45,163 bases of DNA from a virus (lineage: Duplodnaviria; Caudoviricetes). The notes beneath the pieces are model-generated. The model saw only the letters and a list, made by a program, of their open reading frames with translations. It was not told the DNA's origin and made no database searches. Positions within the stretch are counted from its first letter, which is position 1. Each line of letters opens with the position of its first letter. The stretch spans positions 1 to 45,163 of the IMG/VR virus record IMGVR_UViG_3300048902_000189. One strand, 5' to 3'. Positions 1 through 45,163 of the stretch are shown in pieces. Position numbers and translations under genes: made by a program.

Positions 1-127
1 TTGGAGCGATTGCGCTGGTCGTGGTGACCCTGATCGTGGCGTCGTTCTGGTACTACAAGACGACAACGATTGCGTACATCGAGCACGGCTACACGCGCGC
101 GGCGGTGCCCGGCGAGGCCGGCGCGCA
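1..127 (+). repeat. Terminal direct repeat, left copy (identical to 45037-45163); probably an assembly circularisation overlap
   Basis: ttggagcgattgcgctgg...ggccggcgcgca occurs at both ends; 127 is a common de Bruijn k-mer size. Confidence 0.95.
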
Positions 128-139
128 GTGGGTGAAGCC

Positions 140-379
140 GTGACCGGCTGGTGGAGCAAGTCGCAGCGGAAGTGGCTCGTGCTCGAGGACATGAACGACC
201 ACCACCTCCGCGCCGCGTTCGAGAAGCTCAGGCGGCGCGAGTACGTCCACCCCGAGCACGACCTGACGGAGCACGACGTGAACGACCTGCTGCTCGCGTT
301 CGCCGACGAGTTCGAGCGCCGCGGATGGGACGAGAACGGCAACGCCCCGGGCTACACGAAGCCGGAGGCGGCGTCGTGA
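140..379 (+). CDS. Hypothetical phage protein
   Basis: GTGA-coupled start, GC3-rich codons. Confidence 0.7.
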   Translation: MTGWWSKSQRKWLVLEDMNDHHLRAAFEKLRRREYVHPEHDLTEHDVNDLLLAFADEFERRGWDENGNAPGYTKPEAAS

Positions 380-558
380 GGCTCGTAATCGACATGGACG
401 AGCTGCTCGCGGTCGAGCGGGAGCAGGCGGAGGCACACATCGCCATGATCGCGCCCGACACGAGCCCGGAGGACCGCAAAATCGCGGCGACGAAGGTCGT
501 TATGACGCCGCTGTCCATGCTGTCGGTCGCCGCGCGCTGTCTGCGGGTCGTCCAGTGA
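376..558 (+). CDS. Hypothetical protein (MRLVIDMDELLAVE...)
   Basis: GGAGG RBS, GTGA overlap. Confidence 0.65.
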   Translation: MRLVIDMDELLAVEREQAEAHIAMIAPDTSPEDRKIAATKVVMTPLSMLSVAARCLRVVQ

Positions 559-788
559 GGCGACACCAAGCCCTCCGCGCTGCTCGCCTCGGGCTGGACC
601 CGAGCAAGTTCGAGGTGCAGGCGCACCGCTCCGGTGGTGCCTGCCGCATCGTCATCACCCGCAGGAGCGACCTCGCACGCCTGTGCGTGGCGTCCGCGGC
701 GACGTGGCTCCAGGCCGACGCGCAGCGCCGGTCCGGCTTCCGAGAAGTGGACAGGTACCCGATCAAGGAGGACCCCGATGGCAACTGA
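555..788 (+). CDS. Hypothetical protein
   Basis: GTGA overlap within a coupled operon. Confidence 0.55.
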   Translation: MRRHQALRAARLGLDPSKFEVQAHRSGGACRIVITRRSDLARLCVASAATWLQADAQRRSGFREVDRYPIKEDPDGN

Positions 789-978
789 AGGACCGCAGGT
801 CGCGCCGTACGTCTGCCCGCAGTGCAAGAACGTGTGCCAGGCGCTGATTCCGCAGCACAACCCGGTGGGGGCGGCCGAGCACTACTGTGGCGCCTGCCAC
901 AAGAGCTACCCGGTGCCCGAGGCGGGCGAGGCCGCGCGCGAGCTGGAGCGGCAAGCGCGCCGGAACCGCCAGCCATGA
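778..978 (+). CDS. Small zinc-ribbon protein (CPQC...CGAC)
   Basis: AGGAGG RBS before ATG 778; two CxxC pairs. Confidence 0.7.
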   Translation: MATEGPQVAPYVCPQCKNVCQALIPQHNPVGAAEHYCGACHKSYPVPEAGEAARELERQARRNRQP

Positions 979-2645
979 AGCAGCGCGAGCTGGACCGCAT
1001 CCTCGACCTGCACGCGGCCTACCTCGCCGGCCAGAGCGAGGGCGAGCCGGCTGATCTCAGCGGGCAGGACCTGCGCGGGCTGAACCTCAGCAAGCGCGAT
1101 CTGCGCGAGGCCAACTTCAGCCGGGCGGACGTGCGCGAGGCCAACTTCTCCGGGGCGAAGCTGGCAGACGCCGACTTCAGCGGGGCCGACGCTCGAGGAG
1201 CCAACTTCTCCGGCGCCAACATGGCGAACACCAACACGAGCGAGGCGGACCTCACCGGGGCCAACCTCAGTGGCAACCCGGTCGACCGCGACAACCTGAA
1301 CCTGGGCGTGGTCCGGCGATCCCGCGGGCGCAGGCACCGGGAGAACGACACCACGCCGTTCAGCTTCGCCATGACGCCGGACCACCCGCGGGTCTGGTAC
1401 CACAGCATCTACCACGACCTGCTCGGGCACCCGATCCTGACCAACACGACGGGCACCGTGGCGGCGGTGAAGGCGTCGCCGGTCAACATGACCTACATCA
1501 ACCACGCCTCGAAGTTCCCGCTCACGACGCTCATGGAGCACCCGTTCATGGACTGGCGCCAGGACGTGGCGGCGCTCATCAAGAGCGTGAGCCCGTCTGG
1601 CAAGTGCCACATCGCGTGGGCCGGGAACCTCAACCTCGCCTTCGACGTGGACACGTCGTTCGACTGGACATACGGCGCGAAGTACCTGCTTTACAACTCC
1701 CCGGACCGTCGCCTGAGGGCCGCCGACAACAGCACTTGGCCGGCGTTCGGCAACGGCAGCTACTTCATCGACACCGGCCCGATCAAAGACCAGTTCCTGC
1801 AAATCTGGCTGTCGCGCGGTGCCACCAGCGGGGTCGCGAACGGGTTCTGGATCGACTGGGCGTGGGGGAACATCTCGTCGGCGAGCAGCGGCCTGGACCC
1901 GAGCAAGAACGGGTATAGCTCGAACGCCGAGAGCGACGCCTCGTCGAACGCCGGGATGCTCACCGTCATGTCGGGACTGAAGCGGTACGGGGAAATCTGG
2001 GCCAACGGCGAGATGTCCGAGACGAACCGGGCGAACCTGTCGGGGCGCATTCGCGAGTCGATGGACCCTGACGAGGGGCATTCCGGTGTCGCCAACGACC
2101 ACCCGCCGAATGGGTTCCTCACATACGACGCCTACCTCGCGGACTGCATGCTCTACATGGGCCCGGGAGCCGATGGCGGCGGGATGGCGGTTTGCATCGC
2201 CAGCCAGAACGACTCCGATACGATTTGGAGCGCAGCCTTTGGGCGCGTGTCGAGGTTCTGTGTTGGGACCGCGGCGCTGTGCGGTGGCTACGGCACCATC
2301 GTCTGCAACGATCTCGGCGCCGGGCTAAGGCCGATGCTGATCTGGGCGGACGAGTGGAGCGTGAACCCGGACGGCACCGTCGACTCCAGCGGCGCTCACA
2401 TCGGCTGGCTCGGGCGCCCCACCGAACGCCCGACGAAGGACGCGAGCGGCATCTGGGTGCGCCGGTTCCAAAAGGGCATCGTGCTCGTGAACCCGACAGG
2501 GAACACGGGGATCGACAGCAAGAACATCACCCTGGAGCGGCCCTACCGGCGCATCGCCGGGGTGCAGGACCCCACGATCAACAACGGCGCCGTCCAGCAG
2601 ACCGTGACGGTTGGCGCCCACGACTCCGCCTTCATGTTGAGGTGA
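975..2645 (+). CDS. Pentapeptide-repeat protein fused to a putative glycoside hydrolase (GHL15-like) domain
   Basis: N-terminal A(D/N)(L/F)xx pentapeptide repeats (ADLSG, ANFSR, ANFSG, ADLTG); C-terminal WVRRFQKGIVLVNPT...YRRIAGVQDPTINNG resembles GHL15-type putative glycoside hydrolases; ATGA overlap start. Confidence 0.7.
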   Translation: MKQRELDRILDLHAAYLAGQSEGEPADLSGQDLRGLNLSKRDLREANFSRADVREANFSGAKLADADFSGADARGANFSGANMANTNTSEADLTGANLSGNPVDRDNLNLGVVRRSRGRRHRENDTTPFSFAMTPDHPRVWYHSIYHDLLGHPILTNTTGTVAAVKASPVNMTYINHASKFPLTTLMEHPFMDWRQDVAALIKSVSPSGKCHIAWAGNLNLAFDVDTSFDWTYGAKYLLYNSPDRRLRAADNSTWPAFGNGSYFIDTGPIKDQFLQIWLSRGATSGVANGFWIDWAWGNISSASSGLDPSKNGYSSNAESDASSNAGMLTVMSGLKRYGEIWANGEMSETNRANLSGRIRESMDPDEGHSGVANDHPPNGFLTYDAYLADCMLYMGPGADGGGMAVCIASQNDSDTIWSAAFGRVSRFCVGTAALCGGYGTIVCNDLGAGLRPMLIWADEWSVNPDGTVDSSGAHIGWLGRPTERPTKDASGIWVRRFQKGIVLVNPTGNTGIDSKNITLERPYRRIAGVQDPTINNGAVQQTVTVGAHDSAFMLR

Positions 2646-2649
2646 TCCG

Positions 2650-3111
2650 ATGACCAAGACCGCCAAGGAAGTCGCACGGGACGCACTCTATTCGGGGAAG
2701 TCGAGGCATTTCGGTGCAGGATTGGGAATGGGCGACGCCACCGATTTCGCGGAACTCATCGTGGACGCGCTGGAGGCTGCGGGCTGGCTGCGGCCGTGCC
2801 CGAGCGATGCGCGGTTCCTCTACGCGGGGACTGACGCCGAGAAGCGGCTCGCGGATGCGATGCTGGAGTACGACAAGGAGCACAACGCGAGCCTTGGACG
2901 GCCGACTCTGGACGCCAGCGGGGAAGATGGGACGCGCCGCCGCAACGCAATCTACGACGCCCTCGCCGCCGTCCGCGCGGAGCGGGCGCCACGCAAGCGG
3001 TGGGTCGCTGTCGGCGTGACGGTCTGCGACCGAGGCCACGACCGCTACATGCTCGACAACGACGAGCAGGCCCGGATGGTCGCATCTACCCTAAACGGGC
3101 TTGAGCCATGA
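2650..3111 (+). CDS. Hypothetical protein
   Basis: GAGGTGATCC SD before the ATG. Confidence 0.65.
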   Translation: MTKTAKEVARDALYSGKSRHFGAGLGMGDATDFAELIVDALEAAGWLRPCPSDARFLYAGTDAEKRLADAMLEYDKEHNASLGRPTLDASGEDGTRRRNAIYDALAAVRAERAPRKRWVAVGVTVCDRGHDRYMLDNDEQARMVASTLNGLEP

Positions 3112-3293
3112 CCCGCCACGAGGACCGCGCCCGGAGGGCCGCCATGCTGATTCCGTTCGGCATGCTCGCCGGGCTCATCGGGGTCCAGCCCGGCCATGAG
3201 TGGTGGCGCTACGTCCTGTGCATCGCTTGTGGTGCCTGCCACGGGAATGCATTTGCAGAACTCTGGTTCGGAGGCTCCGATGCCCCCCGCTGA
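3108..3293 (+). CDS. Small membrane protein
   Basis: ATGA overlap; two hydrophobic segments. Confidence 0.55.
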   Translation: MTRHEDRARRAAMLIPFGMLAGLIGVQPGHEWWRYVLCIACGACHGNAFAELWFGGSDAPR

Positions 3294-4089
3294 CCCCCCG
3301 CAGCCGCTCTCTGCCGATCAAGAACGGTTGCTCAACAACCTGCGCGTGCTCGAACAGGATGTGTGGCCCGATGGTCGCCACCCGAACACCACAGGGTGCG
3401 TCACCGACGCAATCGCCGAACTCACCAAGCTGCGCGCCGCTCTCTCCGCCGCCACGCGGGAGCGAGACGAGGCTTCGCGTGAGGTGGCTCGAATGGACGG
3501 CATCAATAACGACCTGCGGGAGCGCGTGCGGACCGTTCTCGCTGAGCAGGAGGCCCGTGAACAGGCGACGAGCAAGAAAGCAGCGCAGGCGAACGCGGCA
3601 GTGGCTCGCCTCTGGCAGACAGCCAGTGCGGCACCGAGCGTTGTCGGGTCGGACGGGGACCGCGCACAGCAAGAAGCTGCGCTCACGGAAAGGGTGAATC
3701 GCGCCGAGGCGATGTTGGAGTGGTTGCGGTTCGGGAAGCGCGTTCACCACCGCGTCCGGCACCGGATTGCGCGCGTGCTCCGGGGCGAGACACCGGGCTG
3801 CATCGCCGCGCTCCAACACAAACTGGAGGCCGCCACGGAGCGGGCCGACCGGGCCGAGGTATCGTCGGGGTTGGCGTGGGAGGAAGCTAGGACCGAGCGG
3901 GGGGCCCGCAGGGCTGCGGAGGAGATGTTGGCCGATGCGGCTCACGTTCTGGAAAAGGCCGGGCATCGACTAGAGACTGAGGGGCACCGACAACTCAGTG
4001 CCGAATGTCTGAGCGTGGCCTCGCGCTTGTCTTTGAGCCGCGCCCGCAAGAGCGCCGACGCGAGCACGGGAGGTGGGAACGATGCTTGA
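3280..4089 (+). CDS. Hypothetical coiled-coil protein
   Basis: GGAGG before ATG 3280; heptad-rich (ELTKLRAALSAATRERDEA). Confidence 0.6.
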   Translation: MPPADPPQPLSADQERLLNNLRVLEQDVWPDGRHPNTTGCVTDAIAELTKLRAALSAATRERDEASREVARMDGINNDLRERVRTVLAEQEAREQATSKKAAQANAAVARLWQTASAAPSVVGSDGDRAQQEAALTERVNRAEAMLEWLRFGKRVHHRVRHRIARVLRGETPGCIAALQHKLEAATERADRAEVSSGLAWEEARTERGARRAAEEMLADAAHVLEKAGHRLETEGHRQLSAECLSVASRLSLSRARKSADASTGGGNDA

Positions 4090-4249
4090 CCCTGACGGCT
4101 GGCTCCGCTTGCCGAACGTGATGCCGTTGGTGCGCGCGGTCGCCGAGGTGCTGCTCGTGGGCGGTGTCCTCTCCTGCTACGCCGTCGCTGGATACGTCTG
4201 TCGCGCCCCCGAGACGCCGGGTGACGCGGGCGGAGGACAAAGTGCGTAA
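4082..4249 (+). CDS. Small membrane protein (55 aa, below the ORF-track cutoff)
   Basis: GGAGGT RBS; hydrophobic LVRAVAEVLLVGGVLSCYAVAGYVC; fills the gap between coupled genes. Confidence 0.5.
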   Translation: MLDPDGWLRLPNVMPLVRAVAEVLLVGGVLSCYAVAGYVCRAPETPGDAGGGQSA

Positions 4250-4424
4250 GCGACCGACGAAGCCGACGAGCGACCTGAAATGCAGTGTCTGCAAGGTCAA
4301 GCTCGTGGAGAGCAACCGGAGCAAATCGGGGCGCGGTCCATTGCGGGAACTGTCCTGCCCCAAATGCCGCGTCTCGTTCTTCATCCAGCGGACGCCGGGT
4401 GACGCGGGGAGCGCCGAGAAGTGA
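4242..4424 (+). CDS. Small zinc-finger protein (CSVC...CPKC)
   Basis: GGAGG RBS before GTG 4242; two CxxC pairs. Confidence 0.6.
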   Translation: MRKRPTKPTSDLKCSVCKVKLVESNRSKSGRGPLRELSCPKCRVSFFIQRTPGDAGSAEK

Positions 4425-4627
4425 GGTACCCCATGGCCGACGCCGAGGCGAAAGGGACACACAGAGCCCGAGTAGCCGTTGACGCGCTGAGGGTGTGCGA
4501 GCCGGGAAGGCGGCGCAGAACAGGCGCGTTCGCCTATCGCTGGGAGCGGGAGAAGTTCGGCCTCCGCTCTACCCGGCACTTCAGGGCGCGTCGCTCTCCG
4601 GGGACGACGCGGAAGGAGGGGGAGTGA
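4421..4627 (+). CDS. Hypothetical protein
   Basis: GTGA overlaps at both ends. Confidence 0.4.
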   Translation: MRYPMADAEAKGTHRARVAVDALRVCEPGRRRRTGAFAYRWEREKFGLRSTRHFRARRSPGTTRKEGE

Positions 4628-5277
4628 GGGTGCTCGATCTCTTCTGCGGCCTAGGCGGCTGGGGTCGGGCTTTTCGAGAGCGTGGGCACGACGTGGTCGG
4701 CGTTGACCTGGACCCGCGCTTCGGGGCCGAGATCACAGCCGACGTAATGACGCTAGACGCCGCGAGCCTGGGGAGATTCGATGTGGTTCTGTCATCGCCG
4801 CCCTGCGAAGCCTTCTCCGTCGCCAGCATCGGGCACCACTGGACTGGCGGACGGTGCGCCTACATTCCCAAGACCGACCACGCCCGGAACAGCATCGCGC
4901 TTGTGAAGCATACGCTCGATTTGATTCACGGCATCGCGCCGCAGTTCTGGGTGCTTGAGAACCCTCGCGGCGTGCTGCGTAAGCTAGGGCTGCTGGATGA
5001 GTTCGAACGCATTACGGTCACATTCTGCTCCTACGGCGAGACGCGCATGAAGCCAACTGACCTATGGGGCGGGTTCCCAGACTCCTGGCGGCCGAAACCA
5101 AAATGCAAGAATGGAGCGACATGCCATGAGCGCGCTCCTCGAGGCGCACGCACGGGCACGCAGGGATTGAAGAACGCCGCCGCGAGGGCGGAGATTCCCA
5201 CGGCCCTGGCGTTGTCGATCTGTGTCGCCGCCGAGCGCGACTCCCGCACCCCGCGAGAAAGGAGACTGACGCCGTGA
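4624..5277 (+). CDS. Short phage-type DNA (cytosine-5) methyltransferase
   Basis: Motif I VLDLFCGLGG, motif IV SPPC, motif VI ENP. Confidence 0.85.
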   Translation: MRVLDLFCGLGGWGRAFRERGHDVVGVDLDPRFGAEITADVMTLDAASLGRFDVVLSSPPCEAFSVASIGHHWTGGRCAYIPKTDHARNSIALVKHTLDLIHGIAPQFWVLENPRGVLRKLGLLDEFERITVTFCSYGETRMKPTDLWGGFPDSWRPKPKCKNGATCHERAPRGARTGTQGLKNAAARAEIPTALALSICVAAERDSRTPRERRLTP

Positions 5278-5335
5278 CTTCATGGTCGAAAGCATTGCCG
5301 ATCCTGCTGGCGGGCTGTCTCGCGGCGGGGCGACC

Positions 5336-5632
5336 GTGAGCGAATCTGGCGAGGAGTTCGACGCGGCCTACTGGCCAAGGACCAAGAGAAAGGGGTCGAA
5401 GATGGGCGCAGCGAGTTGGGCGACCGAGGAAATGAGGTTCACGGACCTGAACGGGGCGCAGACGGAGTGCTACGTGTTCGTGAGCGCCGCGGGCGACTAT
5501 CCGATTCAAGTTCCGGGCTGGTATCACCGCTCATTCCCCGCGACCATGAGCGTGCTCGACATCCTCAACGGCATCCAGCAGGGCACGGTTCCCGGCGTCC
5601 TTGAGTGGGACCGGGGAGCGCCGAAGCCGTGA
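5336..5632 (+). CDS. Hypothetical protein
   Basis: GTG coupled to a micro-ORF stop; in frame with track ORF 5282..5632. Confidence 0.55.
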   Translation: MSESGEEFDAAYWPRTKRKGSKMGAASWATEEMRFTDLNGAQTECYVFVSAAGDYPIQVPGWYHRSFPATMSVLDILNGIQQGTVPGVLEWDRGAPKP

Positions 5633-6036
5633 CCCCGACGCCGAGCGAGCAGGACCGGGAGTGGCTGGAAAAGATGGCCGAGAGAGAGGGCGGCGCGCAG
5701 GTATCCGCGGGCGGGCTCGCGGCCGACCTCGGAATGCTGGCGAAGCCGATGACGGAGGAACAAGAGAAGGCGATGCGCGCTGCAACCACCGGCGGCGGTG
5801 ACTACGCCACTCATTCGGCCGGCGTCGTCGCATGGAAGAACATCTGGGCGACGCTCGATGCTGCTCGCGCCGAAACGGCCGCCGCCTATCGCCGTGGGGC
5901 GGAGGACGCGGCGGACATCGTTGAGCGTCACTTCGCCACATGCAATGACCGGGACGACATCGTGTGCGCCGGGCAGAACTGCGAGACCCTGATTCTCTCG
6001 GGCATCCGCTCTCTGGCTGTGGAGACTGAGCCGTGA
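5629..6036 (+). CDS. Hypothetical protein
   Basis: GTGA overlap. Confidence 0.6.
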   Translation: MTPTPSEQDREWLEKMAEREGGAQVSAGGLAADLGMLAKPMTEEQEKAMRAATTGGGDYATHSAGVVAWKNIWATLDAARAETAAAYRRGAEDAADIVERHFATCNDRDDIVCAGQNCETLILSGIRSLAVETEP

Positions 6037-6275
6037 GCCGGGTGCTGCTGTTCGTGGGCGACCCGCCGAAGGTTCGCAAGTCGTTCGGGCCGTCGCAGGG
6101 GTGGAACCGGGCGCGCGCTCACGCTTATGCGACGAGGGTTGCCGACCGCTGGTGGCTCGTTGAATGCGAGAACGCGAAGCACGGGCGCGGCCTGATTGCG
6201 CTCGTGAACCCCGGGGCGATGGAGCAAGGCCCCGTGCGGCCGCATCCTCGCCAGCGGTGGGGCTGTGGAGACTGA
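6033..6275 (+). CDS. Hypothetical protein, flanked by 16-bp direct repeats
   Basis: GTGA overlap; GGAG RBS. Confidence 0.55.
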   Translation: MSRVLLFVGDPPKVRKSFGPSQGWNRARAHAYATRVADRWWLVECENAKHGRGLIALVNPGAMEQGPVRPHPRQRWGCGD

Positions 6276-6287
6276 GGGGAGGGGGAC

Positions 6288-6557
6288 GTGAGGACCATCG
6301 AAGTCGCTTCTACCAAACACATGGACAGTTTCCGGGGGAGCGCCGAGCTAACAAGGTTCCGCAAGGTCCTGTCCGATGTGTTGGGCATCACGGGTGCGCT
6401 GATGACGGACCATAGCTTCGTCTCCGACTTCACCACGGACCCGGACGACCTCGCTTCGATGGCGTTGGCGCTGGGCGTAAAGCTCCGTCGCCCCGGTGTC
6501 AGCGTGGTCAGCGTCCTCGCCCGGATGCGAAAGAAGTCTTGGAGCCGGAAGCCATGA
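6288..6557 (+). CDS. Hypothetical protein
   Basis: GGAGG RBS. Confidence 0.55.
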   Translation: MRTIEVASTKHMDSFRGSAELTRFRKVLSDVLGITGALMTDHSFVSDFTTDPDDLASMALALGVKLRRPGVSVVSVLARMRKKSWSRKP

Positions 6558-6817
6558 CCTCCCCACTCTCGCGGCTCAAGCAGGCGGCGGACGCGCAGAG
6601 CGACGGCTCATTCTTTGAGGGCGACAAGGAGTGGCACGCCCGCGTCGCCAAGTCCGACCTCCGGGCTGCGCTCGCTGCCGTAGAGGCGCTGCGCGACACG
6701 GCAACCGACATGCAGTGGGCCGAGGACGACGACTACAACGCGCCCGGGCTCGACGTGCTCAAGCTGGCGAAGGACAAGGCAACCGTCGCGCTCGCCGCGC
6801 TCGATAGGGAGGGGTGA
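6554..6817 (+). CDS. Hypothetical protein
   Basis: ATGA overlap. Confidence 0.6.
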   Translation: MTSPLSRLKQAADAQSDGSFFEGDKEWHARVAKSDLRAALAAVEALRDTATDMQWAEDDDYNAPGLDVLKLAKDKATVALAALDREG

Positions 6818-6821
6818 TCCG

Positions 6822-7292
6822 ATGGGTCCGTTCGTGACGATCACCGCGGAGGCCGTGGCCCGGTCCAAGCGCGACGCCGCGTGGCACGTGGCGCGGGCGA
6901 AGCGCAAGAAGTGGAACGGCGTGGGCTACGACGGTCCGAACCGCGGGCGCGACAACTTCGGCGGCTACTGCGCCGAGGAAGCCGTGGCGGCGCTGATGGG
7001 GATCGCGTTCAAGCGCGACCTGAACGGGTTCCACAAGGCGGACGTCGGCCCCTGGTCGGTCCGCTTCGGCACCGTCCGCGGCTACGGCCTCGTGATCCAC
7101 GACCGGGACGGCCCCCAGCCCTACGTCTTGGTGACGCCCGGGCACCTCGAGCGGGAGTTTGAGATCGTCGGCTGGCTGCGGCGCGCCGAGGCGCTGGACC
7201 TTCAGCGCGCCGGCATCGGGCGCCAGCTCCAGGGCACGACGCACCCGTGGCTGATCCCGCCGGAGTACCTGCGGCCGTGGGGGGCGAAGTGA
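6822..7292 (+). CDS. Hypothetical phage protein, possibly PD-(D/E)XK nuclease-like
   Basis: GxxAExAVA...KADV...YVLV...FEIVGW pattern; strong SD. Confidence 0.55.
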   Translation: MGPFVTITAEAVARSKRDAAWHVARAKRKKWNGVGYDGPNRGRDNFGGYCAEEAVAALMGIAFKRDLNGFHKADVGPWSVRFGTVRGYGLVIHDRDGPQPYVLVTPGHLEREFEIVGWLRRAEALDLQRAGIGRQLQGTTHPWLIPPEYLRPWGAK

Positions 7293-8419
7293 GGTTCGGC
7301 TCCCTGTTCGCTGGCGTCGGCGGCTTCGACCTCGGGTTCGAGCGCGCGGGCCTCGAGTGCGCGTGGCAGGTGGAGATTGAGCCGGCGTGCGGCGCGGTGC
7401 TCAAGCGACACTGGCCGGACGTGCAGCTGCACGCGGACGTGCGGCAGGTCGGGCGGTACAATCTGGCGCCGGTTGACGTGGTGTGCGGCGGGTTCCCGTG
7501 CCAGGACTTGAGCGTTGCCGGCGCGCGCGCAGGGCTGGCGGGCGAGCGGTCCGGGCTGTTCTACGAAATGGCGAGGATCGTCGATGAGCTCCGACCTCTT
7601 TGGGTGGTCTGGGAGAACGTCCCAGGGCTGTTCACTAGCAACGGTGGCCGAGACTTTGCGGCGGTCCTCTCAGAGCTGGACCGCATCGGGTACGGTGGAG
7701 CGTGGACGGTGCTCGACGCTCGATACTTCGGACTGGCCCAGCGACGCCGCCGCATTTTCGGAGTGTTCACTCGCCTCGGTGCTGCTGCCGATCGCGCCGC
7801 CGAGGTACTCGCTCTCTCCGCGCGCGTGCGCGGGTATCCTCCGCCGCGCAGCGAAGCGCGGGCGGCTGTTGCCTCCCCACTTGGCGGAGGTTCTGGCGAT
7901 CGTGGCCGGCGAGACAACCTCGACAGCTCCGGGGCCTTCGTCGCGCTCGACACCGGGAGCGGCGGACCCGACGACAACGACGCCCAGGCCGGCCGGTTGC
8001 TCGCCAATCCCGTGAGCGCGAACGAGGGCCGCACGTACACGCATGAGGGCGCCGGCAACTTCCGCCTGCGGAACGTCGTGCCCGAGGTGGCGTGGGCGCT
8101 CCAGGAGCGCGACGCGAAGGGCGCCGACAGCGACACGAAGGACGGCCACCTAATCCCGTTCGACGAGCGGCAGGTGACGCACCCCGAGAACCGTTCGCGG
8201 TGCGAGCCAGGGGCGCCGTGTCACACGCTCCACGAGCTGCCGCCGTCGCTGGCATCGCGCCGCGGTGTGCGGCGCCTGACCCCGCTCGAGTGCGAGCGGC
8301 TCCAGGGCTTCCCCGACGGCTGGACCGAGGGCCACGCGGACGCGCCGCGCTACCGCATGATGGGCAACGCCGTGCCGCCGCCGGTCGCGCGGTGGATTGG
8401 CTCGAGGCTGCCCCGGTGA
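7289..8419 (+). CDS. DNA (cytosine-5) methyltransferase, alpha polypeptide
   Basis: FGSLFAGVGG (I), GGFPCQDLS (IV), ENVPG (VI), QRRRRIF (VIII), RRLTPLECERLQGFPD and RYRMMGNAV (C-terminal motifs). Confidence 0.93.
   Translation: MRFGSLFAGVGGFDLGFERAGLECAWQVEIEPACGAVLKRHWPDVQLHADVRQVGRYNLAPVDVVCGGFPCQDLSVAGARAGLAGERSGLFYEMARIVDELRPLWVVWENVPGLFTSNGGRDFAAVLSELDRIGYGGAWTVLDARYFGLAQRRRRIFGVFTRLGAAADRAAEVLALSARVRGYPPPRSEARAAVASPLGGGSGDRGRRDNLDSSGAFVALDTGSGGPDDNDAQAGRLLANPVSANEGRTYTHEGAGNFRLRNVVPEVAWALQERDAKGADSDTKDGHLIPFDERQVTHPENRSRCEPGAPCHTLHELPPSLASRRGVRRLTPLECERLQGFPDGWTEGHADAPRYRMMGNAVPPPVARWIGSRLPR
7584..8015 (+). CDS. Nested alternative-frame ORF: M.EcoHK31I-type methyltransferase beta subunit-like protein
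   Basis: GAGGA RBS then ATG 7584 in the +1 frame; SLASVL...PPRYSLSPRACAGILRRAAKRGRLLPPHL resembles the beta polypeptide of split C5-MTases. Confidence 0.7.
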   Translation: MSSDLFGWSGRTSQGCSLATVAETLRRSSQSWTASGTVERGRCSTLDTSDWPSDAAAFSECSLASVLLPIAPPRYSLSPRACAGILRRAAKRGRLLPPHLAEVLAIVAGETTSTAPGPSSRSTPGAADPTTTTPRPAGCSPIP

Positions 8420-8727
8420 TCCGCTACCGCACGGCGCGCCGGGACGCGAACCACGCGGCCATCGTGGCGGGGCTGCGGGCCGCCGGTTGCTCGGTGCTCG
8501 AGCTGCACGCCGTGGGCGGCGGGTGCCCTGACCTACTCGTGGGCGCGAAATCATGGGACTACCTCCTGGAGATCAAGCGGCCGGGCTGGCAGCGGTACGC
8601 CAAGTCCGGGACGGCGCCCGCGACGCTCAAGCGGCAAGCCGACTTCCGCGCGAGCTGGCGCGGGCACCCGGTCGCGGTGGTCGAGACGCTCGACCAGGCG
8701 CTCGCCGCGGTGGGGCTGGCGGCGTGA
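8416..8727 (+). CDS. VRR-NUC-like / Holliday-junction-resolvase-like PD-(D/E)XK nuclease
   Basis: RRDANH..IV..LR..G, GCPDLLVG, LLEIK, Q..F...WRG motifs. Confidence 0.8.
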   Translation: MIRYRTARRDANHAAIVAGLRAAGCSVLELHAVGGGCPDLLVGAKSWDYLLEIKRPGWQRYAKSGTAPATLKRQADFRASWRGHPVAVVETLDQALAAVGLAA

Positions 8728-9077
8728 GCGCGCGGCGTAGGCGGAGGCGCAAGGCGCGCACCCCGCTCGAGCGCGCGACGCGCCAGCGCAAGCGCCGCGG
8801 GCTGGCCTGCCGCGCGTACCACTGGCGCCAGCTGCGCGCGTCGTTGACGTTTCAGGAGTGGCGGCGGCCGGTGGACCACGACGTGCGGATCGCCTACTTC
8901 GTGGCGCGCTGCCCAGTATGCCGGCCCCGGGTCTACGCGCAGGCCGCGGCGGTCATCACGATTGACGACGAGTTGAGCGCGACGGGGACGGCGCAAATCG
9001 AGGCCATTGCCCGTGCGCGGGCGGAGGCGGCAAAGGCTATCGTGCTCGGAATGGTCACGCCTAGGCGGTGCCGGTGA
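8724..9077 (+). CDS. Hypothetical basic protein (CxxxH...CPVC)
   Basis: GTGA overlap. Confidence 0.5.
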   Translation: MSARRRRRRKARTPLERATRQRKRRGLACRAYHWRQLRASLTFQEWRRPVDHDVRIAYFVARCPVCRPRVYAQAAAVITIDDELSATGTAQIEAIARARAEAAKAIVLGMVTPRRCR

Positions 9078-9406
9078 GGCCGCGGGAGTGCGGTATCTGC
9101 GGGGCGGAGGGACGCACGAGCCGATCGCACCCCGACCACCACCTGACGCCCAACCAGCGGCTACGCGAGAAGCGGCGGGCGGCGGGGCTGTGCCTGCACT
9201 GCGGGGCGCCGACGCCCTGGGGCCGACTGTGCGACGCGCACAGGCGTGCCCACAACGAGCGTCGGCGCCGTGATCGGCGTCAGCGGGCGTTGAGGCTGGC
9301 CGCCAAGGCGATTGGTTCCTCGAGCGCGAGGGCGAGCGCCAGCACCTCGTCGGCGTGGGCGTGCTCGTCCTTGCCGCGCTCGGCCAGCTCCTCGAGCCGG
9401 AGGTAA
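9074..9406 (+). CDS. Zinc-binding basic protein (CGIC, CLHC...CDAH); 3' end overlaps the convergent gene
   Basis: GTGA overlap; RRAAGLCxxCG...LCxxH motif common in phages. Confidence 0.55.
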   Translation: MRPRECGICGAEGRTSRSHPDHHLTPNQRLREKRRAAGLCLHCGAPTPWGRLCDAHRRAHNERRRRDRRQRALRLAAKAIGSSSARASASTSSAWACSSLPRSASSSSRR

Positions 9407-9813
9407 ACGCGCCGCTCCTCCGGGCGGGCGTCGTGCTTCGGGCGCCTGCCGCCGGGACCGCGGCTCGACCAGGGCAGCACGTACCGCCCGCCCATCTGGT
9501 ACTCGCGGATGTGGCACCACTCGTGCGCGGCCGTGCGGAAAAAGAACCGGGCCGCGTCGAGCGGATCGCAGGCGCCGCGGCCGACGACCGGGAGCGTGAT
9601 CTTGAAGGCGCCGCCATCGGTGGCGGTCCACCGCCGGCCGGCCCACCTGACTTGCGCGCAGTGGTAGGCGGTGCCGCTCGAGCCGAAGCCGCGGCGCGCG
9701 CGGGAGACGCACACGACGACCTCGGCGGTGCGGGCGCCGACCATCCGGCCGGCCGCCGCCAGGACGCCGTGCAGGGCGGCGCTCGAGACGAGCGTGCGGT
9801 TGATGAGCTTCAC
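9280..9813 (-). CDS. Zincin-like (SprT-type) metalloprotease-like protein
   Basis: TAAHEWCHIREY contains an HExxH motif; GGGGG RBS; coupled to the upstream gene. Confidence 0.6.
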   Translation of the reverse strand: MKLINRTLVSSAALHGVLAAAGRMVGARTAEVVVCVSRARRGFGSSGTAYHCAQVRWAGRRWTATDGGAFKITLPVVGRGACDPLDAARFFFRTAAHEWCHIREYQMGGRYVLPWSSRGPGGRRPKHDARPEERRVYLRLEELAERGKDEHAHADEVLALALALEEPIALAASLNAR

Positions 9814-10022
9814 CGGGCACCCCCTCTCTGCGCGCGCCGCTCGGCGCGGCGCTGCTGCTGGTAGGCGTCGGCCGCTCGTACGAATACGGAGGCGAGCGGG
9901 AGCGCGAAACGCGCGCGGCTCTTGTAGAGACGGAACTCGATGCGGTCGCCGGCCAGGGTGACGGCGGTGCGCCCGCGTGGCAGCTCAACCCACCTGCTGA
10001 CGGGCTTGCGTAGTGCGATCAT
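9810..10022 (-). CDS. Hypothetical protein (MIALRKPVSRWVELP...)
   Basis: CGGGGGTAATCCG-ATG RBS. Confidence 0.65.
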   Translation of the reverse strand: MIALRKPVSRWVELPRGRTAVTLAGDRIEFRLYKSRARFALPLASVFVRAADAYQQQRRAERRAQRGGAR

Positions 10023-10059
10023 CGGATTACCCCCGAGGGTCACGGCGCGGGATTGCGCC

Positions 10060-10085
10060 TAACACAATAGTAACACACGTGTCAA
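10060..10085 (-). promoter_or_regulatory. AT-rich promoter-like island (TTGACA and an extended -10-like TGtTACTAT) upstream of gene 10022
   Basis: Rare AT-rich patch in a high-GC genome; -35/-10 spacing is non-canonical. Confidence 0.35.
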
Positions 10086-10127
10086 GGGGCGAGCGAAACC
10101 CACGCCAACGGAGTATTAAAGGCGGGA

Positions 10128-10171
10128 CCCCGCCGTGTGCTCCGGTCGTTGGCGCGACCGGCACGGCGGGG
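10128..10171 (-). terminator. Strong hairpin, possible terminator for the leftward block
   Basis: ccccgccgtg/cacggcgggg and ccggtcg/cgaccgg stems; on the - strand followed shortly by TTTAATACT. Confidence 0.5.
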
Positions 10172-10248
10172 CGGGCAGGGGCGGGGGCTTAGTCCGCGCT
10201 TTTGGTGGGCGGCGTCCGGGGCCTGCGAGAGCCGGGGCCGTGAACCTG

Positions 10249-10905
10249 TCAGGCGCTCGGCCAGACCTCGGGCAACTCTCTGACGCGGCGCTCGAACTCC
10301 GCCCGCAAATCGGGCGCGCACCGCTCGAGAATCCACCTGATCCCCGCCTCGGCCTCCTCCTGCCACCGCGGACGCATCGCGTTAATCGCCCGGCGGAGGG
10401 CGTCGCGCGACAGCGCGCTGCCGTACTCGGGCCGCCACGGCTCCGGGCATCCGCGCGTTACCGAGGCCGCCATCTCGCGGGCCTGGTCCACGCTGACGCG
10501 AAGGTGCGCGGCGAGCGTGGCGGCGCATTCGTCCGGGGACTTGGGCGAGGTGCCGTTGCCGCCGTGGTGCCGCTCGCCGAAGTGCCCGGGGGTCATGCCC
10601 GCGAGCCAATAGAGCGCGTTAGCTTCGGCGTGCATCGGGACCCCGCGGTAGTCGGACAGGTGCAGCGCGATCAACGGAGCCGCGTCGGGCACGTGGGCCA
10701 GAACCTCGGCGTGCATACATCCGCCGCCCTCGCCGAGCGGCCCGCGGACCTCTGCGCCAACGGCGAAGTAGGGCGCCTGGTCGCCAATCGCGTGCAACTC
10801 GGCGTGCCAGCGTATGACGGCGCCGGCGCCCCAGTCGCGCGCCAGCTTGGGATTGGTGACGGTGCCGCCGCAGCGGGCGTAAGTCGTGTCGTTCGTGGTC
10901 ATCAT
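10249..10905 (-). CDS. Hypothetical phage protein
   Basis: GAGGG RBS; GGCMHAEV...LHLSD..GVPMH pattern. Confidence 0.75.
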   Translation of the reverse strand: MMTTNDTTYARCGGTVTNPKLARDWGAGAVIRWHAELHAIGDQAPYFAVGAEVRGPLGEGGGCMHAEVLAHVPDAAPLIALHLSDYRGVPMHAEANALYWLAGMTPGHFGERHHGGNGTSPKSPDECAATLAAHLRVSVDQAREMAASVTRGCPEPWRPEYGSALSRDALRRAINAMRPRWQEEAEAGIRWILERCAPDLRAEFERRVRELPEVWPSA

Positions 10906-11015
10906 GGCGTTACCCTCGCGGTGAGGTAGGGGAGCAGCGTGCAGACCTGCACGCCGGCGGCGATGGCCGCCGCCATGGCGATAGCGGCGGCGGCCCAGAG
11001 CAGATTGCGCCTCAC
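10902..11015 (-). CDS. 37-aa hydrophobic peptide (MRRNLLWAAAAIAMAAAIAAGVQVCTLLPYLTARVTP)
   Basis: GTGA and ATGA overlaps with both neighbours. Confidence 0.5.
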   Translation of the reverse strand: MRRNLLWAAAAIAMAAAIAAGVQVCTLLPYLTARVTP

Positions 11016-11461
11016 GAGAGCGGCACCTGGGCGTCAGCCTTCGCGACGGCCACGCCCCACGGATCGCCGCAGTCTTGGAGGTTCTGCGCCTTGGTGAGCC
11101 ACGCCGCCTCGCGCGCGGTGACGGTCGGGCCGCTGTGGCCCTGGCGCGGTGTGCTGGCCTCCTCGTGCGGGATGTCGAGGCAGACGGCGAACTTCACGGA
11201 GTCGGGGAGCTCACCCTCTGCGTCGTCCAGCTGGAACGGGGCGGCGCCCAGCGCGAGCGCGGCGCTGCCGACGATGCAGCCGCAACCGTCGCCGGTCGCC
11301 TTGTCGCGCCCGTTGAGGTACGAGCACGAGAGTTGCCCATCGGGCGCGAGGTAGACGCGCTGCGGGTGCGCCTCCGCCTGGGCGCGGACGGCCGCGACCA
11401 GCGCGGCGTAGGTGATCTTGGCAACGATGCGAGCCACGTCGGCATCGGACACGCGGCTCAT
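11012..11461 (-). CDS. Hypothetical protein (CSY...CGCIVG motif)
   Basis: ATGA overlap. Confidence 0.7.
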   Translation of the reverse strand: MSRVSDADVARIVAKITYAALVAAVRAQAEAHPQRVYLAPDGQLSCSYLNGRDKATGDGCGCIVGSAALALGAAPFQLDDAEGELPDSVKFAVCLDIPHEEASTPRQGHSGPTVTAREAAWLTKAQNLQDCGDPWGVAVAKADAQVPLS

Positions 11462-11724
11462 GGGCGGGACCGCACAGGAATGATGGCGGTTGCGTACTTG
11501 TCGGCGTCGGCCGCGCTGAAGTAGGACGGCGAACCGAGCCACGGCGTACCATCGTCGTGCAGGCCATAATCGGGCCGGTAGTAGACGGCCCCGAGGCGCA
11601 CCGCGGTCACGATGCACCGGAGCGGCTGAGAGTCGCGCGAATCAAGCCACCGGCGATGCACAAACCTGTCGCCTTTCTTGAGAGTTACTCCGGGCCTCGC
11701 GTGCGTGTCGGTAGGGCGGGTCAT
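11458..11724 (-). CDS. Hypothetical protein (SH3/KOW-like small beta domain)
   Basis: AGGAGG RBS; LKKGDRF...CIVTAV. Confidence 0.65.
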   Translation of the reverse strand: MTRPTDTHARPGVTLKKGDRFVHRRWLDSRDSQPLRCIVTAVRLGAVYYRPDYGLHDDGTPWLGSPSYFSAADADKYATAIIPVRSRP

Positions 11725-11978
11725 AGCGGTAGCTCCTCCTGCGGCAACAGCGTGGGCTTACGCGCCCCGGACTCCCCGGGGCACGGCGCGAGCACGCCGG
11801 CGTCGAGCGCGGCCTGATCGCGTGAGGCGTGGAGTTCGCAGCCGTGCCCGGACGGGCGCCGGCAGGGCGAGCCGATGGGCGCGCGGCAGTGCGGGCACGG
11901 GACCTCGAGCGCCGGGTCACGCGGCCACGTCTGCCCGCAGCGCGCGCAGGTCACGGGACCGCTGGCGGTCATTGCCAT
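11721..11978 (-). CDS. Zinc-finger protein (CARC, CPHC..A..GSPC...H..R)
   Basis: Cys/His pattern; GGAGG RBS. Confidence 0.7.
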   Translation of the reverse strand: MAMTASGPVTCARCGQTWPRDPALEVPCPHCRAPIGSPCRRPSGHGCELHASRDQAALDAGVLAPCPGESGARKPTLLPQEELPL

Positions 11979-12199
11979 GGCAGGAGCCTCCCCGCGAAGG
12001 CGTACACGTGGCGCAGGCGCAGCGTCACGCCGTCCACGTCGCGGACCAGGCGCCGCACCCCTTCCCATCGGATCGGGCGCAGCGACAGCGCGAGTATGAA
12101 GCCCCGGCCCACGGTGCCGGGCCGGGCGAGCACGAGGGTCAGCCAGCAGCGGCCGCCCTCGAACCCGGTCCAGCGCAAGTGCAGCGGCGAGCGCCTCAC
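11969..12199 (-). CDS. Hypothetical protein
   Basis: GTGA overlap. Confidence 0.45.
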   Translation of the reverse strand: MRRSPLHLRWTGFEGGRCWLTLVLARPGTVGRGFILALSLRPIRWEGVRRLVRDVDGVTLRLRHVYAFAGRLLPWQ

Positions 12200-12564
12200 G
12201 ACGCGAACCCCTTGGCCTTGGCGTAGTCCCATGCCGCGTTCCACAGCGCCGCGTCGCCGTCGCTGTCCGGGCGCGGGTCGCGCGTCGTGACCTCGGCGAA
12301 TGCCTCGGCCATGACCTCGTTAGCGTCGAGGTGGTCGTGCGTCGCGCACGTGTTGTCGGCGCGCCGGGCGTTCTCGGCGTCGATGGCCGCGAGCACCTCA
12401 GGCGCAAGCTCCACGGCCATGCGGCGGCGGAATGCATCGCCGATGGCGATGGCCGTGACGCGCGACCACGCGCGCACGGCGTTGGACATGAGCGCGCGGT
12501 GGGCGGGCGGCGTCTGAGGATCGGTCATCAACTCGCTGACTTTTCGTCCGGCGTAGCGGGTCAC
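12196..12564 (-). CDS. Hypothetical phage protein (CATHDHLDANEVM...LWNAAW motif)
   Basis: GTGA overlap; conserved-looking motif. Confidence 0.7.
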   Translation of the reverse strand: MTRYAGRKVSELMTDPQTPPAHRALMSNAVRAWSRVTAIAIGDAFRRRMAVELAPEVLAAIDAENARRADNTCATHDHLDANEVMAEAFAEVTTRDPRPDSDGDAALWNAAWDYAKAKGFAS

Positions 12565-13199
12565 AGCAGGCCCCCTTGGGTTGGGGTGAGAGACAGGGCC
12601 AGTAGCAGGGACAGGGCGTAGGGCACGCGGCTCCGGTCGCGGGCGCCGTCGATGCCTTGCGTGCCGGTGCGCGCGCCACGCGGCGCGGCCTCGTGGCACG
12701 GGTCGCCAGCGGAGCACGGCGGCGGCAGCAGCAGGCCGGGCGGGAACGCGCCCCACAGGTCGGTCGGCTTCATGCGCGTATCGCCGAGGCGGCAGTACGT
12801 GACCGTGCGCCGCTCAAGGTGCGCGACGCACGGCCGGGTGCGGAGCATCCCGCGGGGGTTCTCCATCACCCAATAGGGCGCGCCGCTCGCCGCGACGAGC
12901 GCGAGCGCCGCGAGCACGAGCCGCTCGCCGTGGGCGGCCGCCTCAGACTTCGGCGAGCCGTCCGGCGCCCAGTGGCGGGACAGGGACGCGACCGAGAACG
13001 CGGTGCACGGCGGGGATGCCCAGACGAAGCCGTACGGGCCGCGGGCGAGCACCTCGTGCTGCACCTCGGGGTCGAGCACGGACCCCGTGATGGTCGCGCC
13101 CGCTTCGGCGAGCACGTCCACCGTGACCACCTCGTGACCGAGGCGCCGAAACGCCTCGGTCGACGAGCCGGTGCCGCTGAACAGGTCGAGCACCTTCAC
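12561..13199 (-). CDS. Short phage-type DNA (cytosine-5) methyltransferase, paralogue of 4624..5277
   Basis: VLDLFSGTG, WASPPC, ENPRG, TRMKPTDLWG, CHE.APRGARTGTQG. Confidence 0.85.
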   Translation of the reverse strand: MKVLDLFSGTGSSTEAFRRLGHEVVTVDVLAEAGATITGSVLDPEVQHEVLARGPYGFVWASPPCTAFSVASLSRHWAPDGSPKSEAAAHGERLVLAALALVAASGAPYWVMENPRGMLRTRPCVAHLERRTVTYCRLGDTRMKPTDLWGAFPPGLLLPPPCSAGDPCHEAAPRGARTGTQGIDGARDRSRVPYALSLLLALSLTPTQGGLL

Positions 13200-13372
13200 G
13201 ACTGGCCGCCCGCGAGGTGCCACGCGAACGTCTGCGCGTCGTGCGGGAACTCGTCGGCGCCGCGGACCCCGCGGGCCACCTCCGCCTCCCACGCCTCAAG
13301 CTCGTACCTGACCTGACGCCGCTGCTCCGCGGACAGGTCGGCCCAGTACTCAGCCGCTCCGTACTTCGGCAT
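13196..13372 (-). CDS. Hypothetical protein, first gene of the leftward operon
   Basis: GGAGGG RBS then ATG (MPKYGAAEYW...). Confidence 0.6.
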   Translation of the reverse strand: MPKYGAAEYWADLSAEQRRQVRYELEAWEAEVARGVRGADEFPHDAQTFAWHLAGGQS

Positions 13373-14283
13373 CGGTTTACCCTCCCGATGACGCCCGCTC
13401 ATGTGTGCCGCGAGCGCCAGCCGAGCGGGCCAGACCTGCGCTGCGGATATGGAAGCCACCGAGCAGGATAGCCCACTTCGTAGCCCGCACAAGGGCCACT
13501 TCTCGTTTTTTTCTCGGTACCACTCTGTCAACCTAAATCGGCGGCAGGGCCACCGCGAGGCCGGCCAGCGGCCTCCGCCAGAACGAGCGCCGCGGCAGGC
13601 CCCCGCCAGCGGCAGCGCCGTGCGACACTCGCGGCCTCCCCCTCGCGCGCGCCCGGCTGGTGGTTCCCGCCTCGCCGACCGCCCCAGCCCCCGAGCCAGC
13701 CGACCACGCGCGAACACACGAGCGCCCCGCCATCCGCCCCACGGCCCGACCCCCCGCCACCTGCGGAACCGCGCAGCGAGCGGGCGCGGCATCGACCCGC
13801 GCGACCGCCTGGGCACGCGCGATCGGGAACCGCGAGCGGGCGCACACGCGAGGCGATGCCGCCGAGGGGCCGGGGGCCGGAGCGTGCAGCCTCACCGCAC
13901 GGGCCGGGCTCCGGGACCGAGCGCCCCCCGCGCGAGGATGCGCGCTCGAGGGCACGCGCCGGCGCGCGAAGGCGTCGCCACCTGACGGGTCCCGAGCGAG
14001 GGCCCCCGGTCCCGAGCGGGTGATGATGCTCGATACGCGCATGGCAAGGGGACGGGGAGGGGAGTAGGGTGCGGGGGTCGCGGTGAACGCATGCTGGCAG
14101 AAGGCCCGAGCCACCGCGGCGAGGTAGGGCGCTGAACCCGTGCACGAGAGGGGCGGGGAGGCGCTGGGGGTGGCCCCGGGGCGAGACCGTGGCGGCTGGT
14201 AGCTGGGCCTGGACCGGGCGTGGCGGGGGAGCCTCGGGGCCGAGTAGTGGACGAGCGGGCGTTACCGTGACACCATGTAAAAC

Positions 14284-14649
14284 ATGGAACGTCGGCTGGT
14301 CCGAGCCTGTATAGCGCGTGGTGCCAAGAGGGTATCGGTGGCTGGCAGACCGCAGCGTCGTGGCAGTACGTGGTGCGGCGAAGCAGGGTGCCCAGGACCC
14401 CGTGGCTGTCGCGAGTGCAGGAATGCGTACATGCGGCAGTGGCGAGCGGCGGGCCGCGAGAAGCCGGTGCCGATCGAGAGGGCGAGAGCTCGGGCAGTGG
14501 TTGGCATGGCGCTCCACCGCGGGTCGATGATGCGGCAGCCGTGCGAGGTGTGCGGGGAGCCGAGGACACAGGCACACCACGAGGACTACGCGAAGCCGCG
14601 AGAGGTGCGGTGGCTGTGCGCGGCACATCACCGAGAGGTTCACGCCTGA
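14284..14649 (+). CDS. HNH-like endonuclease
   Basis: CEVCG...AHHEDYAKPREVRWLCAAHH motif; N-terminal CREC. Confidence 0.75.
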   Translation: MERRLVRACIARGAKRVSVAGRPQRRGSTWCGEAGCPGPRGCRECRNAYMRQWRAAGREKPVPIERARARAVVGMALHRGSMMRQPCEVCGEPRTQAHHEDYAKPREVRWLCAAHHREVHA

Positions 14650-14760
14650 CCCCGGTGGATGGGACCCGCTGGGGACCCGGGGCGGTACGGAGGTAGATGG
14701 GACCGGGCGGGGTGTGCTGTAGTGGTGCGCGGAGCACGCGGCAGCGTTCCTGGGGAGGGC

Positions 14761-15039
14761 GTGTTGGCAGACCTGTCGTCAGCGATACTCAGGCGGCTGG
14801 ACCGCATCGAGACGTGGCTCTGGTACGTGTACCTACAGGAGAGGGCGAACATGGCGCTCGGACAGGACATTCTCGACGCGGTGCGCGCGGAGACGACCTC
14901 GGTCGACTCGGTGATCGCGCTCATCAACGGGCTCGTGGCGAACCAGACGGTGACGCCGGAGGTGGGGGCGGCCATCCTCTCGGAGATCAACGCCAGCAAG
15001 GCGAAGCTCGACGCCGCCATCGCGGCGAACACGCCGTAA
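14761..15039 (+). CDS. Small helical hypothetical protein (alternative start at ATG 14851)
   Basis: GGAGG before GTG; ends ...LDAAIAANTP. Confidence 0.7.
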   Translation: MLADLSSAILRRLDRIETWLWYVYLQERANMALGQDILDAVRAETTSVDSVIALINGLVANQTVTPEVGAAILSEINASKAKLDAAIAANTP

Positions 15040-15369
15040 GGACCTGACGTCGGTTGAAGGCCAAGGCCCGACTGGACATGCGGCGGAAGTGTCACTTATC
15101 TTGACACCGAGCCATGTAGCGGCGGGTCACGGCCCAGGTCCTCGGGACGACGGTCCCCTCGGATGCTCCGCGCGTGGTTCGGGCGGGGCGCCGGCACGTC
15201 ACCGCTCAATGCTTTCGCGCGGCCCCCATGTGCGAACGAGAGGCGGGTTCGACTCCCCCGAGTCGGCCCGCCTTCTTCGTGTGGTAGGGTCAGTGGCGCG
15301 CGGGTCGGCCCCGTGTCGAGCCATGGGCTGTGGTTCCGCGGCGAAGGGGAACGAGCCGCCCGCGCACCA
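15040..15369 (+). ncRNA. Candidate structured non-coding RNA (several multibranch stems)
   Basis: ggacctg/caggtcc, gtcgg/ccgac, acatg/catgt, gtgtca/tgacac, gggac/gtccc, aggcggg/cccgcct and gcgcggg/cccgcgc stems in a gap with no credible ORF. Confidence 0.45.
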
Positions 15370-15387
15370 TCTTCGGGGGACGCGAGA

Positions 15388-15753
15388 GTGAAGTGGCGTG
15401 AGGTGATCGAGCGGGCCGGTGGGGTCGGGAGCGCCATGCTCTACGGGGAACCCCTGAAGCAGCTCGTGGCCGAGCTGGACGAGTGGCCGCCGAAGGTGGA
15501 GGCCGCGGACCAGCGCGCGCGGATCGCCGCCGAGGACTCCGCCAAGGCCGGGCTCCGTGCGCTCGAGGCCGAGAAACTGCTCGAGGCCGAGCGAGCCGAG
15601 CTGAACCGCCGGGTCGAGGCGCAGGACCCGCTGATCGCGCAGGTGAAGGAGTTGCAGCGGAAACTCGCGATACTCAGGTGGTACGAGCCCAACCTCGAGC
15701 GCGTCGCCACCGAGGCGTGGCTGCGCGCTCACCCGGAGGAGGTGACGGTGTGA
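15388..15753 (+). CDS. Hypothetical coiled-coil protein
   Basis: GGGGGA RBS, GTG start; GC3-rich. Confidence 0.7.
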   Translation: MKWREVIERAGGVGSAMLYGEPLKQLVAELDEWPPKVEAADQRARIAAEDSAKAGLRALEAEKLLEAERAELNRRVEAQDPLIAQVKELQRKLAILRWYEPNLERVATEAWLRAHPEEVTV

Positions 15754-16811
15754 GCGTCTCCCTTGGCGGCAGCGTCATCGCCAACGTCGGCCTGCACGAG
15801 TCCTCGACCGTCATCCAGCAGGCGCTCGACAACCTCACCTCGCCCCAGACCATAAACTTCGGCTACCCACCTGTGGCCCCGAGCCTCGCGATGCCTGGGG
15901 GCAAGATCAAGCTGCCGCGGGGCGTGTTCAAGGGCGACCTCTACATCGGCAACCGCGGCACCTGGATCGAGGGCGAGGGCGAAGGGACCATCATCGACGG
16001 CTCGATCTTCGTGAACGCCGGCCAAGTGCGGCTCGCGAACCTCGCCATCATCCGCCCGCTCACGGCCGCCTACTGCCTCAAGCTGTCGTGGTCCGACGCG
16101 AACCACAAGGTCGACCGCTGCGTCATCGACAACGTGCGGACGACCGGAGGCGACATCGGCCTCCTCGTGGACGGCTGCATCCTGACCACGTTCAAGCACT
16201 GCACGTTCGCCAAGGCGCAGACAGCCTCCGGCCGGGCCCAACGCACCGTGTCGGCCCCGGGCACGAACACGACGCTCAAGTTCATCGACTGCGGCTTCCA
16301 GGACTGCCAGGCGAAGGGGCTGCACATCTCGCAGTCCCAGAACACCCTGGTCCTCGGCTGCAACTTCGAGGGCAACACGCTCCGCGACCTGCACCTGGAC
16401 ACGCTCGAGGGGGTCGAGGTCATCGGCAACAACTTCGAGGACTACATCGACAAGGACGGAATCCTGTTCGTGAACAACAACACGGGCCCGTGCTCGATCA
16501 TCGGCAACAAGTTCCTGAGCAACTACGGGGACGGCGCCGGCACAGACCTCTACGGGAACGCCACCGGCGGCACCCACGGACCGACGCGCGCCATCAACAT
16601 CCAGAGCGGCTGCACCGCTGGCGGCGTCATCTTCGCCAACAAGTTCAGCAAGCAGAAGGGCGCCAACCTCAACGGCACCGGCGCCACCGTCAGCGTCGAC
16701 GGGACCTGCGACCGATGGCGCGCGCGCAGCAACTTCTACTCGCCCGCGACACTGACTTACGTCAACGGCCAGCCCGGCGGAGACGCCATCCCGGTGAACG
16801 AGTACGCATGA
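15750..16811 (+). CDS. Right-handed parallel beta-helix (pectate-lyase-like) protein, possible depolymerase
   Basis: IQQALD...GGKIKLPRGVF...IEGEG N-terminal cap; repeated IGNNF/IGNKF/FANKF rungs; GGAGG RBS. Confidence 0.8.
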   Translation: MSVSLGGSVIANVGLHESSTVIQQALDNLTSPQTINFGYPPVAPSLAMPGGKIKLPRGVFKGDLYIGNRGTWIEGEGEGTIIDGSIFVNAGQVRLANLAIIRPLTAAYCLKLSWSDANHKVDRCVIDNVRTTGGDIGLLVDGCILTTFKHCTFAKAQTASGRAQRTVSAPGTNTTLKFIDCGFQDCQAKGLHISQSQNTLVLGCNFEGNTLRDLHLDTLEGVEVIGNNFEDYIDKDGILFVNNNTGPCSIIGNKFLSNYGDGAGTDLYGNATGGTHGPTRAINIQSGCTAGGVIFANKFSKQKGANLNGTGATVSVDGTCDRWRARSNFYSPATLTYVNGQPGGDAIPVNEYA

Positions 16812-16948
16812 GTCTACGGCGCGTCGGCACCGGATTCGGCGACATCTCGCTATCGCTGCTACGGCGGTTCGTGCTCCGGTCGTGGGTCCGCCGACGTATG
16901 CGCGTCCGCATCGTCTGGCCCGACGGACGGGTCGACGTGCTCAAATGA
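16808..16948 (+). CDS. Small basic hypothetical protein
   Basis: ATGA overlap. Confidence 0.45.
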   Translation: MSLRRVGTGFGDISLSLLRRFVLRSWVRRRMRVRIVWPDGRVDVLK

Positions 16949-16973
16949 GCAGGGCGCGCTCGTCATTCAGTCC

Positions 16974-17001
16974 TTGACCTGACGCGGTTGCTCCATACAA
17001 T
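16974..17001 (+). promoter_or_regulatory. Sigma70-like promoter TTGACC-N16-TACAAT upstream of the packaging/structural operon
   Basis: Near-consensus hexamers in an intergenic gap. Confidence 0.6.
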
Positions 17002-17143
17002 CCCGCTCTTATGAGCGCCGGGGACGACCAGTCCCCGGGTAGTAGGTGGTAGGCGTGTGAAGCGAGTTCGCGAAGCGAACGATGCGGATGAGCGAGCGAA
17101 GCGAGCATCCGAGCCGTGCGCCTCGCAGGATGAGGGGGCGAGC

Positions 17144-17482
17144 ATGGAAGCGACGAAGCAGTCAGCGACGACCGCAGCACGGCCCTCCCCGGCCGGTGGC
17201 GCACCTCCATCGTCAACTCGCGGGGCTGGGGAGCGGGGAGCCGGGGCCCCCGTTCCCGATACTCCTCCCGTCGTGCGCGAACCTCGAGCCGGAGATGCCG
17301 TCGTGTTCACCGGCTGGAACAAGGGCGAGGAGGACCTGCACGCAGTGATCGCCAGGTCCTACGGCCCGATGCTGAAGGTGAACCTCTGCTACCTCACCCA
17401 GTTCGGGGAGTGGCGCGCCGCGGGCCCGTGTCCCTACGACCAGTCCGGTCACGTCGCCGGCTCATGGCGGTGGAGATCGTAG
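17144..17482 (+). CDS. Hypothetical protein
   Basis: GAGGGGG RBS; EPRAGDAVVF...GSWRW domain. Confidence 0.6.
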   Translation: MEATKQSATTAARPSPAGGAPPSSTRGAGERGAGAPVPDTPPVVREPRAGDAVVFTGWNKGEEDLHAVIARSYGPMLKVNLCYLTQFGEWRAAGPCPYDQSGHVAGSWRWRS

Positions 17483-17483
17483 C

Positions 17484-18191
17484 GTGGCCGGCGATGCCGA
17501 CTGGAAACTCTCCGACCAAGCCCTCGCCGCCGGACTCGCCGCCGCCGAAGGCATCGGAGCCATGCGTGTATCCCGCGCTCACGACCTGGGACTCGGCCGC
17601 ATCACCGACACCAACGGCATCGAACTCGGGAAGTTCAAGTCCGACGCCGAGACCGGATTCGTCCTCTGCCAGATCCACGGCCACGCCAAAGCCGTCGGTA
17701 GCGATGGGGTCTGGCGACAGACCGGCACCTGCGAGTGGTGCTTCAAGTCCACCCACTCGAAGGAAGCCATCGCCGAGCGCAAAGCCATCGTCGGCGACAA
17801 GTACGAGGCCGAACTCAAGCGCGCCGTCCGCGAACGCCTCGAGGCCGAGCAGGCGGAGATCGCCGCCCACCGCGCCGCGGTCGACGCAGCTGCCGCAGCC
17901 GAGGCGGACCCCGAGGCTGTGGTCGGTGCCCTGGATGCGGGCCCTGTGCCGCCGGTACAACTACCGGAGGCTGCGCGAAGCGTGGCCGGACCCGCACGAG
18001 TGGAACCGCGTCCTGCTCCTCGAGGACCCGCTCTCGGACCCGGCAGCATCTTCAACGATAGCCCGCTTGAGTGGGACGACTTCCTCCTCTTGGGGACCGA
18101 TCTTCGAGCAGGAGAGGGCGCTCGATCGGCAGAGGGACCTGGACCAGAGAGCGAGGAAAGCAGCGCGGCGGACCCTGATGATTTCCAGTAA
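17484..18191 (+). CDS. Hypothetical protein (CQIH...CEWC zinc motif); C-terminal frame is ambiguous
   Basis: GGAG RBS; GC3-rich until about 17930. Confidence 0.6.
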   Translation: MAGDADWKLSDQALAAGLAAAEGIGAMRVSRAHDLGLGRITDTNGIELGKFKSDAETGFVLCQIHGHAKAVGSDGVWRQTGTCEWCFKSTHSKEAIAERKAIVGDKYEAELKRAVRERLEAEQAEIAAHRAAVDAAAAAEADPEAVVGALDAGPVPPVQLPEAARSVAGPARVEPRPAPRGPALGPGSIFNDSPLEWDDFLLLGTDLRAGEGARSAEGPGPESEESSAADPDDFQ

Positions 18192-18291
18192 CGGCCCGCT
18201 CGCCGCCGCCGCGGTCGCGCGACTCATGGCCGATGGCGACGCCAAGCCGCGCCGCCACCGCGGCCGCAGGTAGCAGGCATGGGAGGCAAGG

Positions 18292-18723
18292 ATGCAACTC
18301 GCAGCACTGGTCGCGGCTTCGATGGCAGCCGGAGCGATCGTCGCCCTGGCGGCCGTCCTGATTTCACAGGCGTGGTCGAAGTCGACGCTCGACTACTCGA
18401 CCAAGGTCCTGGACCTGGCGCTCAAGAACCTGATCGCGGCGGAGAAGGACGAGAAGCGCCAGCAGGTGCTGAGCGGGCTGGTGAAGTCGGTGAGCGAGAT
18501 GGAGACCATGGTGGCGAACATCTTCGCCACGGTCTACAAGAACAACCGCACGATCATCACGAGGCCGGTCCAGCAGGGGGAACTCCCGCCCCAGAAGCCG
18601 GGAGAGCGGAGCCCGCTACTGCAAACGGAGCCGCTCCCGCCGGAGGGATTGGACGACGAGCCGACGGAAGCGAGACCCCGCGGCGCGAAGCCACTCGAGC
18701 GCGCCTTAGGCGTGCCTACCTGA
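18292..18723 (+). CDS. Membrane-anchored hypothetical protein
   Basis: GGAGG RBS; hydrophobic N-terminus. Confidence 0.7.
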   Translation: MQLAALVAASMAAGAIVALAAVLISQAWSKSTLDYSTKVLDLALKNLIAAEKDEKRQQVLSGLVKSVSEMETMVANIFATVYKNNRTIITRPVQQGELPPQKPGERSPLLQTEPLPPEGLDDEPTEARPRGAKPLERALGVPT

Positions 18724-18992
18724 TCTGGTGCGCCAGCCCACCGCCCACCCGCGCGCCGGCCACCGAGGACGCCTTCTGCGCGCTGTGGAAAACCGAGCCC
18801 ATCGTCTTGGCCCGCATCCGCGCCGAGGATGGGTTCTTCCCCGCCGTCGTCAGCGAGAAGGGCCCGTGGCTCGCACGCATGGCTGACGTCAGGAACGCCG
18901 TGCTCCAGAACGCGCTCGACCCGAAGTGTCAGGACCAGGCGGGCTGGATCAAACGCTACGCCGCCATGCTGGGCGTCGAGTTGAACTGGTGA
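18720..18992 (+). CDS. Putative terminase small subunit / HTH-like protein (start uncertain)
   Basis: AYLIWCASPP..R.PAT..AF..LW...R+ADV.NA pattern and position two genes upstream of terL. Confidence 0.4.
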   Translation: MIWCASPPPTRAPATEDAFCALWKTEPIVLARIRAEDGFFPAVVSEKGPWLARMADVRNAVLQNALDPKCQDQAGWIKRYAAMLGVELNW

Positions 18993-19378
18993 GCCCGCAC
19001 CCGAGCGACCACCGCGGACCCCGCGCGGTCCAGACATGGAACAACGTCGCCATGGTCGTCGGCGACGGTGCGCGTGACGTGAGGGACGCCACCCGCTACG
19101 TCGAGGCGTTGCCCAAGAGCGCGCAGGTGTTCCTCTGCGCCCCGACCGAGATAGCGACGAAGTTGGTCGAGACCGCCAAGGAGCGAGAGGTGTTCGTCCA
19201 GCGGTGCCCGACCCCCGGCGATACCGTGCGCGTCGCCCACGTCGCCGTCGTGTTCGGCCGCTGCCCGTTCGACGAACGAGACATCGAGATACTCGCCGAG
19301 CAGGGTATCCCGGTCGAGTACGACATGCGCCAGCGCAAGCGCGGCGGTGGTGCCCCGGGTGTCCGCCGCAAAGCGTAG
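18989..19378 (+). CDS. Hypothetical protein
   Basis: GTGA overlap. Confidence 0.6.
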   Translation: MSPHPSDHRGPRAVQTWNNVAMVVGDGARDVRDATRYVEALPKSAQVFLCAPTEIATKLVETAKEREVFVQRCPTPGDTVRVAHVAVVFGRCPFDERDIEILAEQGIPVEYDMRQRKRGGGAPGVRRKA

Positions 19379-21140
19379 CCTCACCCTCGAACAACTCGGG
19401 GACCAGCGCGAGGCGTACTTCGAGTCCTGCCTCAAGATCGAGCCGAAGGACGTGCGCCTCGGCATGATCCCGCTCGCGCTGAAGAAGGAGCAGAAGCGCC
19501 TCGGCAGCATCGTCGATCACGAGCGCCGACAAGGCCGCCCGCCGAAGGTCGTCATCCTCAAGAGCCGCCGCATCGGCGCTTCCACCTGGACCGAGGCCGA
19601 GCTGTTCCGCGAGTGCCACACCAAGCACAACCGAAAGGCCCTGGTCGTCGCCAACGACACCGACTCCGCGGACATCATCTTCCGCATGTCGCAACTGTTC
19701 TACGACAACCTGCCGCCGAGCGCCCAGCCCGAGCTTCGCTACGCGACCAAGAAGCTGCTCGACTTCAAGCACAACAACTCGCGCATGCAGGTGATCGCCG
19801 CCGGAGGCCGCGGCTTCGCCGCCACCCACCTGCACATCTCCGAGCTGGCGTGGATTGCAGACGCCGACGAGTTGATGACGGCGCTACTCCAGACCGTGCC
19901 CGACACCCCGGACACCCTCGTGGTCGCCGAGAGCACGCCGAACGGTGTCGGCAACTACTTCCATAACCTGTGGGTGAACGCGGTCGCCAAGAAGAACGAC
20001 TGGGTGCCGTTCTTCAGCCCGTGGTTCGAGGACGAGACGGCGCACATGACGCCGTGGTTCGAGGAGTCGGACCTCACCCCGCACGACCTCACCCTCGTTC
20101 GTACGCACAACCTCTCGCTGCGCCAGATCGCGTGGTACATCAGCGTCCGCGAGAACAAGCTGAACGGCGACCAGGACAAGATGGACCAGGAGTACCCGAG
20201 CGACCCCATCACCTGTTTCCTCGCCTCGGGCCGCAAGGTGTTCGACGCCGAGCACCTGCGCTTCTACATGGACGCCGCCGCGGCGGCGGAGGCCGCGGGC
20301 GAGCTGCCGCCCGAGGTGGAGATCGAGGCGAACCCGAACGACAAGCACTCGGTCTCCATCCGCGTCGTCCGTCGCGGGCGCTGGCGCATCTACCGGCCGC
20401 CGCAGCCGCGCTACAAGTACATCGTCGGCGTCGACACCGCATCCGGCGACCCCGGCGGAGACTTCACTCCGATCGTCGTCCTGAACCGACACACGCTCGA
20501 CGTCGATGCGGTGTTCTACGCCCGGCTCGACCCCGACCTGCTCGCACAGATGGCCGGCATGATCGCGTGGTGGTACAACGGCGCCAAGATCGCGGGCGAG
20601 GCCAACAACCACGGCGTCCTGTTCTTCGACACGCTGCTGAAGCGGGTGCAGTACCACAACGTCTACTACCGGCTCGTGGACGAGAAGTCCGTGACCGGCA
20701 AGGTCAGCGAGAAGCCCGGCTTCTGGACCTCGGACGCCAACCGCGCGCCGCTGTTCGACCTCGGACGCCAGTACGTGCGGAACCACGCCGGCCGCTGCAT
20801 CGACCCGAGCCTCCTGAAAGAGTGGACGGAGATGTTCTACGCGGACAACAACCGCATCGACCACCCGAAGGGCGGCTACATCGACGGCACCCAGGCGCTC
20901 TGCATGGCCGTGTACGTCCACCACGGCAGCTACGAGGGCACGCTGGCCCCGTTGCCGCTTGAGATGACGCAAGCCGCCGTGTCCATGTACCGTGATAACC
21001 GGGTCAGGCGCTCCATGGGCATCCCCGAGCAGGAGATCGACATCGGGCGGCTGACCATGGACCAGATTCAGGCGCTCGATAACGCCGAGGACCGCAGGAA
21101 GCGGCTCCGCGAGCGCACCGGCCTTGGGGGGACACGGTGA
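19347..21140 (+). CDS. terL: Terminase large subunit
   Basis: Walker A-like ILKSRRIGAST, Walker B LHISELA, motif III ESTPNGVGNYF, QEYPS, nuclease IVGVDTASG and EANNHG. Confidence 0.95.
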   Translation: MVPRVSAAKRSLTLEQLGDQREAYFESCLKIEPKDVRLGMIPLALKKEQKRLGSIVDHERRQGRPPKVVILKSRRIGASTWTEAELFRECHTKHNRKALVVANDTDSADIIFRMSQLFYDNLPPSAQPELRYATKKLLDFKHNNSRMQVIAAGGRGFAATHLHISELAWIADADELMTALLQTVPDTPDTLVVAESTPNGVGNYFHNLWVNAVAKKNDWVPFFSPWFEDETAHMTPWFEESDLTPHDLTLVRTHNLSLRQIAWYISVRENKLNGDQDKMDQEYPSDPITCFLASGRKVFDAEHLRFYMDAAAAAEAAGELPPEVEIEANPNDKHSVSIRVVRRGRWRIYRPPQPRYKYIVGVDTASGDPGGDFTPIVVLNRHTLDVDAVFYARLDPDLLAQMAGMIAWWYNGAKIAGEANNHGVLFFDTLLKRVQYHNVYYRLVDEKSVTGKVSEKPGFWTSDANRAPLFDLGRQYVRNHAGRCIDPSLLKEWTEMFYADNNRIDHPKGGYIDGTQALCMAVYVHHGSYEGTLAPLPLEMTQAAVSMYRDNRVRRSMGIPEQEIDIGRLTMDQIQALDNAEDRRKRLRERTGLGGTR

Positions 21141-21445
21141 ACCAGGCTGACGACAAACTCGCCGAGGACGCTCGCGGGCTCGACCCGCGGTTCAAGGTCG
21201 CCTTCGACCTACCTGACTGCTTCGTCTGCGGCAAGCAGATCACGCGCACCAACTTCATCAGCGTGGTCACGCAGGCGACCGTGCCGCTCCACGCGCACAG
21301 CGAGTGCTGCGACGGCCACTTCGACGAGAGCGGCTCGCCCGACGGCTGGCTGTTCCGCAAGCTGCTCCAGGCGGTCGGCGCCGCCATCGAGGGCAGGAGC
21401 GAGATGACCCCCGGTCCCGTCACCATCCACGGCGGCTTCGTATGA
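21137..21445 (+). CDS. Hypothetical protein (CFVC...HSECC)
   Basis: GTGA overlap. Confidence 0.65.
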   Translation: MNQADDKLAEDARGLDPRFKVAFDLPDCFVCGKQITRTNFISVVTQATVPLHAHSECCDGHFDESGSPDGWLFRKLLQAVGAAIEGRSEMTPGPVTIHGGFV

Positions 21446-21651
21446 GCACCATCGTCGGCGCGTTCTTCGGCGGCCCGGACGACGGCGCGACGCTCCTGCT
21501 GACGCCCGACGACCTAGCGCGCGGGTTCGTCGATACGATCGACCCGGCCGGCAACACCGTCCGCCACACCATCGTCAAACTCGACATCCCGAAGCAGGTT
21601 TTCGACTCCGTGGTCGACTACGAGTTGAGGCCGACGGAGGGCGTGTGGTGA
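21442..21651 (+). CDS. Hypothetical protein (FFGGPDDG motif)
   Basis: ATGA overlap. Confidence 0.65.
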   Translation: MSTIVGAFFGGPDDGATLLLTPDDLARGFVDTIDPAGNTVRHTIVKLDIPKQVFDSVVDYELRPTEGVW

Positions 21652-22103
21652 AGGAGTGGGAGGCCCACTGCTGGGCGTGCGGCGAGTCGCAGCGCCCGGT
21701 CGAGTCCTCGGCGATGCCCGAGGAGATGCCCGCACCATGCCCGTGCCCGGCCGGGCCGCGGGCTGTCCGCTGGCGCGAGCGCCTGCCGCGTGCGGCGCGC
21801 GTCTACCACGGCATCCGCCTGAGCGGGTTCTCCACCTCTGACAGCGACTTCACGCCGCACTGGAACGCCGCGTTCGGCTGCACCGTGCGCTCGCTCGATC
21901 ACATGAAGCACCTCCAGCGCCAGCACGGTGTCAGCGACGTGGTGGTCAAGGGCGACGGGGCCGAGCGGAACGCGCCACGAGACATCACGCGGCGCATCAG
22001 GCGCCACGCCGACTTCGCCGAGCAGGTCGCCACCGGCAAGAGCTTCGAGACCGGGCGCGGAGTCGCCGTCGAGTTCGTCGACCCCGAGGAGGACGTCGAG
22101 TGA
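21648..22103 (+). CDS. FmdB-like zinc-ribbon protein
   Basis: WEAHCWACG...PCPC; position before the portal. Confidence 0.55.
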   Translation: MKEWEAHCWACGESQRPVESSAMPEEMPAPCPCPAGPRAVRWRERLPRAARVYHGIRLSGFSTSDSDFTPHWNAAFGCTVRSLDHMKHLQRQHGVSDVVVKGDGAERNAPRDITRRIRRHADFAEQVATGKSFETGRGVAVEFVDPEEDVE

Positions 22104-23998
22104 AGCCGACCCTGTTCGTGAAGCCGGGCAACATGACGAACGGCATCCCCACCGGCAGCTTCTTCGTCGCCCACACCCGGCTCGAGCCCAAGGTCGACCC
22201 GCTCCGCGGTCTCTCCGACGACCAGTTCAAAGGCTGGTTCTTCTCGCGGTTCCGCGACTCGTACGACGCGCGCAAGCCCGAGGTCGAGCGCCTGAAGCTC
22301 ATGGACGCCTACTACCACGGCCAGCACTTCATGACGCCGCAGATGAACCGCGAGCTGAAGGTCACGAACCTGTGTTACGCCACCGTCGAGACCGTGGTCC
22401 CGGTGATGACGGAGATGCGGCCGCGCCCGGAGATCATCCCGCGCCGCCAGTACCAGCAGGACGAAATCACCGCCGTGCAGGAGTACGCGCAGTGGCTGAT
22501 GGACGTCAACGAGTGGGACCTGAACCACCAGGTCAACACGCGCGAGAAGTGCATCTACGGCTGGTGCGTCCACCTGATCGTCGTCGACCCCAAGACCGGC
22601 ATCGCCTACCCGAAGCCGTACTCGCCGTACAACTTCTACCCCGACCCGTTCGCGACGCACGAGGACAGTCTCGAGTTCTTCTTCCTCGCCCAGCCCGTGC
22701 CGACTGACTGGTTGAAGGAGAAGTACCCGGACGTCGCCGACCAGATCACGCCGGACAACATCGCGTCGCCGTCGTACGACGCGCTCCAGCGGCCGTTCTT
22801 CGACGCCTACGACATGGGTGGCGACTACGACACGCTCGACGGCATCATGGGCGGCCGCTTCAACCTGGAGACGCCGCTCTACTCCGGGCAGTCGCAGGAG
22901 GAGAACACCGGCAGCGCCGGCCTCGTGCCGTCCGACTACGGCAAGATGCGGAACACCGGCACGACCTTCCTCATCACCGGCTTCTTCCGCGACCGGCGCA
23001 TGATGTCCGTCAACTACGCGGGCGACGTCGCCGCCCCCGATGCCTCGGACCCGACGGGCGCCGCGTTCGTGCATACGCCGAGCATGAAGCCCTACCGGCT
23101 CTCCGAGCCCGTGTGCCGCTCCGGCTGGTGCGTGAGCGCCTACACCGCCGGGGGCACCTGCCTCCAGAAGCCGAAGGCCCTCGACGAGTGCTTCCTCGGT
23201 GTCCCGTTCGAGATCGGGCGCGACTACGCGCGCAACGGCCGCTTCTACGGCGTCGGCGAGCTGGACAACCTCATCTCCATCAACCGCGCCATCAACCAGC
23301 GGAACGCGGCCCTGAAGCGGTCGCTCGAGTACGAGTGCATCCCGATCATGGTCGCCGACACCGACACGGGCATCGACATCGACCAGCGCGCCGTGGAGCC
23401 GGGCGAGGTGCTGAAGAAGATGCGCGGCTCGGAAATCAAGTGGCTGCCGTTCGAGGGCGCGAGCGCCCAGCAGTTCCAGATGCTCGACATGGAGAAGATC
23501 GACGCCGACACCGTGACCGGCATCCACGACGTCAGCCAGGGCCGGCGCCCCGAGGGCATCGAGGCCGGCGTCGCCATCGAGAACCTCCAAGCGGCGGCCG
23601 AGAAGCGCATCCGCGGCAAGGAGGTCGCCGCCTTCATCGAGTACACGCGGTTGCTCAAGAAGGTGATGTACGCGACCGGCTGCAAGGCGCGTCAGGACAT
23701 CTTCTTCCGCGGCTCGAACGGGATGGTGAAGCGGCTCGACCCGGCGTGGCTCTGCTACGAGTACGACGTCCGGTTCGCGCAAGGGTCCGGGTCCGCGCTC
23801 GGCCGGGCGGCGAACGAGCAGAAGTACCTCGGGCTCGCCCAGGCGGGGCTGATCGACCAGCAGACGGCGCTCGAGGCCATGGGCGTGCCGAACATCCCGG
23901 TCATCCTCGAGCGGCTCGCGGCGCAGGCGCAGATACAGCAGGCAGCGCAGGCGAAGGCGTCCGGCGCCGCCGTCCCGGCAGGGCCACCGCAACGCTAG
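22100..23998 (+). CDS. Portal protein (P22-like)
   Basis: 632 aa following terL; FYPDP, FYGVGELDNL, TGIHDVSQG...AGVAIENLQ, Q-rich C-terminus. Confidence 0.9.
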   Translation: MKPTLFVKPGNMTNGIPTGSFFVAHTRLEPKVDPLRGLSDDQFKGWFFSRFRDSYDARKPEVERLKLMDAYYHGQHFMTPQMNRELKVTNLCYATVETVVPVMTEMRPRPEIIPRRQYQQDEITAVQEYAQWLMDVNEWDLNHQVNTREKCIYGWCVHLIVVDPKTGIAYPKPYSPYNFYPDPFATHEDSLEFFFLAQPVPTDWLKEKYPDVADQITPDNIASPSYDALQRPFFDAYDMGGDYDTLDGIMGGRFNLETPLYSGQSQEENTGSAGLVPSDYGKMRNTGTTFLITGFFRDRRMMSVNYAGDVAAPDASDPTGAAFVHTPSMKPYRLSEPVCRSGWCVSAYTAGGTCLQKPKALDECFLGVPFEIGRDYARNGRFYGVGELDNLISINRAINQRNAALKRSLEYECIPIMVADTDTGIDIDQRAVEPGEVLKKMRGSEIKWLPFEGASAQQFQMLDMEKIDADTVTGIHDVSQGRRPEGIEAGVAIENLQAAAEKRIRGKEVAAFIEYTRLLKKVMYATGCKARQDIFFRGSNGMVKRLDPAWLCYEYDVRFAQGSGSALGRAANEQKYLGLAQAGLIDQQTALEAMGVPNIPVILERLAAQAQIQQAAQAKASGAAVPAGPPQR

Positions 23999-24035
23999 GT
24001 TGAAAGTTCCCGGCCTCTTGTTTGAGGCTTGAGTC

Positions 24036-24305
24036 ATGGCACTTCCCGCGCGCGCGATCGGTAACGCGGTCGACCGGCTCTACGCTGCCCGCTCCGGCGG
24101 CAAGGCGAAGCCGAAGAAGCCCGTGCGCGTGAACCTCGGCCAGAAGGGCAGCTTCACGATCAAGCACCCGGGCGCGTTCCGCGCGAAGGCGCAGGCTGCG
24201 GGTGAATCGACGGCTGCGTACGCGCAGAAGATGAAAGGCGCCGGCGGTGTCACGGGGCGGCAGGCGCGCTCCGCGATCGGCCTCATGGCGATGGGACACA
24301 AGTGA
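24036..24305 (+). CDS. Small basic virion-associated protein (IKHPGAF motif)
   Basis: K/R-rich; lies between portal and scaffold. Confidence 0.65.
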   Translation: MALPARAIGNAVDRLYAARSGGKAKPKKPVRVNLGQKGSFTIKHPGAFRAKAQAAGESTAAYAQKMKGAGGVTGRQARSAIGLMAMGHK

Positions 24306-24619
24306 GCGCAGGTCTCGACCAACCCGCCCCGTACTACTCGGACCCCGGCGACGACCAGCGCCCGATGACGCTCGACGAGCACGTCGACGCCATCATCGCG
24401 CAGGTCGGTGCCGACCGGCAGGTGACCCCCGACGAGATTCGCGCCGTCCAGCGCCTGCTGTCCGCCATCGGCTCCATCGCGCAGATGAACCAGGCGAAGG
24501 CCGCCGCCGGGCAGCAGGGCGAGCCGGTGAACGACGACGCCGAGCCGTTCGGAGCCAGCAGCGGCACCGAGGACGCACAACCCGAAGTGAACGAGGACGC
24601 GAGCTATGTTCAGGGGTGA
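24302..24619 (+). CDS. Hypothetical acidic protein
   Basis: GTGA overlap. Confidence 0.65.
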   Translation: MSAGLDQPAPYYSDPGDDQRPMTLDEHVDAIIAQVGADRQVTPDEIRAVQRLLSAIGSIAQMNQAKAAAGQQGEPVNDDAEPFGASSGTEDAQPEVNEDASYVQG

Positions 24620-25379
24620 CGAGGAGACCAGCGACTTCGTGCCCGGTTCCCTGGGCACCATGATCGACGACACGACGGGTCTGCCCGTCGCGCCCGCGAA
24701 GGCCGAGGACCCGCCGAAGGAGCCCGCGAAGGAACCGGCCAAGGAGCCGGCCGCGCCGGAGCCCGCGGACGAGCCGGCCGGCAACGCCGAGGGTGAGGAC
24801 GACTTCGAGGAGCTGACGCTCGACGACATCGACGAGCGCATCGGCGAGAAGGTCAGCGCGGCCATCACCAAGGCCCAGCGCGACAACGCCGCGGCCGATG
24901 CCGACGACGACCTCGACCCCGACACGAAGGCGCTTCGCGCCGAGAACGCGAAGCTGAAGCAGGACCTCGCCGATCGCGAGAAGGCGATCGCCGAGCAGAC
25001 GGAGCGGACCGTCAAGGCCAACATCCGTCACCAGGTCGCCTCCGCCAGTGGCAAGTACAAGATGACCTCGCAGGAGATCGCGACGGTCGTCAGCTACATG
25101 GAGGCGAACGCCGACCTCATCGTCGGCGAGAGCGGTATGAAGTTCGAGGAGGCTGCGTTGCGGCGACTGCCGCACCTGCGCGACCGCCTCAAGACCTCGC
25201 CCGACCCCTCGCCGAGAACCGGCGACGGCAAGGCCGAAGGTGTCGTCGACACGCCGGCGGCGTCTGGCGCCGGGGCCCCGAAACCGTGGCAGCACACGCC
25301 GAAGTCCGGGGACTACTCCGACATCACGCAGCACGAACTTGCGACTGGCGGGGCCGCGAAACTCGGCCGCCATACGTAA
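24606..25379 (+). CDS. Capsid scaffolding protein
   Basis: Acidic, PAKE repeats, coiled coil; immediately upstream of the capsid gene. Confidence 0.7.
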   Translation: MFRGDEETSDFVPGSLGTMIDDTTGLPVAPAKAEDPPKEPAKEPAKEPAAPEPADEPAGNAEGEDDFEELTLDDIDERIGEKVSAAITKAQRDNAAADADDDLDPDTKALRAENAKLKQDLADREKAIAEQTERTVKANIRHQVASASGKYKMTSQEIATVVSYMEANADLIVGESGMKFEEAALRRLPHLRDRLKTSPDPSPRTGDGKAEGVVDTPAASGAGAPKPWQHTPKSGDYSDITQHELATGGAAKLGRHT

Positions 25380-25413
25380 GCCACGGCTCGGACACCAATA
25401 GGGGGGCGCCGCG

Positions 25414-26457
25414 ATGGCGTTCACAATCAACTTCGACATGGTGAGTTCGCTCGCGGCGAACCGCCACGTTCCGAAGCTCAAGGACAACTTCTTCCTCTCG
25501 AACGCGCTGCTCTACCGCTGGAAGCCGCAGCAGAAAAACTGGCGCGGCGGTCCGGCGCTGATCGTGCCCCTGGGCTTCGCGCCCGAGGGCGGCGGTGGCT
25601 CGTTCTACTCCGGCTCGGACAAGTTCGACACGACCATCCGCAACCCGATCAAGGCGGCCAACTACTTCGCCAAGAACGCCCAGGTCACGGTGGCGATCGA
25701 CGGCGACGAGGAGCTGGCCTGCGACGGTGACACGGCGGTCCTCAACCTGCTCGAGCAGAAGATGAAGATCGCCGAGAACACGGCGGTCGACCTCATCGGC
25801 ACGGCGCTGTTCAACGACGGCACGAACGCCAAGGCGGTCGGCGGTCTCCAGCTGGCGCTGCCGGACAACATCACCGGCGCGAGCCAGACGTACGGCGGCA
25901 TCACGTGCGGCGGCTCGGCGGTGGCGTCGGACACGTTCGGCTGGTGGCAGCCCAACTCGGACAACACCGGCTACACGACCGGCTCGACGGGCTCGTTCTA
26001 CCAGAACACCGGCGTCAACCCGCTGTCGACGATGTTCGCGACCATCGGGTTCCGCTCGGGCAAGCAGCCGACGCTGATCGTGTCCAACTGGGGTTCGTGG
26101 ACGGAGTACCACAACTCGCTCGCGAAGAACGAGCGGTACGACCGTCCGCAGCAGTCGACGGGCATGGCGAAGGCGGGCTTCACGAACCTGATGTACCGCA
26201 ACGCGCCGTGGGTGGTCGACGAGCGGGCTCCGCACAACAGCTCGACGCACATCGAGAAGATCTACGTCATCGACGAGAAGGCTGTGTCGCTGTACCGCCA
26301 CCCGGCGCGGGACTTCTACTTCCGCAAGTGGCAGGACAGCTACGACCAGGACGCTCGCGTCGCGTACATCTTCCACCGCACGGAGCTGTGCTTCGACGAG
26401 CGCCGCAGCTCGGGCTGCATCAGCAACGTCAACGTCAACACGGTGTTCCCCGGCTAG
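25414..26457 (+). CDS. Major capsid protein
   Basis: 347 aa; L.DN+F.SN.LL, GG..+.VPL, YSG.D, AV+NLL..KM..AE, AGF.NLMY pattern of HK97-fold podovirus capsids. Confidence 0.88.
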   Translation: MAFTINFDMVSSLAANRHVPKLKDNFFLSNALLYRWKPQQKNWRGGPALIVPLGFAPEGGGGSFYSGSDKFDTTIRNPIKAANYFAKNAQVTVAIDGDEELACDGDTAVLNLLEQKMKIAENTAVDLIGTALFNDGTNAKAVGGLQLALPDNITGASQTYGGITCGGSAVASDTFGWWQPNSDNTGYTTGSTGSFYQNTGVNPLSTMFATIGFRSGKQPTLIVSNWGSWTEYHNSLAKNERYDRPQQSTGMAKAGFTNLMYRNAPWVVDERAPHNSSTHIEKIYVIDEKAVSLYRHPARDFYFRKWQDSYDQDARVAYIFHRTELCFDERRSSGCISNVNVNTVFPG

Positions 26458-26526
26458 TACCGAGGACGCTGCGGGCGGGGCCGCGATTACGAGGCGGCTC
26501 CGCACCGCACAGAAGGGAGGAGAGCC

Positions 26527-27066
26527 ATGCAGCAGGGCAGCAATCTCGAAATCCCCCTCCGCGTCATCGGCCCCGACGGGACGACGCTGTGGCAGGGCAG
26601 TGGCTGGCTGGGCACCGTCCTGACCGGCAAGGCGAGCGCGACGATCACGGAATCGAACTCGCTGATGACGACGGCGGCCAGCTTCTTGATGCAGGCGTCG
26701 AACCTGGCGGGCACCACGACGGTCATCGCGAACGTCCTGAGTGTCGGCCAGAGCGGCACCACCCCGTCGGGTCTGGTCGGGGCGGCGCTCAACTCGGCGA
26801 CGACCGCGGTGGGCAACAACATCGTCCTCATCGCGGGAACGGGCAGCCTCGCGCTCGTGACCACGGCGTCGGCGACCGGCACGCTCGGCCGTCACCTGAT
26901 CGGTGGCGCGAGCGGTGTCGTGACGGACTCGGCGACGGCACCGACGAACCCGGCGCAGTCGCTCGGGTTCACGGCGAAGCCGTCGGGCACCACGACCGGC
27001 GCCAACTTCGGCATCACGGACACGGGCACGGCGACGCGGCTCGGGGCGTACATAACGATCCACTAG
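26527..27066 (+). CDS. Putative capsid decoration/cement protein
   Basis: T/G/A-rich beta protein directly after the capsid gene; GGAGG RBS. Confidence 0.55.
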   Translation: MQQGSNLEIPLRVIGPDGTTLWQGSGWLGTVLTGKASATITESNSLMTTAASFLMQASNLAGTTTVIANVLSVGQSGTTPSGLVGAALNSATTAVGNNIVLIAGTGSLALVTTASATGTLGRHLIGGASGVVTDSATAPTNPAQSLGFTAKPSGTTTGANFGITDTGTATRLGAYITIH

Positions 27067-27080
27067 CAGCGCGACACGTT

Positions 27081-27105
27081 GCGGGGCGGCGACTGGCCGC
27101 CCCGC
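27081..27105 (+). other. Perfect 10-bp GC hairpin after the decoration gene (mRNA stabiliser or weak terminator)
   Basis: gcggggcggc-gactg-gccgccccgc; no U-tract. Confidence 0.5.
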
Positions 27106-27129
27106 GCTCGGAACCGAGGAGGCCAGCGG

Positions 27130-27738
27130 GTGAGCTTCATCCCGGGTGAAATCCGCAACACGTACCCGCAAATCACCATCGCTCCGAACGGCGTCCGCCG
27201 CGCCGGCCCGGTGATGAAGTACGTCGTAGGCACCATCCCTGTGTTCAACGACTCTGTGGGCAACTACCCGCCGGGCTCGGTGTTGATAACGGGGGCAAAC
27301 TTCCCGCGCTGGTCCTGCGGCAAGCTGTCAGCCGGGGCCGATGTGCCGCCGATCTATATGCCGTGCGACTTCTGCGACGACAGCGCCAACTTCCAGTCGC
27401 GCACGTTCCTTGGCGTCACCCTGCAAGACATCCCGGCCGGAGCATGGGGGCTCGCCGCCACCGCCGGCAGCATCGTCCCGGTTCGCTGTAACGACGCCAG
27501 CGTTGACACGCCACTCGGCATCCTCGGGACTTGGGTGCGGTGGTCGACAAACACCGACGACGACCCAAACGGAAGCCTCGGGTGCGTGGAGAGCGTTACG
27601 GCCAACGCGATGATCTCCGCCACGGCGGCCACCTCGCGTCCGGGAACCATCGTGGGACAGGTTATCGTCCCCGCAGGCGTAGGCGACACCAAAACCGGCA
27701 GCATCTTCACGTGCGTCATCCGTATCAACCCGCGCTGA
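27130..27738 (+). CDS. Virion structural protein (cement-like)
   Basis: GAGGAGG RBS; FLGVTLQDIPAGAWG...G pattern. Confidence 0.6.
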   Translation: MSFIPGEIRNTYPQITIAPNGVRRAGPVMKYVVGTIPVFNDSVGNYPPGSVLITGANFPRWSCGKLSAGADVPPIYMPCDFCDDSANFQSRTFLGVTLQDIPAGAWGLAATAGSIVPVRCNDASVDTPLGILGTWVRWSTNTDDDPNGSLGCVESVTANAMISATAATSRPGTIVGQVIVPAGVGDTKTGSIFTCVIRINPR

Positions 27739-27760
27739 AGCGCAGGAAGGTGACGAGGCG

Positions 27761-29071
27761 ATGAGCTTCTACAGCGGGGCCGGCGCCCCGCCCGTCAGTA
27801 ACGTGGCAGCGACCGGACTCATGTTCCTGCGGACGTTCGAGGGGTCCAACATCCCGACCGAGACGTTCACGCAGACGGCGACCGGCATGACGAGCGCGCA
27901 GACCGGGGGTTTCTTCGTCCTCAATAGCTCGGCCGACACGACGCCAGCCGACTTCATCTCGGTCTCGTCGCGCAAAACGTTCCCGTTGTTCGGCGTCGAC
28001 GGGCTGTGCGCTGAGATGTGGATTCAGACCACGGGCGACACCGAGGACTCCTACGCAGCGTGGGGTTTGATGACGGCGCCGTCATCCCCCGGTGCCTCCG
28101 TCGACGGCATCTACTTCCGCATGGTCGCGGGGACCGACCTGAGCCTTACCGCCGACGCGACGCCAGTGCTCCAGGCGGTATTCAACAACGCTGGCGTCGA
28201 GACCATCGCCAACATCGCCAAGGGAGCGGCGAACCTGCCGGCGTCTGGGGTTCCACACCGCTACCGCATCGAGGTCAGACACAACTGCGTGCTGTTCTCG
28301 ATCGACGAGAAGCCGTGCGGAAGCATCGACACCAGCGGTGTGATCCTGCCGGCGGCGACCTGTACGCAGCCGCTCGGTTTCTCGATCGGCAACGGCAACG
28401 CTGTCGGCGCCCGCACGATGAAGATCGGCCTGCTCGCCGTTTACCCGCGCTACATCACGATGCACCGGCCGTGGGGACATGCGATGGCCGGCAACGGCCT
28501 CGGCGGCTACCAGAACCCGCCTGGACAGGCGACGGGGCAGACGGCCTCGTACGCGAACGGGGCGGTCGCCGGCGCGTTCACGCCGGCGAACGGCGGCGGC
28601 GGCGCGCTGAACGCGCTCGGCGGCCAGTTCCAGTGCAACGCCACAGGCGTGAGCGAGAACGACCTCACGGTGTTCGCCTACAACAACCCCGCGGGCTCCG
28701 CAACGGTGTCAGGACGGACACTGTACGTCACCGGCATTCGGATCGGAGAGCTGCTTGTTCAGGGGGTCGCCGTCGTCACGGCGGCGGTTCTCCAGTGGGG
28801 CTGTGGGGTCGCGTCGAGCGCGAGCATGGCGCAAACCGATAGCGCGACGGGTGTCTCGCCGCGCAAAATCGCGCTCGGGATGCAGACGCTCGCGGCGACC
28901 GCCGCGGTCGGCACGATCGCCCCCGGCCTGCCGTGGCACGACTTCAGCCAAGCGCCGGTCATGGTGCCACCGGGCGGGCGGTTCCTCGTGTTCTACAAGG
29001 TCCTGAACGGCGCCGCGACGGGCTCGCTGGTGTACCGCGGCACGGTGGGCATCGCGGGTTACTTCGAGTAG
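27761..29071 (+). CDS. Virion structural protein, possible lectin-like beta-sandwich
   Basis: DGIYFR...HRYRIEV...FSID pattern; G/A/T-rich. Confidence 0.65.
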   Translation: MSFYSGAGAPPVSNVAATGLMFLRTFEGSNIPTETFTQTATGMTSAQTGGFFVLNSSADTTPADFISVSSRKTFPLFGVDGLCAEMWIQTTGDTEDSYAAWGLMTAPSSPGASVDGIYFRMVAGTDLSLTADATPVLQAVFNNAGVETIANIAKGAANLPASGVPHRYRIEVRHNCVLFSIDEKPCGSIDTSGVILPAATCTQPLGFSIGNGNAVGARTMKIGLLAVYPRYITMHRPWGHAMAGNGLGGYQNPPGQATGQTASYANGAVAGAFTPANGGGGALNALGGQFQCNATGVSENDLTVFAYNNPAGSATVSGRTLYVTGIRIGELLVQGVAVVTAAVLQWGCGVASSASMAQTDSATGVSPRKIALGMQTLAATAAVGTIAPGLPWHDFSQAPVMVPPGGRFLVFYKVLNGAATGSLVYRGTVGIAGYFE

Positions 29072-29075
29072 CCGG

Positions 29076-29855
29076 ATGGGCACCGTCCGGCACGTGGCGA
29101 CGCTCGGGCAACCGTACTTCGCCATGGTCGCCGAGGGCGTGGGCGACCTCTCGACGCTGCCGCAGTTCGGCCTCGCGGCGGTCGCGCTGGAGTTCCGCGT
29201 GGACGCCCTGCCGGTCCAGAGCGCCTCGGCGGACGAGCTGCACCCGATGTTCGCCTTCGACCACGACCTCCAGACGCAGGCACCGCTGCTGGAGGTGGGG
29301 GTCACGCCCAGCGGTCGCTTCAAGGCGCTCGCCAAGAGCGGCAGCACGTGGCAGACCGCGCCGTCTCGCGTCTCGGACACCTCGGTGTGGCACACGCTCG
29401 AGGTCAGGTACGACGGTGCCTCGGGGCAGTGGACCGCGGTCCTCGACGGGACGACCGACACGGGAACGATCGACGGAGCGCCCCAGTACCTCGTGCCGAA
29501 GGCGGGCTACAACACGCGCCTGATGCTGTTCAACGGCCGCGACGGCCTCGCGCGCACTGGCGTGAGCATCCGCTCCGCGTTCCTGACGTTCGTCGGCGCC
29601 TCGGACACGACGACACTGCTCTACACCGTCGACCGATCGCAGGACGGCTCGCTGACGCCGACGTTCGGTGGCACCGGCCCGGCGGCCATCGCCTCGCCCT
29701 GCGTGCTCTCGGCACAGTGGTACGACCCGATCTTCTCCCACCCGTGGGGCGTGGCTCCGACTAACTCCACGGACGGCGCCTACCGCTACGGGCTCACGAC
29801 CGACTGGGCGCGCCTGCCGCGACGGTCGACCGCGTGGACCAGGGTGGCGGCATGA
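29076..29855 (+). CDS. Virion structural protein (concanavalin/LamG-like)
   Basis: D..WHTLEVRYD...LDG motif. Confidence 0.55.
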   Translation: MGTVRHVATLGQPYFAMVAEGVGDLSTLPQFGLAAVALEFRVDALPVQSASADELHPMFAFDHDLQTQAPLLEVGVTPSGRFKALAKSGSTWQTAPSRVSDTSVWHTLEVRYDGASGQWTAVLDGTTDTGTIDGAPQYLVPKAGYNTRLMLFNGRDGLARTGVSIRSAFLTFVGASDTTTLLYTVDRSQDGSLTPTFGGTGPAAIASPCVLSAQWYDPIFSHPWGVAPTNSTDGAYRYGLTTDWARLPRRSTAWTRVAA

Positions 29856-30514
29856 GCTTCAACTCGCTGCTCGTCATCAACGAGGCCGCCGAGGCGCTCC
29901 GGGACCCGGCCTTCGGCACGATTACCCAGCCGCGCTGGCTCTCCATCCAGAACCGCGTCGCGCGGATCATGGCGCGCAAGATGCGCCTCGTGGAGTGGAC
30001 GACCGTCACCGGCGTGACTCTGGCCGAGCCCGAGTACGAGTACCCGTCGGACTCGTTCCAGATCATCTCGGTGCGCTACAACGAGACGCCCGGCGACCCG
30101 ACCACGTGGTTCAAACTGGGCGAGCTGTTCTCGGACGAGTTCGAGGCGCGCACCCAGCGCAACTACTCGACCGGCACGCCGATGCGGTACTACCCGGCGA
30201 CCACGAGCCTGTTCCTCCATCCGATGCCGGACGTCACGCTCGCCTCGGCGCTCAAGGTCCGCTACTGGGGCCTGCCCGACGCGGTGACGAACGCCTCCAC
30301 CCAGGACGTGCAACTGTCAGACACGCTGCGGGACCTGCTGCTCGAAGGCATGATCGCCTACGGGTTCGACGACATGAAGGACTACGAGAGCGGCGCCTCG
30401 GCGCAGCAGAAGTGGCAGGCCGCCCTGACGTTCGACCGCGACCGTTTCGAGGACAAGTCCGCGGACCGGCGCTCGCGCCTGCGTCCGCGCGCGAGCAACT
30501 ACGGGGCGAGGTAG
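29852..30514 (+). CDS. Head-tail adaptor (tail tubular protein A-like)
   Basis: EY.YPSD, TGTP..YY, L.L.P.PD...+.V.Y pattern; position before the nozzle. Confidence 0.75.
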   Translation: MSFNSLLVINEAAEALRDPAFGTITQPRWLSIQNRVARIMARKMRLVEWTTVTGVTLAEPEYEYPSDSFQIISVRYNETPGDPTTWFKLGELFSDEFEARTQRNYSTGTPMRYYPATTSLFLHPMPDVTLASALKVRYWGLPDAVTNASTQDVQLSDTLRDLLLEGMIAYGFDDMKDYESGASAQQKWQAALTFDRDRFEDKSADRRSRLRPRASNYGAR

Positions 30515-30517
30515 CAC

Positions 30518-32665
30518 GTGGCGTCGGACGTCATCAGCTCGCTGACCGACTTCTCTGGCGGCGAGATTCACGGCATCTCGGACATCCGGCGCAAGGTCCG
30601 CCACGCGCGCATCATCGAGAACGGCATCCTCGAGCCCCTGGGCGGCGTCGGCGTACGGAAGGGCTCGCAGCGGCTCTCGAGCGCCACGCTCACCAAGAAG
30701 CCGCACACCGTCACCGAATGGGTGTCGGCGAGCGGTTCGTCCAAGTGTTTCGTCGTCTCCGAGGACACGGCTGGTGTCCTGAACGAGCTGACCACCGTCG
30801 CTGTCACGGCGCAGACGACGCCGTTCGCGCTCCACGCCTCAGCCAAGGCGGTTTGCGAGCAGCAGAACGGCGCGATGTTCCTGACGCAGTTCCAGGGCAC
30901 GGGCTCGCCCATCTTCTATCGGACCGGGAACCCGGCGAACAAGTGGCACTCGATGATCCTGCCGCGCCCGGCGTTCCCGGCCATCCCGACGGGCCTCACT
31001 GTGACAGGCGCCGGGCTCACCGGCGGCCCGTACACGGTGAACGTCACGGTGAACGCGGGCGACGTCACGCTCACACTAAACACGGGTGTCGGCGTCATCA
31101 ACAACGACGGCACCATCACCATCGGCTCGGGCACGGCGCAGTTCACCATCCCGAACGTGCGGTCGAACGCGGCGAGCGCGGTGCTTCACTACCAGTCGGC
31201 CGGCGCCGCGGCGAACACGGTGATGACGCTGACCGGGGCCGGCGGCGGCGGCCTGACCGCGGCCTCGACGTACTGGTACCGCCTGCGGTTCCGGTACTTG
31301 GACGGCAGCTCTAAGGCGACCGCCCCGCAGTCGATCGCCATGGGTGCGAACACGCAGGTCCAGCTCACGACAATCGCGAACGAGGTGCGGAGCGACTACC
31401 TCGGCTGGACGCTCGAGCGCACCACGTCGCAGGGCAGCGTCATCGGGCCGTTCTACTTCGTCACGGACCAGCCGGCGGGGACCGTCATCTACAACGACGT
31501 CATCGCCGACGCTGACCTTGGCTACCGCTCTGACGAGAACCTGCACGGCGAGCCGCCGCACTTCGACGGCCTCGTGTCCTTCCGCGACCGGCTCGTGGGC
31601 TGGGTGGGATCGAACATCTGGCTCTCGCAGTCGGTCGCAGACGTCGAGGCCACCGGCATCTGCAACTGGAACGCGCTCAACGCGACGCCAGCGGGGCCCG
31701 ACGACGGCGACATCATCAGCCTCGTGCTGAAGCAGTCGGACCGGCTCTGCATCGCGAAGCGGTGGAGCATCTGGGTCGCCGAGGGCGACGACATCCAGTC
31801 GCTGCGCGTGTTCGACATCTACAAGGGCGCTGGCGCGGGCGGCTGCCGGGCCGCCTGCGCCGTCGGCTCGGTGATCTACTTCCACGGCGACGCGGGCTTC
31901 CACCGCATCGTCGGCAACGACGTGAAACCTTTCGGCTACACCGAGGAGGGGGACACATTCAAGGCGTTCCGCAGCGGTCAGAACACCGACGTCAAGGTGG
32001 TCAACTACCTGAACCAGCAGGTGCTCGTGTTCTTCTCCACGGCGGCCGCCTACAACGACGACGGGCTCATGTACGACCTGCGTTTCGGTGGCTGGACGCG
32101 GATCAAGGGCTGGTACATCGCCGACTGCGTGGTCCAGAAAGCCGGCAACTTCGGCGACGCCCACGCGATGCTGTCGGTCGATCGGCGCGACCTCGACGCC
32201 GGCGCTGGGTTCGACTACCCGGTCTGGCTGTCGTTCTACGGGTTCCAAGACGAGAAGGCCGCGGACGCGAGCGGCGGCACGCCGCCGAGCTGGGTGCTCG
32301 AGACGCCGATGATGGACGACGGTCTGCCGGCGAACGAGAAGGAGTGGCAGCGCATCCAGCTATTCCTCCGCGCCAGCTCGAGTGTCACCGCGACGGTCAC
32401 GCTGATCCTTGACCCCCAACAGTCGGTCTCGCGCACCCTGTCGGCGCCGCAGTCGTCGGCGACCTGGGGGGCGCCGACGACGTGGGGCAGCTTCGTCTGG
32501 GGCACCGACCAGGACGCCGGGCCGTACGCCGGGCTGCCCGCGGAGGCGCGCGGGCGCCGGTACGCGCTCCGGGTTGTGGTGAGCCCGCCGGGCGACCTAG
32601 CATTCAAGGGCTACGAGATGCGGGGCAAACTCCGCAGGGCAGTGGACTTCTCGAGGGCGACATGA
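30518..32665 (+). CDS. Tail nozzle / tubular protein B (P22 gp10-like)
   Basis: DFSGG N-terminus, G....RKG, FRDRL, DGD.I..L, beta-propeller-like repeats. Confidence 0.75.
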   Translation: MASDVISSLTDFSGGEIHGISDIRRKVRHARIIENGILEPLGGVGVRKGSQRLSSATLTKKPHTVTEWVSASGSSKCFVVSEDTAGVLNELTTVAVTAQTTPFALHASAKAVCEQQNGAMFLTQFQGTGSPIFYRTGNPANKWHSMILPRPAFPAIPTGLTVTGAGLTGGPYTVNVTVNAGDVTLTLNTGVGVINNDGTITIGSGTAQFTIPNVRSNAASAVLHYQSAGAAANTVMTLTGAGGGGLTAASTYWYRLRFRYLDGSSKATAPQSIAMGANTQVQLTTIANEVRSDYLGWTLERTTSQGSVIGPFYFVTDQPAGTVIYNDVIADADLGYRSDENLHGEPPHFDGLVSFRDRLVGWVGSNIWLSQSVADVEATGICNWNALNATPAGPDDGDIISLVLKQSDRLCIAKRWSIWVAEGDDIQSLRVFDIYKGAGAGGCRAACAVGSVIYFHGDAGFHRIVGNDVKPFGYTEEGDTFKAFRSGQNTDVKVVNYLNQQVLVFFSTAAAYNDDGLMYDLRFGGWTRIKGWYIADCVVQKAGNFGDAHAMLSVDRRDLDAGAGFDYPVWLSFYGFQDEKAADASGGTPPSWVLETPMMDDGLPANEKEWQRIQLFLRASSSVTATVTLILDPQQSVSRTLSAPQSSATWGAPTTWGSFVWGTDQDAGPYAGLPAEARGRRYALRVVVSPPGDLAFKGYEMRGKLRRAVDFSRAT

Positions 32666-33345
32666 CCCCGTTGGTGACGCTTCCTTTCCCACTGACTGAC
32701 GGCACCACGGCCAAGGGGTCCGAGGTGCGCGCGAACGACGACGCCCTGAAGGCGGTCCTCAACGGCGGTATCGAGGACGTCAACGTCAAGACCGGGGCGG
32801 CGATCGACGGCAACAAGCTGTCGAACATCCCCGGGGCCCAGATTCCGTTCGACCGCATCGCCGACGACGCCGTGACCGCGGACAAGCTCCGCGACGACGC
32901 CACGGTCGACGGCCAGCGCGCGGTGACGACCAACCACATCCGCGACCAGGCGGTGACGAAGGGCAAGGTCTCGACGGCCGGAGGCTCCCGGCTCACGGTC
33001 GCGCAGCTGGAGTTGGCGACCGGCTCCGGGGCGATTCCCGCCTCCGGCTCGGTCGCCTTCGTCAGCGGCGGCGTGGTGAACATCAACGCCTTCCTGGGAA
33101 TCTGCGTCACGCCGGTGAACGTGGCCGGGAGCTGGCGGTTTAGCGTCATCGCCAGCTGGGCACGCGCCAGCGACGAGAACATCTACGCCTTCTCGACCAC
33201 AGTCGACCCGAACGCCATCGGCATCGGCACCCTGCCGGTGGCGACGAAGCAGATTCTCGCCTGCTGGCTCCAGAGCCCGAGCGTCGCCGAGCCGGCGGTG
33301 CAACTCAACGGCACCCTGTACGTGGTCTACATCGCAACGACGTAG
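32662..33345 (+). CDS. Putative tail fibre/spike-associated protein
   Basis: GTTAKGSEV.AN...L, IADDAVTADKL and I.D.AVT repeats. Confidence 0.6.
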   Translation: MTPLVTLPFPLTDGTTAKGSEVRANDDALKAVLNGGIEDVNVKTGAAIDGNKLSNIPGAQIPFDRIADDAVTADKLRDDATVDGQRAVTTNHIRDQAVTKGKVSTAGGSRLTVAQLELATGSGAIPASGSVAFVSGGVVNINAFLGICVTPVNVAGSWRFSVIASWARASDENIYAFSTTVDPNAIGIGTLPVATKQILACWLQSPSVAEPAVQLNGTLYVVYIATT

Positions 33346-33356
33346 GAGGTAACACC

Positions 33357-33749
33357 ATGGGCGGCACCCAGCCCTCAGTCATCACCGACAAGGACGGCCT
33401 GCGCGCGAACGCTGGCGCCCAGAGCGGCGACGCGACGATTGTCGAGCACGGCCTCTCCTTCGGCAAGATGGTTCACGGCGGCGACGTCGGCAAGATGAAG
33501 GCGCAGTACGCGAAGGTCGCGGGCGTCGCTGGCGTCACCACGTACCGCGTGCCGCACACGCTCGGCATCGTGCCTGGCTTCTGCATGCTCGTCGCCAGCG
33601 ACAACCCCAGCACGCCGGCAACGGTGCTGTCGGCGTCGCCGGAGGCGTACGACAAGTGGACGGCGACCGAGTGCCGCGTGCGCGTGTTCGCGAACATCGG
33701 CAACATCGCCGGCTCGGCCATGTGGTTCATGATCGGAGGGGAGCGGTAG
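33357..33749 (+). CDS. Small tail-associated protein (VPHTLG..P motif)
   Basis: AGGAGG RBS; motif seen in podovirus tail proteins. Confidence 0.6.
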   Translation: MGGTQPSVITDKDGLRANAGAQSGDATIVEHGLSFGKMVHGGDVGKMKAQYAKVAGVAGVTTYRVPHTLGIVPGFCMLVASDNPSTPATVLSASPEAYDKWTATECRVRVFANIGNIAGSAMWFMIGGER

Positions 33750-33751
33750 CG

Positions 33752-34417
33752 ATGGCTGGACTGGACCCCATCAGCGCGGCAGCGACTCTCGCCCCGCTCG
33801 TAATCGGCGCCTTCCGGCGCCCGAAGAAGGGCCCCAACCGCTACGCGATCATCAACAAGTACCGGGGCACGCGCCCGGAGGGCTACGTCACGCCCGAGGA
33901 CCAAGCCGCAGCGGAGCGCACGCGAACCAGGATCGCGGGAGCGGCCACTGCCGCCGCCGGCCGCCGCCGGGCCGAGAACACGCGCCAGGTCTCCGCGCGC
34001 GGTCTCGGGGGGCCAGCCGCGGCCGCGCTCGAGCAGCAGGCGTCGGACACCGAGGCTGGGGGCGCCGAGGAGGCTGCCCGGACGTCGGCGGACCAGCTGT
34101 ACCAGGCGTTCCAGTCGAACCTCGGCTACGCCCGCCAGCAGAACGACACCGCGTTCGGGGCGGAGATCGGTGCGGCAACCCACGACGCGGCCCTCGCTGA
34201 CGCCCAGAACGCTTCGTTCTGGAACAGCGTCAACGAGGCCATCCCCGGCATCGTCTCGGCGTGGAGCCCGGCGCCGACCGCGACGCCGACGGCGAGCACC
34301 TCCGGCGTCGTCACGCCGACCACCGGACTGCCCGGTGTGGCGGGGCGGCAGACGACCGTGGCGCCCGTGACGCCCGCGCAGAAGAAGGTCCGCGGGCTCC
34401 AGCCCCCGGCCCGGTAA
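33752..34417 (+). CDS. Putative internal virion (DNA ejection/pilot) protein
   Basis: MAGLDPISAAA N-terminus, A/Q-rich, SARGLGG motif. Confidence 0.6.
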   Translation: MAGLDPISAAATLAPLVIGAFRRPKKGPNRYAIINKYRGTRPEGYVTPEDQAAAERTRTRIAGAATAAAGRRRAENTRQVSARGLGGPAAAALEQQASDTEAGGAEEAARTSADQLYQAFQSNLGYARQQNDTAFGAEIGAATHDAALADAQNASFWNSVNEAIPGIVSAWSPAPTATPTASTSGVVTPTTGLPGVAGRQTTVAPVTPAQKKVRGLQPPAR

Positions 34418-34420
34418 CGC

Positions 34421-35560
34421 ATGGGCGCGATCGACTCCGCGGTCGACCGGCTCTCCTCGGCGTTCGGCCGCGGCTACCGCGCGGCGCAGGGCCCGGACGT
34501 CCCGGGCCCGCCCCTGCACGTGTCGCCGTTCCGCCCCGGGGAGGTCACGGGCGAGGGCATCGCCGTCAAGGCGATCGCCTCGCTGCTCGCCGGCCGCCGA
34601 GCTGCCGCTAACCAGCGGCTCGTCGAGGAGGCGCGCCAGACGCGCATGGCGCACGAGCGTGCGCTGACCGACCAGCTCAACGCGAAGCTGAACCCGCCGA
34701 CGACCATGCACCAACTCCCAAGCGGCGAGTCAATCCCCGTGACGGACGAGCAGTACCTCTCGCACTACAGCGCGTTTCACCCCCGGCCGGCAGCACAGGG
34801 CGCGCGCATCCACATGAGCGCCGAGGAGGCCGCGGGGCTGCACGTACCGTTCGACCCCGAGACCGGGACGGCGCCGGGGGCCGACGTGGGCTTCCGCCTG
34901 CGCGAGCAGGGGGCGAAGGACGTCGAGCGGCGGTTCCAGCAGTCCCAAGGCGCCACCCAGACCCGATTCGACACGAGCCAAAAGGGCATCGGCGACCGGG
35001 CGGCCGCGCAGCGGGAGACCCAGAGCTGGACGAAGCTGATCGGCGACCTGGACAAGAACGAGGCGGAGGTCGAGCGGGACGCGCTCGCGCGCCACCTCGG
35101 CTACGGTCAGGCCGCCGCGCGCATCCTCCAAGACCCGAACGCCAGCCCGACGCTGCGGGCGAAGTCCGCCCGGCAACTGGGCGTCGGATACGCTCGTAAC
35201 CCGGCCGACAACACCATCATGCGCGATCCGACGACGCAGCAGCCGATGTACGACCTGACCGGGCTGCCGCAGCGGGTGAAGGACTTCGCCGCCCGGAACG
35301 CCGCCCGCGTGCGCGCCAACGTCATCAACATGCACGCCGCCGATCGGCTCTACTACTCGCAGCGGCTCCACGACGCGACCGGCCGCTACACCGGCCAAGC
35401 GTCCGCCCCGGCGGCTCCCGCGGCGGCTCCGAGCATCGACTTCGCTCCCGAGGAGTTGGAGTACCTGCGCCGGCTGGGGGTGCCGATGCCGGGCACCGAG
35501 CCGGAACCCGAGACCGACGAGGCTGACACGACGTGGTACGACGCCCCGGCGGGGGAGTGA
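34421..35560 (+). CDS. Putative internal virion (ejection) protein
   Basis: Position; helical Q/R-rich composition. Confidence 0.55.
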   Translation: MGAIDSAVDRLSSAFGRGYRAAQGPDVPGPPLHVSPFRPGEVTGEGIAVKAIASLLAGRRAAANQRLVEEARQTRMAHERALTDQLNAKLNPPTTMHQLPSGESIPVTDEQYLSHYSAFHPRPAAQGARIHMSAEEAAGLHVPFDPETGTAPGADVGFRLREQGAKDVERRFQQSQGATQTRFDTSQKGIGDRAAAQRETQSWTKLIGDLDKNEAEVERDALARHLGYGQAAARILQDPNASPTLRAKSARQLGVGYARNPADNTIMRDPTTQQPMYDLTGLPQRVKDFAARNAARVRANVINMHAADRLYYSQRLHDATGRYTGQASAPAAPAAAPSIDFAPEELEYLRRLGVPMPGTEPEPETDEADTTWYDAPAGE

Positions 35561-35563
35561 GGC

Positions 35564-38500
35564 GTGCCGCAGAGCCTCTACGACCTGCTGCCGCAGGAGG
35601 CTAAGGCCGCCTATCCGCCTGAGAAGCTGGACGGTCCCGCAGCGGCTATCCTGCTGCGGCAGCGGGTGCCGGACGGCTACGACCCGGCGAAGGGCGCCGC
35701 GATCGGGCAGGCGCTCGCCGGAGTGCTCCCGAAGATGGCGGGGATGCGGGCGATCACCAGCCGCGTGCGCGCCGCCCAGCAGGGGCAGCTGCTCACCGGC
35801 ACCGGGAACCTGCGCGAGTTCGAGGACGAGGACATCCAGGCGGCGGAGAACGCCCCGGAGCCCGAGCCGCAGCCGCCGGTCGAGAGCGCCACCCAACGGC
35901 TCTACAACGCCATCCGCCCGGTGCAGGTCGGCGGCGGCTCGCCGCGTGAGCGCGAGCTCGGGCTCACCCGGGAGATCTCCGCGCAGGCGCAGCAGACGCC
36001 TCTGCGCGTGGCCGCGAAGGCCGTGCAGGGGGCGCCGAACCTGTCGCCGCTGCTCCCGAAGGAGAAGCGGTACACGACGAGCAACCTCGTTCCCGAGCCC
36101 AAGAGCCCCGAGGACCGCCTCGCGGACCTGCTGGGCGGGTTCATCGGCTTCGGCACGACGGCCGCGACGCTGGCCGCCATCCCCGGCGCCTCAGCGGCCG
36201 GCGCCGTGGGCGCGACGGGTGCGCTCCAAGAGGGCACGCTGAAAGAGCGCGCCGTCCGCGGAACGACCTTGGCAGCGACGGCAGGGTTGGGGCATGTTGC
36301 ATCGGAAGCGATTGCTGGCGCGGCGCCGGGGGCGGCCCGCGCTATCGCGTCCCAAGTCCCGGGGGCGGTGGGCTTCGGCGCACTCCAGCCGTGGGCGGAG
36401 GAGATGATCCACCGCGCCACCGGCGAGCGACCCAAGCCGTTCACGGGGTGGGACGCCGCGCGCGGCACGCTCGAGATGCTCGTGGCGAACCTGCTCACCG
36501 GCGGCCACACCATCGCGCAGGCCGCCCGCCGCGGGCCCGTGCTGGACCTGCCCACGGAGCGCCTGCCCGCCAACCGGGCGCTGCCAGAGGCGCAGTCCCC
36601 AGTCGAGCGCCAGCTGCTCGGGCCGGCTCCGTACAGTCGCCTGCTCGAGTCGCCGCGAGGCCGCAGGCCGGTCCCGCCCGGCGGCAACCTCCCCAGCTCG
36701 GGCGAGGTGTTCACCCCCGAGGCGAACCCGCAGCGGCTCGATCGCCCGGCGCTTGGGCCCGCCCGCCCGGCCCAACCGCTCAACGTCGGCAAGGTCCCGC
36801 CCGCGGTGCTCGAGCGGGCCCAGATGCTCGCGCGCGACCTCGCGCCGCCGGAGGGGCTCACGACGCAGGACGCCGCGGCCTCCAAGCGACTGTCCGAGGC
36901 CGTGAACGGTGTCCTGGCCGGCCGCGTTGTCGGGCTGACCTTGCCGGGAGGCGAGGGGAAAGTCCCGGCGCGCGTCGGCCGGGCGATGATCTTCCGCACC
37001 GCCGCTGGCGAGGACGTCCGCCTGTTGGTGCAGGACCCCGCCGGCTCGCCGGTGGTGGTCAGATTCCAGTCGGTCGCGGACATGGTGAAGGCCATCCGGC
37101 CGCTGTCCGGCGAGCGCGCGGAGGAGTCGCGGGCGACCGTCGGCGCCGTGCGCGAGGCCGGAGCGGGCGCGCAGGAGTCGGAGATCGACCGCCGCCTCGA
37201 CGCCCTCAAGGCGAACGAGCCGGCGCGGTCGGACAAGGGCTACAGGCGCTGGGCGCAGCGGGTTGCGCGACTGACGGCCGAGCGAGAGGCGCTGCGTGCG
37301 CGTCCAGTCTCCGCCGCACGCCCGGCGCCCGTGGCCGCAGATGCGGAAACTCCGCCTGACGCGCACACACCTTCCGCATTGACGCCGCAGTCCGCTGCTG
37401 CTCCACGGCTTGACCTGACCTCGGAGCAGCCGAGGGCGGCGCGCGCCGTGGCGAAGCCGCTCGAGCAGGAGACGCTCACCGGGATGCCGGCGCCGCGCAT
37501 CCCCGAGGGCGCGAAGCGGTCAGCGAACGACGAGTCCGCGGACGTCATCAAGGCCATGGGCAAGGAGCCCGATGCGCCGGCCCCCGGACTGTTCGACAAG
37601 CCCGCGCCGGAGCCGACTGCGCCGACGTCTGTGGAGGCGCCAGCGGGCCCGCGCGGCTACAAGCCAGGCGAGCGCGTGCGCGTGCCGTACACGGGGCAGG
37701 CCACGGCGTTCGGGCGCAAGGTCACGAAGCTGACCGAGACGGGTACCGTCGTCGGCTACGACGACAAGGGCAACGTCACGATCGACGTCGACCGCGGCAA
37801 GGGCGTCGTCCGGCAGACGTTCACCGAGGAGCAGGTCAAGCGCCAGCCGACGGCCACCTCGAAGGACGCCGCGGAGGAGAAGCGCAAGGCGGCTGGGCGC
37901 AAGCTCGAGCAGTCCATCCGCGAACGCGCCGCCGGCGACCCCGAGAAGGCGCGCGCGATCGCCGACGCCTACCAGAAGAAGGCCGACGAAATCCGCGCCA
38001 GCATCGGCGGCGACATGAACCACCCTGACTACCCGAATGTGCGCCGCCGGTGGACCGCGGCCGAGGCTGTCGCCAAGCGCGCGGACCAGATCGCAACCGA
38101 GCTGGAGAACGACTCCGGGGGCGGCGGAGGCGGCGACGACGAGGCCAGCATCATGCGCGGCGTCGGCCGCGGCAGCGCCGAGTTCGAGCGCGGCGGCGGC
38201 CGCGCACGGGGCGAACGGACGCCGGCGCGCGAGACGGTCGGGTTGCCGGTGCGGAAGGCGGCGCCGCGCATCGCGCCGACGTTCGCCGAGCGCGTCAAGC
38301 GGGGTGAACGCGGCCGCGCCCTCCTGCGCGAGCCGGCGGAGATCACCGACCTGCCGGGCGTCGACGTGCCGGAGTCGCCCGAGGGCAAGGGCGGAGCCGG
38401 CTTCCTGCGGCGCCGCGCCGAGAACATCAAGCAGCTCGGCCGCGAGATCACGGCCGCCGCCAACCCGATCAGCCTCGTCGGACGGGACGCCCTCGACCCG

Positions 38501-40990
38501 CTGTTCGAGGGCAAGGGCGAGATCGACCAGCACGTCTGGGAGGTGAGCCGCGAGCAGGAGGCCACGAAGCAGGACTTCAACCGGATGGACGTCGGGCAGC
38601 GGCTCAAGTACCTGGACGACTACGAGCACGGCCGCCCGCTCGCGACCCCGGAGCTTCAGGCGATCGCCGACCAGCAGCAGCAGCGCGCCGACGACACCTT
38701 CGCGGTCATCACGCAGCACAAGCCGGGGCTCGCGTACATCGAGCACTACATGCGGCACCTGTGGGAGAAGCCCGAGCAGGCCGACGAGGTGTTCGCGTCC
38801 CTGCCGCGGCGCCCGCTCGAGGGCTCGAAGTCGTTCCTGAAGCAGCGGCTCATCCCGTACATCCTCGATGGCGTCAAGGCCGGGCTGAAGCCGGTGACGA
38901 CCAACCCCGAGTTGATCGTGCAGTCGATGGAATACAACGCTGCGAAGTTCCACTTCTTCCAGAAATACATCGCGGGCGAGGGCTCTGTGTACCGCGACGC
39001 CGGGCTAGTCCGTGTCGCGCGCTTCGGCGAGCGCGCCGGCAAGGGCAGCATCCCGTCGGACTTCACGGTGCCCGACCAGCGGTGGGCCCGCATCTTCGGG
39101 CCGCCGGAAATCCCCGTGCGCGAGTTCGCCAACGCCGGCCTCATGGACGGGCTCGAGCAGGTCGCGAAAATCCTCGGGGTCCGGCACGACCGCAAGATGA
39201 AGCTCCAGGGCGGCGCGCTCGGCCTGTCCTATACCGGGCAGTCGCGCATCGAGACGCGGTTCGCCACGGACCCGATGACGTTCGCGCACGAGTTGTCGCA
39301 CCAGATGGACGAGAAGTACGACCTCCAGCAGACGTTCCTGCGCGGCTCGAACAAGATCGTGAACGACGAAATCCGCGCGCTCGCCGACCTCCGCAACGAG
39401 GGCATGAACCCGTCGAAGTCCCGCCAGCGGTACGTCCGCAAGGCCGAGGAGAAGATGGCGGTGCTGCTCCAGGCGTTCGTGTCGGCGAAGGAGCTGATGA
39501 AGGAGACGGCGCCGATCACGTACCAGAAGTTCGTCCGGTTCTTGAACGCGCACGACGAGCTGAAGCCCATCCTCTCGATCCGCCCGTCGCTCGCGTACCG
39601 CGAGATGGAGAACAAGGTCTCGACCGGCGGCGCCACGATCGTTGGCGAATACTGGATGCAGAAGGACCTCGCGCGGCTGCTCGACAACTGGATGGGCGCC
39701 GACGACATCCGGGCCACGCTCGGCGGGCGCACCGCCATGGACGTCCGCAACTTCCTGAACGGCATCCAGCTCGGCATGTCCGGCTTCCACGCGAACAACA
39801 TCGCCTACATCTCGGCGGTGCACGACCTGTCGGTGGGCCTCTCGCAGCTCGCGCACGGCCGTGTCTCCGGCCTGCTCGGCGTCGCCCGCGGCGGCATCTC
39901 TCTCGCAGGGCACGCGGCTACCGGACTCCCGGTGCTCCCGCTCTCGGCCGGCAGGTACTTCGCCCAAGGGCAGAAGTTCTGGGCCCGAGACCCGCAGATG
40001 GCGGGGCTCGCGCGCGACTACTTCACCGGCGGCGCCAGGCTCCTGCGGCCCGAGGGCGAGCACAGCCAGTTCGACAAGATGATCCGCTACCGCGGCGAGG
40101 GCCGGAAGCTGATGGCGCTGCGGCACGTGATCCCGGCGCTCATCGAGTTGCCCACGCGCGTCATCATGGCGGGCGTCGAACGCGCCCAGGTCGGGGCCTT
40201 CGCCGACCTCTACTCGTGGGAGCTTCAGCGGAACCAGGAGCGGCTCGCCCGCGGCGAGACGACGCCGACGGAGATCGCTCGCAAGGCCGTGCGGGACGTG
40301 CAGGACCGCATGGGTCAGCTCAACTACGACAACCTGTTCTGGAACACGAACCTCAAGACGGCGATCATGCTCGCCGTGCGCGCGCCGGGCTGGACGCTTG
40401 GCAGCGCGCGCACAGCGGGCGCGCCGCTGTTGCTCGACCTGCCGCGGGCCGCGGCCGCTCCGTTCCGCGGAGAGGTCCCGAACATCACGCCGCGCATGGC
40501 GTACGCGCTGGCGTTCATCATGGCGCAGGTCGGCGTCGGCGGCGGCTACCACTACCTCCACACCGGACGGCGCCCGGAGACGCTCGAGGACTTCCTCCAC
40601 CCGATGAACGCGCGCGGGGAGCGCGTCACCTTCCCGACGGACGTGCGGACGCTGGAGACCTGGGTCAAGGCACTCGCCGCGATCCAGCGGGGGGACAAGG
40701 ACGCGGGCAGCCGGGCGCTGCGCGCCGTGCTGACGGGCCCGCTCCCGCGCGCCATCGACGAGCTGCTCAACAACCAGACATACCGGGGCCCGATCAGGAA
40801 CCCGAAGGACCCCGCGTACAAGCAGGCCGAGGGCGTGCTGAAATGGATGTTCGGGACGCTCATGCCCATCTCGGTCACGCAGGCGCAGCAGGAGGAGGGC
40901 GACTTGGCGACCAAGGTGGAGCGTCTGTTCGGCGTGACGAAGAAGGAGCCGCGCCGCGGCCGTGCGCGCGCGCACCGGAAGGCCGGGTGA
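35564..40990 (+). CDS. Large internal virion / polyvalent protein (1808 aa) with SH3/KOW-like and zincin HExxH domains
   Basis: Last ejection-module gene before lysis; YKPGERVRV...GTVVG; FAHELSH. Confidence 0.75.
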   Translation: MPQSLYDLLPQEAKAAYPPEKLDGPAAAILLRQRVPDGYDPAKGAAIGQALAGVLPKMAGMRAITSRVRAAQQGQLLTGTGNLREFEDEDIQAAENAPEPEPQPPVESATQRLYNAIRPVQVGGGSPRERELGLTREISAQAQQTPLRVAAKAVQGAPNLSPLLPKEKRYTTSNLVPEPKSPEDRLADLLGGFIGFGTTAATLAAIPGASAAGAVGATGALQEGTLKERAVRGTTLAATAGLGHVASEAIAGAAPGAARAIASQVPGAVGFGALQPWAEEMIHRATGERPKPFTGWDAARGTLEMLVANLLTGGHTIAQAARRGPVLDLPTERLPANRALPEAQSPVERQLLGPAPYSRLLESPRGRRPVPPGGNLPSSGEVFTPEANPQRLDRPALGPARPAQPLNVGKVPPAVLERAQMLARDLAPPEGLTTQDAAASKRLSEAVNGVLAGRVVGLTLPGGEGKVPARVGRAMIFRTAAGEDVRLLVQDPAGSPVVVRFQSVADMVKAIRPLSGERAEESRATVGAVREAGAGAQESEIDRRLDALKANEPARSDKGYRRWAQRVARLTAEREALRARPVSAARPAPVAADAETPPDAHTPSALTPQSAAAPRLDLTSEQPRAARAVAKPLEQETLTGMPAPRIPEGAKRSANDESADVIKAMGKEPDAPAPGLFDKPAPEPTAPTSVEAPAGPRGYKPGERVRVPYTGQATAFGRKVTKLTETGTVVGYDDKGNVTIDVDRGKGVVRQTFTEEQVKRQPTATSKDAAEEKRKAAGRKLEQSIRERAAGDPEKARAIADAYQKKADEIRASIGGDMNHPDYPNVRRRWTAAEAVAKRADQIATELENDSGGGGGGDDEASIMRGVGRGSAEFERGGGRARGERTPARETVGLPVRKAAPRIAPTFAERVKRGERGRALLREPAEITDLPGVDVPESPEGKGGAGFLRRRAENIKQLGREITAAANPISLVGRDALDPLFEGKGEIDQHVWEVSREQEATKQDFNRMDVGQRLKYLDDYEHGRPLATPELQAIADQQQQRADDTFAVITQHKPGLAYIEHYMRHLWEKPEQADEVFASLPRRPLEGSKSFLKQRLIPYILDGVKAGLKPVTTNPELIVQSMEYNAAKFHFFQKYIAGEGSVYRDAGLVRVARFGERAGKGSIPSDFTVPDQRWARIFGPPEIPVREFANAGLMDGLEQVAKILGVRHDRKMKLQGGALGLSYTGQSRIETRFATDPMTFAHELSHQMDEKYDLQQTFLRGSNKIVNDEIRALADLRNEGMNPSKSRQRYVRKAEEKMAVLLQAFVSAKELMKETAPITYQKFVRFLNAHDELKPILSIRPSLAYREMENKVSTGGATIVGEYWMQKDLARLLDNWMGADDIRATLGGRTAMDVRNFLNGIQLGMSGFHANNIAYISAVHDLSVGLSQLAHGRVSGLLGVARGGISLAGHAATGLPVLPLSAGRYFAQGQKFWARDPQMAGLARDYFTGGARLLRPEGEHSQFDKMIRYRGEGRKLMALRHVIPALIELPTRVIMAGVERAQVGAFADLYSWELQRNQERLARGETTPTEIARKAVRDVQDRMGQLNYDNLFWNTNLKTAIMLAVRAPGWTLGSARTAGAPLLLDLPRAAAAPFRGEVPNITPRMAYALAFIMAQVGVGGGYHYLHTGRRPETLEDFLHPMNARGERVTFPTDVRTLETWVKALAAIQRGDKDAGSRALRAVLTGPLPRAIDELLNNQTYRGPIRNPKDPAYKQAEGVLKWMFGTLMPISVTQAQQEEGDLATKVERLFGVTKKEPRRGRARAHRKAG

Positions 40991-41493
40991 GCCTCGTCCT
41001 GATCGACCGCCACGCGCTCGCGACGCCGCACTTCCGCTACGGCGAGCTGCTGAAGGACCCGAGGGTCCACGAGCTTCCGGTCGAGGTGATTGGCAACTTG
41101 CAGCGAACGTGCATGTTGCTGGAGGCGGTGAGGTTCCACCTCGGGCTTCCACTGAACGTCCATAGTTCGTATCGTTCTCCTGACCAGAACGAGCGCGCGG
41201 GAGGCGCTCGCGAGTCGGACCACCTATCGGGCAGCGCCATCGACTTCAGTGCGGCGGCTGGCCACGGCATGACGTGGGAGGCCAATACAAAGGCAGCATT
41301 CGACTTCGCCCGGGCGCACCTTGGGGGCAGGTTCGGGCAGCTGATACTCGAGGACCACCGCTCTTTCTTGGCCGACCCGGAGAAGCTATGGGTCCACATC
41401 TCGCTCCCTTCCGCGAAGCATCCCGGCACTGGCGACGCCGCCTCGCTGCTCTTGTCGCCTCGGCCGGGCGTCTACTTGCCCGTTGCCGCGTAG
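40987..41493 (+). CDS. Endolysin, peptidase M15 (D-Ala-D-Ala carboxypeptidase-like)
   Basis: PHF...EL, SSYRS...N...GGA..SDHLSG.AIDF, QLILE, WVHIS. Confidence 0.88.
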   Translation: MSLVLIDRHALATPHFRYGELLKDPRVHELPVEVIGNLQRTCMLLEAVRFHLGLPLNVHSSYRSPDQNERAGGARESDHLSGSAIDFSAAAGHGMTWEANTKAAFDFARAHLGGRFGQLILEDHRSFLADPEKLWVHISLPSAKHPGTGDAASLLLSPRPGVYLPVAA

Positions 41494-41507
41494 CCATAGG
41501 AGGCCGC

Positions 41508-41837
41508 TTGGACGCCGAGACCGTTGACGCAGTGGCGCGCCGCATCCGCCTCTGGATCGGCGCGGCGACTCTGCTCATCACCACCGCCGCCGTCGGCGGC
41601 ACGTGGACGGTGCAGCGGGCGACGCTGGGCGTCCGCACCGACCTCAACCTGATGCACGGGGAGATCGCCAGCCTCGCGGCCATCCAGGCGAGGCAGGCCG
41701 AGCGCGATTCCGCGCGCTTCGAGCGTGCCATGGTCGTGCTCAATCTCGCCGTCGGGGCCATCGTCGAGCCCGCCGGCAGCGAGGAGAAGCAAACCGCGAT
41801 CGCCGAGCTGCGGCGGCTGCGGCACTTCACCCCCTGA
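41508..41837 (+). CDS. Membrane protein in the lysis cassette
   Basis: AGGAGG then TTG; one TM plus coiled coil. Confidence 0.6.
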   Translation: MDAETVDAVARRIRLWIGAATLLITTAAVGGTWTVQRATLGVRTDLNLMHGEIASLAAIQARQAERDSARFERAMVVLNLAVGAIVEPAGSEEKQTAIAELRRLRHFTP

Positions 41838-41848
41838 ACGGAGGACCG

Positions 41849-42151
41849 ATGCATCTGGACTTCGCAACCCTGTGGACGCTGTTCCAGCCCGCCATCGTCG
41901 GCGCACTCGGCGGGTTCATCCTGCACGCGCTCCACACGCCGAAGGACCATGAGCGCGCGCAGCAGCTGGGCACGATCGCCGGGGACATCGCGGTGCTCGT
42001 GGTGGCGGAGGCCGGGGGCGCGCCGTGGGCGACGATGCTCAAGAGCGTCATCGACCAACTGAAGGCGTACAACCTCACCGCCAACACGGACGTGCTCGAC
42101 CAGGTGGCGCAGGCGGCGCTGATCCGGGCGGGGGCGAAGAAGCCCGTCTGA
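41849..42151 (+). CDS. Putative holin
   Basis: GGAGG RBS; N-terminal TM, basic C-terminus; follows the endolysin. Confidence 0.5.
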   Translation: MHLDFATLWTLFQPAIVGALGGFILHALHTPKDHERAQQLGTIAGDIAVLVVAEAGGAPWATMLKSVIDQLKAYNLTANTDVLDQVAQAALIRAGAKKPV

Positions 42152-42183
42152 AGCGGCACCACGAAAAGCGGTGGAAGTGGCCC

Positions 42184-42212
42184 TTGCTCACCGTGCGGGG
42201 CGGGTCCATAGT
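42184..42212 (+). promoter_or_regulatory. Sigma70-like promoter TTGCTC-N17-CATAGT driving the early/recombination operon
   Basis: Hexamers with a 17-nt spacer in the gap after the lysis genes. Confidence 0.55.
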
Positions 42213-42217
42213 GCCCT

Positions 42218-42314
42218 GTGCACGGGGGTAGCAGCGAGAACGGATGTGCTGGTGGAGTCGCAGGAGCATGGATTACCCCCGTGCATCGCGACGAAGCCGG
42301 CGCATCCGTTCTCG
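42218..42314 (+). ncRNA. Candidate antisense/leader RNA (P4 CI / P1 C4-like architecture)
   Basis: 19-bp stem 42235-42253/42296-42314; apical GGATTACCCCCGTGCAT complementary to 42219-42230, 44246-44258 and the - strand RBS at 10024-10035. Confidence 0.6.
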
Positions 42315-42330
42315 TCTTTCGGAGGCCACT

Positions 42331-42741
42331 GTGCGCTACGACGTGATGGCTGCAACCGCGGCCCTGATCGCCTTCGGGTTCTTCTGGGGGCGGCTGCACG
42401 GCCGCGTCAGTGAGCGCCGGAAGCTGCGCTTGGAGCGCGAGAAGTTCGAACTGGACAAGATGGACGCGCTCCGCATCATCAAGGCGAACGACCACGAGCA
42501 CATCGGCACCGTGATCCGCTGCACGCCGCACGAGCAGACGGAGGTCACGCCGTTCGGGCTCGACGGCAGCAAGACGCGGTTGGTGCCGGGGACGAACGTC
42601 CTGATGCGGTGCGAGAAGTGCGGCATCTTCTGGCTCAAGTGGTTCCCGGGCACGTGGACGCCGGACGACTTCGCGCGCACTAAGCCCGAGGACATGGACA
42701 AGGTGGTCCGTTCGCTGACCGAAGGGGGCAACACGCCATGA
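42331..42741 (+). CDS. Membrane-anchored zinc-ribbon-like protein
   Basis: GGAGG then GTG 42331; TM AATAALIAFGFFWG; CTPH...CEKC. Confidence 0.65.
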   Translation: MRYDVMAATAALIAFGFFWGRLHGRVSERRKLRLEREKFELDKMDALRIIKANDHEHIGTVIRCTPHEQTEVTPFGLDGSKTRLVPGTNVLMRCEKCGIFWLKWFPGTWTPDDFARTKPEDMDKVVRSLTEGGNTP

Positions 42742-44168
42742 GCACCGCACTCGCCGCACAGCCACAGGCGCCCATGTCGTTCCCGTCCGGGGCCGACTTC
42801 GACGCGATGCGTAACGCGGCCGCGATCATCTCGCGCTCTGGGCTCGTGCCCGAGGCGTTCCGCGGCAAGCCCGAGGACATCATGGTCGCGATCCTCACCG
42901 CGCGTGGCCTCGGCCTCGACCCGATGGTCGCGCTCCAGCGCGGCTACGTGGTCAAGGGCAAGTTCGACATCGAGGTCTCGGTGAAGCTGGGGCTCGTGCA
43001 GTCGCGCGTCCCTGACTACGACTACGAGGTCATCGAGTTGAACGACGAGCGGTGCGTGATCGAGGGCGGGCGCGCCGGCAAGCGGCGCGTGCGCTCGGAG
43101 TTCACGTACGCGCAGGCCGTCGCCGCTGGCCTCACGCAAGGGAAGTACGGGCCGACGGCGACGTGGCAGTTCTACCGTCAGGACATGCTCTTGAACCGCG
43201 CTCTCGGCCGTAACCTCAAGGCGACGTGCGCGGCGGCGCTCTACAACATGCCCGTCCGCCTGGACGAGCCGGACGAGGAGAGCGGAGCGGTCGTGGTGGA
43301 GGACGGGGCGGGCAACGCGGGTGCGGCCCCCGCCGCGCCTGTTCCCGTCCCCACCCAACCGCACGTGTTCCCCGACGGCACGAGCAACCCGCACGCGGTC
43401 CCAGTCGAGAAGGCCGTCCCGGTGGACTGGCGCGGGCCGCTGCTCGCGGCCTTCGCGACCTGCTACGGCATCGACGTGCCCGGCGAGAACGCGAAGGTCC
43501 GCAGCGCGTTCGTGAAGAAGCACGAGGAGAAGCTGGTGCTGGTCGCGAACGAGTTCTACAAGAGCCGCGGTGAGCAGCCGGTGACGAAGTGGATCGCGGT
43601 GGGGCCCATGGACTACGAGCACCTGACGCGGTGGCTCGAGGAGAAGAACGCGAAGCGCGCTGGGAAGGGGGCCGCTGCCAGCGGCGAGCCCGCACCCACG
43701 GAGGGCGGAACCCAGCGCGCCGCGTCGCCCGAGCCGAGCGTGTTCGACAACTGGGAGCCGGCCGCGGCGGAGCCTTCGTCCGCCGCGCTGGTGGCTCCTG
43801 GTGCGCCCGAGGATGGCGAGGTGCCTGTCAGTACGGAGATCGTGACCGGCTGGCAGGCCCTCGTCGCCGCGGGCCACGAGAACCTGACCACCATCCTGCT
43901 CGCGATGCGCCACGCGACGAAGAACGAGCGCGAGTTCGTGAAGGTGTCGGAGAAGTCCGGCAACTACTCGCTGATCGACGGCGACCTGCTCAAGACGTGT
44001 GGCTTCGTGGACGCCAACGGCGTCGTCGTGGCGCAGTGGCTCCCCAAGCTGCACGCTGGCTTCGTGTGGGACGGCGCGAGGTACAACGGTCCGAGCGAGG
44101 CGGTGTGGCCGATGGTCGTGCGCGCCGTCTACGAGGAGGCGCAGGTCCTGAAGGTCAACACGCAGTAA
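42738..44168 (+). CDS. RecT/Red-beta-like single-strand annealing protein with a long C-terminal extension
   Basis: SGLVPEAFRGKPED+MVA+..A..LGLDPM.ALQ..YVV.G, A..AGL, W..Y..DML..RA. Confidence 0.8.
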   Translation: MSTALAAQPQAPMSFPSGADFDAMRNAAAIISRSGLVPEAFRGKPEDIMVAILTARGLGLDPMVALQRGYVVKGKFDIEVSVKLGLVQSRVPDYDYEVIELNDERCVIEGGRAGKRRVRSEFTYAQAVAAGLTQGKYGPTATWQFYRQDMLLNRALGRNLKATCAAALYNMPVRLDEPDEESGAVVVEDGAGNAGAAPAAPVPVPTQPHVFPDGTSNPHAVPVEKAVPVDWRGPLLAAFATCYGIDVPGENAKVRSAFVKKHEEKLVLVANEFYKSRGEQPVTKWIAVGPMDYEHLTRWLEEKNAKRAGKGAAASGEPAPTEGGTQRAASPEPSVFDNWEPAAAEPSSAALVAPGAPEDGEVPVSTEIVTGWQALVAAGHENLTTILLAMRHATKNEREFVKVSEKSGNYSLIDGDLLKTCGFVDANGVVVAQWLPKLHAGFVWDGARYNGPSEAVWPMVVRAVYEEAQVLKVNTQ

Positions 44169-44174
44169 CGAGGT

Positions 44175-44239
44175 TCGGCGGCGGGCCATGCTCCGCTAGG
44201 TTGCCCGGGGGCGACTGCAAGGCGTGGCGCCGCCGCCGA
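44175..44239 (+). other. Long intergenic hairpin directly upstream of the targeted RBS
   Basis: tcggcggcgg/ccgccgccga, gccatgc/gcgtggc and gttgcc/ggcgac stems. Confidence 0.55.
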
Positions 44240-44262
44240 TTCAAAATGCACGGGGGTAGACG

Positions 44263-45003
44263 ATGAGCGATCTGGTGCAGGTGCAGGGCGGCATCCCGAA
44301 GTTGCTCGAGCCGGTACTCGGCTCCGAGCAGGTCAAGACAAGCGTCTCCATCGCGCGCACGGTGCTCGACGGGTTCAAGATCGAGAGCCGCGAGGACATG
44401 GAGCAGGCCGGGGACTCCGCGCGAATCATCAAGCGCGGGCTCCAGGCGGTCGCCGACGGACTGCGCGACGCCTTCGCCCCGGTGAAGGACCTCGAGCGCC
44501 AGGCGCGCGACCGCTGCCGGGCCGAGGCTACCGACCGGCTCGACGCCGCACTCCGACTGATCGACTCCGAGCGCACGCGGTGGAGCGCCGTGGAGCAGCG
44601 CCGGGCCCGCGAGGCGGCCATCGCCGAGCAGCAGGAGGCCGACCGCGCGGCGCAGGCCGCCACCGCGGCCCGCGAGTCCGGCGCACTCGCCGACGACGAG
44701 GAGGCCCCGCCGGCGGCCCAAGTCGTCGTCCACCAGCCGGAGCGCACGGTGCGCGGCGCGGTGGCGACCACGGCGCAGGTCCGCAAGGTCGAGGCCGTCG
44801 AGCTGCTCGACCCCGCCGCCGCGGCCGAGCAGTGGGGGCCCGAGGTCGTCACGCTCAACGCGCGGCTGGCGGCCGAGAAGTACGCGGCGAAGGTGAAGCT
44901 GGGGCTGCTCCTGCCGCCGCCTGACGGGGCCCAGAACCACGTCGTCGGCGGTGTGCGGTTCGTGACCAAGGTGACGTTCTCAGATCGCGCTAGGGGGCGG
45001 TGA
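44263..45003 (+). CDS. Hypothetical coiled-coil phage protein adjacent to the RecT-like gene
   Basis: GGGGGTA RBS; helical A/E/R-rich; ends GGVRFV. Confidence 0.75.
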   Translation: MSDLVQVQGGIPKLLEPVLGSEQVKTSVSIARTVLDGFKIESREDMEQAGDSARIIKRGLQAVADGLRDAFAPVKDLERQARDRCRAEATDRLDAALRLIDSERTRWSAVEQRRAREAAIAEQQEADRAAQAATAARESGALADDEEAPPAAQVVVHQPERTVRGAVATTAQVRKVEAVELLDPAAAAEQWGPEVVTLNARLAAEKYAAKVKLGLLLPPPDGAQNHVVGGVRFVTKVTFSDRARGR

Positions 45004-45163
45004 TGGACAGCTACGACAAGACACTGCTGGGCGTCATTGGAGCGATTGCGCTGGTCGTGGTGACCCTGATCGTGGCGTCGTTCTGGTACTACAAGACGAC
45101 AACGATTGCGTACATCGAGCACGGCTACACGCGCGCGGCGGTGCCCGGCGAGGCCGGCGCGCA
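45003..45163 (+). CDS. Small single-TM membrane protein spanning the circular junction (continues to TGA at 141-143; 58 aa, MDSYDKTLLGVIGAIALVVVTLIVASFWYYK...WVKP)
   Basis: ATG overlaps the upstream TGA (TGATG); hydrophobic 20-aa stretch; stop overlaps the next GTG. Confidence 0.75.
   Translation, partial: MDSYDKTLLGVIGAIALVVVTLIVASFWYYKTTTIAYIEHGYTRAAVPGEAGA
45037..45163 (+). repeat. Terminal direct repeat, right copy
   Basis: Exact match to 1-127. Confidence 0.95.

Follow-up and report, generated by a model that had tools for sequence, protein, structure and literature searches.

Upstream of its recT-like operon, the phage genome studied here carries a hairpin RNA belonging to a structured RNA family of three members with covarying self-complementarity. 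The family is previously uncatalogued in the sense that Rfam does not contain it; the supplements of RNA-motif surveys may list motifs outside Rfam. From the sequence comparisons, we put at roughly 55% the reading that this hairpin is a small antisense RNA derived from a predicted early leader, following the logic of P4 CI and C4 on a new scaffold. Its loop would likely bind, in trans, the 5' tag of new transcripts as well as gene-start sites, lowering early expression. The gene-start targets would probably be those of gene 44263 and of the leftward gene 10022.

The window (the whole stretch of DNA analysed, 45,163 nt) is a complete, circularly assembled phage genome of 45,036 bp with a G+C content of 69%, bases 1-127 recurring at the end. 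The sequencing runs listed as containing it are soil metagenomes, and no RNA run is among them. A 45,066-nt contig present in two runs, the possible source runs, shows no differences over 41900-44400, and a 151-nt contig from another study's run shows none over 42135-42284; the sequence of the hairpin region is therefore not an assembly artefact. Informative variants were absent in runs sharing a small fraction of the window's words.

Family scans of the 65 window ORFs identified a terminase, a P22-like portal, a major head protein, an SU10 adaptor, an M15 endolysin, three DNA methyltransferases, and a RecT-like protein. In agreement with the initial annotation, which saw no repressor, no integrase, repressor, or antirepressor family was found among these ORFs (30 small or early ones were scanned again), a weak negative given that about three quarters of them have no family. 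No tRNA or tmRNA was found, and the family scans of the complete 45-kb window recognised neither a DNA polymerase nor a primase, helicase, or replication initiator. Two of the methyltransferase genes are related and lie on opposite strands (4595-5277, + strand, and 12561-13199, - strand), with a 65-nt segment that is 83% alike; the third, a C5 methylase, is located at 7289-8419. Gene starts in the window are predictions from a codon-usage script.

The hairpin element sits in a gap of 179 nt that separates the last lysis-region gene from a rightward operon, which consists of a 136-aa gene, the recT-like gene, and a 246-aa gene and runs on across the origin. The features of this locus are:

42175..42212, + strand: predicted early promoter, with a box AAGTGGCCCTTG leading into the -35 element TTGCTC, N17, and the -10 element CATAGT
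42219..42231, + strand: 5' tag (seqA-like), complement of the hairpin apex; first in the genome-wide duplex ranking, -26.9 kcal/mol
42235..42314, + strand: hairpin RNA of 80 nt, with a 19-bp basal stem, a GGA/GAA internal loop, a UCG/CGA stem, and a variable apex
42270..42286, + strand: antisense arm (seqB-like), GGATTACCCCCGTGCAT, with the exposed loop AUUACCC at 42272-42278
42315..42325, + strand: short U-rich stretch TCTTTC, followed by GGAGG, the first gene's RBS; the layout is found in three phages
42331..42741, + strand: first operon gene, 136 aa, with no family and no tblastn match in the relatives
42738..44168, + strand: gene of the RecT-like ssDNA-annealing protein, 476 aa (PHROG 4171, E 7e-15), the anchor for finding relatives
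44246..44259, + strand: candidate downstream target (seqC-like), RBS of gene 44263; 14 bp including one G-U, second in the ranking, -26.6 kcal/mol
44263..45003, + strand: gene after recT-like, 246 aa, common to all three phages; weak match to a PHROG 'exonuclease', with Gam/Gp157-like leads falling below the bar for naming

The basal stem pairs 42235-42253 with 42296-42314 and comprises 19 bp, three of them G-U. The fold of 42235-42314 has an energy of -56.6 kcal/mol (z -10.1), which 0 of 200 shuffles reach, and its internal loop is 4x4 with the conserved GGA/GAA. All coordinates of the initial annotation are correct for the promoter (42184-42212), the tag, the stem, the arm, and the perfect complements. 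It took all 17 nt of the arm to be displayed; the arm does lie at the hairpin tip, but only AUUACCC (7 nt) is unpaired in the predicted fold, and the rest forms a weak upper stem that must open for pairing. A leader peptide starting at ATG 42244 was considered and rejected (15 nt from the G-run, not conserved).

A search with the RecT-like protein returned 15 other proteins, 12 of them with 34-52% identity over at least half the length, and profile searches gave 11 viral and 5 metagenome recT-like loci. Full-length relatives are found at two of these 16 loci, L001 in genome G001 (50%) and L002 in genome G002 (35%); the relatives' sequences are fragments of 72% and 88%. About 10 further RecT-like relatives (35-52%) are known as proteins only and lie outside the hairpin comparison; one of them goes with a protein that matches the gene 44263 product at 67%. 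Both full-length relatives carry the hairpin at the same position, before the recT-like operon. The geometry CGAG-N14-TGGA(G/T)TCG-apex-CGA(C/T)GAAG-N14-CTCG is fixed in all three phages, which also share the order TTG..-N17-(C/T)AnnnT, 5' tag, hairpin, short T-run, and RBS. In the three-sequence alignment, 68 of 69 cells are paired and 7 of the 23 pairs show a double-sided change. The structure was taken from single-sequence folds. None of 500 shuffles is as good and slid controls give 0-2 double-sided pairs; only three sequences are compared, so the shuffle result is not a probability.

Wider searches returned no further member. Locus searches with the recT-like or the 44263 protein alone, or with the window's inverted-repeat pattern, gave nothing in viral contigs. 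Two viral motif scans yielded 13 and 98 loci, in which G001 and G002 are the only true hits (the other 11 of the first scan have 10-14 of 19 stem pairs, the rest of the second at most 13 of 19). A pattern scan of GTDB genomes gave 71 loci, none above 16 of 19 stem pairs and no prophage copy, and a covariance model recovered nothing beyond the three known members in 41 sources, among them 14 distant recT-like loci (L003-L016). Loci L127, L159, and L139 share GTGGA..GAAGC (the first two at 17-18 bits, the third below the cut-off), and none has the stem. The capsid-related genomes G003, G004, and G006 are without the hairpin, two of them being fragments that stop short of the region, and an A2 profile found no recT-like gene in five capsid-related records. 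As side observations, G002 encodes CsrA-like and RtcB-like proteins, pertaining to RNA-level regulation and repair, and G001 a terminase with an intein-like insert (L033:19337-19474, L032:2262-3341, L030:4045-6597).

An Rfam covariance scan of the whole window gave no match at E ≤ 5, C4/IsrK-type models included. The 251-nt windows of the three phages matched only eukaryotic miRNA, plant-virus element, and lncRNA models, far below the gathering score. That no bacterial or phage Rfam family matches bears out the earlier description of the system as apparently unrelated to CI and C4: the hairpin RNA is not a member of the C4/CI family. A literature search, which left most subscription journals outside, found no description of such an element.

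The tag at 42219-42230, TGCACGGGGGTA, is a perfect 12-nt complement of the hairpin arm. Tag and loop remain complementary in each of the three phages although the sequences differ: GCACGGGGGUA / UACCCCCGUGC in the window, GCAGGGGGUG / CACCCCCUGC in G001, and AAGGCGGGCU / AGCCCGCCUU in G002. The cognate duplexes have energies of -26.9, -24.7, and -24.0 kcal/mol, respectively, compared with -10.7 to -20.2 kcal/mol for the six non-cognate ones. Core-kept shuffles, in which the C-rich core (CCCCC in the window) is fixed, equal the tag energy in 1, 7, and 46 cases per 1000 (window, G001, G002). Covariation of loop and tag, proposed in the initial annotation as a check, is thus present in the three phages with cognate-only pairing. 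Tag/loop pairing is the best-supported interaction of the system, and in G002 it is unrelated to any SD sequence.

These data bear on the reading that a stable hairpin has acquired accidental matches through chance and shared SD usage. GGGGG is a common SD core (20 of 69 cores over the three phages), as this reading would have it. Against it, the stem covaries and so do tag and loop, also in G002, where neither is SD-like. For the tag the reading is largely refuted; individual RBS matches may still be accidental, but as an account of the whole we consider it extremely improbable.

It is also very improbable that the repeats act at the DNA level, as operators or a DNA hairpin bound by an unrecognised phage protein. 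The tag overlaps the predicted start site, the usual position of an operator, G002 encodes a protein with a weak HTH_26 match, and operators also covary within a phage. However, the sites are non-palindromic and share only an 8-nt core, their flanks match the loop copy in a sliding register, and one copy lies exactly at the hairpin tip. The departures are of the G-U type, and because of the G-U pairs folding favours the + strand over the - strand by 12-15 kcal/mol in the window, G001, and G002, which points to RNA.

When folding of the growing transcript is modelled, the helix of tag and arm is the minimum-energy state at ~64-83 nt in three of three phages and is displaced later by the basal stem. 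With the tag blocked in silico, nucleation of the upper stem occurs only 4-9 nt earlier, and the final hairpin is 24-34 kcal/mol more stable in this comparison. The equilibrium delay that a free tag imposes on the basal stem is small (4-9 nt), and any effect in cis must therefore be kinetic (kinetic trapping). A pseudoknot with the basal stem intact, which had been suggested as one option, is implausible: the linker between tag and stem measures 4-6 nt in two of the three phages and would be unable to span the finished stem, so that tag pairing should be transient in cis or take place in trans.

For the genome-wide duplex search, an 18-nt arm beginning with the conserved GAT was run against both strands, with the strand antisense to the hairpin itself excluded. 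The tag ranks first in the window, followed by the RBSs of genes 44263 and 10022. Positions 44246-44258 are a perfect 13-nt complement of the arm, and this site and the tag have 13 identical nucleotides in common, TGCACGGGGGTAG. In G001, the recT-like RBS ranks first (13 bp, one G-U) and the tag third; in G002, the tag ranks second and codons ~9-14 of the recT-like gene fourth, with unexplained sites at ranks 1 and 3. A top-4 site is located 0.3-2 kb downstream on the transcribed strand in all three phages. Its place varies from phage to phage: the sites are not orthologous, and the targeted gene differs.

The 17-mer with up to three mismatches has three matches in the window (itself, 10024, and 44246) against 0.09 expected. 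Complements of at least 12 nt occur once in 1,097,368 bases from 67 GC-rich control loci (0.04 per genome, 3 seen), an expectation that depends on this one control match. An additional 11-nt complement of the arm lies within a lysis-region gene, at 41651-41661. The comparison with chance that had been called for has a mixed outcome: the number of matches exceeds expectation, but 67 per 1000 core-kept shuffles reach the energy of the window's best RBS, which by itself is not significant (second-best, 11 per 1000). The corresponding values are 42 and 10 per 1000 in G001 and 884 and 636 per 1000 in G002. The loops of the window and G001 resemble the 3' tail of 16S rRNA, so some of the RBS matches are inflated or come free. 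RBS targeting as originally proposed is supported to the extent that the two window matches are moderately above chance, but their position is not conserved in the relatives.

The G001 arm pairs as well with the recT-like RBS of G002 (-26.4) as with its own (-26.5 kcal/mol) and is thus not specific; in cofolding it favours the window RBS 6822 (-18.7) over its own (-11.7). The site in G002 falls in the recT-like coding region, and no RBS stands out. In the window, the 9 nt at 44186-44194 (CCATGCTCC) are perfectly complementary to the apex's 5' side, GGAGCAUGG. This stretch shares the gap with the 44246 site, 52 nt upstream of it, and is possibly part of a split target; it is not seen in the relatives.

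A folding switch working only in cis would read these observations differently: the tag would pair with the apex of its own nascent transcript, serving to time folding, to prevent termination, or to protect the 5' end, and the RBS matches would be by-products of a C-rich, anti-SD-like loop. Tag/loop pairing is indeed the sole complementarity at an orthologous position in all three phages and the predicted fold of nascent intermediates, and the relatives offer a non-specific RBS match (G001) or none (G002). The window's two RBS sites, however, match opposite halves of the arm beyond the G-run. With energies of -26.6 and -25.5 kcal/mol, they beat all 89 non-cognate RBS windows of the relatives (best, -22.2) by at least 3 kcal/mol, and the recurrence of a top-4 downstream site on the transcribed strand likewise speaks against an action confined to cis. 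We regard such a switch as fairly unlikely.

The antisense reading extends to a second operon, the leftward gene cluster at 13372-9280, with the following features:

10023..10035, - strand: candidate trans target, RBS of gene 10022 (70 aa); 13 bp with one G-U, third in the ranking
10910..10915, - strand: GGGTAA, complementary to the loop seed and spaced 4 nt from the ATG of gene 10905; weaker, full duplex -19.4 kcal/mol
13377..13382, - strand: GGGTAA, complementary to the loop seed and spaced 4 nt from the ATG of gene 13372; weak, full duplex -15.7 kcal/mol
13465..13501, - strand: predicted leftward promoter, TTGTGC-N16-TATCCT, sharing the AAGTGGCCCTTG box

Positions 10024-10035 on the - strand are a perfect 12-nt complement of the arm. 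GGGTAA occurs at five sites in the window, the hairpin's own antisense strand left out, and three of the five are RBSs. All three read GGGTAA-N4-ATG and belong to genes 13372, 10905, and 10022, each the first after a gap; gene 13372 is the first gene after the leftward promoter. In G001 and G002, none of four GGGTAA sites is at an RBS, and SD-like hexamers are enriched at starts in general (AGGTGA, 3 of 19). The G003 fragment, without the hairpin region, has one GGGTAA-N4-ATG start, and its orthologue of gene 10022 has a different RBS. The initial annotation held that the RNA reaches a second operon; this is matched by the third-ranking duplex at the RBS of gene 10022, but it is seen in this one genome only. 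We consider targeting of the second operon plausible from the sequence, at somewhat below even odds.

Two further RBSs of the window, at 2641-2652 and 6813-6824, read GGTGATCCG-ATG; gene 10022 has the similar GGTAATCCG-ATG. The extended form does not occur in G001, G002, L034, or L035, and may represent weak G-U targets or extended SDs. The - strand at 10049-10090 is an AT-rich, promoter-like stretch with TTGACA and an extended-10-like TGTTACTAT at non-matching spacing. It also carries repeats of TGTGTTA and a palindrome, ACACGTGT, and may contain an operator.

The 12-nt box at 42175-42186 (+ strand) recurs exactly at 13490-13501 (- strand) and in the G001 leader, each time leading into the -35 of the predicted promoter. 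It is a possible UP element or activator site, and its sharing suggests that the leader and the leftward units are probably co-expressed. The promoter spacing TTG...-N17-(C/T)AnnnT is kept in G001 (TTGTAG/TAGATT) and G002 (TTGACA/TAGAGT). The promoter previously proposed at 42184-42212 gains from this conservation, but a sigma-70 consensus scan does not call it.

Downstream of the stem, a run of 3-4 T followed by a purine-rich RBS is present in all three phages. A terminator scan, which admits loops of 3-8 nt only, lists none after the hairpin. A second long hairpin is observed between the recT-like gene and the next gene (window 44169-44245, L001 ~11395-11460, L002 ~11364-11420), with z values of -3.6, -1.2, and -1.7. 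It is possibly a processing or termination signal; the window target RBS at 44246 lies just 3' of it.

These hairpins may recall early phage mRNAs of the T7 type, where the element would be an RNase III-type processing or stability signal and antisense activity secondary or absent. No loop/5'-tag complementarity is known in T7 RNase III signals. T7 R1.1 is described as a 60-nt stem with a 4/5-nt internal loop that is cut by RNase III (PMC6121014), likewise a long stem interrupted by an internal loop within an early phage transcript. Unlike R1.1, the window hairpin has a 4x4 internal loop with conserved GGA/GAA; its geometry is compatible with an R1.1-type stem of ~2 turns plus internal loop. 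The stem keeps its length and its internal loop despite changes in sequence, and the second long hairpin recurs after the recT-like gene in all three phages, as expected of a processing signal. This explanation nevertheless leaves the phage-specific tag/loop complementarity unaccounted for, and as the sole function we hold it to be improbable. RNase III-type processing is compatible with the antisense reading, as the step releasing the hairpin.

Among known antisense systems, the P4 CI RNA of ~79 nt comes close. Its own transcript contains sites complementary to it on either side, seqA upstream and seqC downstream (PMC4825925), and homology between IsrK and the P4 seqA element has been described (PMC3632133); the comparison with CI/C4 systems also drew on PMC5499578. 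The window RNA is likewise derived from an untranslated leader, has up- and downstream complementary sites, and is of similar size. The upstream site is present in three of three phages with covariation, and a downstream top-4 site in three of three at differing places. Unlike P4 CI, the window RNA is a single unbranched hairpin without an Rfam C4 or IsrK match, in place of an IsrK-like hairpin upstream it has a 12-nt tag at the predicted +1, and its downstream site is 0.3-2 kb away. The carrier, in contrast to the P4 satellite, is a 45-kb phage that has virion genes of its own and in which no integrase was found.

C4 controls the icd/antirepressor operon, and a 3' CCA is required for C4-type 5' processing. 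The C4 antisense RNA (Rfam RF01695; PMC2864571) of P1 and P7 is a structured RNA of ~77 nt whose loop occludes an RBS, and a few loop/target changes between P1 and P7 abolish cross-reaction (PMC5320573). According to the latter source, it folds into three stem-loops, presents two target loops (a' and b'), and owes its GGW 5' end to RNase P. The cognate-only tag/loop matrix resembles the lack of cross-reaction between P1 and P7 as described there. Complementarity of the C4 type, between loop and an RBS of the same operon, is present in the window, non-specific in G001, and located in a coding region in G002. Unlike C4, the RNA has one unbranched hairpin with one apical loop, its stem starts with CGAG and not GGW in all three phages, there is no 3' CCA, and no antirepressor family was found among the genes downstream of the hairpin in the window (PHROGs, Pfam, NCBIfam). 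S. aureus RNAIII and RsaE use a C-rich hairpin loop to pair with the SD sequences of several mRNAs; these are host trans-encoded sRNAs with no known self-targeted 5' tag.

In our model of the antisense RNA, the tag would pair in cis with the emerging apex arm early in infection, delaying the basal stem while the operon is read through. Either termination at the short U-tail or a double-strand nuclease would then free the finished hairpin, which would build up as a stable RNA. The accumulated RNA would nucleate via AUUACCC, open the weak upper stem, and cover the tag of new transcripts. With the tag covered, the nascent hairpin would fold at once and yield more short RNA, a self-reinforcing shut-off; the same RNA would cover the target RBSs and block translation. 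Differing loop/tag sequences would make the RNA of each phage self-specific, as in immunity groups. By analogy, a constant scaffold with diverged loop and tag is what immunity groups may look like (P1 versus P7, PMC5320573). Since no integrase was found and the GTDB scan showed no prophage copy, early-to-late timing may be the output just as well as superinfection immunity or dormancy. It is doubtful, though conceivable, that a single ~80-nt RNA replaces the protein repressor as master switch, amplifying itself by 5'-tag capture and silencing a two-strand regulon made up of 44263 and the three GGGTAA-N4-ATG leftward units, with a loop mimicking the anti-SD tail and defining immunity groups.

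RNA-only control of immunity or lysis has been described mainly for the C4/CI scaffold, in proteobacterial elements. If the antisense reading is true, an unrelated scaffold follows the same logic in phages where neither a repressor nor an integrase is recognisable, and the design would have evolved independently. This could explain how such phages time or silence their early genes. The hairpin is small and modular, with a constant stem, a swappable loop, and three natural orthogonal loop/tag pairs, and may be useful as an orthogonal riboregulator.
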